Below are positions 1 through 64,000 of a DNA stretch of 64,000 nucleotides, piece by piece. Under the pieces are notes generated by a model, which made no database searches, was not told the origin of the DNA, and saw only the letters and a list, made by a program, of their open reading frames with translations. Numbering within the stretch: the first letter of the stretch is position 1; every line of letters begins with the position of its first letter. The position numbers were made by a program, and so were the translations under genes. The stretch is from Torpedo marmorata (taxonomy: Eukaryota), in assembly GCA_977017645.1 (NCBI GenBank), contig OZ360221.1:215884001-215948000 (forward strand), written 5' to 3'.

Positions 1-265
1 GATATCGGATCGACTGGCATGCTTGACCTCCATAATAGAATTAGTTTATAGATTGGCATTCTCCTTACTCTATCTTTTTCTTTTTTCTATTTCTTTTTCT
101 ATTTTTATTTTCTATTTTTATTTTTATTAGATTAGTGGGGTTGGGAGGGTTGGGGAGGGGAGGGAGGGAGGGGGGGTGAAAATGTATCACAAATATTTTG
201 ATAATTTTATATTTTATTTTATGTATTTTGTGATTTAAAAATTTTAAATAAAATATATTTTTAAA
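1..265 (+). mobile_element. L1-clade LINE (family A) 3' UTR end
   Basis: Near-identical to the 3' UTR at 43843-44100; ends in AATAAA and an A/T-rich tail. Confidence 0.85.
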
Positions 266-719
266 AAAGTGATATACATGAACGAAGTTCTGCATGCCAT
301 CTTTCTAACCCTAAATCTAAATCAGATTTCCAAGTAATAGCAATGCATTTCTTAGAAACAGCTAAAGCAATTCGCAAGAATTCTATTTGATACATATTTA
401 ATTTCATCTTGGTACTAGTTCTTTTAATATCTCCAAACAAAAATATCATAGGGTCCATTGGAAGTGTAATACTTAATACTTTATCTAAAATGTTTTTAAC
501 TTTCACCCAAAAATCATATATCTTTGGACAAAACCATGTAGAATGTACAAAAGAACCTTCCTCTCTATTACATCTAAAACATAAACCTGATAATGTCGAA
601 TTAAATTTCTTTAATTTTTTAGGCGTTAAATATAATTGATGAAAAAAATTATATTGCACTAATCTATATCTAACATTAATAATCTTCGTCATACTTAATT
701 TACATAATTCTTTCCAATG
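266..719 (-). mobile_element. L1-clade LINE (family A) ORF2 C-terminal fragment
   Basis: ORF 261..692 with CFRC..EEGSFVHSTWFC zinc knuckle, matching ORF 40602..41312. Confidence 0.88.
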
Positions 720-1103
720 TTCGTAATGAACGTTGGAGAGAGAAACAATGACTGTTTAAGCTTACGAATACTTGGCCTGCTTTTCTTCTCTGATGACTTT
801 CCCTTTTGGTAGATACATGAGGATTGCGACTCCAAATCAGTTTTGGATTGAGGCGTGTACTTGGATCTCACAGCCGGTCTTGCTGATCTCACGCCTGTTC
901 CCCACGAAAGTTGTTTTAACTTAGGATTTTGCAGATACAGGAGGCCATGTGCTATTCTCCCAGACTTTTCCCCTGGAATGCACAAGCCTGGATTTTGCTG
1001 TGTTCTCCAGCCTTTGCAACTCCAAACAACAACTGAATCTGAATGCTTTTTGCAGAGGTTTGCACCTGCTTTTGCAAAAGTGCAATAAAGTATCTTTCCA
1101 CAG

Positions 1104-1168
<65 letters not shown>

Positions 1169-1285
1169 ACACCAAGTCCTGGGCAAGTTCACTCTTTCAG
1201 TACCTGGTCCCAATGTGTAATCCAAAAGACTTCAGCCTTCCTGCTGCCCATCCGCAGTCCAAATGGTCAGTCATGGTCCATAACA
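720..1285 (-). mobile_element. Partial LTR (5' part) of Gmr1-like Gypsy element
   Basis: Starts TGTTATGGACC on - strand at 1285; homologous to LTR 4160-5024; truncated at ~720. Confidence 0.88.
1108..1164. repeat. (CT)n microsatellite inside LTR
   Basis: Perfect dinucleotide run. Confidence 0.95.
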
Positions 1286-1545
1286 TAATAAAAAGTACAG
1301 CAGTAGTTGAGCAGATGGAACGTATAAACTGATAATACTCTCGATGTACAAGAAAGATTTAAGAGTAGTCTTCTGACTAAGCACAAAACAGCCTTCTGTA
1401 GTCAATACGTTTAGATAATGGGCATTTCTAGCATTTTTTTCCCAGATTTCCAGCACACTTTCCAAACTCTTTTAGTAACTTCAGGTAATTCAGGTTCTGC
1501 ATTATCATCTCCTCCCAGCTTTTATTACCGTCTATTATCATCATG

Positions 1546-1800
1546 AGCGGCATGGTTGGCGTAGCGGTTAGCGCAACGCCGTTACAGCACCAGCGATCAG
1601 GACCGGGGTTCGAATCCGGCGCTGTCTGTCAGGGGTATGTACGTTCTCCCTGTGTCTGCGTGTGTTTTCTCCGGGGGCTCCGGTTTGCTTCCACCATTCG
1701 AAACGTACGGGGTTGTAGGTTAATTGGATGTAATTGGGTAGCACGGGCTCGTGGGCGAAATGGCCTGTTACTGCGCTGTATGTCTAAATTTAAAATTTAA
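1546..1800 (+). mobile_element. tRNA-derived V-SINE/HE1-like SINE
   Basis: A-box-like GGCATGGTTGG, B box GGTTCGAATCC, central GTTCTCCC..GTGTCTGCG..CTCCGGTTT domain, CR1-like 3' tail. Confidence 0.88.
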
Positions 1801-1996
1801 ATGTAAAAAAATTTATTTCATTATATTCTGCATGCCTTCCTTCTATCTCAGACCTTGCCTTTTGTTCTCGTATTTTCTTCACCTCCTTGTGCACCCGATT
1901 ATTCCCAGTGCTGACTAAATATAGCAAGATTGAGCAATCTCCTATGTTACACCCATCCACTGATAAGACACCTAAAGGCACAGATTTGTCACTATT

Positions 1997-4900
1997 CTGA
2001 CAGGAGCTAATAGCAAGGCAAAAGGACGATCCTGATCTTGCTGAGGTGAGGGATAAGGTTCTCTCTGAAAAGGAGATTAAAAAGGTGCCAGTGGGTTATT
2101 ATGAAAAAGATGGGGTGTTGATGAGAAAGTGGAGACCATGTGATGTTCCTTCCAATGAAGAATGGGCAGTAGTGCAGCAGGTTGTGATCCCTAAAGTATA
2201 TAGGGATGCAATAATAACTTTGGCTCATAGTACACCTTTAGGTGGTCACCTTGGGGTGAATAAAACTATAAGGAAGATAATGAAACAATTTTATTGGCCC
2301 AGTTTGAGAAGGGAGGTTGTAAGCTTTTGCCGGGCCTGTCACACTTGTCAGGTGGTGGGTAAACCTAATCAGGGTCCCCCGGTGGCACCCTTGAAACCTA
2401 TCCCTGCTTTCAGTGAGCCTTTCTCGAGAGTAATTGTGGACTGTGTTGGCCCATTGCCCAAAACTAAAGCGGGGAATGAGTATTTGTTAACAATTATATG
2501 TGCAGCCACCAGATTTCCAGAGGCCATTCCTCTGAGAAACATTAAAGCAAAGTCAATTGTAAAGGCTATGGTAAAGTTTTTCACCTTGGTACATTTGCCA
2601 AGGGAAATTCAATCAGATCAGGGCAGTAATTTCATGTCAGGCATTTTCCAACAAGTGGTTGATGGACTGGGAGTTAAACAGATTGTATCCTCTGCGTACC
2701 ATCCAGAAAGTCAAGGCGCCTTGGAGAGGTTCCATTCGACTTTGAAAAATATGATTAGAACATATTGTTGTGAAAAGGAAAAGGATTGGGATGAGGGGGT
2801 TCATTTGTTGTTATTTGCAGCGAGGGAGTCTGTCCAAGAATCACTTGGTTTTAGTCCATTCGCGTTAGTTTTCGGACATGAGGTGATAGGTACTTTAATA
2901 TTAATAAAAGAACAGTGGATTAATCGTGATGTGCATTTAAATCTGTTAGATTATGTTTCCAAATTTAAGGATCGGTTGAATAGGGCTTGTGAGATGGCAA
3001 AGGAGAATTTAAAGGCCACTCAACAGAGAATGAAGGTTTGGTATGATCGAAAGGCTAAGATGAGAACTTTTAAACCTGGTGAGAACGTATTAGTTCTGTT
3101 TCCCATCCATTCAAACCCTCTTAGGGCTAGATTTTCACGACCCTATAGAGTTAAGTCAAAAATTAATGATGTCACCTATGTCATAGAAACACCTAATCGC
3201 AGACGAGACACACAGGTCTGTCATGTGAATATGATTAAGCCATATTTTGAACAGGTGCCACACAAAGGGACTGAAAATTTACCAGAGGTACTGGTTATTG
3301 ACAGGGGTAAGGAGGAGACAGATAAAACCAGTTTCAGAGAGGGTCATGGGACTGTTAATTCTCTGAGTTATGTAGTAGGACAGGGGAAGTTGGCGCCAGT
3401 AGAGGCAAAGGTTGTGACTATTTCCGAGTTCCCTGTTCCAACTAGTAAGAATACTCTGAGGAGGTTCCTGGGAATGATTGGCTACTACCGCAAGTTCTGT
3501 AAAAACTTGCTGATCTCGCGCTCCCTCTCACAAATTTGCTTAGAAAGAAAGAAAAATTTGTATGGTCGACAGGTTGTCAGGAAGCATTTGTCAAATCGAA
3601 AGCCATGTTATGCCACCAATCTGTGCTTAAGTCACCTAATTTAGAACAGCCGTTTTCTTTAGCTGTGGATGCCAGCGATGAAGCTGTGGGTGCGGTGCTG
3701 TTACAGAAGAAGAACGAAGAGGACATTGACCATCCGGTATCCTACTTCTCGAAGAAGTTCAATGATCATCAAAGGAATTATTCAACCATAGAAAAAGAGT
3801 TGTTGGCTCTTGTGTTGGCTCTACAACACTTTGATGTTTATATCTGTACAGCTCAAAAACCACTCAAATTGTATACTGACTATAATCCATTGGTTTTTCT
3901 TTGTAAAATGAAAAATAAGAATCGATGGTTGTTGAATTGGAGTCTAATTTTGCAAGAATATGATTTGGTAATCACACATATAAAAGGGAAAGATAATGTA
4001 ATTGCTGATTGTCTTTCCAGATGTTAAACTTTATCAATGAAAATAGTTCATATTTTGTATTTGTGGATGAACATTGTGGGTTTTGTTTATATTGTGACAC
4101 CTCAATTAATTTCCAAAATTTTGTTCTTGCAGACCAAAATTTTCTTTGTGGGTGGGAGGTGTTATGGACCATGACTAACCATTTGGACTGCGGACGGTCA
4201 GCAGGAAGGATGAAGTCTTTTGGAGTACACATTGGGACCAGGAACTGAAAGAGTTAACTTGCCCAGGACTTGGTGTACCCAGAGAGAGAGAGAGAGAGCA
4301 GAGAGAGACAGGCTGTGGAAAAGATACTTTGTTGCACTTTTGCAAAAGCAGGTGCAGACCTCTGAAAAAAAGCAGGCAGTTTGGAGTTGCAAAGGCTAGA
4401 GAACACAGCAAAATCCAGGCTTGTGCATCCCAGAGAAAAGGCTGGAAGAATAGCACATGGCCTCCTGTCTCAGAGAAATCCTGAGTTAAAGCAATTTTTG
4501 TGGAGAACAGGCGTGAGATCAGCGAGACCAGCTGTGAGATCCAAGCACACGCCTCAATCAGTGTTATACTGATTTGGAGTCACAATCCTCGTGAATCTCT
4601 ACCAAAAGGGAAAGTCATCAGAGAAGAAAAAAACAAGCCAAGTATTCGTCAGCATAAACAGTCATTGTCTCTCTCCAACGTTCATTGAAAAGTCCTTCTA
4701 CCAGCACACAGAGCTGAATTTGGAACCTGAACTTAGAGAGTGAATTTTTGTGGACTGTATTATATTTTTTGACTGACTTGTTTTTATGACTGACCTGGGG
4801 TTTTTGGGGAAAGTTTTTCCATTTTTACATAAGGGTTGGGCACAGACTGTAATGGTCTGGGCTTTACACACACATACCTTTTAGATAAGAATAGTGTTTA

Positions 4901-5024
4901 TAGACGTTTATAGTGGGGTTAATTGTTGTGAAATTATATGTTTAATTGTCTTTAATAAATATAAATTTCAATTTTACCTCTTTTGCATTGCGTCTTCTGT
5001 CGTTGCTGGTTTGATTTTGTAACA
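1997..5024 (+). mobile_element. 5'-truncated Gmr1-like Gypsy LTR retrotransposon (integrase, internally deleted RT, RNase H, PPT, 3' LTR)
   Basis: ORF 2046..3644: HHCC (AHSTPLGGHLG..CRAC), DDE core (VDCVGPLP, SDQGSNF, ERFH); ORF 3536..4027 RNase H (VDASD..EKELLA..YTD..ADCLSR); purine tract before LTR. Confidence 0.92.
4160..5024 (+). mobile_element. Gmr1-like 3' LTR (865 bp)
   Basis: TGTTA...TAACA termini, AATAAA near end, homologous to the other LTR copies in the window. Confidence 0.92.
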
Positions 5025-5317
5025 ATAACCATACTATTTTATTATGATTACACAAAGATTATATTAAACTACTCATCAAATGCTTCAATAAAATATAGGA
5101 CAATACTTATCAACCATTCCAATTCAAAGTTATGGGAATCCCTGATTTAGCAGCCTTCTTTCTTCTGCTGTCTCTCTTTCTCTTTTCTCTCTCCTCTTTC
5201 TCCTCTCTCTCTTTTGTGTCAGCCTGTTAGCACTGACTCTTGGCACTGGTCGTATGATTCCAAGTCTAAGATGAAGTTCCAACTACACAAAGGAAGGGCA
5301 CTTTTTTATACTCTTTT

Positions 5318-5741
5318 TAAAAAAAAATATTTTATTTAAAATTTTTAAATCACACAATACACAGTTTAAAACGCAAATTCCTTAAATTACATGTGATACA
5401 TTTTCACCCCCCCCTCCCCCCCACCCTCCCCTCCCTAACCCTCCCGAAAAGAAAGAAAGAAGAAGAAAAGGATAGAGTAAGGAGAATGTCAATCTAAAAA
5501 GGACAACTATAAACTGATCTTATTGTGGAGGATAGGCTCGCCAGCCAGACCCGATGATCAGAGATCTTCAAATCCTTAAACCCACAATTTTTATATATGG
5601 GCTCCATACTTCCAAAAAGAAATGATACTTATCACGTAAATTATATGTAATTTTTTCGAGTGGTATGCAAGAACGCAATTCTGCGTGCCATCTTTCCAAC
5701 CCCAAATCTACATCCGACTTCCATGTAGTGGCAATACATTA
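5318..5741 (-). mobile_element. L1 3'-end fragment with ~16-bp TSD
   Basis: Homology to family A ORF2 end and 3' UTR; TTTTTTATACTCTTTT repeated at ~5302 and ~5742. Confidence 0.8.
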
Positions 5742-5789
5742 TTTTTTATACTCTTTTGATCAAACGAAATCTGCAGCCAGTTCCTTGCC

Positions 5790-6030
5790 TATGGTTAGCG
5801 TAGCGGTTAGCGCAACGCTGTTACAGCGCCAGCGATCGGGACCAGGGTTCGAATCCCACACTGTCTGTAAGGAGTTGGTACGTTCTCCCCGTGTCTGCGT
5901 GGGTTTTCCCCGGGGGCTCCGGTTTCCTCCCACCGTTCGAAATGTACCGGGGGTGTAGGTTAATTGGGTGTAATTGGGCATCATGGGCTTGTGGGCTGAA
6001 ATGGCTGTATGTCTAAATTTATTTTTAAAA
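5790..6030 (+). mobile_element. V-SINE/HE1-like SINE
   Basis: B box GGTTCGAATCC and family consensus. Confidence 0.88.
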
Positions 6031-7482
6031 TATCATTGGATGGTCTAAATTTTACTTGATGGGGCATCATCCTTATCATTTCTTCAGATGTCTTGTTTCT
6101 TAGAAATACCCATATTGGTTATATGATGTTATACTGTTGTAACACTAGACTGCATGTCACACAATTAGAAGGATCACAAATTTAAATATTTACATTTATA
6201 CCCTTCAAAACCCAACATGGTTTTTATCCCATTATTTCGCTATCCCTCTGTGGTGCTGACCTGCAATGTCTTGTGACATTTGGCCTAGGTACATATTTTA
6301 GAAACTGAGACAAGTCTGCTAAAAGGCCCTCTTCACCTGCAGCCCAACAATTACCATGTTGGCGTTTTACACTTTACACACACCAAGGAAAAATCACATA
6401 ATGCCTTTTGTAAAATGTTCTGTGTAGGAACAAGCGAACAGTGCTTCAGAAGATTGAGGGCAGACCTGTTGATCATTGCAAATTCTTTTCTGCTGGTCTC
6501 CCTTGGATAAGAAGCACATGTTAAAGCCACTGTTATTTTGTAGAGTATTCCACCATGCAGAAACAGATCAGCAGCCCAACTATTCCAAGTAATGCGTTGG
6601 TTCTACAGAAGTCCCTTCCTGCATTCCTTTATCGAACTCTATCAGCAAAATTCTGAACATTACTGTCTCCCTTAAATACTTACCCAGATACTCAAAAATT
6701 GTTTGCCTCATCCACTCAATGTGATAGCGAGTTGCATATTCTTATAACTCTCTGGATAAGAAATTCGATCCGATTGGCCTATTTAATTTCTTGGTGACTT
6801 AATGACGACCTTCAGTATTTTTTGTTCCCCACAAGTGGAAATGCTCTTTGTTCATCTTATTGAACCTTTCATAATTTTGAAGACCTTTATTAGGTTATTC
6901 AGCCTTTAATAAAGACCGGTGACCCAGTGATAATTATACCCTCATTTTTGACATTCTTATAAATCTTTTGTGTGCCTCCTCTTATCGAATTTACAATATT
7001 GTCAGGAAGTTAACACGCTTGTCTGTTTTACAACTATTGCCCAACTTTAAAGTAACCTAGCATAACAAAGCTCAGCGAATGCAGTCTTACCTCCAAGGTG
7101 CAGGACTTTAACAAACCACCCGAATTAATTGTTTGAACAAAGAATAAGATCTCTCTTGCTGGCTTTTACCTTACTGGTGAATGAATTATACCATGATAAC
7201 AAATTTATTGACAAATCAAGTCTCTTTGTATTAATCCACAGTAGATGTGTATATGGGGTGTAGAAAACTCAGGAGTGGAAATATTTTGAATTAAAATTAT
7301 AGAACACCTGTTCTTCAAATTTTCGTTCTGTTTGCTTTAGATGTTAAACGGCAGCTTGCCCTTCTGATGTAAAAATAACCATTCAGTGTGCACAATGGGT
7401 CCATTGAATGTCAAGAGCAGGCAGACTCTTATCTTGTTGGAGAAGGTCCTTGCCTTTCCCTTTTGTGGCATGACTGTTTCTT

Positions 7483-7735
7483 GGGACGGCACGGTTGGCG
7501 TAGCGGTTAGCGCAACGCCCTTTACAGCACCAGCGATCGGGACCGGGGTTCGAATCCCGCGCTGTCTGTAAGGAGTTTGTTCGTTCTCCCCGTGTCTGTG
7601 TGGGTATTTCCCGGGGGCTCCGGTTTCCTCCCATCGTTCGAAACGTACCGGGGGTTGTAGGTTAATTGGGCGGCACTGGCTCGTGGGCTGAAGTGGCCTG
7701 TTACCGTGCTGTATGTCTAAATTTTTAAAATAAAT
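7483..7735 (+). mobile_element. V-SINE/HE1-like SINE (inside duplicated block 7401-7882)
   Basis: Full family consensus. Confidence 0.9.
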
Positions 7736-8514
7736 AATTACATTTGCTACTTGTCAGCTGACAACTAAACGTTAGCTCGGCCTTGTTGTACACAGCCATT
7801 TGCTGAAGAGTTGTGAATGGAATCGAATCATCAGCAAACGTTCCCGTTTTTGGTCTTTTGACGGAATGGGGATCATTGATGATCTTTGCAGAGGGTTCCT
7901 GATCTCAGCAAAGTTGTCAACTCCAGCCATAGCTCAGGCATCTCACTACTCCACAGAGGCAGTGGCAGAGTTGCATGAGCAATTTCTTGGGCAACTTCAA
8001 TATAGATAAGGGTTTGGAGACTTTCTTACTGCTGGCTAAAAATGAATAAGGCATTGGAGCTGAGAAAGAGGCTGAGCAGTTTCTCTCACCATCAAATTGA
8101 ATTGAAAACAAAGAGTTGCAATGTCATATATAATTTGGTTTAATGCAGCCATATAGAATAAGCCCAAGGCTAAAAGCAGTGGCTGGGTTTGAGACAAATG
8201 TAGCATTTTAACATTGAATTCGTTCAGTGGAAGATACATTGGTGGAAAGCAAAATTTAGATATTTATTTTCTGAGGATATTTCAGGGTGGTGCAAGGCCA
8301 ATTATTTATAAATTCACTGTTTTTATTTTGTTTTGCAATCATTTTCGAGATTTGGGCATCATTGACGAGGCCAAGACGCAATTGCTCTTGAAGATTATGT
8401 TAAACTGCTGAATGAACTGCTGCAGTCCTTTTGCTGAAGGTAATTCTACAGTGCTGTTGGGTCAGGAGTTCTGGGATTAGACACAGTGATAATGAAGAAC
8501 AGAGTATATTTGCA

Positions 8515-9210
8515 ATTAAACAAGAAAGTCTGCAGATGTTGTAAGTCACGCAGTGTTTTGCATGTAGCAAAGACAAAGATACCCAACCAACGTTTCGGGC
8601 ATGAGCCCTTCGTCAAGATATGAGCAAAGAGCAGGCACGTGTCTGAATCAAATGGTCTGGGGGTGGGGGGGAGGCAGGGGGAGGAGCACCCGCCCACAGG
8701 CAAGACGTCATAGGTGGATATGGGTGGGAGGGCAGAAGAGTGAACAGCTGGAAAGCGATAGGGGGAGGAGGTCGCTCTCTGAATGGAGAGGGAAGGGGTT
8801 GGGAGCTGGAGGAAAGGAGACACGGGGATTGGAAAAGGGAGAGAGAGACCAGGGAGGGGCCTACTAGAAACCAGAGAAGTCGATGTTAATGCTATCTGGT
8901 TGGAGAGTGCCCAGACAGAATATTAGGTGTTGTTCCTGCAATTTGCGGGTGGCCTTGGTTTGGCAGTGCACGAGGCCGTGGACAGGCACAATGGTGTGGG
9001 AGTAGGGCGTTGAATTGAAATGGTTGGCCACTGGGAAGTTCCTACTATTGCAGCGGACAGAGCAAAGGTGATCAAAAAAACAATCTCCAAGTCTGCATCC
9101 AGTCTCTCTGACGTAGAGGAGACCACAGCGGGAGCACCGGATGAGGTAGATGACCCCTGCAGATTCACAAGTGAAGTGTTGCTTCACTTGGAAGGACTAT
9201 TTAGGGCCCC
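8515..9210 (-). mobile_element. Penelope-like element 3' fragment (GIY-YIG endonuclease end plus pLTR)
   Basis: ORF 8864..9187 FTCESAGVIYLIRCSRCGLLYVRET...HFNS...EQHLIFCLGTLQP; pLTR with TTGACGAAGGGCTCATGCCCGAAACG on - strand. Confidence 0.85.
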
Positions 9211-9262
9211 GAATGGTTATTTCTAAACAGGAAAGTGTGCAACCATCCTCTGCTATTTCTGT

Positions 9263-9500
9263 GGGGCGGCACGGTTAGCGTAGCAGTTAGCGCAATGCTG
9301 TTACAGTGCCAGCGACCCATGTTCGAATCCAGCTCTGTCTGTAAGGAGTTTGTACGTTCCCCCTGTGTTTGCCTGCGTTTCCTCCCGGTGCTCCGGTTCC
9401 TTCCCACCGTTTGAAACATACCAGGGGTTGTAGGTCAATTGGGTGAAATTGGGTGGCCCGTGTTCATGGGCCGAAAGGGCCTGCTACCATGCTGTATGTC
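9263..9500 (+). mobile_element. V-SINE/HE1-like SINE, interrupted by L1; tail resumes at 10609-10635
   Basis: Family consensus; CC(A/G)TGCTGTATGTC duplicated at 9487-9500 and 10609-10622. Confidence 0.85.
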
Positions 9501-10608
9501 CTTTTTCAATAATTTTATTGAGTTTTATAAGCAAATCGTACATAGGTAATAAGAATAAGTATCCAACAAAATAGATATACTATTACATATGGCTACAAAT
9601 AACCTGTGATACATTGAAAAAGACAAAAAAGAAAAAAAGACAACATGTAAAATTTATGCTAATAATCTAACCCCTCCCTTGTGAAGTTATTGGTTGAACA
9701 TATGTGTTCCACCATTGTAAAAGGGAAAACAACCAAACCACAAAAAGGGATCTAAGTAATCTTATAAGTTATGAAAATAATTAAGAAAAGGACCCCATAA
9801 ACTTATAAAGTTAAAGTTCATTTCAGTAGTAGAACATCTAATTTTTTCCAAAGTCAGACATGCCATCACATCAGATAGCCATTGAGTATGAGTAGGAGGG
9901 ACAGCATCTTTCCATCTCATTAATATATCTCTTCTAGCGATAAGGAGAGCAAAGGCAACTACACGGGATTGTAGCCCAGGCAAATTCAAGCCAGTTGGCT
10001 TACTTGTTCTAAACAAGGCAAGAAAAGGATTAGGAGTCAAATTAATATTAAGAACTAAAGATAAGGTACAAAAAATACTTTACCAATAAATGGAAAGAGA
10101 AGAACATGACCAAAACATATGAAACAATGTACCTTCTTCAGTCTTACATTTGTCACATTTTGAAGAAATATTAGAATAGAATTTAGCCAATTGAACTTTG
10201 GAGAAGTGAGTTCAATGTACTACTTTAAATTGTAATAATGAGTGTCGGGCACATAGAGAAGATGAATTTACCAATTTCAAAATAGAGTCCCATGTAGCAT
10301 CAGAAAATAATTGTTGAAAATCTTGCTCCCATAATTTCTTAATCTTGTCCAGGGCATTACCACTAGACAACAATAATGACTCATAAAGAACTGATATCAA
10401 CTTTTTATGATTCGTTTAAAATTATAAATCTTCTCTATCATATTTAATTCCAGATCTTGAGGGAATCTCAATACCAAGGAATTCAAAAGTATCCTAATCT
10501 GTAAATATCTAAAAAAAAATGATGTTTAGATAGTTTAAACTTAGAACATAATTGTTCAAAAGAAGCCAAATTTTGGTTAATAAAAAGATCTTGAAAAGAT
10601 TGGATACC
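9501..10608 (-). mobile_element. L1-clade LINE (third family) ORF2 C-terminus and 3' UTR, degenerate
   Basis: ORFs 9762..10040 and 10212..10400 (LCARHSLLQFKVVH, WGPFL); 14-bp TSD. Confidence 0.82.
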
Positions 10609-10639
10609 CCGTGCTGTATGTCTAAATTTAAATTTTGAA

Positions 10640-11830
10640 GAAAAACCTTTGTGTGGTGGTGTGCCCATGCATTTGATGTCCTTTCCCTCTTCAGTAGTGG
10701 AGGTTGCGGATTTTGGAGGTACAGTGGGAGTAGCTTGGACAAGTAGCTGCAGTGCTTTTTGTAGATGGTATACACTGTAACCATTGTACATCGATGGTGG
10801 AAAGAAGGAATGTCCAGGGTGATTGATGGAAAGCCAATCAAGTGGACCATGTTACCCTGGATTGTACAGAGCTTCTTTGATGTTGTTGTGGCTGCACTCC
10901 TCCACACATGCGGCAAGTACTTCATTGCGCTCCTGATTACTTGTTGATGATGGAAAGGTCTTGGAATGTCAGGAGGTGAGTCACTTGCCACAGGATCCCC
11001 AGCCTCTGTCTTGGTCCAGCTGAGTTGCTGGTCAGTGGCATCCCTCAGGGTATTGGCTGAAGTTGTCTCGGATATGGTAAGACCATTGAATGTCAAAAGA
11101 AGGCAGACTCTTATCTTGTTGGAGAAGGTTCTTGCCTTTCCCGCTTATGGCATGACTGTTTCTTGGGATGGCACGGTTGGCGTAGCGGTTAGCGTAACGC
11201 CGTTATAGTGCCAGTGATCGGGACCAGGGCTGTCTGTAAGGAGCTTGTATGTTCTCCCGGTGTCTGCGTGGATTTTCCCCGGGGGTTCCGGTTTCCTCCC
11301 ACTGTTCGAAACGTACCGGTTGTTGTAGGTCAATTGGGTGTAATTCGGCAGCACGGGCTCATGGGCCGAAGTGGCCTGTTACCGTGCTGTATGTCTAAAT
11401 TTTTAAAATAAATAATTAAATTTGCTACTTGTCAGCTGACAACTAAACGTTAGCTCGGCCTTGTTGTACACAGCCATTTGTTGAAGAGTTGCAAATGGAA
11501 TCGAATCATCAGCAAACGTTCCTGTTTTTTGGTCTTTCGATGGAATGGGGATCATTGATGAAGCATCTGAAGATGGTCAGCCCAAGGTTGCTGCCCCGAG
11601 GTACTCCTGCAGTGATATCCAAGGTTGGGATAATTGACCTCTGATATTGCGCAACATATGACTTAAGCTGCTGGACTACCTCAGGGTAGTATTCACCGAT
11701 TTTAGTTTTAATTCTGCTTCAGGTTATTATTGGGTGCTTGCTGCCTTGTTGAGGCAGCTTTGACAGTCAGTTTGTCCATAGTAAGATTCTATAACCAGAC
11801 AAATGGCCTGTGACCATCTTCTGGATGATA
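10640..11830 (-). mobile_element. Old degenerate LINE remnant hosting a SINE
   Basis: Similar to old remnant at ~56480-57230; no intact ORF. Confidence 0.4.
11165..11415 (+). mobile_element. V-SINE/HE1-like SINE (B box deleted)
   Basis: Family consensus; same flanks as copy at 7483. Confidence 0.85.
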
Positions 11831-11842
11831 CCTCGCTAACCG

Positions 11843-12100
11843 TGGGTGGCACGGTTGGCGTAACGGTTAGCGCAACTCTGTTACAGCGCCAGCGATTGGG
11901 ACCGGGGTTCAAATCCCGCGCTTTCTGTAAGGAGTTTGTACGTTCTCCCCGTGTCTGTGTGGGTTTCCTCCGGGTGCTCCAGTTTCTTACCACCGTTCAG
12001 AACGTACCATGGTTGTAGGTCAATTGGGTGTAATTGGGCGGCATGGGCTCAAGGGGCGAAATGGCCTGTTACCGTGCAGTATGTCTAAATTTAAAATTTA
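11843..12100 (+). mobile_element. V-SINE/HE1-like SINE
   Basis: Family consensus. Confidence 0.88.
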
Positions 12101-12859
12101 GATACTGATTGAGGGATAGTTGAAGATTAGGGCAGACAATCAAATCTTTGGTATGAAGTCGTTAAAAGATTTCTGCGGCCTTGCAGCACATCCTCGATTT
12201 TGTAGTGTGTCAACAATCCAGTTTAGCAGTGTGATAACAGTCTAGATCAGCCATTGTCAACCTTCTTTTCAGCTATGGCCCCCTTCGGACTCTGCTCAAA
12301 ATTTAGGGCCCCCTTCCCTGTGAAACAGTCAAGTTTCGTTGGTTTCTTCCGTACCTGTCTCCTACCGACTACATAAAAAGCATTAAAAATATTTGAGAAT
12401 GGATGGTCTGGATTAGTCACTCGACTGGCTCAGATATGAGGGTGCCACCACTAATCCAAATACACAATTTGGATTGCCTTCTTTGTTCTCATAAATGTTG
12501 AATTCAAAAATACAATAAAAGTTAGGGTTGCGAGAAAAATTCTCACAATGTCATCTTAACTCATTTCACCAAGGCATCCTTTGTCAAAATAAGGTATTTC
12601 CTTATCATTTTTTTTTCTGGTTGCTTTGAGTTTTGTATGGTGAAAGACAAGGAAGAAAGACTGTTGTTTGTATTTGGAAACTGTCAGAAATGAATTTGTT
12701 TTTGTTCTTGCGGAATTAATGGATAGCATTGTCATGCAGTGCCAAAGGAGGATGAAGTACTCTTGATTCCTTGAAATCTCACCTTAAAAGCCCTTTTTAT
12801 GGTGCAACCCCGCAATAAAGAAGGCTCAATAAAAAAAATAAAAAGGTGAACTTACTATT

Positions 12860-13310
12860 TATAGTGACGTTTCCAGCGTTGTCTTTATGCTGAGCTGCGT
12901 CGGGAGCCGGCTTCCCGATCTGAGGGAGGCGGGGCGAATGGTGCAGTAGCGCCACCCTTCGCCGTGAAGTCGAACATACGCGCCGAGCAATGGCCGACTT
13001 CGTTACCCATAATCCCCCACGTAGCTGGAACATCTCTGTCAGTGCCAGCGCCAGCGCCAGGGAAACGCAGCGCGGTTCCAGCTGCATGGGGGATTATGGG
13101 TAACGAAGATAGCCATTGCCATATAGATCAACTCTCCTGGGTCGCGGGCTGATGGCATCATTGAAATGTCATCAGACCTCCCCTTACCAGACGCTTTAAG
13201 CTGCTTTCTTTTTATGGAGGAGGTGGAGAGATTCTCTCCACCTCTGTGTCTACCTCCTAGGAGTTTCGGAGTACGCCTTGCCAATCCGCCATCGGATTTT
13301 TTACGAAGGT
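12860..13310 (+). promoter_or_regulatory. CpG-island-like promoter with GC box and two inverted Staf/ZNF143-type sites
   Basis: CpG-rich, not repeated elsewhere in window; GGGAGGCGGGGCG; TACCCATAATCCCCCACG at 13004-13021 and inverse at 13085-13102; followed by splice donor AG|GTAAGT at 13308/13309. Confidence 0.6.
13166..13308 (+). CDS. Putative first coding exon of unidentified host gene (MSSDLPLPDALSCFLFMEEVERFSPPLCLPPRSFGVRLANPPSDFLR)
   Basis: Open frame from ATG 13166 to consensus donor GTAAGT, within CpG island; protein not recognised. Confidence 0.4.
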
Positions 13311-13456
13311 AAGTGAGGCAAATTAAAGACAGAAATGTTCTGTCTTTACAGTCGCTTTCTTTGAACTATAAAAGGGGCTTTGAAAACCGGACAGTTTAAT
13401 ACTGGAGTTATCAGTATAGTTAATGAAGCCACACTGGGGATAAGAAAATCAGAATA

Positions 13457-13540
13457 CAGGTGCCTAACCTTTTATCCGAAAACCTTGGGACCGGACACTT
13501 TTCGGAATTTGGAATTTTTCGGATTATAGAATTATAGAGG
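13457..13540 (+). mobile_element. Left end of Tigger/pogo-like MITE
   Basis: TA|CAGGT start followed by TTATCCGAAA..TTTCGGA motifs; no right end seen. Confidence 0.5.
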
Positions 13541-13594
13541 CCGACCCGGGAGGCCGACGTCCCCGCTGCTGCTGACCCGGGAGGCCGACGTCCC

Positions 13595-16357
13595 TGCTGT
13601 TCCAAAACCTCACCCCGGACTGTAAACCCATTGCTACTAAGAGCAGGCGATACAGCCCCGGGGACAGAAAATTCATTAAAACGGAGGTGGAGCGGCTGCT
13701 GGAGGAGGGCATTATAGAGTCAAGCAATAGTCCCTGGAGGGCGCAAGTGGTGGTGGTGAAGAGTGGGGAGAAACATCAGATGGTAATTGACTACAATCAG
13801 ACCATCAACCGGTTCACCTTACTGGACGCCTACCCTTTGCCCCGCATATCGGAGATGGTAAATGAGATTGCCAAGTACAGGGTCTTTTCGACTATAGACC
13901 TAAAAGCGGCGTACCAACCAGATCCCGATTCGCCCAAAAGACCAGCTTTACATGGCATTTGAGGCCAACGGCCGACTCTACCATTCGGTCTCACGAATGG
14001 GGTGTCAGTGTTCCAAAGGGAAATGGACCGCATGGTGGATGACAATAAGCTGAAGGCTATGTTTCCATACTTGGACAATGTCACCATCTGCGGCCATGAC
14101 CAAAAGGAGCGCGACGAGAACCTGCAGAGGTTCCTGGCCACCACAAAGACACTCAACCTCACGTATAATGAGAAAAAGTGTGTCTTTAGCACCAAAAGGC
14201 TGGCAATCCTGGGATACGTGGTGGAGCATGGGGCTATCGCCCCCGACCCCGAGCGTATGTGCCCCCTACTGGAATTACCCTTGCCATAGAACCCCAAGGC
14301 TTTAAAAAGGTGCCTGGGGCTCTTCTCCTATTATGCCCAGTGGATCCCTAACTATGCGGACAAGGCCCAACCTTTAGTGAGAACCACGACTTTTCCCCCG
14401 TCGGCGGAGGACCGTAAGGCTTTCGATGGCATCAGAGGCGAGATTGCCAAGGCGGGAATGCACGCCATTGATGAATCCGTCTCTTTCCAAGTGGAAAGTG
14501 ATGCCTCTGACTTTGCCCTGGCCGCCACGCTGAACCAAGCAGGCAAGCCCGTCGCATTTTTTTCCCGTACCCTCCAAGGCCCCGAATGCTGGCACTCCGC
14601 CATCGAGAAGGCGACACAGGCTATAGTGGAGGCAGTCTGCCGCTGGAGGTACTACTTGGCCGGCAGACCATTCACCCTGCTGACGGACCAGAGAGCCGTC
14701 GCGTTCATGTTTAACAATAAACAGCGGGGTAAGATCGAAAATGACAAAATCATGAGGTGGAGAATTGAGCTGTCCACCTACAATTATGAAATATGGTACC
14801 GGCCGGGTCAGCTCAATGAGCCACCCGATGCCCTGTCCAGGGGAACCTGCGCCAGGGTGCAAGTTGATCGCCTCCAGGCCCTCCACGACAGCCTCTGCCA
14901 TCCCGGGGTCACAAGGCTCTACCATTTTGTGAGAGCCCGGAACCTTCCCTACTCAGTGGAGGAAGTGAGGGAGCTGACTCTCAATTGCCAGGTCTGTGCC
15001 GAATGCAAGCCTCAATTTTATAGACTGGATAGAGCCCAACTGATCAAAGCCACTCGCCCTTTTGAACATCTCAGCATTGACTTCAAGGGGCCCCTCCCGT
15101 CCACGAATCGGAACTCCTACTTCCTGAACATCGTGGACGAGTACTCACGTTTCCCATTCGCCATCCCCTGCCCGGATATGACCACATCCACGGTCATTAA
15201 AGCACTCCGCTCAGTATTCACTCTGTTCGGATACCCTAGTTACGATCATAGTGACCGGGGATCTGCTTTCATGAGTGAGGAGTTGCGGCAATACTTCCTT
15301 TCAAGGAGCATAGCTATGAGCAGAACCACCAGCTACAATCCCCGCAGGAACGGGCAGGTGGAAAGGGAGAATGATACGATCTGGAGGGCAGTCCTTTTGG
15401 CCCTCAAATCGAAAGGGATGCCCGTATCCCAGTGACAAGAGGTCCTCCCAGATGCGCTGCATGCTACCAGGTCCCTACTCTGCACGACCACCAATGCTAC
15501 ACCCCACGAAAAATTGTTCTCCTTCCCTAGGAGTTCAGCGTCGGGAACCACGCTGCCAGTCTGGCTGATGACCCCAGGGCCGGTGCTTCTTCGGAAGCAC
15601 GTTAGGACTCATAAGGCAGACCCACTGGTCGAGGAAGTGCTTCTCCTGCATGCTAACCCCCAGTGTGCGCTGGTAAGGTACCCGGACGGACGGGACGATA
15701 CAGTGTCCATCCGGGATCTGGCGCGAGCGGGGGCCCCGGCACGGGAGGTGCACCCTATATCCCCAGGCAGCGACCAGCCGGCCCCAGGGATCACCCTGAC
15801 AAATGAAATGGGGATCCCACCCCCAAGACGGCCCCCCGATTGTTCCCCTTCACTTGTGTGTGTCCCCCCCCCCCACTCTTACCAATAAATTTACCACCCC
15901 TTCGGACCCGGGACACACAGAAACAGTTCAGCCATCCGACAGCCAGCAAGTCGAACACGACACTGCTCAGCTTAATCTGAAGATACAGCCAGTACTTCGG
16001 AGATCTCAGCGCGAAAGAAAACCACCGGAGCGGCTGAACCTATGAGAGTATAAACTGTATGGACATTGCCCCGCTTCACCCCGCCGGACTTTATTAAAAA
16101 AAGGAGGGGTGAATGTGGTGGAACGTGGTACTGCGGGTATGTCCGGGCATGTCCGGACATGTCCTCACTGGCTCACCGGGCTAACCTGTAGCCCCTCCCC
16201 ATTACATCCCCTAATAAAGGCTGAGAGCCCTAGTCTGCTCCCCTATACCTGTCTTAGAAGTGAGCCAGCAGCATGTAGAGGCATGCTCAAACTTTCTGAT
16301 CAATAAAGCCTTTGATCACTTTCTTCCTGTCTGTGAGTGGTCATTGATCGCGCTACA
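13595..16357 (+). mobile_element. 5'-truncated Ty3/Gypsy LTR retrotransposon (second family): RT-RNaseH-integrase, PPT, 3' LTR
   Basis: SPWRAQVVVV, IDYNQTIN, DAYPLPRI, YLDNVTICG, VESDASD, HDSLCHPG..CQVC, IDFKGPLP, HSDRG; frameshifts and stops; PPT AAAAAAGGAGGGGTGAA. Confidence 0.9.
16114..16357 (+). mobile_element. 244-bp Gypsy 3' LTR
   Basis: TGTGG...CTACA termini directly after PPT; AATAAA. Confidence 0.8.
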
Positions 16358-16899
16358 GGAAGCTTGGCTTAAAGAAAAGAAATTGTGTAAATGGAAGCTG
16401 ATCCAGAAATGTTTTCCGTAGCAAGATATTCTGATCGTGGTGTCCTCCAGTAATCTAAATAAAAGGAAGAGAAATGTGCATTTTAATGAGGTTCTTCCTT
16501 GAGCCTGAAAAGTCCAGCTCTGTGCTGGAGGCAGTAATGTTCTCGTCTGTGCATGATAATGTCTGAGTGGCTTTATGTGTGAACTGCAGCATATCTTTGG
16601 AAATGTCACTGGAAAGAATTACCAGCATAAGCAATCCCAGGATTATACAGGAAAGGACTGAGGATTTATTGGCCATTTGCGAGGAAATAAAGCTTCAGCG
16701 TGTGAGCTTTTTTGTATAAAATAATTGGCAGAGATGTAATTGCCAAGTTGTAAAAATCACTAATGTAACATATCTGCTACAGAACCTCAAACTGTAAACC
16801 CCCCCAGACCACATTGTATCTGCCCCACCAAATAGTCCCGATCCTACTGAATCGCCCAACATCGTTTGAATCAGCCTACTGCATCAATTATGGTTTTTA

Positions 16900-17363
16900 G
16901 GCATAAGTACCGAGAATTTCCCGTCATCAATTTGCATACTTACCCTCCGGAGTGGCCGTTCACACAGGAAGGACGTTTACACTAACTTCCTGCATTGCGG
17001 TGACTTCGGAGGGTGGACGTGGGTCGACGTCGACTCGGACGTACAACCTATGTCCGACGCACAGCGTCACTATGTCGACGTCATCAGTGATGTCATTAAC
17101 CTGTGTCCAAAAAAGCCTCCAGACAGAAGAGGAAAATCCCGCGTTGCATGTCACGAGCTGAACGTCGTATTCATTAGCCCATTGTTGCAGACCGCCTGCA
17201 GTTCAGTTTAGACTGCAGGCAGTCCGCAAAATTGTCTAGGGCTGCTGCAGGAAAAATGTCGGGATGGAAGTTAGTTACTAATTTCCGTCCCGACCTTTTT
17301 ACACAGTCAGCGTTGTGGGAATTTTGCGAGAATTTCCCGTTACGCAGCAGCTGTGTAAAAGTC
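16900..17363. mobile_element. CpG-rich non-autonomous DNA-transposon-like fragment (possibly PIF/Harbinger)
   Basis: End CTGTGTAAAAG with internal TTTTACACAG and TTCACACAG, repeated GAGAATTTCCCGT; no paired TIR found. Confidence 0.35.
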
Positions 17364-17392
17364 AAAAAATAAGCAGGGAATGGTATTTAAAA

Positions 17393-17550
17393 AGCGGCAC
17401 AGTAGAGCAGCTAGTAGAGCTGTTGGCTCACAGCTCTCGTGACCCAGGTTCTAACCTGCCCTCCTTTACAGTCTGTGTGGAGTTTTCACGTTCTGCCTGA
17501 CCTAGCATTGGTTCTCTGTTTCCCTCCCATATCCCAAAACGTGTGGATTA
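17393..17550 (+). mobile_element. Older tRNA-SINE, interrupted; tail resumes ~17897-18000
   Basis: GCGGCACAGTAG..GACCCAGGTTC..GTCTGTGTGGAGTTT. Confidence 0.65.
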
Positions 17551-17551
17551 C

Positions 17552-17896
17552 AATTTTTAAAATTTAGACATACAGTATGGTAACAGGCCATTTCGGCCCA
17601 CATACCCGTGCTGCCCAGTTACACCCAATTGACCTACAACCCCCGATCACTGGCACTGTAACGGCATTGCGCTAACCGCCACGCTAACCGTGCCACCCAC
17701 GCTAACCGTGCCACCCACGCTAACCGTGCCGCCCACGCTAACCGTGCCACCCACGCTAACCGTGCCACCCACGCTAACCGTGCTGCCCACGCTAACCGTG
17801 CAGCCCACGCTAACCGTGCCACCCACGCTAACCGTGCAGCCCACGCTAACCGTGCAGCCCACGCTAACCGTGCATCCCACGCTAACCGTGCCATCC
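17552..17896 (-). mobile_element. Internally deleted V-SINE with tandemly amplified 5' head
   Basis: Family tail at 17552-17640 joined to head; centre missing. Confidence 0.85.
17681..17896. repeat. 18-bp minisatellite x12 (ACGCTAACCGTGCCACCC)
   Basis: 12 tandem units counted. Confidence 0.95.
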
Positions 17897-18004
17897 TATA
17901 GTAGATTAGTAGATTAATTGGTGCGGGTGTGCAGGTAAATGGTAGAATCTGGGGAGAGTGGAGAGCATGTGGGGTGCATAAAATGGCATTAATTCAAGAT
18001 TAGT

Positions 18005-18520
18005 ATCAGAATCAGAATTTATTGTCATGAACAAGTCATAAAATTTGTTGTTTTGCGGCAGCATCATAGTGCAAACATTCATATAAACCACCTTACAACA
18101 ATAAATAAAAATAGTGCACGAAAAGTCAAAGTAAGGCAGTGTCTTTGGTTCATTGATTATTCAGGAATCTGATGGCAGCGGGGAAGAAGCTGTCCTTGTG
18201 ACGTTGAGTGCTCGTCTTTCGGCTCCTGTACCTTTTTCCTGATGGTAGCAGAGTGAAGAGGGCATGGCCTGGGTGGTGGGGTCTTTGAGGACAGAGGATG
18301 CTTTTTTAAGACACCGCCTCATGTAGATGTCCTTGATGGAATGAAGTCTGGTGCCTGTGATGTCGCAGGCTGAGTTGACAACCCTCCGGAGTCTTTTCTT
18401 GTCCTGAGTGTTGGCACCTCCGTACCAGACAGTGATGTAACCAGGCAGAATGCTCTCCACGGTACACATGTAGAAGTTTTCGAGAGTCTTCGGTGACATA
18501 CCGAATCTCCTCAAACACAA
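18005..18520 (-). mobile_element. Rex1/Babar LINE 3' fragment
   Basis: LRRFGMSPKTLENFY.CTVESIL...; AATAAA plus (TTCTGA)n tail. Confidence 0.85.
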
Positions 18521-19995
18521 TAGTATAAATGGATGCTTGATAGTTGGAGCTGACTTGATGAGCCATGGAGCTTGTTTCCATGATGACAGACCCTATTACT
18601 CAACTGCTACAACGCGGCAGCGGGTCAGGCATCCAGTGTCTCATCAGTAATTATGTACCAGGGGTGCTGAGCTTTTGTAGAAGTGCTGCCAGATTTTGAG
18701 AGAACTGTACCCAGCATCTGTGCAGATTGGAGTCTGGGCAGAGGGATAAATTGGCATCTTTCTCCAATTATTGGACGAGGACTTGCAAATATACCCATGG
18801 CAATATTGCTGTTCCTTTTCAGACCAGTCTGTCATAACTGGTGAGCAAAAGCAAACTTATATTGCTCTCTACTTAGTCACAGTTGGAAAATTAGTTTGCA
18901 TTTTAAAGAGATATATTTGTGATTTTAAAAAAAATTATATTTGCTATGTATTAAAAGTTAGATTTTGAACCTTGTTAATTCATTTGATCATAACTTTGAA
19001 CACATTTTCCCAAGTAACAGGGAGATTTCCAAGCCCTTGGCAGACTTCCCAGACTAATGTTCACCCATACTAAACATCAATAAATCCAGAGGTGTAAATT
19101 TTTTTTTGAACTTAACTTTTATTTCCATATGCAGTCATATCATGTGAGCAAACAAACAAAATACATAAATCACATAACAGCACATCAATCTATCTTATTC
19201 GAGTTCTGTTCACAGAGGCATCACAGATTTAGGCACCCAATTAACCACATTCTAACCAATATGCAGTCACCTATATATTTAACCATACACTTCTTCATTT
19301 GCCCATTGTGACACTTTCGAGCTTAAATAGGAGAGGGTCAGAGTAAATCTTATTGAATTTATCACCGTGTCATCACTATATATATGCACTTATATACAAT
19401 CACAATCTCATCTGTATACATTACTCCAATTACATATAGAGTGCACCGGTCGAACTCCTCCCCACCGCTGAGATTACGGAGAGGTTATATCCTTAATCAA
19501 TCTCGGTAACTGTAGTATTACCGGTGACCACTTGATGTTGAAAACATCAGTCCTTAGTTGGAGTTTAGCTGTTATGCTTTCCATCAAATATACACTTTTT
19601 AATCTTTCCCTCCATTGTTGGACAGTTGGTGGTTTTACATTTCTCCACAATACTGTAATCATCTTCTTTGCATTCAACAGCAACACCCCAAGTAAACATG
19701 ACTGGTTTTTGGTATCTATATCCTCTGGAGTCACTCCCAACATAAAATATGCTGGCTCCAAAAGTAGGTCTACGCCCATGATTTTCTTAATTTCCACCTG
19801 AATATCTCTGCAATATTGATATCATTTGGGACAGTCCCAAAAAATATGGGTATGATCGCCAATCTTCTCGCATTCTCTCCAGCATAATTCTGAGATTCTA
19901 CTGTATCTCGCCAACATGAGGAGTCTTAAATACTCTCATTTTAATTTTCCATTCAAACTCCCTCCAGGTAGGGCTACTTGTTAACTTGTGACCAT

Positions 19996-22716
19996 CAGAT
20001 TTCAGATTCAGATTTATTGTCAGAGTACATACACGACATCACATACAACCCTGAGATTCTTTTTCCTGCGGGCGAAGCAGAATTACCACTAATTGGTAGT
20101 GCAAAAAAAAAACTGTACACAGCGTAAACATGTAAACAAATAAAAGAACTGTAAACAGATAATGAATGTAAACAAACTGACTGCAATACAGAAAGAACAA
20201 AAGAAAATCAATAAAGTGCACAAGTAAGAGTCCTTAAATGCGTCTCTGATTGAGTTTGTCGTTGAAGAGTCTGATGGTGGAGGGGTAGCAGCTGTTCCTG
20301 AACCTGGTGGTGCGAGTCTTGTGGCACCTATACCTCTTTCCTGATGGCAGCAGCGAGAACAGAGCGTGTACTGGGTGGTGTGGGTCTTTGATGATTGCTG
20401 CTGCCCTCAGACGGCAGCGTTCCCTGTAGATGTACTCAATAGGGAACCTTGGTTTTCAAGGGATATTGGTGATCTGGTTAAGAAGAAGAGAGAGCTGTAT
20501 AGCAGGTATAGGCAACAAGGAGCAAATGAGGTACCAGAAGAGTATAGAAAATGTAAGAAAATACTTAAGAAGGAAATCAGGAAGGCAAAAAGAAGACATG
20601 AGGTTGCTTTGGCAGATAATGTGAAGGTAAACCCGAAGGGTTTCTACAAGTATGTTAAGAGTAAAAGGATAGAAGGGACAAAATTGGTCCCCTAGAAGAT
20701 CAGAGTGGTCGTCTACTTGTGGAGCCTCACCAGATGGGGGAGATCTTAAACAGTTTTTTGCATCAGTATTTACTAAGGAAACTGGCATGGTGTGTAAGGA
20801 AGGAAGGGAAACAAGCAGTAGCGGCATGGAACATATAGAGATTAAAGAGGAGGAGGTGCTTGCTGCCTTACAGTGAATAAAGGTAGATAAATCCCCCGGG
20901 CCTGAAATGATATTCCCTCGGACCTTGAGGGTGACTAGTGTAGAAATTGCAGGGGCCCTGGCAGAAATATTTAAAATGTCCTTTGCCACGGGTGAGGTGC
21001 CGGAGGATTGGAGGGTAGCTCATGTTGTTCTGTTGTTTAAAAATGGCTCCAAAAGTAAACCAGGAAATTACTGGCTGGTGAGCCTAACATCAGTAGTAGG
21101 TAAATTATTGGAGGGTATTCTGAGAGATCGTATTTACAAGTATTTGGACAGCCAAGGGCTGATTAAGGATAGTCAGCATAGCTTTGTGCGTGGTAGGTCG
21201 TGTTTAACGAATCTTATAGAGTTTTTCGAGGAGGTTACCAAGAAAGTAGATGAAGGAAAGGCTGTGGATGTTGTCTACATGGACTTTAGTAAGACCTTCG
21301 ACAAGGTCCCACGTGGGAAGTTAGTTCAGAAGGTTCAGACACGAGGTATCCATGGAGAGTTTGCAAATTGGATTTGAAATTGGCTCAATAGGACAGAGAG
21401 TGGTAGTGGATGATTGCTTCTCAGACTGGAGGCCTGTGATTAGTGGTGTGCCTCAGGGATTGGTGCTGGGACCATTGTTGTTTGTTGTCTATATCAATGA
21501 TCTGGATGATAATGTGGTAAATTGGATCAGTAAGTTTGCTGATGACACTAAGATTGGAGGTGTTGTAGACAGCGAAGAAAGCTTTCAAAGCTTGCAGAGG
21601 GATCTGGACCAACTGGAAAAATGGGCCAGAAAATGGCAGATTGAATTAAATGCAGACAAGTGTGAGGTGATGCATTTTGGACGGACAAACCAAGGTAGGA
21701 CATACACAGTAAATGGTAGGGCACTGAGGAGTGCGGAGGAACAAAGAGATCTTGGGAATACAGATACATAATTCCCTGAAAGTGGCGTCACAGGGAGACA
21801 GGGTTGTAAAGAAAGATTTTGGCATCTTGGCCTTCATAAATCAAAGTATTGAGTACAGGAGTTGGGATGTTATGGTGAGGTTGTATAAGACATTGGTGAG
21901 GTCAAATTTGGAGTATTGTGTGCAGTTCTGGTCGCCAAACTACAGGAAGGATATCAGTAAGATTGAAAGAGTGCAGAGAAGATTTATTAGGATGTTGCTA
22001 GGTCTTCAGGAGTTGAGTTACAGGGAAAGATTAAACAGGTTAGGACTTTATTCCTTGGAGCGTAGAAGAATGAGGAGAGATTTGATAGAGGTTTACAAAA
22101 TTATGAGGGGTATAGACAGAGTAAATGCGAGTAGGCTCTTTCCACTTAGATTAGGAGAGATAAATACAAGAGGACATGGCTTTAGGGTGAAAGGGAAAGG
22201 TTTAGGGAGAACATTAGGGGGAACTTCTTCACTCAGAGCGTGGTGGGAGTATGGAACGAGCTGCCATCTGACGTGGTAAATGCAGGCTGACTCTTAAGTT
22301 TTAAGAATAAATTGGATAGATATATGGATGGGAAAGGTCTGGAGGGTTATGGAATGGGTGCAGGTCAGTGGGGCTAGCGGAATGATGTTTCGGCTCAGAC
22401 TAGAAGGGCCGAATGGCCTGTTTTCTGTGCTGTAGTGTTCTATGGTTCTAATAGTGGGGAGGGTTTTGCCCGTGATTTCCTGGGCTGTGTCCACTACCTT
22501 TTGGAGGGCTTTATGCTCAGGGGTATTGGTGTTCCCATACCAGACCATGATGCAGCCGGTCAGCACACTTTCCACCACACATCTGTAGCAGCTTCTTAGT
22601 TTTGGTGGCATTGAGTGCAAGGTTGTTGTTGGTGCACCATTCAGCCAAGTTTTCAATCTCCATCCTGTATGCTGACTCATCTCCTTCCTTTATACAACCC
22701 ACTACCGTGGTATCGT
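19996..22716 (-). mobile_element. Rex1/Babar LINE fragment inserted in L1-B, itself split by a CR1
   Basis: (TCTGAA)n tail at 19996; DDTTVVGCI..LALNATKTK at ~22600-22716; L1 sequence resumes on both sides. Confidence 0.82.
20441..22449 (+). mobile_element. CR1-clade LINE, 5'-truncated, degenerate ORF2
   Basis: PEDWRVAHV, SCLTNLIEFFEEVT, VPQG, KFADDTK, LEYCVQFWSP; short-repeat tail. Confidence 0.92.
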
Positions 22717-24446
22717 CGAGGCATGTTTTTTCCCACATTTCATCTGTAATACAAATATTCATTTCTAATTCCCATTTCTGTTTTATTTCCATAGTGTTTC
22801 CTGTTACGTTATCTTGAAGCCGTCTGTATAAGTGAGCTATCAGGTTCTTCTTTATCACTCCCTCCATAGTCAGCATGAAAATCTTTTCTAGTGTAGATGG
22901 TATTTTACATATCTGCTCCCAATCTGCATGTGTCTGTAAGTAGTGCCGCACTTGAAGAAATCTAAAAAATCCATCCCTGACAAACCAAATTCTTCCTGAA
23001 GATGTTCATATGATTTCAAAGATTCCCCACAAAAAAGCTGATCCACAATAGTTAGCCCTTTATCCGCCCATTTTCTAAAGCCGTTATCTACTTTTCCAGG
23101 TAGGAATTCTGGGATAGCTACTATTTTTAATGCTCTGGGTATAGAGTTAAAAAGGTTTAGTTGTTTTCTAATAGCCAACCAAGTTTTCATTGTGAATTTA
23201 ATCCATTCATTATCTATTTTTAATTTCTTCCAATTTGCTTGGCTTAGGAATGGAAGCCCTTCCAGAGAAATACTGGGGCATGAATTTTGTTCTATACTCA
23301 CCCAACCCATTTCCATATCATTTGTTATCCATGTTATCAGGGTCCTCAGTTGTGCTGCCCACTAGTAATATTTAATGTTGTGAAAATTAAGGCCCCCTTT
23401 TTGTTTTGATAATAACAAAATCTTTAGTCTAACTCTAGGTTTTTTTATTTTGCCATACGAATCTTGATATCAATTTGTCAAGAGCTTTAAATGCTATCAT
23501 AAGAACTCCTACCGGAAAAGATTGGAATAAAAAAAGCAGTCTGGGCAAAACCTTCATTCGGACAGTTTCAATTCTACCAATTAATGATAAGGGGAGAATC
23601 TCCCATCTGAGCATATCTGCCTTTATCTCCTTCAATAACTTTCTATAATTGGCTTCATACAGTTTTAAGATGGAGGGAGTGATAGTAACACCTAGGTATC
23701 TGAAGCCCTCTCCAAACCAATGAAACCTGACCTGGTTATCTAATTGTGATGACCACGTACCCGACAGCATCATTGCTTCCGATTTTGAGTCATTCATTTT
23801 ATAACCAGATATTACTTCATATTCTTTTAAAACTTGCATCATGCGAGGCACTGAAGAAATAGGGTCGGTCACATACAGCATGACATCATCCGCAAATGGC
23901 AATATCTTATGTTCCACCCCTCTATCGTCTTTTATACCCTTTACATAACCCTCTTGCCTAATAATTTCAGCAAGTGGCTCTAAGCAGAAATCGAACAGCA
24001 TGGGACTCAAACTGTCTCCCTGCCTAACTCCACGTTTTAACCTGAAAAACCGAGAGCAACATCCATTCACCCTCACTCTTGCCCTTGGGTTTAAATATAA
24101 TACTTTCACCCAATTTATAAATTTCGGGTGAAACCCCATCTTATCTAATGTATGGTTGAGATACACCCAGTCTACTTTATCGAAAGCCTTTTGCGCATCT
24201 AAACTACCGTATATTTTGGCGTATAAGTTGACTTGCAGATAAGTCGACCCCCCTTTTTCAGCCTCATTTTAATGGTTTTATTGTATATCCGGCGTATAAG
24301 TCGACCCCCAATTTTCGGGCTGTCCGGGCCCCCCAGCAACAACCCAAAATTTGTTACAACACCCCAATCGCCAAGTAACAAAGCTGTAAATTAAGCAAGT
24401 AAGTAAAAAAAAACAGTAAAAAAAACCTTTGCTTCTGGCCGGGAAG

Positions 24447-24587
24447 ATGCCAAACGGAGCAGCTTCGGCTGCAGCCAGAGTCGGCGACGGCGACTGCATT
24501 CTCCACATCGGGTGCGATGCTGTCCGCATCGAAGAAGTCGTCTCGCTGCCCAAGTGTGCTCGGTGCAGGAACCACGGCTACGTGTCG
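24447..24587 (+). pseudogene. dmrt1: Captured 5' fragment of dmrt1 exon 1 (start of DM domain)
   Basis: ATG CCA AAC (MPN) start; TCG AAG AAG TCG TCT CG- CTG CCC AAG TGT GCT CGG TGC AGG AAC CAC GGC TAC GTG TCG = SKKSSR-LPKCARCRNHGYVS versus vertebrate DMRT1 SKKSPRLPKCARCRNHGY(A/V)S; truncated. Confidence 0.85.
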
Positions 24588-24589
24588 GC

Positions 24590-25590
24590 TCCCGGGCAGG
24601 AGCGGCGACCTAGTTCTCTCGGGCAGGAGCGGCGACCTCGTTCTCCCGGGCAGGAGCGGCGACCTCATTCTCCCGGGCAGGTGCGGCGACCTCGTTCTCC
24701 TGGGCAGGAGCGGCAACCTCGTTCTCCCGGGCAGGTGCGGCGACCTCGTTCTCCCGGCAGGAGCGGCGACCTCGTTCTCCCGGGCAAGTGTGGCGACCTC
24801 GTTCTCCCGGGCAGGTGTGGCGACCTCGTTCTCCCGGGCAGGAGCGGTGACCTCGTTCTCCCGGGCAGGTGCGGCGACCTCGTTCTCCCGGCAGGAGCGG
24901 CGACCTCATTCTCCCGGGCAGGTGCGGCAACCTCGTTCTCCCGGCAGGAGCGGCGACCTCGTTCTCCCGGGCAAGTGTGGCGACCTCGTTCTCTCGGCAG
25001 GAGCGGCGACCTCGTTCTCCCGGGCAAGTGTGGCGACCTCGTTCTCCCGGGCAGGAGCGGTAACCTCGTTCTCCCGGGAAGGTGTGGCGACCTCGTTCTC
25101 CCGGCAGGAGCGGCGACCTCGTTCTCCCGGGCAGGTGCGACGACCTCGTTCTCCCGGCAGGAGCGGCGACCTTGTTCTCCTCAGCAGAAGCGGCGACCTC
25201 GGCTTACGTGGCAGGTGCGGTGACCTCGTTCTCCCGGGCAGGTTCGGCGACCTCATTCTCCCGGGCAGGTTCGGCGACCTCATTCTCCCGGGCAGGAGTG
25301 GCGACCTCGTTCTCCTCAGCAGAAGCGACGACCTCGGCTTACATGGCAGGTGCGGTGACCTAGTTCACCCGGGCAGGTGCGGCGGCCTTGTTCTCCCGGG
25401 CAGGAGCGGCGACCTCATTCTCCTCAGCAGAAGTGGCAACCTCGGCTTACGTGGCAGGAGTGGCGACCTCGTTCTCCCAGCAGGTCGGGAACGGACTCAG
25501 ACTACGTGGCAGGAGTGGGAACCTCACCCTACCAGCCATGAGCCTCGGCTTACCGGGCAGGAGCGGCGACCTCAGGCTCCCGGGTAGGAG
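24590..25590. repeat. GC-rich 26-27-bp minisatellite (GGGCAGGAGCGGCGACCTCGTTCTCCC), roughly 35 units
   Basis: Tandem units visible, degenerating toward the right. Confidence 0.95.
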
Positions 25591-26159
25591 CGGGCATATC
25601 GGGCTCTACAATTGTAGAATGTCTGGGTGGTTTATGGTGGCACCCGGCGGTGGGGAGGTGTCAGGGAGCGGCGGCGCCGGCGGTGGGGAGGTGCTTCCAG
25701 GGTCGACCTATACACCGAATTGGTTTTTCATGGGTCGACTTATACGCCGAATCAGGTTTTCAAGGGTCGACTTATACACCGAATCGGCATGGAGTAGTTT
25801 TTGAGCTGATTTTAAGGTCTCAAAAGTATATCTGGCATATAAGTTGACCCCCGTTTTTTGAGAGATTTTTGAGGGTTTCAAGACTCGACTTATACGCCGA
25901 AATATACGGTAAGTATCATAGATGTCTGATGTTTCTTTTTTGCTCATGACGTAATGTTAAGAACACGCCTGATGTTATTGGCTCCCTGTCTACCAGGTAT
26001 AAATCCTGTTTGATCAGGGTGTATCAACTGTGTTATAAACTTTTGAATTCTCTTTGTTAGTATAGTGCTAAGTATCTTTTGATCATTATATAAAAGACTT
26101 ATCGGCCTATAACCTTTACACTTCGTGGGGTCTTTCCCATCCTTATGAATAACAGAGAT

Positions 26160-26466
26160 CAGGCTCGGCGTTATGGGGGGGGGGGCATTTGCGGACCATG
26201 CCCCCCCCAAATGAGTTATTGTGCCACCCCCACCCACCTGCAGCACTAGTGTCACTACTGTCACGTGGTTTCGTCTCCACGCGCTATAAGCATGCGCATT
26301 TGTCTGTTATGTCGGAGGGAGGGGGAAGTGTGACAGCGGCGCACGGAGGAGGTTCATGGCAGGCATGGCAACCCCCCCCCTGCTGAGTGAGTTTTCGAAT
26401 GTCAGTTTGTGCCCCCCCGTGGTTACCCTAATGCCCCCCGATTAGACTTGTCTAATGCCGACTCTG
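26160..26466. mobile_element. Non-autonomous hAT-type MITE
   Basis: 8-bp TSD ACAGAGAT/ACGGAGAT; imperfect TIR CAGGCTCGGCGTTA / TAATGCCGACTCTG; interrupts L1 'AIISV|IHKDGK'. Confidence 0.8.
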
Positions 26467-27362
26467 ACGGAGATTATAGCCTCTGCCCACGATGTAGGAG
26501 AATTTCCTTCTGATAGGACATAATTATAGACCTTAGCCAGAATCGGGGAGAGCTCCTCCCTATAACACTTGTAGAATTCTCCCAGAATCCCATCGGTTCC
26601 CGGGGACTTATTATTCTTTAGTTTATTAATAACTCCCTTTATTTCGTGTTCTTCTATACATGCTGTCATTTTTACCGCTTCTTCTTGGGAAAGGGAGGGT
26701 AGATTTAATCTAGAAAAGAACGTTCTTATCTTCCCCTCTTTGTCTATGATTTCAGGAGAGTCATATAGTTCTTCATAAAAGGATGCAAATGGTTCTGCTA
26801 TTTCTTTTGGATGTGAAACTAACTTCCTTGAGGCCGGGTGAAAGACTGGAGACCACTCGATTAGCTTGCTCTTAACGCAGCTGAAATGCCAAGAGGCGAC
26901 TAGCTCTGTTTCCCTTCTCATAACATTTTTGATTCGAAAATCTCAGGGCCCCTTCAGCTTTGTATGTCAAGAGCTCCTCTAATTTGTGTCTTTTTTGTCT
27001 TAATTCATTTAGGAGTTCTTTATTTTTATTGTTATTTTTATGGACTGACTCTAGTACCTTTATCTTACTTTCCAGGTCTGATTGCTTCTTCAATTTGTTC
27101 TTTCTTATTCTACTTGATATTTCACTCATTTTACCCCTTATTATTGCTTTAGCGGCATCCCACAAGATGGATGGTGTAACTTCACCATAATCACTGATAT
27201 CAAATTACTCTTCCATACACAGTTTAATTTCCTGAGTCAGTAAAGGGTCAGTCAATAGAGAAATGTTTGCTGTCCAATATTTAAAACAATTTTCTATTTC
27301 TAAATCCAGGCTGAGGATTATAGGGTCGTGGTCACTGATTGTTATTGAGTCTATTTTACAAT

Positions 27363-27505
27363 TGTTACAAACTCAAACCAGCAACGACAGAAGACGCAAT
27401 GCAAAAGGGGTAAAATTGAAATTTATATTTATTAAAGACAATTAAACATATAATTTCTTAACAATTAACCCCACTATAAACGTCTATAAACACTATTCTT
27501 ATCTA

Positions 27506-27588
<83 letters not shown>

Positions 27589-28274
27589 GCCCAGACCATT
27601 ACAGTCTGTGCCCAACCCTCATGTAAAAATGGACTACCTTCCCCAAAACCCCCAGGTCATTCATAAAAAAAAGTCAGTCCCAAAACTACAGTCTACAAAA
27701 ATCACTCTCTATCTTCAGGGTCCAAATTCAGCTCTGTGTGCTGGCACGAAGGACTTCTTAATGAACGTTGGAGAGAGAGACAATGACTGTTTAAGCTTAC
27801 GAATGCTTGGCCTGCTTTTCTTCCCTGATGACTTTCCCTTAGGATTGTGATTCCAAATCAATATACCACTGATTGAGGCATATGCTTGGATCTCACAGCC
27901 TGTCTCGCTGATCTCACGCATGTTCTTCACGAAAGTTGCTTTATCTCAGGATTTTGCTGATTCAAGAGTCCATGTGCTATTTTCCCCAGTCTTTTACTGG
28001 AATGCACAAGCATGGTTTTTGTGTTGTTGATCTAGCCTTTTGCAACTCCAGACTGAATGCTTTTTGCAGAGGTTTGCACCTGCTTTTGCAAAAGTGCAAC
28101 AAAGTATCTTTCCACAGCCTGTCTCTCTCTCTCTATGTGTGTCTCTCTCTCTGAGCACAGCCAGTCCTGGGCAAGTTAACTCTTTCAGTACCTGGTCCCA
28201 GTGTGTACTCCAAAAAGACTTCATCCTTCCTGCTGACCGTCCGCAGTCCAAATGGTCAATCATGGTCCATAACA
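27363..28274 (-). mobile_element. Gmr1-like solo LTR with 4-bp TSD CAAT
   Basis: TGTTA/TAACA termini; CAAT at 27359-62 and 28275-78. Confidence 0.92.
27508..27586. repeat. (GT)n microsatellite inside LTR
   Basis: Perfect dinucleotide run. Confidence 0.95.
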
Positions 28275-28728
28275 CAATCTACTACTTTATACATATATTG
28301 TTTAGGAACACAAAACATATCTATGCGTGAATAACTCCCATGTACGTTTGAGAAGAAACTAAAGTCCCTCCCCTTTGGGTTTCATTGTCTCCATGGGTCT
28401 ACTATCCCCAGCTCTCCTAACATGTTATTCAATGTTTTAAATCTTTTTGATTGCTTGTGTACTATCGGTGATCTATCTAGCCTCCCATCCAGAACAGCAT
28501 TAAAGTCTCCACCGACAATGATCATACCTTTAGCGTTATTTGCAATTATATTCACAATGTCTCCAAAGAAAGAGGAATCATCTTCCGTTGGAGCATAAAT
28601 ATTCAGTATCGATATATTCTTTCCCACTTATTGTACCGATTACCATGACATATCTCCCCAGTGTGTACTGGATCACTTTTTATGCAGAGAAGACTACACT
28701 CCTATTGAATAAGATGGCCACCCCTCTC

Positions 28729-29115
28729 ATGTATACCACTTGAAAAAATTACTTATAATTTACGTAATAAATATCATTTCTTTTTGAAAATATGGAGCCC
28801 ATATATAAAAACTGTCGGTTTATGGATTTGAAGATCTCTGCATATCGGATCTGACTGGCGAACCTGTGTTCCACAATAAAATTAGCTTATACTTGTTCTT
28901 TTTAGATTGACATTCTCCTTACTTTATCTTTTTATTTCTTTCTTTCTTTCTTTTTATTTTATTAGAATAGTAAGGGTGGGAGGGTTAGGGAGGGGAGGGA
29001 GGGAGGGGGGGTGAAAATATATCACATGTATTTTGAAAATTTTGCATTTTACAATATGTATTATCGAGTGATTTAAAATTTTAAATAAAATATTTTTTAA
29101 TTTTTAAAAAAAAAA
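28729..29115 (+). mobile_element. L1 (family A-related) 3'-end fragment with poly(A)
   Basis: CIPLEKITYNLRNKYHFFLKIWSPY coding end, 3' UTR, A10 tail. Confidence 0.85.
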
Positions 29116-30530
29116 CTCCAGACTGAATGCTTTTTGCAGAGGTTTGATCCTGCTTTTGCCAAAGTGCAACAAAGTATCTTTCCACAGCCTGTCTCTGTCT
29201 CTATGTGTGTCTCTCTCAGAGCACAACCAGTCCTGGGCAATTAACTCATTCAGTACCTGGTCCCAGTGTGTACTCCAAAAAGACTTCATCCTTCCTGCTG
29301 ACCATCCGCAGTCCAAATGGTTAGTCGTGGTTTCCTAACACCTCCCACCCACAAAGAAAATTTTGGACTGCAAGAACAAAATTTTGAAAATTAATTGAGG
29401 TGTCACAATATTAACAAAACCCACAATGTTCATCCACAAACACAAAAATATGAACTATTTTCATTTATAAAGTTTAGCATCTAGAAAGACAATCAGCGAT
29501 TACATTATCTTGCAAAATTAGTCTCCAATTTAACAACCGTCGATTCTTATTTTTCATTTTGCAAAGAAAAACCAATGGATTATGGTTAGTGTACACTGAG
29601 TGGTTTTTGAGCTGTACAGATATACACATTAAAGTGTTGTATAGCCAAAACAAGAGCTAACAACTCTAAATGGCTTTTCTAAATCAGGTGACTTAAGCAC
29701 AGGTTGGTGGCATAAAATGGCTTTCAATTTGACAAATGCTTCCTGACAACCTGTCAACCATACAAATTTTTCTCCCTTTCTAAGCATATTTGTGAGAGGG
29801 AGTGCAAGATCTGCAACATTTTTACAGAACTTGCGGTAGTAGCCAATCATTCCCAGGAACCTCCTCAGAGTTTTCTTACCAGTTGGAACAGGGAAATCGG
29901 AAATAGTCACAACCTTTGCTTCTACTGGCGCCAACTGCCCCTGTGCTACTACATAACCCAAATAAATAACAGTCGCTTGTCCAAACTCATTTTTACTTAA
30001 ATTAACTGTGAGATTTGCTTTTGACAGTCGTTTGAACAATTGTTTTAACTCAAAGACATGCTCTTCCCAGGTGTCATTATTTACAATTAAATCATCAATG
30101 TAAGCACCTGAGTTTTTCAACCCTTGAATTACTGAATTAATCATTCTCTGAAATGTTCCTGGAGCATTCTTCATCCCAAAAGGCATAACATTATACTCAT
30201 ACAGCCCAAAAGGTGTTACGAATGCAGAAATCTCCCTAGCCCTTTTTGTCAAAGGAACACACCAGTACCCTTTCAATAAGTCAAATTTTGTAAGAAATTT
30301 GGCCTTCCCCACCTTGTCTATACAATCGTCTATTCTAGGAATAGGATAAGCATTGGTCTTTGTCACAGCATTTACTTTCCTATAATCAGTGCAAAACCTA
30401 ACCGTTCCATCAGGCTTAGGCACTAAAACACAAGGGGAACTCCAATTGGAAGTAGACTTTCGAATGATACTGTTCTTTACCATGCAGTCAATTTCCTGAT
30501 CTACCAGTTTGCACTTTTCCGCATTTATTC

Positions 30531-31029
30531 AAGATTCAAGATTCAATTTATTGTCATGCAATAAAACAGTGTCATATTACACAAAATTCCTTTTGCAGAC
30601 AGATTCACCATCGGCAGAAATTGCCTGAAGCGCCTCTTACAGTCAGAGAAATAGAAGCAAAAGAGAGTCCCTCCAGAGTCACCCAGTGTCTGTAGATTCA
30701 CCTCCGCAGCCTCCGCAGCCACACAGAGTCCAGTCCAAACCATTGGCAACCCGAGCTCCAGATCCGAACCTCCGACACGGTCAGGAACCCTTCACCGCCT
30801 TCGGCACCCCCTCGCATCCCGGTTCCGATACCTGGTACCCCTTCAGCCAGTTCGAGCCAGTTTCCAGCAGTCCGCAGCCCAGCGCGAGTCTCCCGACAGC
30901 AGTCTCCAGCAGCCCACAGCCTCCACGGTTTCCTCGCCTCGAGTCGCCAGCAGCCCGCCGCATGCATTGGTCTTTCAGCCGCAGAGCCCCCTCACTGGTC
31001 CGCTGTCGTGGTCACCGACCTGTGGGTTG
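30531..31029 (-). mobile_element. Non-LTR retroposon 3' fragment inserted in Gmr1 pol
   Basis: AATAAA plus (TTGAATC)n tail; GC-rich body; Gmr1 frame resumes either side. Confidence 0.6.
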
Positions 31030-31634
31030 ATAGGAATGCTGTTTTATCAGTCTTGCTTCTCCTACATCCACATCATGATAAGGTATAGAAAATTTCTGAG
31101 GCACATCGGGAAATAAATTTATAAATTTTAAAAGTAACTGACTCATTTCTTCCTTTTTGGAAGTTTTGAGATAAGCCAACTTTGTCTCCAGATTGCGCAA
31201 AATCATGGAATTTTCTAACCTCGGGCTTATCAATTTCTGTGTCCCATGACCCTCTCTGAAACTGGTTTTATCTGTCTCCTCCTTACCCCGTTCGATAACC
31301 AGCACTTCTGGTAAATGTTCAGTCTCTTTGTGCGGCTCCTGTTCAAAATATGGCTTAATCATATTCACATGACAGACCTGTGTGTCTCGTCTGCGATTAG
31401 GTGTTTCTATGACATAGGTGACCTCATTAATTTTTGACTTAACTCTATAGGGTCCTGAAAATCTAGCCCTAAGAGGATTTGAAAGTGTGGGAAACAGAAC
31501 TAATACGTTCTCACCAGGTTTAAAAGTTCTCATCTTCGCCTTTTGTTCATACCAAACCTTCATTCTCTGTTGAGTGGCCTATAAAGTCTCCTTTGCCATC
31601 TCACAAGCTTTATGCAACCGATCCTTAAATTTGG

Positions 31635-33036
31635 CAATTATAGGCCTGTAAGTTTGACGTCTGTGGTAGGTAAATTAATGGAGAAAGTTCTCAGAGATAG
31701 TACTTATAAATATCTGGATAGACAGGGTCTGATCAGGAACTCTCAACACGGATTTGTGAGCGGAAGGTCCTGTTTGACCAATCTGATTGAATTTTTTGAA
31801 GAGGTGACTAGGAATGTGGATGAGGGTAGCGCGGTGGATGTTGTCTATATGGACTTCAGTAAGGCCTTTGATAAGGTTCCGCATGGAAGGTTAGTTAGGA
31901 AGGTGCAGTCTTTAGGTATAAATTCTGAGATAGTCAAATGGATTGAACATTGGCTGGAAGGGAGAGGCCAGAGAGTGGTAGTGGATAATTGTCTGTCAGG
32001 TTGGAGGCAGGTGACCAGCGGTGTGCCTCAGGGATCTGTATTGGGCCCGTTGTTGTTTGTTATATATATCAATGATCTAGATGATGGGGTGGTAAACTGG
32101 ATTAGTAAATATGCAGATGATACTAAGATAGGTGGAATAGTGGATAATGAAGAAGGTTTTCAAGGATTGCAGAGGGATTTGGGCTGCTTAGAAAAGTGGG
32201 CTGAAAAATGGCAGATGGAGTTTAATGCTGATAAGTGTGAGGTGCTTCATTTTGGTAGGAAGAATCAGAATAGGACATATGTAGTAAATGGGAGAGCATT
32301 GATGAATACAGAAGAGCAGAAAGATTTAGGAATAACGGTGCATCGTTCCCTGAAGGTGGAAACTCATGTGAACAGGGTGGTGAAGAAGGCTTTTAGTATG
32401 CTGGCCTTTATCAATCATTGCATAGAATATAGGAGTTGGGAAGTGATGTTGAGAATATATAAGGCTTTGGTGCGGCCTAATTTAGAGTTCTGTGTGCAGT
32501 TCTGGTCGCCAAATTATAGGAAGGATATCAACAAGGTGGAGAGAGTGCAGAGAAGGTTTACCAGAATGTTGCCTGGGTTTAAGAATCTAGAGTACAAGGA
32601 GAGATTGAGCAGATTAGGTCTTTATTCTTTGGAGCGTAGAAGGTTGAGAGGGGATTTGATAGAGGTATTTAAAATTATGAAGGGGATAGACAGAGTGGAT
32701 GTGGATAGACTATTTCCATTAAGAACAGGAGAGATTGAAACAAGAGGACATGAGCTAAGAATTAAGGGGCAGAGGTTTAGAGGTAACATGAGGGGGAACT
32801 TCTTTACTCAGAGAGTGGTAGCGGTGTGGAATGAGCTTCCGGGAGAAGTAGTGGCGGCAGAGTCAATTTTATTATTTAAGAAAAAGTTGGACAAGTATAT
32901 GGATGAGAAGGAAGTGGAGGGTTATGGGCAGGGTGCAGGTAGGTGGGACTAGATAGGAATGTTTGGTTCGGTGCGGACTGGAAGGGCCTAATGGCCTGTT
33001 TCCGTGCTGTAATTGTTATATGGTTATATGGTTATA
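31635..33036 (+). mobile_element. Young CR1 LINE (uninterrupted RT-to-stop ORF) inserted in Gmr1
   Basis: ORF 31612..32952: NYRPVSLT, DFSKAFDKV, GVPQGSVLGP, YADD; (GTTATATG)n tail. Confidence 0.93.
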
Positions 33037-35759
33037 ATCTAACAGATTTAAATGAACATCACTATTAATCCACTGTTCTTTTAATAACCTTAAAGGACCT
33101 CTCACCTCGTGTCCGAAAACTAACTCGAATGGACTAAAACCAAGTGATTCTTGGACAGACTAGCTCGTTGCAAATAACAACAAATGAACCCCCTCATCCC
33201 AATCCTTTTCCTTCTCACAACAATAGGTTCTAATCATGTTTTTCAAAGTCGAATGGAACCTCTCCAAGGCGCCTTGATTTTCTGGATGGTACGCAGAGGA
33301 TATGATCTGTTTAACTCCCAGTCTATCAACCACTTGTTGGAATACGCCTGACATGAAATTACTACCCTGATCTGATTGAATTTCCCTTGGCAAACCTACC
33401 AAGGTGAAATTCTTTACCATAGCCTTTACAATTGACTTTGCTTTAATGTTTCTCAGAGGAATGGCCTCTGGAAATCTGGTGGCTGCACACATAATTGTTA
33501 ACAAATACTCATTCCCCGCTTTGGTTTTGGGCAATGGGCCAACACAGTCCACAATCACTCTCGAGAAAGGCTCACTGAAAGCAGGGATAGGTTGCAAGGG
33601 TGCCACCGGGGGACCCTGATTAGGTTTACCCACCACCTGACAAGTGTGACAGGCCCGGCAAAAACTTACAACCTCCCTTCTCAAACTGGGCCAATAAAAT
33701 TGTTTCATTATATTCCGTATAGTTTTCTTCACCCCAAGGTGACCACCTAAGGGTGTGCTATTAGCCAAAGTTATTATTTCGTCCCTATATACTTTAAGGA
33801 TCACAACCTGCTGCACCACTGCCCATTCTTCACTAGCAGGAACATCACATGGTCTCCACTTTCTCATCAACACCCCATCTTTTTCATAATAACCCACTGG
33901 CACCTTCTTAATCTCCTCCAGATAGAACCTTATCCTTCACCTCAGCAAGATCAGGATCCTCCTTTTGCCTTGCTATTAGCTCCTGTCGGGATATCACCGA
34001 CTTTTTGTTTCACCAATTTGTTTTCCACTGCTTTCTCTACAGTGACATTTTTCTTAGACATGGCCCTGGTTATGACACATGCCGGATAAATATCAGAGTC
34101 CTTCTCTGACTTATCAATGACTGGCTTAGTGGTCATTCGCACTGCAGGAACTACTTTACCCTCAGCCAAGTCATTGCCAAGCAAGAGTGAGACTCCTTCT
34201 ACTGTTAACTTTGATCTCACTCCTATTATAACAGGTCCTTCCACCAAGGCTGAATTCAACACTATTTTGTGCAAAGGAATGGACTCAACATGACCCCCAA
34301 TTCCTTTAATTAAATTCATTTCACCGGTGTCAGTGGCTTCACAAAATTCCAAGACACTATCTAACACAAGTGACTGAGCAGCTCCAGTATCTCGCATGAT
34401 TTTCACTGGAACTTGCTTTGATCCTGCCTTAACTGAAACAAAACCATCAGTCACAAAAGGTTTAAATACATCCCTAACTTTGTCAGTAAATTTGTCTCCT
34501 TCCTGGGTGTTATGCCTCTTCTCACTCTGAATACAAGCATTAGGTGTTGCATCCTTTTCTCTCTTCTTTTTCAACACTGGACAGCTTGCTAGCATATGAC
34601 CAGCCTTCCTACAGTAGTGGCAAATGGGACCCGAATGGTTTTCCTTTTTCCACTTTCCTTCATCCCTTTCCTAAACACCACTTCCAAATTTACTTTCCAC
34701 TTGCTTGGGATTATCCACAGTGACCTTTTGGAAAATTCTGCCTAACGTCCACTTAGGCTTGTGGGTTAAAGCATATTCATCTGCCAACTTAGCTGAATTT
34801 TGCCAAATTTTCACCTCCTTTTCATTTAAGTTTGCCTTCATATCCTCAGGAACACACCTTTTATCTCCTCGATTATTATCAATTCTCTCAATTGATTGTA
34901 ATCTTTGTTTACCGCCTTTGATGTGCACCACCAGTCAAAACACACAACCTTTTCATAGGCAAACTTTGTGTAAGATTGGGTTGCTGATCTTTTTAAATTT
35001 CTAAACTTCTGTCTATAAGCCTCGAGAACTAATTCATAAGCCTGGAGTATAGCCTTTTTCTCCATTTCATAATCAGCAGCTTGCTCCGTGGTAAGAGTAG
35101 AATACGCTTGCTGAGCTTTTCCTTTTATTACACTTTGTAACATAAGAGGCCATTGGTCTTGTGGCCATTTTAATTTCACAGCCACCTTCTCAAAATGTTG
35201 GAAGTACTTATCTATTTCCGCCTCCTCAAATGGAGGAACCAACCTAACTTCTCTACTGGCCAAAAACTTCTCAACAGGACCACGAATTTGATCTTGGTGC
35301 TCTTCTTGTCTCCTCTCATTTTCCAACTTAATCTTTTCCAGCTCATATTGCCTAATTTTCTCCTCATTCTCTAATCTCTTTTGTTCTCTGGCTGCCTCCA
35401 AGTCTAATCTCTTTTGTTCCAATTCCAATTTCTGTAGATCCAACTGTATGTTTTCAGAAGGTTTACACGCTCTCCTCAAACTTTTTCCCTTTTATATAGT
35501 ATTTGGCAATTTTTTCTCCTAATCTCTGCCTTTTTCATTGATGGTTTTACAGAAGCAATGCCCAACTCTCTTGCAATAGCCACTAACTGTTCCTTTTTAG
35601 CCTTTTTTAAAGTATCAGATTCAAGTGATTCCACAAAATTTTCCACATCCATTATTGCTGGTTTTTGTTACACACACACGAGCTTTTAATTAGCTTTACA
35701 AAAGGAATGTCTTAAAACAGACTTGGATTCCTTCAATTACCAAGCTGGAACTTGATTCA

Positions 35760-35777
35760 ATCTCGGACGAGCCCCCA
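35760..35777 (-). promoter_or_regulatory. Primer-binding site complementary to tRNA-Pro
   Basis: TGGGGGCTCGTCCGAGAT 3 nt inside the 5' LTR end; 17/18 match to canonical tRNA-Pro PBS TGGGGGCTCGTCCGGGAT. Confidence 0.9.
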
Positions 35778-35780
35778 ATT

Positions 35781-36650
35781 TGTTACAAACTCAAACCAGC
35801 AACGACAGAAGACGCAATGCAAATGGGGTAAAATTGAAATTTATATTTATTAAAGACAATTAAACATATAATTTCTTAACAATTAACCCCACTATAAACA
35901 TCTATAAACACTATTCTTATCTAAAAAGAGTGTGTGTGTGTTTGTGTGTAAAGCCCAGACCATTACAGTTTATGCCCAACCCGCATGTAAAAATGGACTA
36001 CCTTCCCCAAAACCCCCAGGTCAGTCATAAAAATAAGTAAGTCCCAAAACTACAGTCCACAAAAATCACTCTCTATGTTCAGGGTCCAAATTCAGCTCTG
36101 TGTGCTGGCACGAAGGACTTCTTAATGAACGTTGGAGAGAGAGACAATAACTGTTTAAGCTTACGAATGCTTGGCCTGCTTTTCTTCCCTGATGACTTTC
36201 CCTTTTGGTAGGTACACGAGGATTGCGATTCCAAATCAGTATACCACTGATTGAGGTGTATACTTGGATCTCACAGCCTGTCTCACTGATCTCACTCCTG
36301 TTCTTCACGAAAGTTGCTTTATCTCAGGATTTTGCTGATTCAAGAGGCCATGTGCTATTTTCCCCAGTCTTTTACTGGAATGCACAAGACTGGTTTTTGT
36401 GTTGTTGCTCTAGCGTTTTGCAACTCCAGACTGAATGCGTTTTGCAGAGGTTTGCACCTTCTTTTGCAAAAGTGCAACAAAGTATCTTTCCACAGCCTGT
36501 CTCTCTCTCTCTATGTGTGTCTCTCTCTGAGCACAGCCAGTCCTGGGCAAGTTAACTTTTTCAGTACCTGGTCCCAGTGTGTACTCCAAAAAGACTTCAT
36601 CCTTCCTGCTGACCGTCCGCAGTCCAAATAGTCAATCATGGTCCATAATA
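35781..36650 (-). mobile_element. Gmr1-like 5' LTR
   Basis: Homologous to 27363-28274 and 4160-5024; adjacent PBS. Confidence 0.92.
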
Positions 36651-38460
36651 CAATCTACTACTTTAGACATATATTGTTTAGGAACACAAAACGTATCTAT
36701 GCGTGAATAACTCCCATGTACGTTTGAGAAGAAACTAATGTCCCTCCCCTTTGGGTTTCATTGTCTCCATGGGTCTACTAACCCCAGCTCTCCTAACATG
36801 TTATTCAATGTTTTAAATCTTTTTGATTGCTTGTGTCATCCAGCCTCCCATCCAGAACAGCATTAGTCTCCACCGACAATTATCATACCTTTAGCGTTAT
36901 TTGCAATTATATTCGCAATGTCTCCAAAGAAAGAGGAATCATCTTCCATTGGAGCATAAATATTCAGTATCGCTATATCTTTCCCACTTATTGTACCGAT
37001 TACCATGACATATCTCCCCAGTGTGTCTTGGATCACTTTTTCTGCAGAGAAGACTTCACTCCTTTTGAATAAGATGGCCACCTCTCTCCTTTTCCCATAG
37101 GAGGCACGAAATACCTGGCCCATCCACTCACTCTCTCCTGAGCTTTTAATGCTCAATGTCCACCAAATGGGTTTCCTGTATCATTGCCACTCCGCATCCA
37201 AGGTTTTTAAGTTGGCTAAGAATTTTTCTCCTCTTTATTGGGTGATTTAGTCCATGAACATTAAAGCTTACTGTCTTTAAATTAGTCATTATCCAACATT
37301 GTGTATTCTAAAATTTACCTTATGTGCCATTTATGTTTCTTGTTTTGGTCAGCCTGTATATGACTGCGATATCTCAGAAAAAAATTGTAGGACTGTGTCG
37401 CTATGATTCTGCTCCATGTATAAGAAAACATTTGCAAAACCAGCTAATGCAAGAAAAGAAAAGAAGAAAAAAAAGATAGAACAAAAAGGGTACTTGCTAC
37501 CTAAGTGACCCAACTGGACACCCAGAACAAATTGGTGTGCCAGCTCCTTGTACAGAGGAGAAGAGCTGTGATTAGATCTCTCCTGGGTGAGCCCACTTTT
37601 TTTGTGGTTGCAACTAAATGAGGTTGCTCAAAATCCTTCTTTAGGAATCCTAACAGTTATAAAATAAATATCAGGTATAACCCCCTTCTCTGAGAAAACC
37701 CTCTCCAGTCCCTCTCTTAGATATTACTTTTATGTAAAATACAGAAATAAAATACAAAACCAGCCTCATTATATATTGTTAAACATGGCATAGCCAACTT
37801 TCTTTAAAACAACAAACCAAGATATACCGGTATATACACATTTTTTTCCTTGTCTGCTCAATAATGACAATAACCTTTTGTTTTCATTTTCCATTCGACC
37901 CTTCATTTCTGTATTTGTTTCAAACCAGTCTATAGTTCTCCTGTGGTGTCAAGGAAAACGCGAAGATCTTCCTCTAATGGAGTTGACAGTCCTCTCTGCC
38001 CCCTAGTTCCTCTGCTGACAACTGACCAGTGATCCTGTAGCAGTTCTCTATTCAGCTTCTCTCTGGGATCCGTTCTGATGAGGATCCCTATCTTCTCCAG
38101 TGTGGGCGTTGCCTTAGTCAGAGTCTTGAAAGCCTTGACTCCAGGTGTAAATTTTTGATGGGTGTGAGAGTTCAAGTACCTACCGTTGTGGGGAAGTGGG
38201 GGGAAAGGATGTGCGGAAGATTTATCGTGCCATCGGAAATTTGAAACATTTGTTGGACTGAGAAAGCTAATGTCTACACTTTATAATAATTGAAGTATTG
38301 GGTAGGTTGACAGTTTTTTTTTGTATTTGCTGCAAGGCTTCTCAAAAAGAATGTATTTGAAGCCTTCCTTTACAGCCTGTGGCATATTTCTAACTAATGT
38401 TTGGCAGCTGATGCTTTTGAATATGCTTATTTTCTACTTGTTAATTCTGTTTTTCTGCAG

Positions 38461-38571
38461 CGTTGCAGAGAGCTAGTCAGGAATCAGGTGTATAGATCTT
38501 TACTTCAGTCCCACTCCCAAGAGGTTGGGTGGGCGTTCAATTGCCATGTTATCATCCATTGTTGCCCGAAG
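38461..38571 (+). CDS. Candidate internal exon (RCRELVRNQVYRSLLQSHSQEVGWAFNCHVIIHCCPK)
   Basis: TTCTGTTTTTCTGCAG acceptor, AAG|GTAACA donor, 111 nt, open only in phase 0. Confidence 0.4.
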
Positions 38572-39248
38572 GTAACAGGGTGCAGCTGGGAAGACTGTTA
38601 CTCACCATGCTCATGTGATGTAAGGTCATAAAGTTGTACGGTATCAAACAGACCCTTCGGCCCACCACATCTATGCTAATCCTCATGCTAATTCCACTTG
38701 CCTTCATTAATTCTATTTACCTCAATGCCCTGTTCATTCAAGTATCTGTCAAGATATCTCTAAAACGGCATGACTCCTCCTTGCAGAGCCCACAGAGAAC
38801 CTTTTAAAATTATTATTTGGCAATGCTGTCAGTGTAGCAAACCTGTGTTCAAAATGATTATGGAGCATTTTCTTTGTAAACTGCTCATATTCAAAGTTCA
38901 AAGTTCAGATTTATTGTGAGAGTGCAGACATGACATCACATACAACCATGAGATTCTTTTTCCTGCGGGCAAGGCAAATTTCCACTTGTCGGTAGTGCAA
39001 AAAAATTGTACTCAAGGGAAGATGCGTACATAAAAGAGAGAAATGTAAAGAAAAGAGGAAGTGCAAACAAATTGTGCAATACAGAAAATAGATATTCAAT
39101 AATTGCGGTTAGCGCAAGGTTGTTACAGCGCCAGCGACCCGGGTTCGGATCCGGCGCTGTGTAAGCATTTTGTATGTTCTCCCCGTGTCTGCATGGGTTT
39201 TCCCCAGGGGCTCTGGTTTCCTCCCACTGTTCAAAACGTACCAGGGGT

Positions 39249-42200
39249 GACAAGGATGTCCTTTGTCACCAGCATTATTTATTTTGGCGATAGAACCTTT
39301 GGCAGAATTAGTTAGAAAAGATCCTAAAATAGTTGGTATTAAAGTTGGAATGGAAGAACATAAAATTAGTTTATTTGCAGATGGTGTATTGATATATATG
39401 ACAAAATCTACTACATCCTTAGTGCAATTGTCTGTGTTATTGAGAGAATATGGGGAAATATCTGGATATAAAATTAATTCTGATAAAAGTGAAATTATGG
39501 CATTATCACAAGGGGATTATAGTAGATGTAAAGAAATTACACAATTTAAATGGGCAAAGGAAGGAATTAAATATTTGGGAATAAGGGTTGATACAAAATT
39601 GGCTAATTTATACAAATTAAATTATTTACCATTATTTGTGAAAATAAAGAAAGATTTAGAAAATTGGAAAGATTTACCTATAACTTTAATGGGAAGAGTA
39701 AATTGTATTAAAATGAATGTTTTTCCAAGAATTCAATATCTTTTTCAATCAATTCCTTATGAAATTCCTCAAAAAATTTTTAAAGATTTAAATTCAATTA
39801 TTAGAAAATTCTTATGGAAAGGAAAGTTAGCAAGAGTAGGTATGGAAAAGCTAACTTGGAATTATGAAATGGGTGGTTTACAACTTCCTAATTTCCAAAA
39901 TTATTATAAAGCAGCTCAATTAAAATTTGTAAATGAATTTTTTGATTCAACTAAATCTTCTGCTTGGATTAAAATAGAATTAAATAATATAGGAGAAGAT
40001 TCCAAAGAAGAAGTTATTTATAAATGGGATTCTAAATTAATATCAACAAGAATGAAAAATTCTCCTATTCTTAAACATTTGTTAGAAATATGGAATAAGA
40101 CATAAGGAAATAGGAGGAAAAGGATTGATTTTTTCAAGGATGCCTTTATATCAAAATGGACTTATTCCATTTACTATTAATAATCAATTATTTAAAATTT
40201 GGTTTCAAAAAGGAATTAAGAAAATTAATGATTGTTTTAAAGCTGGAAATTTTATTACTTTTCAAAGAATGAAAGATAAATGTAATATATTAGATAATAC
40301 ACTTTTTGCTTATTATCAAATTAGAGCTTTTCTGATTTTTAAAAAAATATTTTATTTAAAATTTTTAAATCACAAAATACATAAAATAAAATATACAGTT
40401 ATGAAATTATTTGTGATACATTTTCACTCCCTCCCTCCCCTCCCCAACCCTCCCAACCCCACTAATCTAATCAAAATATAAAATAAAAATAGAAAAAGAA
40501 GAAAGAGAAAGAGAGAAAAATAGAGTTAGGGGAATGCCAATCTATAAACTACTTCTATTATGGAGGTCAAGTATGCCAGTAGACCCAATACCCAGAGATC
40601 CTCAAATTCTTAAGCCAACAGCTCTCATATATGGGCTCCAAATTTTTAAGAAAAAATGATATTTATTACGTAAATTATAAGTTATTTTTTCAAGTGGTAT
40701 ACATGAACGAAGTTCTGCATGCCATCTTTCTAATCCTAAATCTAAATCAGATTTCCAAGTAATAGCAATGCATTTCTTTGAAACAGCTAAAGCAATTCGC
40801 AAAAATTCTATTTGATACATATTTAATTTCATCTTAATTCTAAATTGTCTAATATCTCCAAACAAAAATATCATAGGATCCATTGGAAACGTAATTTTAA
40901 ATACTTTATCTAAAAAACTTTTAACTTTCAACCAAAAATCATAAACTTTTGAACAAAACCATGTAGAATGTACAAAAGATCCTTCTTCTTTATTACATCT
41001 GAAACACAAACCTGATAATGTCGGATTAAATTTCTTTAATTTTTTAGGTGTTAAATATAATTGATGAAAAAAATTGTATTGTACTAATCTATATCTAACA
41101 TTAATAATCTTCGTCATACTTAATTTAGATAATTCTTTCCAATGATTTTCATCTATTCTTACATTCAAATCTAATTCCAATTTTAATCTTGATTTATGCA
41201 TTCCTACTTTAGGCATTTTCCTCTGAAACAATTTATACATTTGAGAAATAAATTTATTAACATCTCCTTTAGTAACTAATAATTCTAATTCATTTTGTCT
41301 TGGCAAAATCAAAGCCTAACCTAATTTCTCAATCAAAAAAGCTCTAATTTGATAATAAGCAAAAAGTGTATTATCTAATATATTAAATGTATCTTTCATT
41401 CTTTGAAAGGTAATAAATTTCCCAGCTTCAAAACAATCATTAATCTTCTTAATTCCTTTTTGAAACCAAATTTTAAATAATTGATTATTAATAGTAAATG
41501 GAATAAGTCCATTTTGATATAAAGGCATCCTTGAAGAAATCAATCCTTTTGCTCCTATTTCCTTATCCGTCTTATTCCATATTTCTAACAAATGTTTAAA
41601 AATAGGCGAATTTTTCTTTCTTGTTGATATTAATTTAGAATCCCATTTATAAATAATTTCTTCTTTGGAATCTTCTCCTATATTATTTAATTCTATTTTA
41701 ATCCAAGCAGAAGATTTAGTTAAATCAAAAAATTCATTAACAAATTTTAATTGAGCTGCTTTATAATAATTTTGGAAATTAGGAAGTTGCAAACCACCCA
41801 TTTCATAATTCAAAGTTAATTTTTCCATACATACTCTTCCTAACTTTCCTTTCCATAAAAATTTTCTAATAATTGAATTTAAATCTTTAAAAAAATTTTG
41901 AGGAATTCCATAAGGAATTGATTGAAAAAGATATTGAATTCTTGGAAAAACATTCATTTTAATACAGTTTAATCTTCCCATTAAGGTTATAGGTAAATCC
42001 TTCCAATTTTCTAAATCTTTCTTTATTTTCACAAATAATGGTAAATAATTTAATTTATATAAATTAGTCAATTTTGTATCGACCTTTACTCCCAAATATT
42101 TAATTCCTTCCTTAGCCCATTTAAATTGTGTAATTTCCTTACATCTACTATAATCCCCTTGTGATAATGCCATAATTTCACTTTTATCAGAATTAATCTT

Positions 42201-44103
42201 ATATCCAGATATTTCCCCATATTCTCTCAATAACAGAGACAATTGTACTAAGGATGTAGTAGATTTTGTCATATATATCAATACATCATCTGCAAACAAG
42301 CTAATTTTATGTTCTTCCATTCCAACCTTAATACCAACTATTTTAGGATCTTTTCTAACTAATTCTACCAAGGGTTCTATCGCCAAAATAAATAATGCTG
42401 GTGACAAGGGACATCCTTGTCTAGTAGATCGAGTCAAAGGAAATTTTGAAGAAGTTTGTCCATTTGTAACTACTTTAGCTGATGGTTCTTTATATATAGT
42501 TTTAATCCAATTAATAAATGTATTTCCAAAACCAAATTTCTCCAATACCTTAAATAAAAAATTTCATTCTAATCTATCAAAAGCCTTTTCAGCATCTAAA
42601 GTTAAAACTAATGGTAAGTCTTCCTTCTTTTTATGTAAATTAATTAAACTAATCAATCTGGCTATATTATCTTTTGAATATCTATTTTTAATAAAATCAG
42701 CTTGATCTACATGAATTAAATCTGGTAAATAATTAGTCATTCTATTTGCTAAAATCTTTGCCATTATCTTATAATCTACATTTAATAATGAAATAGGTCT
42801 GTAAGATTCAGTTTTCAGTACATCTCTATCTTTCTTTGGTATAACTGTAATTATTGCATTTAAAAAAGTATCTGGTAAAGAATGAGTTTCCGTAATTTGA
42901 TTCAATACATCCATATATGGAGGTATTAACAAGTCTTTATATTCTTTATAAAATTCTGATGGAAATCCATCATCACCTGGAGATTTACCACTTTTAAGCG
43001 AAGTAAGAACTTCATTAACTTCCCTCATTGAAAAAAGTAAATCTAAAGATTCTCTACTTTGAGTATTCAATTTAGGTAGTGTAATTTTATGAGCTTTTCT
43101 GATTGAGAAATTAGGTTATGCTTTGATTTTACCAAGACAGAATGAATTAGAATTATTAGTTACTAAAGGAGATGTCAATAAATTTATTTCTCAAATGTAT
43201 AAATTGTTTCAGAGGAAAATGCCTAAATGAGGAATTCATAAATCAAGATTAAAATTGGAATTAGATTTGAATGTAAGAATAGATGAAAATCATTGGAAAG
43301 AATTATGTAAATTAAGTATGACGAAGATTATTAATGTTAGATATAGATTAGTACAATACAATTTTTTTCATCAATTATATTTAACACCTAAAAAACGAAA
43401 GAAATTTAATCCGACATTATCGGGTTTATGTTTTAGATGTAATAAAGAGGAAGGTTCTTTTGTACATTCTACATGGTTTTGTCCAAAAGTTTATGATTTT
43501 TGGTTGAAAGTTAAAAAAATTTTAGATAAAGTATTTAAGATTACATTTCCAATGGATCCTATGATATTTTTGTTTGGAGATATTAGAAAATTTAGTATTA
43601 GGATGAAATTAAATATGTATCAAATAGAATTTTTGCGAATTGCTTTAGCTGTTTCAAAGAAATGTATTGCTATTTCTTGGAAATCTGATTTAGATTTAGG
43701 ATTAGAAAGATGGCATGCAGAACTTCGTTCGTGTATACCACTTGAAAAAATTACTTATAATTTACGTAACAAATATCATTTTTTCTTAAAAATTTGGAGC
43801 CCATATATGAAAGTTGTTGGTTTAAGGATTTGAAGATCTCTGGATATCGGATCTACTGGCATGCTTGACCTCCATAATAGAATTAGTTTATAGATTGGCA
43901 TTCTCCTTACTCTATCTTTTTCTTTCTTTTTTCTTCTTCTTTTTCTATTTTTATTTTATATTTTTATTTTTATTAGATTAGTGGGGTTGGGAGGGTTGGG
44001 GAAGGGAGGGGGGGGTGAAAATGTATCACAAATACTTTGATAATTTTATATTTTTTATGTATTTTGTGATTTAAAAATTTTAAATAAAATATTTTTTTTT
44101 TTA
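39249..44103 (+). mobile_element. L1 family A, 5'-truncated (39249-40337 and 43091-44103), split by an antisense copy
   Basis: ORFs 39263..40105 and 43255..43833; 3' UTR; 16-bp TSD. Confidence 0.9.
40338..43090 (-). mobile_element. L1 family A, 5'-truncated, inserted antisense into same-family L1
   Basis: ORFs 42564..43070, 41316..42545 (RQGCPLSP, FADD), 40602..41312; 14-bp TSD GAGCTTTTCTGATT at 40324-40337 and 43091-43104. Confidence 0.92.
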
Positions 44104-44984
44104 AAAACGTACCAGGGGTTGTAGGTTAATTGGCTGTAATTGGACGGCACGGGCTCGTAGGCCAGAAGGGCCTGTTACCGTGCTGTGTGTCTAAATTTTA
44201 CAAAATAAATCATTTGCAAAGTAAGTGTCCTGAAATGAGTCTCTGATTGAGTTTGTTGTTTAGGAGTCTGATGGTGGAGGGGTAGCCACATATGTTCCCA
44301 TGTAAGCATCTGTAAAATGTAAGGTATTCCAAGATTGGCAAAAAAAGTAACACATCTCTTCAGGATGAATTACGAATTGGAAGAGATCATATATCCATGA
44401 CTTTGTTGGTCAACTCAGCTCAGTCAGAGAATCCCATTCACACAAAAGACAGTAGTTCTTTAGATGAATAGAACTGGAACCAAATATTACAAGGCAATGC
44501 TGCAACAGAACAATGGGTAACACTTAAAGAGCAGCTGTTTCAGGTACAGGTGTAGTTCCTACTGGGGAAAAGTAAAGGGAACCAGAAAACTCCCTGGATG
44601 AAAAAGGATTACACAATGTTCAGCACTAGTTTTGGACTGCTCAGATATTGAGAAGGATGTGGATAGTGTCCAGGCCTGGTCTGATTGGTGGTAAGTAACA
44701 TTTGTGCCTCCCAAGTGCCAGCCACCAACAGTATCCAACAGGAGAAAATCCTGCTATCACCCCCTGCAATTCAAAGGTATTACCACCACTGAATCCCTCT
44801 TAATCTTGAGGTTGCCAAACTGGAACTCCAACTGGAGTAGCCAAAAATACACAATGTGGCTACAAGAGACGTCAGAGGCCAGGAATGCTGTAGCAATTAA
44901 CTCATCTCCTAACTTCACAACACCTGTCCACCGTTTACAAGCCTCAAGTGATGGAATACTCCCCACTTGCGGAAGGAGTAGATA

Positions 44985-45335
44985 GAACATATAACACTAC
45001 AGCACAGTACAGGCCCATCGGCCCTCGATGTTGTACCGACCCATATATTCCTTAAAAAAATACTAAACCTTCCCTACCCTGTAACCCTCTATTTTTCTTC
45101 CATCCATGTGCCTGTCTAAGAGTCTCTTAAATGCCCCTAATGTTTCAGCCTCCACCACCATCCCTGGCAAGGCATTCCAGGCCACCACAACTCTGTGTAA
45201 AAAAACGTACCCCTGATGTCTCCCCTAAACTTCCCTCCCTTCACTTTGTACATATGTCCTGTGGTGTTTGCTATTCCTGCCCTGGGAAACAGGCGCTGGC
45301 TGTTCACCCTATCTATGCTTCGCAGAATCTTGAAG
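44985..45335 (-). mobile_element. CR1 3' fragment
   Basis: IDRVNSQRLFPRAG coding end and CR1-type 3' UTR. Confidence 0.75.
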
Positions 45336-45384
45336 ACTACAGTTTCAATATCACTGAAGAAAATGAACAGAATACAGGACTCCC

Positions 45385-46790
45385 TTGTTGGGTTGTAAAC
45401 TCGGCCAGCACCATCATGGGCATTAGTCTTCACTCCATTAATGACATCTTTAAGAGGCGGTGCCTCAAGAAAGCAGCCTCTATCGTCAAGGACCCTCCCT
45501 CACCACCCAGGCCATGCCCTTTTCTCACTGCTACCATCAGGAAGGAGGTACAGGAGCCTGAAGACAAACACTCAACGTTACAAAAACAGCTTCTTCCCCT
45601 CCGCCATCAGAATCAGAATCAGAATTTATTGTCATGAACAAGTCATGAAATTCGGTGTTTGCGGCAGCATCATAGTGCAAACATTCATATTATAACCATC
45701 TTACGACATTACTATAAAAAAATTAAAATAATAATGCACGAAAAGTAAGGCTGTGTCTTTGGTTCATTGATTATTCAGGAATCTGATGGCAGCAGGGAAG
45801 AAGCTGTCCTTGTGACGTTGAGTGCTCGTCTTTAGGCTCCTGTACCTTTTTCCCATTGGTAGCAGAGTGAAGAGGGCATGGCCTGGGTGGTGGGGGTCTT
45901 TGAGGATGGAGGCTGCTTTTTTAAGACACTGCCTCATGTAGATGTCCTCGATGGAGTGAAGTCTGGTGCCTGTGATATCGCAGGCCGAGTTAACAACCCT
46001 CCGGAGTTTATTCTTGTCGTGAGAGTTGGCGCCTCCACACCAGCCAGAATGCTCTCCACGGTACACCTGTAGAAGTTTTCGAGAGTATTCGATGACATAC
46101 TGAATCTCCTCAGACATCTCACAAAATATAGCCGCTGACGAGCCTTCTTTGTGATTGCATCAACGTGGAGGCTCCAGGATAGAACCTCGGAGATGTTGAC
46201 ACCCAGGAATTTGAAGATCTTGACCCTCTCCACTACTGAGCCCTTGATAAGGACTGAGTCATGTTCCCCTGACTTCCTCCTGAAGTCCACAATCATCTCC
46301 TTGGTTTTGCTAACGTTGAGCGCAAGTTTGTTGTCGTTACACCATTCAATGAGCTGATCTATCTCCCTCCTGTACGCTTCCTCATTGCCGTTTGTGATTC
46401 TGCCGACAACTGTGGTGTCATCGGCAAACTTGTAGATGGCATTGGAATTGTGCCTGGCCACACAGTCATGGGTGTATAACGAGTAGAGCAGTGGGCTAAG
46501 CACGTATCCTTGGGGTGCGCCTGTGTTGATTATCAGTGAGGAGAAGATGCTGTTTCCAATTCGTACTGACTGTGGTCTTCTAATGAGAAAGTCAAGGATT
46601 CAATTTCTGAACGAACAATGAACCTATGGACATTACCTCACTTTTTCTCTTTTAGCACTAAATTATTTTTTTTAATTCTTGTATTTACAGAATTGTAATT
46701 TATGTAATTTTTGCAACTTGTTCTGCAGAACACTGCTGCACAAAACAAAAAAAAATTGTAACACATGTTCATGACAATAGACCTGATTCT
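45385..46790. mobile_element. Rex1/Babar (+) 3' fragment split by Rex1/Babar (-) RT fragment 45607-46600
   Basis: ORF 45934..46503 LSPLLYSLYTHDC, KFADDTTVVG, LNVSKTKEMIVDFRR; tails on both copies. Confidence 0.85.
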
Positions 46791-47100
46791 GATTCCTTAC
46801 CCACCACCCCACTAGTCCCAACATCCAACATACCATCCTCCACAATTTACGCCACCTATAACGTGATCCCAGCACCATACACATCTTCTCTTCCCCTTTC
46901 TGCCTTCCACAGGCACCGCTCCCTCCGGGATTCTGTCATCCACTCATCCTTTCCCACTGATCGTCCCCTTGGTACCTACCCCGTGACCACAGGAAATGCT
47001 CCACTTGCGCCCACACCTCCTCCCTCACCACGATTCGTGGCTCCAAACAGTCGTTCCAAGTGAAGCAACATTTCACGTGAATCTGCAGGGGTCATCTACT

Positions 47101-48184
47101 AGAACATAGAACACTACAGCACCTCAATGTTGTGCCGACCCATATATTCCTTAAAAAAATACTAAACCCTCCCTACCCCATAACCCTCCATTTTTCTTCT
47201 ATCCATGTGCCTGTCTAAGAGTCTCTTAAATTCCCCTAATGTTTCAGCCTCCACCACCATCCCTGGCAAGGCATTCCAGGCACCCACAACTCTCTGCGTA
47301 AAAGACTTACCCCGATGTCTCCCCTAAACTTCCCTCCCTTCACTTTGTACACATGTCCTCTGGTGTTTGCTATTCTTGCCCTGGGAAACAGGCGCTGGCT
47401 GTCCACCCTATCTGTGCCTCTCATAATCCTGTAGATCTCTATTGAGTCTCCTCTCATCCTTCTACGCTCCAAAGAAAAAAGTCCCAGCTCCGCTAACCTT
47501 GCCTCATAAGACTTATTTTCCAATCCAGGTAACATCCTGGTAAATTGCCTCTGTACCCTCTCCATAGCTTCCACATCCTTCCTGTAATGAGGTGACCAGA
47601 ACTGAACACAATACTCTAACTGTGGTCTCACCAGAGATTTGTAGAGTTGCAACATGACCTCTCTAGAAGTCAATCCCCCTATTAATGAATAGTAAAACAC
47701 GAAAATCTGTAGACACCGTGGTTGAAGTAAAAAACACAAATGCTGGAGAAACTCAGCAGGTCAAACAGTGTCTTTTATGTAGCAAAGGTAGAAATACATA
47801 ACCGACGTTTCTCATACTTTGATGAAGGGCTCAAGCCCGAAATGTCGGTTATGTATTTCTACCTTTGCTACATAAAAGACACTGTTTGACCTGCTGAGTT
47901 TCTCCAGCATTTGTGTTTTTTACCCCTATTAATGAAGCCCAGCATCCCATAGGCCTTCTTAACTATCCTATCAACCTGTGTGGCGACCTTGAGGGATGTA
48001 TGGATTTGGACCCCAAGGTCCCTCTGTTCATCCACACTCTTAAGTACCAACCATTAACCCTGTACTGAGCCTTCTGGTTTGACCATCCAAAATGCATCAC
48101 CTCATCAATTTCTTTTGTTACCTTCTCAAAAAACTCAATTAAGCTCGTGAGGCATGACCTTCCCTTCACAAAGCCATGCTGACT
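47101..48184 (-). mobile_element. CR1 fragment with internal deletion
   Basis: QHGFVKGRSCLTSLIEFF joined to VMHFG; LEYCVQFWSPHYRKD. Confidence 0.85.
47690..47922. mobile_element. Penelope pLTR fold-back mini-insertion with hammerhead-like core
   Basis: ~84-bp inverted arms 47727-47810 / 47839-47923; loop TTGATGAAGGGCTCAAGCCCGAAA; 14-bp TSD CCCCTATTAATGAA. Confidence 0.8.
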
Positions 48185-48849
48185 ACTGTATCCGGCACTC
48201 CCATTGTGGCCTCCTCTACATCGGAGAGACTGGGCGCAGACTGTGAGATCGTCTCGTTGAGCATCTTCCCTCTGTCCGATGCAAAAACAGGAACCTACCA
48301 GTGGCCAACCATTTCTATTACACGCACTATTCACACACTGACATGTCTGACCAAGGCTTCATGCGCTACCCAACCCAGGCTACCTGCAAATTGGAGGATC
48401 AACACCTAATATTCTGTCTCTGCACTCTCCAACCGGACGTCATTAACATCGACTTCTCCAGCTTCCGTTAAACCCCTTCCCCGAGTCTTGTTCCCTATCC
48501 CTGTCTCCTTCCCTCCAGCTTCCCACCCCATCCCTCTCCATTCAGAGAGCTACCCCCTCCCCCAATCGCTTGTCAGCCTTTTTCTCTTCTGCCCTCCCAC
48601 CCATATCCTCCTATGACCTCTTGCCTGTTGGCCTGTAATCCTCCCCCTTGTTCCCTCCTCTTTTCTCCTCTCCCCACCTTTTCATTCAGGTGCGTGCTTG
48701 CTATTTGCTCATACCTTGATGAAGGGCTCATGCCCTCCAGCACTTTAGTGCACTGCAAAACAAGTAAGAGAATTGTAAAAACACAATGCTGGAGAAACTC
48801 AGCGGGTGAAACAGTGTACTTTGGGACTGTCAATTGCTTTAAACCACAG

Positions 48850-51070
48850 AACACCACAACACCAAAAAAGACCTTTCGAGTCTGGGCTGAACTATTTTTG
48901 CACCTAGTCCCACTGACCTGCACCCAGACCATATACCTCCATACCCCTCGTGTCTACGTACCTGTCCAAATTTTTCTTAAATGTCAAAATTTAGCCTGCA
49001 TTTACCAATTCAGTTGGCAGCTCGTTCCACATTCCTACCACTCTCTGTGTGAACAAGTTCCCCCTTATGTCCCCTTTAAATGTCTCCCCTTTCACCCTTA
49101 ACCCATGTCCTCAGTGGGAAAAGCCTGGTTGCATTTACTCTATCTATACCCATCAAATCTCCCCTCATTCTTCTGCATAGTTCTTCCACTGGGATGTAAA
49201 TAGTAAGAAGGTAGTCAAGAGTAGTGGAGCAATATTGGGATAAATAATTTATGATTGATTCATAGAAACGGGGCTGGAAAACTGAGCAACTTGTTTTAAG
49301 TTTTTTTTCCCAAGGAAGAGGGTGCTGCCAAAATCTCAGTGGAAGAGGACTATTAGAAATAATCAATGGAGTGAAAATAAATGAAGAGGGGGTGTTGGTG
49401 GAGGCTTGATGCTGCTCATGGAGTTGAAAGATGATAGCACCATAAATAGGAAATGGGTTTAAAAACGGATAGCGGTAATCATCTGTTGGTTTTCAGGCTG
49501 GAGGATGACAGGCAGTCGTGTTCCTCAGAGGCCAGTGATAGGGCCACTTTTATTTTGCGCTAACAATGTATCAGAGCAAGCTCGTCATGTAATGAAATAT
49601 TTTCTGAAGGCTGAAACTCCAAGGGGATCTGTATGTTCAACTTAAACGTGACAGTTAACACATTTCTTGTAGAAATACAGAACAACCAAGGCATCCAGCA
49701 ATTGGATTGCCACAGTGGAATTATTATTCTCAGTTGGATTTATACAAGATTGGATTTGCTTCATCCAAATCAAGAGCACATTATGCATAACTGACAGTGA
49801 AGGTTGATTTGCGGGAAAGCTACTGGGATGGATAGAAGATTGGCTGACTGGCAGAAGGCAAAGCGTGGGAATAAAGGGGGCCTTTTCTGGCTGCCGGTGA
49901 CTCGTGGTGTTCTGCAGGGGTCGATGTTAGGTCTGCTAATTTTCACATTCGTCAATGATTTAAAGGGCTTTGTGGCCAAGTTTGCAGATGAGACAAAGAT
50001 AGATGGAGGTGGAATGGAGAGTGTTGAGGAAGTAGGGGGTCTGCAGAGGGTCTTGGATAGGTTGGGAGAATAGGCGCTGTGATTATGACCAATTCAGTGG
50101 GGCAGGAGCACGCGGACACGATGGGTCTGCTGGGACAATTGGGTTTGTGAATCTTGGGTAAGAGGTAGAAACAGGCAGTACGGGGTTGGGAAACAATAAG
50201 GTTGGAGGCCGTGCCAGGGAGTGACCGAATTTCATGACTTGTTCATGACAATATATTCTGATTCTGATGAGCAGAGATGGTGCATGATACAGTGGTTTTA
50301 TGAGTTTTGATGGGGCCCTGTTGGAGGGGTAAGTAAGAGGATGTGTCTGAGAGTTGTCGTCTGGCTTCGGTCAGATAGAGGTCAGTACGCCAGAGGTCAG
50401 AGAATAGGAAAAGAAATGGCAGATGGAATATAATGTAGGAAAGTATATGGTCATGCACTTTGGTAGAAGGAATAGACTGTTTTCTAAATGGGGAGAGAAT
50501 TCAGAAAGCAGAGGTCCAAAGGGACTTGGGAGTCCGAGTGCAGAATTCCCTAAAGATTGACTTGCAGTTTGAATCAGTAGTAAGGAAGGCAAATGCAATG
50601 TCAGCATTAATTTCAAGTGGACGAGAATATAAAGGCAAAGATTTAATGCTGAGGCTTTACAAGACATTGGTTAGACCACAGTTGGAATATTGCGAGTAGT
50701 TTTGAGCCCCATTTCGAAGGAAGGATGTGCTGGTGTTGGAGAGGGTCCAGAAAAGATTTATGACAATGGTCCCAAGGATGAAAGGGATAATGTATATGAG
50801 GATCATTTGATGGCTCTGGGCCGTACTCACTGGAGTTTCGAGGGACTGGGGGGGAATCTCATTGAAACATTCTGAATATTTAAAGGGTTGTGAATCTGCA
50901 GAATTTGTTGCCACAGATGGCTGTGGAGGCCTAATCATTGGGTATATTTAAAGTGGAGGTTGATAGATGCTTGATCAGTAAGATCATCAAAGGTTATGGG
51001 GAGAAGGTAGGAGAATGGGGTTGAAACGAAAAATACATCAGCTATGATTTGAATGGAAGAGCTGATTCAG
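48850..51070. mobile_element. Cluster of old CR1 fragments with Penelope and Rex pieces
   Basis: GVLQGSMLG, KFADETK, LYKTLVRPQLEYC remnants; heavily degraded. Confidence 0.6.
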
Positions 51071-51934
51071 TGGGTTCTGCTCCTCAGTCTAATGATCTCG
51101 TACATGAAGACTTGTCATCACATCTAAGCCTTAAAACAGAGAGCAAACAAAGGAGGCATGGAGGGACTAAAATTGCCAGCGTCCTGAGACCACCACAGCA
51201 ACATCCTGACCAGCAGAATTATTTAGACACAGTATGTGATGCAAGGAGAGCTGCATTGTCCAGTTCCAGGATGAACAGTGAGAGGTGTACACAGATTAAA
51301 TGATCTCAGCTGCAGATAATCTGGAAATATAGACTGATTTGGAAATGACAGACGCTGTAGCAGCTTCTGAAGAAAAACAAGAATCAGAAGCTGAACTTGA
51401 GAGAAGTATGAAGAGTGAGCATGATGGGAGACTTCTGAAGCTTTTTCAAACCAACGTCACTCAGGGAAAGTTGGAAAACCTGCTGAAACTTTAACAGCAA
51501 AAGTATTCAAAGGAAAAGGCATCTTTTGTTTGTACATAACTAGCTCAGAACATTGTTACTTTCATTTGGGGAAAATAAAAACGAGAAATGTACATGAGGG
51601 TGTTTCTACATGAGGACTGATAATGTGAGCAACCGAATTGGTTCTTGAGCAGTTTGGGAAGAACCGCAGATAGAATTTAAGTGTTGTGTTTCCAAGACAT
51701 TGTTACAGTCTACTTTTATCCTGCCTCTTGCACCGGAGCTTCAGTCTGGTATAAGGCATAGAAGGAAGGTCCAAAAACAACAGCTCTGAAATCCACTGCC
51801 TGTAAGGATGGTGGAAGCAGAATCAATCAATGCCTTCAAAGAAGAGTTGAATAGTCATCAGAATGAGAATAAATTTCAGGGCCATGGGGAAAAATGCAAG
51901 AGAATGGACAGAGATGCCTTGGAATGATGTTGCC

Positions 51935-52221
51935 ACCTCTCCACCATCAGACTCCTCACAACAAACTCAATCAGAGACTCATTTAAGAACTCTTACTTTG
52001 CACATTATTTATTCCTGAATATTTATTTTTTCTGCATTGCACAGTTTGTTTACTATTAATTTTTGTTTACATTTCTCTCTTTTGAACACTTGCCTTTTCT
52101 TGAGTACAGTTTTCTGCACTACCAATAAGTAGAAATTCTGCCTGGCCCGCAGGAAAAAGAATCTCAGGGTTGTGTGTGATGTCATGCATGTACTCTGACA
52201 ATAAATCTGAACTTTGAACTT
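51935..52221 (+). mobile_element. Rex1/Babar 3' UTR fragment
   Basis: Reverse complement of 19996-20290 family; AATAAATCTGAAC tail. Confidence 0.75.
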
Positions 52222-52305
52222 CTGTGTTGTAAAGATTCCATGATTTTGCAGCAAACTTTGTTCAAAAGTTATGATATGAGTTTTTGATGTCTCCTGTTTG
52301 TACAG

Positions 52306-52365
52306 AAAAACGCAACGTTCCAGGAGCTCAGCTGGCTCCTTGAATTACCACAGACTTCAGATAAT
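52306..52365 (+). CDS. Candidate internal exon (KNATFQELSWLLELPQTSDN)
   Basis: CTCCTGTTTGTACAG acceptor, GTAAGC donor, 60 nt open in phase 0. Confidence 0.4.
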
Positions 52366-52887
52366 GTAAGCTGGCAGTAATCTTTTTTGAAAGGTTATAT
52401 TTCATCATGGGTTTTTCGCAACTTTAAATATGACAAATAAAACAATGGTAGTCTTAAAGGGAAGATGCAAGAGAAAGCTATATAAAAAAACTCAAGCAAG
52501 TAAGTCCAGTTATCTTTCAGCAGGATCATGTCAAGTTGTGTATGGTGCCCATTATTTACTCAATCCCAAAGTGTTTTCAGATCTTTTAAGCAATTGTCAA
52601 GTTACTTGGAGAATGAATTGAGTTTCTGTAAAACAGCAGACCATAAAGCTTTGGCAAGGCTTTAAATTTGATTCATTTGTATTACGTTACCCTGGTTAGT
52701 TTTACGAAATGACCTTTTGCTTGATAAATCTACCGTGTCAAGCACAGTTTAGGATCTGGCCAGGATAAATGGGATTCTCTGCTCAAGGTGAAAACTTATT
52801 TCCGGAGCTATTTTTCTAATGACGTCCACATCTATCTGTTCAAAACTGTGGAACTTCATTAATATTTTTATTTGTTTGCCTTCACAG

Positions 52888-52932
52888 ACTATGAATCTTT
52901 CTGTGAAAAGGGGGCTCCATCTCTCCCTTGCA
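52888..52932 (+). CDS. Candidate internal exon (TMNLSVKRGLHLSLA)
   Basis: TTTGTTTGCCTTCACAG acceptor, GTATGA donor, 45 nt phase 0. Confidence 0.25.
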
Positions 52933-53146
52933 GTATGAATTTTCAGTTAATCAGCCATCAGTTGCTGTGAGATCCAAGCTAATTTCAGCTGCAACTTTGG
53001 TATAAATATGAAGGCATTTTTTTCTCAATAAAATGAAATAAAAAGTAGAATTTATTAAACTAGTGATGTGGAGAGACAAGGAGTGGTCAAGGCAATTAGA
53101 CTGGTGGTATACAAGAGGAAGCTGGATAAACATTTAGGATACGAGA

Positions 53147-53355
53147 ATCTGTCCTGGAGCCTCCATGTCGATGCAATCACAAAGAAGGCTCGTCAGCGGC
53201 TATATTTTGTGAGATGTCTGAGGAGATTCAGTATGTCATCGAATACTCTCGAAAACTTCTACAGGTGTACCGTGGAGAGCATTCTGGCTGGTGTGGAGGC
53301 GCCAACTCTCACAACAAGAATAAACTCCGGAGGGTTGTTAACTCGGCCTGCGACA
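53147..53355 (+). mobile_element. Rex1/Babar internal fragment
   Basis: LSWSLHVDAITKKARQRLYF, near-identical in reverse to 45985-46180. Confidence 0.8.
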
Positions 53356-53603
53356 AAAAAATAACAAGAACACATGGATTTAAGGTCATTACAACAGAAA
53401 CAGGAGGGAGATGAGTTTTTAAAGCAGTGGCATTTGGATGATCAGGAACACATGACTAGAAATTGATGTATGCTTGAAAAGGAGAATCTTGCAGTTCATG
53501 ATGAAGAAGCAAGAGCATGAGATTGAATAGCTCTTTAAAAGAGTTGTCACATGTACGAATGTTTAAATTGCTTCCTTCTGTGTTATATAATTCTTGTGAT
53601 AAC

Positions 53604-54105
53604 AGGGCAGCACGGTTGGCGTCGCGGTTAGTGCAACGCCTTTACAGTGCCAGCGATCGGGACTGGGGTTCGAATCCCGCACTGTCTGTAAGGAGTTTGT
53701 ACGTTCTCCCCGTGTCTGCATGGGTTTTCCCCGGGGGCTCCGGTTTCCTCCCACCGTTCGAAACGTACCGGGGGTGTAGGTTAAAAACACAAAAGCTGGA
53801 GAACTCAGCAGGTCAAACAGTGTCTTTTATGTAGCAAAGGTAGAAATACATAACCGACGTTTCAGGCTTGAGCCCTTCTTCAAAGTATGAGAAAATGCCG
53901 GCAGACGTCCGAACAAAGGAGTGAGGGGGGAAGGGGGGTGGGAAAGGCAGGAGATAATAGGTGGAGAAAGGAGGGAGGGGACAGCAGCAAAGAGGGGGAG
54001 GAGGGATGGCTGGTTGGGTGTAGGTTAATTGGGTGTAAATTGGGTGGCACGGACTCGTGGGCCGAAATGGCTGTATGTCTAAATTTTAAAAAAATTAAAA
54101 TTTAG
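53604..54105 (+). mobile_element. V-SINE split by Penelope pLTR fragment (~53783-54015)
   Basis: GGGTGTAGGTTAA repeated on both sides of the insert; insert matches 47731-47810. Confidence 0.85.
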
Positions 54106-55179
54106 ATGTGAGTTAAAGGTTTAGACTGCAATTTTAGTAGAAACATGTTCCTTACAAACTCAAATTTGCTTCACCAGTCTGCACAGGAGAAAGAGTTTTC
54201 ATCCCACAAGCCCTCATGCCCATCCCTAGCTCTGGAGGAATACAAGGTGTTTATTTTCCATTTTAAGCAAGGCTTTTCCTTTTGTGCACCATTCAGCAGC
54301 AGGTGGAAGCCTTATTGTTAAATGTTAATAATGGACCCTGATACCAGTTGGCTAGAGGTCCAATCCTTGATGCTTTGATGAACTACCTGGCTGAGAACAT
54401 AGTCCCTCTGAGACACAGGGCATGCAACTTCAACTTGCAGCTGCTGATTACCATTTGACCATCGGACATTTCTCCTGCCACATTTTAGGCTTCGATTTTG
54501 CATGATCCATCATTTACCCGGCACATAGGTTCCTGCCACATCACCTTGAACCTGGATGACACACCTGTCTTGCTGCACAGAGGAATGCATTGCTTACTTG
54601 AGGAGTTGTGAATGGAATTGAACAACCTGCAGTCTTTCCTGAACAACTATACTTCTGACAATGATGGAGGAAAAGTGATTGGTGAAGCAGTTGAAAACTG
54701 CTGGGCCTTCAGAAAGACTCTGATGTACCATAGCTTCAATAGTTACCACCTATGTGTTGTGAAGATCTTCATGCTAGTTATAAAATGGCCCCACGTCTGC
54801 TTTCATTATGAGAAGTGCACTTTTTACATGTTGTTGGCACCTGGTTGCACTTTTTTTTTTCATTTTTGCTTTGCTTTTTGGCCTTTACATTCATTTTTAA
54901 AATGATTTTTCTGTCATGGATGTTCATGGTCTAACATCTCTTATCAAAATTCCAAATATGAGCCTCCTGAGTACACTGATCCTGGAGGCCAGAACGTGAG
55001 AGATCCATTTCGACTGAAATGTATTCTCTAACCATTATTCTGAGTAAAAATCTTGGCTCCTATGGAATGAAGAGCTGATCTACAGAAATTATTTCCTTCC
55101 AAACTCTCCTACGACTATGGCCAGCGCTTGGAAGACAAAATTATTCCATGAATTATTTTATTCAGGTTATACCGCTCAC

Positions 55180-55400
55180 GTGGCGGTTAGAGACAACGCT
55201 ATTACAGTGCCAGCGACCAGGTTCGATTCTGCAGCCGTCTGTAAGGAGTTTGTACGTTCACTCCATGTCCGTGTGGATTTTCCCCCAACGTTCAAAAAAA
55301 ACATACGGGGTTAGTAGGTTAATTGGTCATATGGGTGTATTTTGGCAGCGTGGGCTGGAAGGGCCTGTTACCATACTGTATCTCTAAAATTAAAATAAAG
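55180..55400 (+). mobile_element. V-SINE (diverged)
   Basis: Family consensus. Confidence 0.75.
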
Positions 55401-55689
55401 AAACATTGTTGCCCCAAGCTATCTCCGTAGGCCACACCAAGTCTGGTTCCCATGATCAGTACCTGAAATAACAGTAAATGTGGAGATCTATTTGCTCCTG
55501 CTTAGTGATGTTGTATGATTCAGCCTGTTTGTCATGACAAGTATGTGGACTCCATCTTAAGTTCAGTGAAATCTTTTAAGATACTTGGTCATACTATCAA
55601 GTAAAAATTTGACACCAAGCAGCAAGGGACAATGAGTCAGTTGTGAGGAAGATCTTTAACAAAATGTATCTGAGCATTAGACATGGAAA

Positions 55690-56110
55690 GATTTAGATTT
55701 CAGATTTCAGATTTATTTTCAGAGAACATACATGACATGAGATTCTTTTTCCTGTAGGCGCGGCAGAATTACCACTTATTGATAGTGCAAAAAAAAACTA
55801 CACAGCGTAAACATGTAAACAAATAAAGAACTGTAAACAGATAACGAATGTAAACAAACTAACTGTTCAATACAGAGAGAATAAAAAGAATCAATAAAGT
55901 GCACAGGTAAGAGTCCTTAAATGAGTCCTTAAATAATGCTGGAGGGATAGCAGCTGTTCCTGAACCTGGTGGTGTGAGTCTTGTGGCACCTATACCTCTT
56001 TCCTGATGGCAGCAGCGAGAACAGAGCGTGTGCTGGGTGGTGTGGATCCTTGATGATTGCTGCTGCTCTCCGATGGCAGCGTTCCCTGTAGATGTTCTCG
56101 AAGGTGGGGA
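55690..56110 (-). mobile_element. Rex1/Babar 3' fragment
   Basis: Matches 19996-20440. Confidence 0.8.
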
Positions 56111-57419
56111 GAGTTTAAGAAGGCAATCTTAAAGTTTGGGACATGGGAACAATGCCAATCAGGAATGTGTCAGATACGAGAATTAGAAGGGAGGAAAGAT
56201 TTCAGATTTCAGATTTATTGTCAGAGTACATACATGGATTGAAAGGCTGGAGGAGGTTGCAATGACCACTGAGGAATTTGAACCACTACTTGTCACTTTT
56301 GAAGTGTAGGATGCTATATAAAACTACAGAAAAGAAAGGCAATCAACTAAAAGATATATTTCTTTGTCAGTGATAGAAAACCTCAGAGTCTGCATGGCAC
56401 CACAGTATTTGTTATATGTTATTCAGAGGCACGTGAGCCTGTGTGCCTCTGCTGTCGTTCCCGGGCAAGTGCTGCCAGAGTGTGGCTAGGGAGGGCGTTC
56501 CAGGATTCTGATCCTGCTTCAGTCAAAGGGCTGGTGATGTATTTCCATGACAGAATAGTGTGCAACTTGGAGGGGGACCTGCAGTTGCTGGCATTCCCAT
56601 GCACCTGAATGTTTTGATCTTCTTGGTGGTAGAGTTTCTGGATTTAGGAGATGCTTGCGTGGAGTTAATTCAGTACATTTTATACATGGTGCATGCTGCA
56701 GCTATGTTGCACTGTGGATGGAGGGAATGGCTGGTAAATGAGAAACCAATCTGCCTTATCCTGAGATTCTTGAGAGTTGCACTCATCCAGTCAAGTGGAG
56801 AGTATCACTTCATAGTCCTGTGCATTGTGAAAAAGCCATGCACTGTCAGGAAGTAAATCACTTGCTGCAAGATACCCAACCTCTGAACTGTTCTTGTAGT
56901 CTTATAAGTTACCAAGCTGCAAGTGGCAACTCCCAGAATGTTGCTGATGGAGACTCAGCAATGGTAATATAGTTGAGTGAGCAGGCTAGACTCTGTCATG
57001 TTGGAAATGGTCATTTTCTGGCATTTGTGAGGCACAAAACTTTCTTGCCACTTCCCAGCCTATGCCTGAACGTGGTCTTGGTGTTGTTGCATTGCAGGCT
57101 TGGACTGCTTCAGGTGCTAAGAAATCATGAATAATATTGAACATTGTGCATCATCTGCAAAATCCCCCACTTCTGAACTGGAAGGAAGGTCGTCGATTAA
57201 GTAGTTGAAGGGAGTTGGGATTCTGTCTTGAAGGACTTACTGACTTAAATATTATGACATAAAAGAAATTGGGCTCCCAGCAAAGCACATTGGCCTAAAG
57301 CAGAGCAGCCCCCATTGGTCACATTCTCCCTATCCTTAACTCCTTGTGCTCCCAAAACCTATTCTCTCTTGCATTTCTATAAACGCCCCATCGATTATTT
57401 TGCCACTTGCCTGCACAGA

Positions 57420-57597
57420 TCATTGATGTTTTGGGTAACCCTTTAGCCTAGTAACACATCCATGGGATAAGAGCAGAAACAGGAGCGCCCAAAGAAAGTC
57501 CACATAATCATGAGGAGCACACCACACAGAGGATCAGACCCAGGTCTCTGGAGCTGTGAGGCAGCAGCACCAACTACTCTGCCACTATGCTGCCCGT
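57420..57597 (-). mobile_element. Older tRNA-SINE fragment
   Basis: GGGCAGCATAGTGGCAGAGTAGTTGGTGCTGCTGCCTCACAGCTCCAGAGACCTGGGT head on - strand. Confidence 0.6.
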
Positions 57598-58034
57598 GTA
57601 TGAGAATTAGATGCTGATACCTAACACCATTAAAGATGGGAATGTCTTTGAACTCTACTCCACCCATTAATTGTCCACCACCATTCATGACTAGATACAG
57701 CAGAACTGCAGAGCTTGGATCTGATCTGTTGGCCGTGCGATCACTTAGCTCTGCTTATTATGTCTTTCAGTATGAACATCGCCCTTTGTGCAGCTTCACT
57801 GGGTTGGCACCTTGTTTTTAGGTATGCTTGGTGCTGTTCCTGGCAATTTCTTCTGCATTCCTCATGGACACTAGTTTCATCTTCTGGGTCGTCTGTAATG
57901 GCGAAATGAGGAACGTGTTGAACCATGAAATCACAGATTCCAGTGGTGTACATTTCTGCTGATGGTCCACGGTGCCCCAGCTTTAGGCTGCCAGATGTGC
58001 TGCGAGCCTATCCCTTTTACAACGGCTGTAAATT

Positions 58035-58288
58035 TATTTTAAAATTTAGACGTACAGCACGGTAACAGGCCATTTCGGCCCACGAGTCTGTGCTTCCCAA
58101 TTACACCCAATTAACCTACACCCCCGGTACGTTTCGAACGATGGGAGGAAACCGGAGCACCCGGGGAAAACCCACACAGACACGGGGAGAACGTACAAAC
58201 TCCTTACAGACAGCGCGGGATTCGAACCCCGGTCCTGATCGCTGGCGCTGTAACGGCATTGCGCTAACCGCTACGCCAACCGTGCCGC
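58035..58288 (-). mobile_element. V-SINE/HE1-like SINE
   Basis: Full family consensus. Confidence 0.9.
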
Positions 58289-59124
58289 ACAAAACATTTT
58301 CCTTGGTTTTAAGATGAAACCGAGTGTCCAAAGGGCTGTGTGACAATCATGTCTACGTGTGCCATTGGTCATTTGGAGAGCACAAGGTTGTAGGTTTATC
58401 CTTCATCTTGGGTTCACTTGTTCTCTGCTGAAAACCCCAAGTTGGCAGCTATGTTCCTTGGACTTTGGCAGCTTGGAGTAACTGATTGACTTTTGGTGAT
58501 GGATATTGACAGCGCCCGTCAGAGTACATTTTGAGAAGCGCTGCTCAATACGGAGGGACAGCTGAGGCTGTAATCAAGAGCAGGTTACCTTCTCAAAGTG
58601 ATCCAATGCCATGAGCATCGGGGGGTGAATATCCAAGGGCTGCCTCCTCTAGTGGATCTGCCAGCCGGTGCAAAAGCACGTCACGGACACAGGCATTGTG
58701 ATGGTAGAGGCTATTACATTGTCTTTCAAGTAAGATTCATTATTACTGTTGCGTGCCTGTTCTTTAAATAGTTCCCCTCGATGTTTGAGGAATAGTTTGC
58801 ATGGTCGATTGAGATGGGAGTGACTTTGCCACATCTGCATTTGATACTGAGATCAATGCCGAGTGGATTCAATTGGTTTCTATTTCAACTTAGCGACTCA
58901 CTTGCTCGGACATATCAAAGAGTAGTTGAGTCAACTGGATTGGAGAATTTGGGGTCGCCTATTGGCTGGGTAAGTATAGCAGACTTCCTCTCCTGAAGGA
59001 CGTTAGTGTACTACATGAGTTGCTTTTGTGGTCATCATTACCAGCTGTCTGTTTTTTAAAAAATCCAGATTTTGAACTCTAGGGTTAGACTCGACCTCTG
59101 CATAATCTGTCTGCTAATTTCTCA

Positions 59125-59518
59125 AAATAAAACTCCAGAGAGTTGTTAACTCGGCCTGCGACATCACGGGCACTAGACTTCGCTCCATCGAGGACATTCT
59201 CAAGAGGCCGTGTCTTAAGAAAGCAGCCTCTATCCTCAAAGACCCCCACCACCCATGCCATGCCCTCTTCACTCTGCTTCCATCGGGAAAAAGGTACAGG
59301 AGCCTAAAGACGAGCACTCAATGGCACAAGGACAGCTTCTTCCCCGCTGCCATCAGATTCCTGAATAATCAATGAACCAAAGGCACTGCCTTACTTTGAC
59401 TTTTCATGTACTATTTTTATTAATTTTTGTAAGGTGGTTTATATGAATGTTTGCACTGTGATGCTGCCACACAACAACGCATTTTGTGACTTGTTCATGA
59501 CAATAAATTCTGATTCTA
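59125..59518 (+). mobile_element. Rex1/Babar 3' fragment
   Basis: Reverse complement of 18005-18390 family. Confidence 0.8.
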
Positions 59519-60216
59519 ATTTAATTGCTCTGCCATCACCATACCCTATAGTCTGTAGTTATTGTTAGACCTCTGCCATTTCATAGTAATATTCACCAAA
59601 ATTTAAGGCAGGGTGCTGGAGGCTTGTGGACCAAAGCTAGGAGCAAGAAGACTGATTCATTTACAGTCCTCCAACACAAATCTTGTGAAGTGCTTCTCTG
59701 AGTGCAGGCAGCAATAGGAAAAGCAACTGACTGCCTCACCCAACTTCAAAACCCATGAATCTTAATACATTAAAACATAAAATCATACAGGCAGCTTTCA
59801 AGTTATCCTGCCATGTCTTCCCTGATCTTGCTTGATGTAGCACAGAAGAGGAACATTTAACCTCTTGGGCTGAAAACAGCGCATCTCAACAAATGGGAAA
59901 ATAAATTAAACTATTGTTTGCCTTCCAATGTTTTTCCACTCACATTTTACGCAAATACATACGTTAATATACTTATTTGATATTGTGATATTCTTGTCAT
60001 CAGAAATGATAACAGATAGATCAATTCTTCTTTCTGTAGGTTCTATCATTCACACAGTGGAGGGAGATTTGTCATACTCCCTTCTCCCGAGAATAGCCAG
60101 TTAGTATGGTATCAGTTCCAGGTTCAGATGCTTGTACACTAATAGTGGGAGAAAACTGTGTCCAATCTTAATTTAAATGAAGGTTGCATAAAATGCTGAC
60201 AAAAAAACAGTAAATA

Positions 60217-60365
60217 CAGTAAAAACCCCTGTTATCCAGAATTCAAGCAACCGGCAAATAAAATTGCAGAAAATAATAGGTAAAAAATACAAAAGTTTAA
60301 AATTGGCACCCTTTAGCGGTTAGTTCTCTGATCACGCAACACGCAATCTCAAGCAACCGGAAAAT
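60217..60365 (+). mobile_element. Tigger/pogo-like MITE left end
   Basis: TA|CAGTAAAAACCCCTGTTATCC start; repeated CAAGCAACCGG. Confidence 0.5.
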
Positions 60366-60472
60366 GGGGAGAACGTACAAACTCCTTACAGACAGCGCGG
60401 GATTCGAACCCCGGTCCCGATCGCTGGCGCTGTAAAGGCGTTGCGCTAACTGCTACGCCAACCGTGCCGCCC
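60366..60472 (-). mobile_element. V-SINE 5' half
   Basis: Head with B box. Confidence 0.85.
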
Positions 60473-61101
60473 TACATAAATGTGCATGTTTTCTTCAGTC
60501 AAAAAAATCTCACAGGGGATTGCTCCCTTCAGTTGTCATTCAAAAAGAAAACGTTGTTTCAACAGGGCAAATTCTTTGGTTCGACATTTTTTCATAAATT
60601 GTCATCCCAGCCCTGCATAAAGAAGTTTTACTTAAAATTCTTACCATCTTGTCCTTGCACACTAAAATGGTGACAAGATTGTTGTGGGAGTTTAAAAACT
60701 AAATGTGAGAAAATGAGAATCAGGGAGCTTGTCCTGATTGTAATTAACTTTCATTCATGCATCAATATTTGTTCAATTTAGCAGTACCCTGAGTGCGTGG
60801 TTTTATGGAATGAAGTGGGTGCTCTGAGCTAAGTGATTGTCCATGTTGATGTGTTCTTGTTGCTGAGGTTCTACTTCAGTTCCTGAGATAATTCATCATC
60901 ACCTGAGCAAACCAAACGATCCTTGGAATTAGAATTTTCACTTTGCTCATCAAAAATCAATAACAATTGTTAGGCAACTTGACAGAACTGCTGCTTGGAT
61001 AGTACTGCTGAAGTGTACTTTCTGGTTGATGATACCACAAAAATTGGAAGTCTGAACTCCAAGTCTACTATTTCTACAGCAGTAATTCTGAAAGTTCAAG
61101 A

Positions 61102-61345
61102 TTTAAAATTTAAATACAGTTATACAGCACGGTAACAGGCCCTTCTGGCCCACGAGCCCATGCTGCTCAAATACACCAATTAACCTACAACCCCTGTATG
61201 TTTTTTGAAGGGTGGGAGGAAACTGGATCCCCCAAAGAAAACCCATGCAGACACAGAGAGAACGTACAAATTCCTCATAGATAGCTCCAGATTCGAACCC
61301 AGGTTGATAGCACTGTAATAGAGTTGCGCTAAATTCTATTATTGC
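61102..61345 (-). mobile_element. V-SINE (diverged)
   Basis: Family consensus. Confidence 0.75.
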
Positions 61346-61357
61346 GCTAAACTCTAA

Positions 61358-61711
61358 ACAGCTGTTCTCACTGCTGCCATCAGGAAAGAGGTATAGGTGC
61401 CACAAGACTCGCACCACCAGGTTTCAGAACATCCGCTACCCCTCCACCATCAGACTCCTCAACAATAAACTCAATCAGGGACTCATTTAAGGACTCTTAC
61501 TTTTGCACTTTATTGATTGTTTTTTATTCTCTCAGTATTGCATAGTCAATTTGTTTACATTTCCTTATTTGTTTACATATATACATATCTTCTTGAGTAC
61601 AGTTTTCGCACTACCAATAAGTGGTAATTCTGCCTCATCCGCAGGAAAAGAATCTCAGGGTTGTATATGATGTCAAATATGTACTCTGACAATAAATCTG
61701 AACTTTGAACT
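61358..61711 (+). mobile_element. Rex1/Babar 3' fragment
   Basis: Same 3' UTR as 51935-52221. Confidence 0.75.
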
Positions 61712-61956
61712 GGAAAACGTGCCGCCAAGCTTCAGTTTAATTCAATCCAGTGTGATTTCTCATTGCTGTCTGCAATTTATCTGTTGGGAGTTTTTGAAAA
61801 TCTTCAGACTATGGTAGAGTCAAAGAGCAAAGACAAAGAGACACTTTCAAACAATTTTAGCATTACAGCTGCCAGATCTATCCCAGGCAGCCGCTTGTAT
61901 CAAACAGATTAGCACCAATCATTTCCCATAGGCACTGAACTATAGTTTTTAAACTA

Positions 61957-63490
61957 AACATAAGAACATAAGAAATTAGGAACAGGAGTAGGCCAACCGG
62001 CCCATCGAGCCTGCTCCGTCATTCAATAAGATCATGGCTGATCTGATCATTGACCTAACTCCACCGACCTGCCCTTTCCCCATATCCCCTAATTCCTATT
62101 TTATGTAAAAATCTATCCAACTGAACCTTAAATATGTTCAATGAAGCAGCCTCAACCGCTTCCCTGGGTAGAGAATTCCACAAATTCACCACTCTCTGGG
62201 AAAAACTGTTTTTCCTCATCTCTGTCCTAAATCTACTCCCCCGAATCTTGAGGCTGTGTCCCCTAGTTTTGGTCTCACCTGCCAGTGAAAAAAACCTTCC
62301 TACCTCTATTCTATCCATCCCCTTCATAATTCTATATGTTTCTATAAGATCTCCTCTCATTCTTCTGAACTCGAGCGAGTATAATACCAGACGATTTAAT
62401 CTTTCATCATAAGTCAACCCCTTCATCTCAGGGATCAACCGAGTAAACCTCCTCTGGACTGCCTCCAAGGCCAGTATATCCTTCCTCAATTATGGAGACC
62501 AGAACTGCACACAGTACTCCAGGTGCAGTCTCACCAGTACCTTGTACAGTTGCAACATTACCTCCCTGCTCCTGAATTCAATTCCTCTAGCGATGAAGGC
62601 CAACATTCCATTTGCCTTCTTAATAACCTGCTGTACCTGCAACCCAACTTTTTGCGATTCGTGCACAAGCACTCCCAAGTCCTTCTGCACAACAGCATGC
62701 TGCAGTTTTTCACCACTTAAATAATACTCTGCTCTTTTATTTTTCTTGCCAAAGTGGATAACCTCGCACTTACTAACATTGTACTCCATCTGCCAGACTT
62801 TTCCCCACTCACCTAACTTAACTATATCCCTCTGCAGCCTCTCCACATCCTCAGTAAAATTTGCTCTTTCACTCAATTTAGTATCATCCGCAAACTTGGC
62901 TACACCACATTTTGTCCCCTCCTCCAAATCATCAATGTAAATGATGAACAGTTGTGGGCCCAGCACCAACCCCTGCGGCACCCCACTTACCACTGTCTGC
63001 CAATCAGAAAAACACCCATTTATCCCGACTCTCTGCCTCCTTTCAGACAACCAATCCTCAATCCATGCCAATATACTTCCCTGGACTCCATTCACCTGTA
63101 ACTTACTGATAAGTCTCTTGTGCGGCACCTTATCAAACGCTTTCTGGAAATCCAAATATACAACATCAACCTGTTCCCCTCTATCTACCACACCCATTAT
63201 GTCCTCAAAGAACTCTAACAAGTTTGTCAAACAAGATCTGCCCTTCCTAAACCCATGCTGCGTCTGCCTGATTGAACCCTTTCGTTCTAAATGTCTCACT
63301 ATTTCATCCTTAATGACAGCTTCAAGCATTTTCCCAACTACAGACGTTAAGCTAATTGGCCGATAGTTCCCAGTCTTCTGCCTACATCCCTTCTTAAAAA
63401 GTGGCGTGACATTTGCTGTCTTCCAATCTGCCGGGACCTGCCCAGAATCCAGAGAATTTTGGTAAATGACCACCAATGCATCGACTATAA
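61957..63490 (-). mobile_element. CR1 LINE, 5'-truncated, nearly intact RT
   Basis: ORFs 62490..63476 and 62055..62489 (NYRPISLT, DFQKAFDKV, KFADDTK); (TTCTTATG)n tail. Confidence 0.92.
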
Positions 63491-63654
63491 CAATTGGATT
63501 CTAATTTGCCATTGCAGTACTATCTTTATCAGTTTAAAGAGCTTGCTGATTTCTGCCAATGAGAGCTCTTGAAGGATATTTAACTTGCCAGAAGTGGAGA
63601 TTGGGTCAACTTAACCCAGATGATTCCATCAACTTTTTATTTTTGTAAGTATAT

Positions 63655-63904
63655 TTATTTATTTAGACATACAGCACGGTAACAAGCTCTTTCAGCCCAC
63701 GAGCCCGTGCCACCCAATTATACCCAATTGACCTACAACCCCCGGTACGTTTTGAAGGGTGAGAGGAAACCGGAGCCCCCGGGTAAAACCCACGCACTCA
63801 CAGGGAGAACGTATGAACTCCTTACAGGCAGCGCGGGATTCAAACCCCAGTCCCGATCGGAGGCACTGTAACTGTGTTGCGCTAACCGCTGCGCCAACCG
63901 TGCG
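63655..63904 (-). mobile_element. V-SINE/HE1-like SINE
   Basis: Full family consensus. Confidence 0.88.
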
Positions 63905-64000
63905 TAGCATAACTCAATTGTATTTTAGAACAAATGCATCCATTATCAATGTGTCTGTGTTTGTCACAGACTGGCCTGGATAGCAGCAATATTTGGCACT

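Follow-up and report, generated by a model that had tools for sequence, protein, structure and literature searches.

Introduction

dm-W of Xenopus and dmy of medaka are single-locus genes. Both were described as complete or partial duplicates of dmrt1 associated with DNA transposon sequence and functioning as sex determiners that keep the DM domain (dm-W, PMC9250109; dmrt1bY/dmy, PMC2820524). The elements reported here likewise combine duplicated dmrt1 sequence with a DNA transposon, whereas here the copies occur scattered over the genome, have either no recognition helix or only a small part of the DM domain, and evolve neutrally. Related systems are the animal Pack-TIRs described by Tan et al. 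in 2021, which, as here, carry host-gene sequence between terminal inverted repeats (TIRs), show distinct target-site duplications (TSDs), have a GC-rich cargo from the 5' end of a gene and lie far from the parent (PMC8277862). In 100 reference genomes Tan et al. reported four multicopy Pack-TIRs (1.4%), one example having three copies, using a pipeline aimed at young cases that may miss high-copy families filed as repeats; the word 'shark' is absent from the main text (PMC8277862). Compared to these cases, we find a single cargo in at least 8,038 copies and in all 12 non-autonomous elements sampled. In vertebrates, multicopy Pack-TIRs are described as small and infrequent; in this case a single developmental gene makes up the body of those non-autonomous members that were sampled, in thousands of copies. 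In bat Helitrons, too, sequences with a bias to 5' ends (promoters, 5'UTRs and the first exons and introns of genes) reached thousands of copies over a long period of activity, by rolling-circle instead of cut-and-paste transposition; their 12,382 copies derive from 54 genes and 16 non-genic regions (PMC4224331), compared to at least 8,038 from one gene here. The Passer elements of the pogo superfamily are described as autonomous (PMC7386202, PMC9976928), whereas the element studied here encodes no transposase and consists internally of host-gene sequence.

We analysed a 64,000-nt stretch of the Torpedo marmorata genome, in the following called the window (215.88-215.95 Mb of its contig in a 6.2-Gb assembly). 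In the reading we hold with high confidence, more than 8,000 dispersed non-autonomous copies derive from the 5' end of dmrt1, Passer-type elements likely moved them and the cargo is likely a passenger decaying neutrally. The family differs from the known cases in its single-gene scale and its pogo mover, and represents an unusually high-copy vertebrate Pack-TIR for which a regulatory role is speculative. We did not find a dmrt1-cargo family in the literature searched; supplements, subscription journals and Dfam or Repbase could list it.

Structure of the element and its cargo

The element comprises 1,703 bp (24207-25909) with inverted arms at 24205-24231 and 25885-25911, which are 93% complementary including the TA, and splits a minus-strand L1 frame reading ...HQTSMIL on one side and SLDAQKAFDKVDW on the other (Table 1). 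The 256-aa frame of the left flank matches RVT_1 (E 8e-21). The description of a 1.7-kb element with TIRs and TA duplication inside an L1 reverse transcriptase, given earlier in a sequence-only reading of this DNA, holds, with TIRs of 25 bp and TA on both sides. More open stretches, L1 ORF2-like as judged by eye, flank the element on both sides. The CpG observed/expected ratio is 1.01 for the element and 0.49 for the window.

Table 1. Features of the dmrt1-carrying element and its insertion site, in window coordinates.
Feature	Position	Strand	Basis or comparison
Interrupted L1 reverse-transcriptase frame (host site)	23438..24205	-	resumes beyond the element
TA target-site duplication, left	24205..24206	.	
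Left TIR, 25 bp	24207..24231	+	exact 28-mer including TA: 21,476 genome matches
Left end common with autonomous Passer-type element	24207..24311	+	92% over 105 bp; TIR-like repeats inside
Remnant of the original capture junction	24308..24316	+	matches dmrt1 upstream, ~185 bp before ATG (alignment with older copies L092-L094 and host)
dmrt1 upstream of ATG, likely 5'UTR	24321..24446	+	host L043:1222-1350; 27-mer from here: 8,038 exact matches (pattern also fits host gene)
dmrt1 exon-1 coding fragment, ATG to first three zinc ligands	24447..24591	+	alignment with host
Exon 1/intron 1 join with 6-bp microhomology	24586..24591	+	at 157-nt deletion
GC-rich 27-bp minisatellite, 33 units in main array	24586..25606	+	from 28-30-bp minisatellite in dmrt1 intron 1, host L043:1702-2373
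GC-rich segment, missing from oldest copies	25607..25694	+	sequence comparison
Right end common with autonomous element	25695..25909	+	91.5% over last 153 bp; 32-bp subterminal repeats; right TIR 25885-25909
TA target-site duplication, right	25910..25911	.	

Nearly the whole element is built from dmrt1, i.e. its likely 5'UTR, half of exon 1 and an array from the intron-1 minisatellite. From 24321 on, it tracks host positions 1222-1549, covering about 125 bp before the ATG followed by exon 1, and then jumps to the minisatellite. Origin of the cargo from dmrt1, as proposed earlier, is confirmed: among nine host DMRT loci the best nucleotide match is dmrt1 (E 1.5e-53 over 271 bp), the next one reaching E 9e-6 over at most 38 bp, and the top PDB match of the cargo translation is DMRT1 (4yj0). 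The cargo is far larger than the 24447-24587 assigned to it before, extending from the dmrt1 5' region into the intron-1 minisatellite; the 27-bp array, also dmrt1-derived, had gone unremarked. For the GC-rich segment 25607-25694 we found no source in the ~60 kb around dmrt1.

Within the exon-1 fragment there are deletions of 15 nt at 24459/60, of 44 nt at 24507/08 and of 1 nt at 24545/46, the 15-nt one being present in the window copy alone among the copies aligned, and the last 46 nt are identical to host dmrt1 at 45 positions. MPN and LPKCARCRNHGYVS are in one frame with SKKSPR in the +1 frame, because the 44-nt deletion precedes the 1-nt deletion, with the 15-nt deletion in addition; the single 1-nt deletion assumed before between MPN and the DM part does not account for the fragment. 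The 44-nt and 1-nt deletions jointly restore the frame into the DM fragment, for which the chance is 1 in 3. A further deletion of 157 nt takes out the second half of the DM domain together with the splice donor, and the 6-bp microhomology found there belongs to this later internal deletion and not to the capture. The window copy covers positions 3-15 of 47 of the Pfam DM domain with the zinc ligands C, C and H, in agreement with the earlier statement that it ends after the first three ligands and encodes no foldable DM domain. With the patterns tried, we found no DMRT-type binding site in the window copy.

The presence of intron sequence in the cargo excludes mRNA as template, leaving genomic DNA or unspliced RNA; the captured sequence was likely unspliced and genomic. 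At the left capture junction 2 bp are common to both sides, which is too short to exceed chance, compared to the short breakpoint microhomology described for Pack-TIRs (PMC8277862). Capture might have proceeded by template switching or gap filling at these 2 bp. GC-box, CCAAT and E-box-like motifs of the host gene, recognised by eye, all lie upstream of the captured stretch, and as this stretch starts 3' of them the core promoter was probably left behind.

The parental gene among the DMRT loci of the genome

At C2:246.427 Mb the locus L043 contains a complete dmrt1 exon 1 followed by a splice donor, with shark and ray dmrt1 proteins as best homologs. Exon 2 lies 2 kb downstream and is the sole Dmrt1-domain match among 23 candidates. 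L043 is located upstream of two more DMRT genes, clustered on C2, which from their sequence we take to be dmrt3 and dmrt2. The genome holds a single full dmrt1. Exon 1 of the host gene is intact and conserved, its coding part being conserved across sharks and rays, and no TIR is found at this exon. Host dmrt1 and that of Narcine have a two-residue loss and a V-x-S-A motif in common, consistent with an electric ray as host. Raw identity of host dmrt1 is higher to Pristis, though over a shorter stretch. The cargo retains the ray-ancestral residues GV, NT and SKK, which are altered in the host, and has a host-like VPSA, suggesting that the capture likely took place on this lineage before the host-specific changes. 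We envisage that genomic DNA or unspliced RNA was captured once, in an ancestor of this ray.

A search for DM domains returned 3,772 first-look candidates, of which the best 150 were scored, yielding at least 87 matches, while Forkhead and T-box searches gave 60 matches among 82 candidates and 46 among 79. Whole-genome duplication as source of the extra DM matches is not supported in view of the one Dmrt1-domain exon and the ordinary Forkhead and T-box counts. The family will confound DM-domain searches, repeat masking, RNA-seq mapping and the use of dmrt1 probes and primers in these rays (3,772 DM candidates compared to about 80 per control family).

Copy number and distribution

A 26-mer spanning the exon/intron junction has 733 exact matches in the genome and the 27-mer from the upstream cargo has 8,038, a pattern which also fits the host gene; reversed-pattern controls gave 0. 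As the exact 27-mer is present in only 17 of 30 junction-selected copies, the true total may, as a rough estimate, be near 14,000. Two extrapolations (from 5/12 and 12/30) place the class with the DM fragment at about 1,800-3,200 copies. The copies sit at separate TA-flanked sites on many contigs: in the 30 junction-selected copies examined, all 25 with both ends found have TA/TA flanks, with 24 distinct left flanks; such copy samples are small, being the first matches on contig C1. With sequence of an identifiable parent gene inside TIRs and multiple copies that have their own TSDs and distinct flanks, the family is a Pack-TIR by these features. The earlier view of mobilised cargo instead of a one-off insertion is borne out by the 733 exact junctions and the flanks, and of the two outcomes it had named as speaking against it, i.e. 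a best match other than dmrt1 or restriction of the fragment to this copy, neither was observed.

Sequencing runs of four out of four differently labelled organisms contain the element, in thousands of variant contigs and in a small run in about a hundred, the organism labels being coded and one run possibly being the source of the assembly itself. None of the 18 runs listed as containing the family is recorded as RNA or as sexed, which speaks neither for nor against expression; one run that may be RNA contains many variants, which does not by itself show transcription. With the class III frame (see below) as query, annotated proteins between 106 and 2,000 aa long yielded only 8 genuine dmrt1 among 213 candidates, which argues weakly against annotated products of the cargo.

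A deletion series records the history of the family

We distinguish four classes of copies. In class I the zinc module is open, class II shows the 44-nt loss, class III, to which the window copy belongs, the 1-nt and 157-nt losses, and in class IV the ATG is joined straight onto the minisatellite. Using the dmrt1 part missing from the window copy as query, the five candidates obtained were all accounted for by the host gene and four elements. L092-L094 are class I elements of ~800-850 bp with older ends, which cover host positions 1165-1613 through the zinc-module region, have lost 62 nt containing the recognition helix and the splice donor, and then follow the host collinearly across unique intron sequence up to and into the array. 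In L095 the 44 nt are already deleted and the GC-rich 3' segment is present. Among 30 loci with old left ends, the 44 nt are missing from most, which also show an earlier exon-array join, and the 1-nt deletion occurs in one. Selection of 30 loci by the upstream 27-mer resulted in 12 class III and 13 class IV copies, 2 with the first codons only and 3 unreadable. Class I elements differ from the host at 25/326, 31/324 and 26/328 sites, and class III copies differ by 4.5% from their own majority (28 of 30 copies, two misaligned ones dropped). Our view of the family as monophyletic is based on common junctions and nested indels and not on a tree.

The collinear old copies bear on the direction of transfer. 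Host and element minisatellites are just 67-77% alike and a copy of the autonomous element lies ~40 kb from dmrt1 exon 1, as might be expected if a transposon or minisatellite had inserted into dmrt1 or if the copies were local duplicates. We judge this extremely improbable and already largely refuted by the collinear intron, the distinct TA-flanked sites on many contigs and the presence in independent runs; also, the host exon is devoid of a TIR and the coding part corresponds to dmrt1 as conserved in sharks and rays.

Taken as classes, the later ones are not shorter than class I (680-2,080 bp compared to ~820-850 bp), showing that a size advantage does not explain the dominance of copies with less dmrt1 coding sequence. 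The left ends shift stepwise; those of the intermediates, of class III and of class IV are each similar to a different autonomous variant. After the capture from dmrt1, nested deletions eroded the cargo while the ends followed successive transposase subfamilies; successive Passer transposases would have repeatedly re-amplified the copies in trans, the ends being updated by recombination or by co-evolution with the transposase subfamilies. From the preserved intermediates one can read how the sequence was captured and eroded, how the minisatellite grew and how the element ends followed a changing transposase.

The autonomous partner is of Passer type

Behind the first 30 TIR matches we found 23 elements, 12 with dmrt1 cargo and 11 of transposase type, and among these matches listed none of the 23 is a cargo-free non-autonomous member. 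Full transposase frames of 441-445 aa are present in 6 of 20 longer stretches, containing the Pfam domains BrkDBD, HTH_Tnp_Tc5 and DDE_1 and a catalytic spacing of DD35D, counted by eye. TIRs, TA TSD, element length and transposase size fall within the ranges of Passer (TIRs under 30 bp, 1.6-4 kb, 400-500 aa), and the transposase homologs include a POGK protein with 35% identity, POGK being Passer-derived (PMC7386202). On these features, matching the published description of Passer (PMC7386202, PMC9976928), we assign the mover to the Passer type of the pogo superfamily. The classification as Tc1/mariner made before does not stand in the strict sense, the Pfam domains of the partner being pogo-type and pogo being kept apart from Tc1/mariner (PMC7386202), while it stands for the wider IS630-Tc1-mariner group. 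Three transposase frames compared are 98.5-98.9% identical, which suggests recent activity. Intact Passer-type elements likely moved the elements with dmrt1 cargo, as judged from these shared ends and features.

Neutral evolution of the cargo and possible effects on dmrt1

The dmrt1 cargo evolves neutrally. In class III copies (28 of 30, variants in more than three copies set aside) the observed-to-expected ratio of nonsynonymous to synonymous changes in the ATG frame is 0.92 (p 0.38), compared to 1.38 and 0.89 in the other two frames. Counting all variants results in 0.64 (p 0.003), or 0.79 in another count, values which we discount because inherited subfamily changes are counted many times; weak past constraint on the ATG frame is conceivable. 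Frameshifts relative to the majority occur in 16 of 30 copies, and the frame from the ATG to the DM fragment is open in only 9 of 30. CpG transitions are about four times as frequent as other transitions, consistent with the copies being methylated in the germline.

This CpG decay would also be expected if dmrt1 had become wired to its copies in trans, i.e. if silencing RNAs directed against thousands of copies paired with dmrt1 mRNA or with its CpG-rich 5' end, and host selection favoured lineages without the coding sequence. Stretches nearly perfect to dmrt1 persist (45/46 and 29/30 nt), the second half of the DM domain is found in only 4 copies compared to thousands without it, and the 44-nt piece lost early contains a sequence agreeing, as judged by eye, with a DMRT1 probe site at 10 of 13 positions (PMC1931443). 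We nonetheless regard such wiring, raised earlier as small-RNA or methylation cross-talk on dmrt1, as unlikely and so far unsupported: lower numbers of the older classes are to be expected in any case, the pattern would be identical if a few master copies had succeeded by chance, thousands of copies still keep near-identical segments and the host exon 1 is intact and conserved. The neutral-passenger reading is the one we prefer, and the system opens to a direct test the long-discussed idea that a parent gene is affected when transposons carrying its sequence are silenced; the parent in this case is a conserved gonad regulator, and related rays lacking the family could serve as controls.

The copies had also been discussed as raw material for new sex determiners, against which stand the neutral cargo, the single full dmrt1 and data from other elasmobranchs. 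An intact DNA-binding DM domain, as in sex determiners of the dmy or dm-W type, is missing, the window copy covering DM positions 3-15 of 47 and the oldest copies positions 3-43 with lesions. In the sharks and the ray studied, orthologs of known sex genes, dmrt1 among them, are located off the differentiated sex chromosomes, and dmrt1 of the bamboo shark was undetected in gonadal primordia and male-biased in juveniles (PMC12318234), by analogy making a new sex determiner unlikely here; sex in elasmobranchs seems to be set by X dosage, with other genes involved (PMC12318234). The copies might still affect testis maintenance.

A second, hAT-like family carries dmrtA1

Most of the other full DM matches in the genome belong to a separate family with short TIRs and 8-bp TSDs, the latter found in 12 of 14 loci, seven being perfect and five having one mismatch. 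An 8-bp TSD together with short TIRs characterises hAT elements. Their cargo, ~1 kb from dmrtA1 with its exon 1, comprises the complete DM domain and the splice donor and continues for ~600 bp into intron 1; dmrtA2 was considered and rejected as the homologs name dmrtA1. A 27-mer from the cargo boundary has 18 exact matches, the DM matches numbering in the tens, and the dmrtA1 copies evolve neutrally (ratio 1.01 in 18 of 18 copies).

All eight zinc ligands are present by eye in the dmrtA1 copies L234, L240 and L242, and the dmrt1 element L092 is open from the ATG through the zinc module (DM 3-43, E 2e-16) into a repeat-encoded tail. One or more of the rare old dmrt1 copies, or dmrtA1 copies borne by the hAT-like family, might be retained as genes for truncated DM proteins with a role like that of dm-W or of other dominant-negative duplicates, with a precedent in dm-W itself, which consists of dmrt1 exons and a hAT-derived exon (PMC9250109). 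We give this hardly any credence: in L092 the first cysteine is missing, L093 contains a stop and a histidine-glycine change, L094 has a stop and no ATG, and all three are without the recognition helix required for high-affinity binding (PMC1931443), while the neutrality of the dmrtA1 copies and the apparent X-dosage basis of elasmobranch sex (PMC12318234) argue in the same direction.

In a broader version of the silencing reading, an active family built on a testis-maintenance gene would have brought defence RNAs and methylation directed against at least 8,000 copies onto dmrt1, the loss of coding sequence would reflect selection against this cross-fire and the dmrtA1 capture would reflect germline exposure of DMRT 5' ends; we consider this rather improbable. 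The left end of the hAT-like family occurs 1,352 times, and dmrtA1 is present in only 1 of 30 sampled, the internal regions being diverse, which weakens a DMRT-specific capture by this family and suggests that the double DMRT capture may be a coincidence arising from a general taste for GC-rich gene starts. Within ~1.5 kb inward from the left end, no hAT transposase was found in 129 frames from 29 of the 30 sampled loci. One hAT-like internal region carries a CRAL_TRIO_N fragment.

A second transposon family and further DMRT loci

We find that, separate from the transposons carrying dmrt1 cargo, a hAT-like family with an 8-bp TSD has taken up dmrtA1 exon 1 with the complete DM domain and ~600 bp of intron 1 (loci L126-L137, L139-L141 and L232-L249), the parent gene being dmrtA1 itself (L034). 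One sub-lineage of these dmrtA1-carrying copies has its 3' part exchanged for other sequence. The family is represented by 1,352 exact left ends, and the internal regions between its ends are highly varied and often GC-rich (L250-L279), one element containing a CRAL_TRIO_N fragment (L267). The family looks like a promiscuous Pack-hAT family. For a DM match covering positions 1-38 (L138), no alignment with the hAT-like elements was obtained.

Further DMRT loci were observed. At L057, 30 kb from dmrtA1, the DM-domain frame is degenerate and meets a stop immediately 3' of the domain; the locus is possibly a lost DMRT paralog. A second DMRT cluster of three genes is apparently paralogous to the dmrt1 cluster.

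Coordinates of the features described (Mb positions refer to the ray assembly, G000)
Feature	Locus	Position
Probe-site-like sequence, host dmrt1 exon 1	L043	1426-1438
GC-rich minisatellite, 670 bp	L043	1702-2373
Autonomous Passer-type copy	L227	8842-10000 (C2 about 246.467 Mb)
dmrtA1, parent of hAT-borne cargo	L034	C2:256.478 Mb (-)
Degenerate DM-domain frame	L057	C2:256.448 Mb
Second DMRT cluster	L031, L038, L055	C22:158.07-158.18 Mb
DM match	L138	C79:10.33 Mb
Interrupted class II copy	L095 (L228)	C2:47.18 Mb
Envelope-like frame	L155	C1:8.35 Mb
14-bp palindrome		window 25604-25617
Further short insertion		window about 26160-26470

The parent dmrt1 locus and individual copies

Within exon 1 of the host dmrt1, 10 of 13 positions of a short stretch agree with a published DMRT1 probe site; the stretch is a possible candidate for an autoregulatory site and falls within the 44-nt piece missing from all abundant dmrt1-cargo classes. 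A GC-rich minisatellite lies 60 bp into intron 1. The gene region also harbours an autonomous Passer-type copy, ~40 kb from exon 1. That copy belongs to the young type (94% to L144) and so is probably not the capturing element.

Since the length of the repeat unit, 27 bp, is divisible by three, the class IV elements L149, L152, L153 and L158 contain long open repeat frames of 245-646 aa, which could be mis-annotated as genes. The palindrome at the 3' end of the array in the window was created by a deletion; although similar to a DMRT site, it carries an additional base at its centre and is likely not such a site.

Further insertions and rearrangements were observed. About 250 bp right of the dmrt1-cargo element in the window lies another short insertion with inverted GC-rich ends, which seems to interrupt the same L1 as that element. 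The left end of one class II copy (L095) is missing and an LTR retroelement of ~2.3 kb breaks up this copy, and a 302-aa frame resembling, by eye, a retroviral envelope fragment is located beside or inside an older transposase copy (L155). In the set L124, L190/L191 and L252/L253, cargo is duplicated internally in one element, and in two pairs, at a distance of ~67 kb on C1, the flanks are identical, pointing to a segmental duplication.
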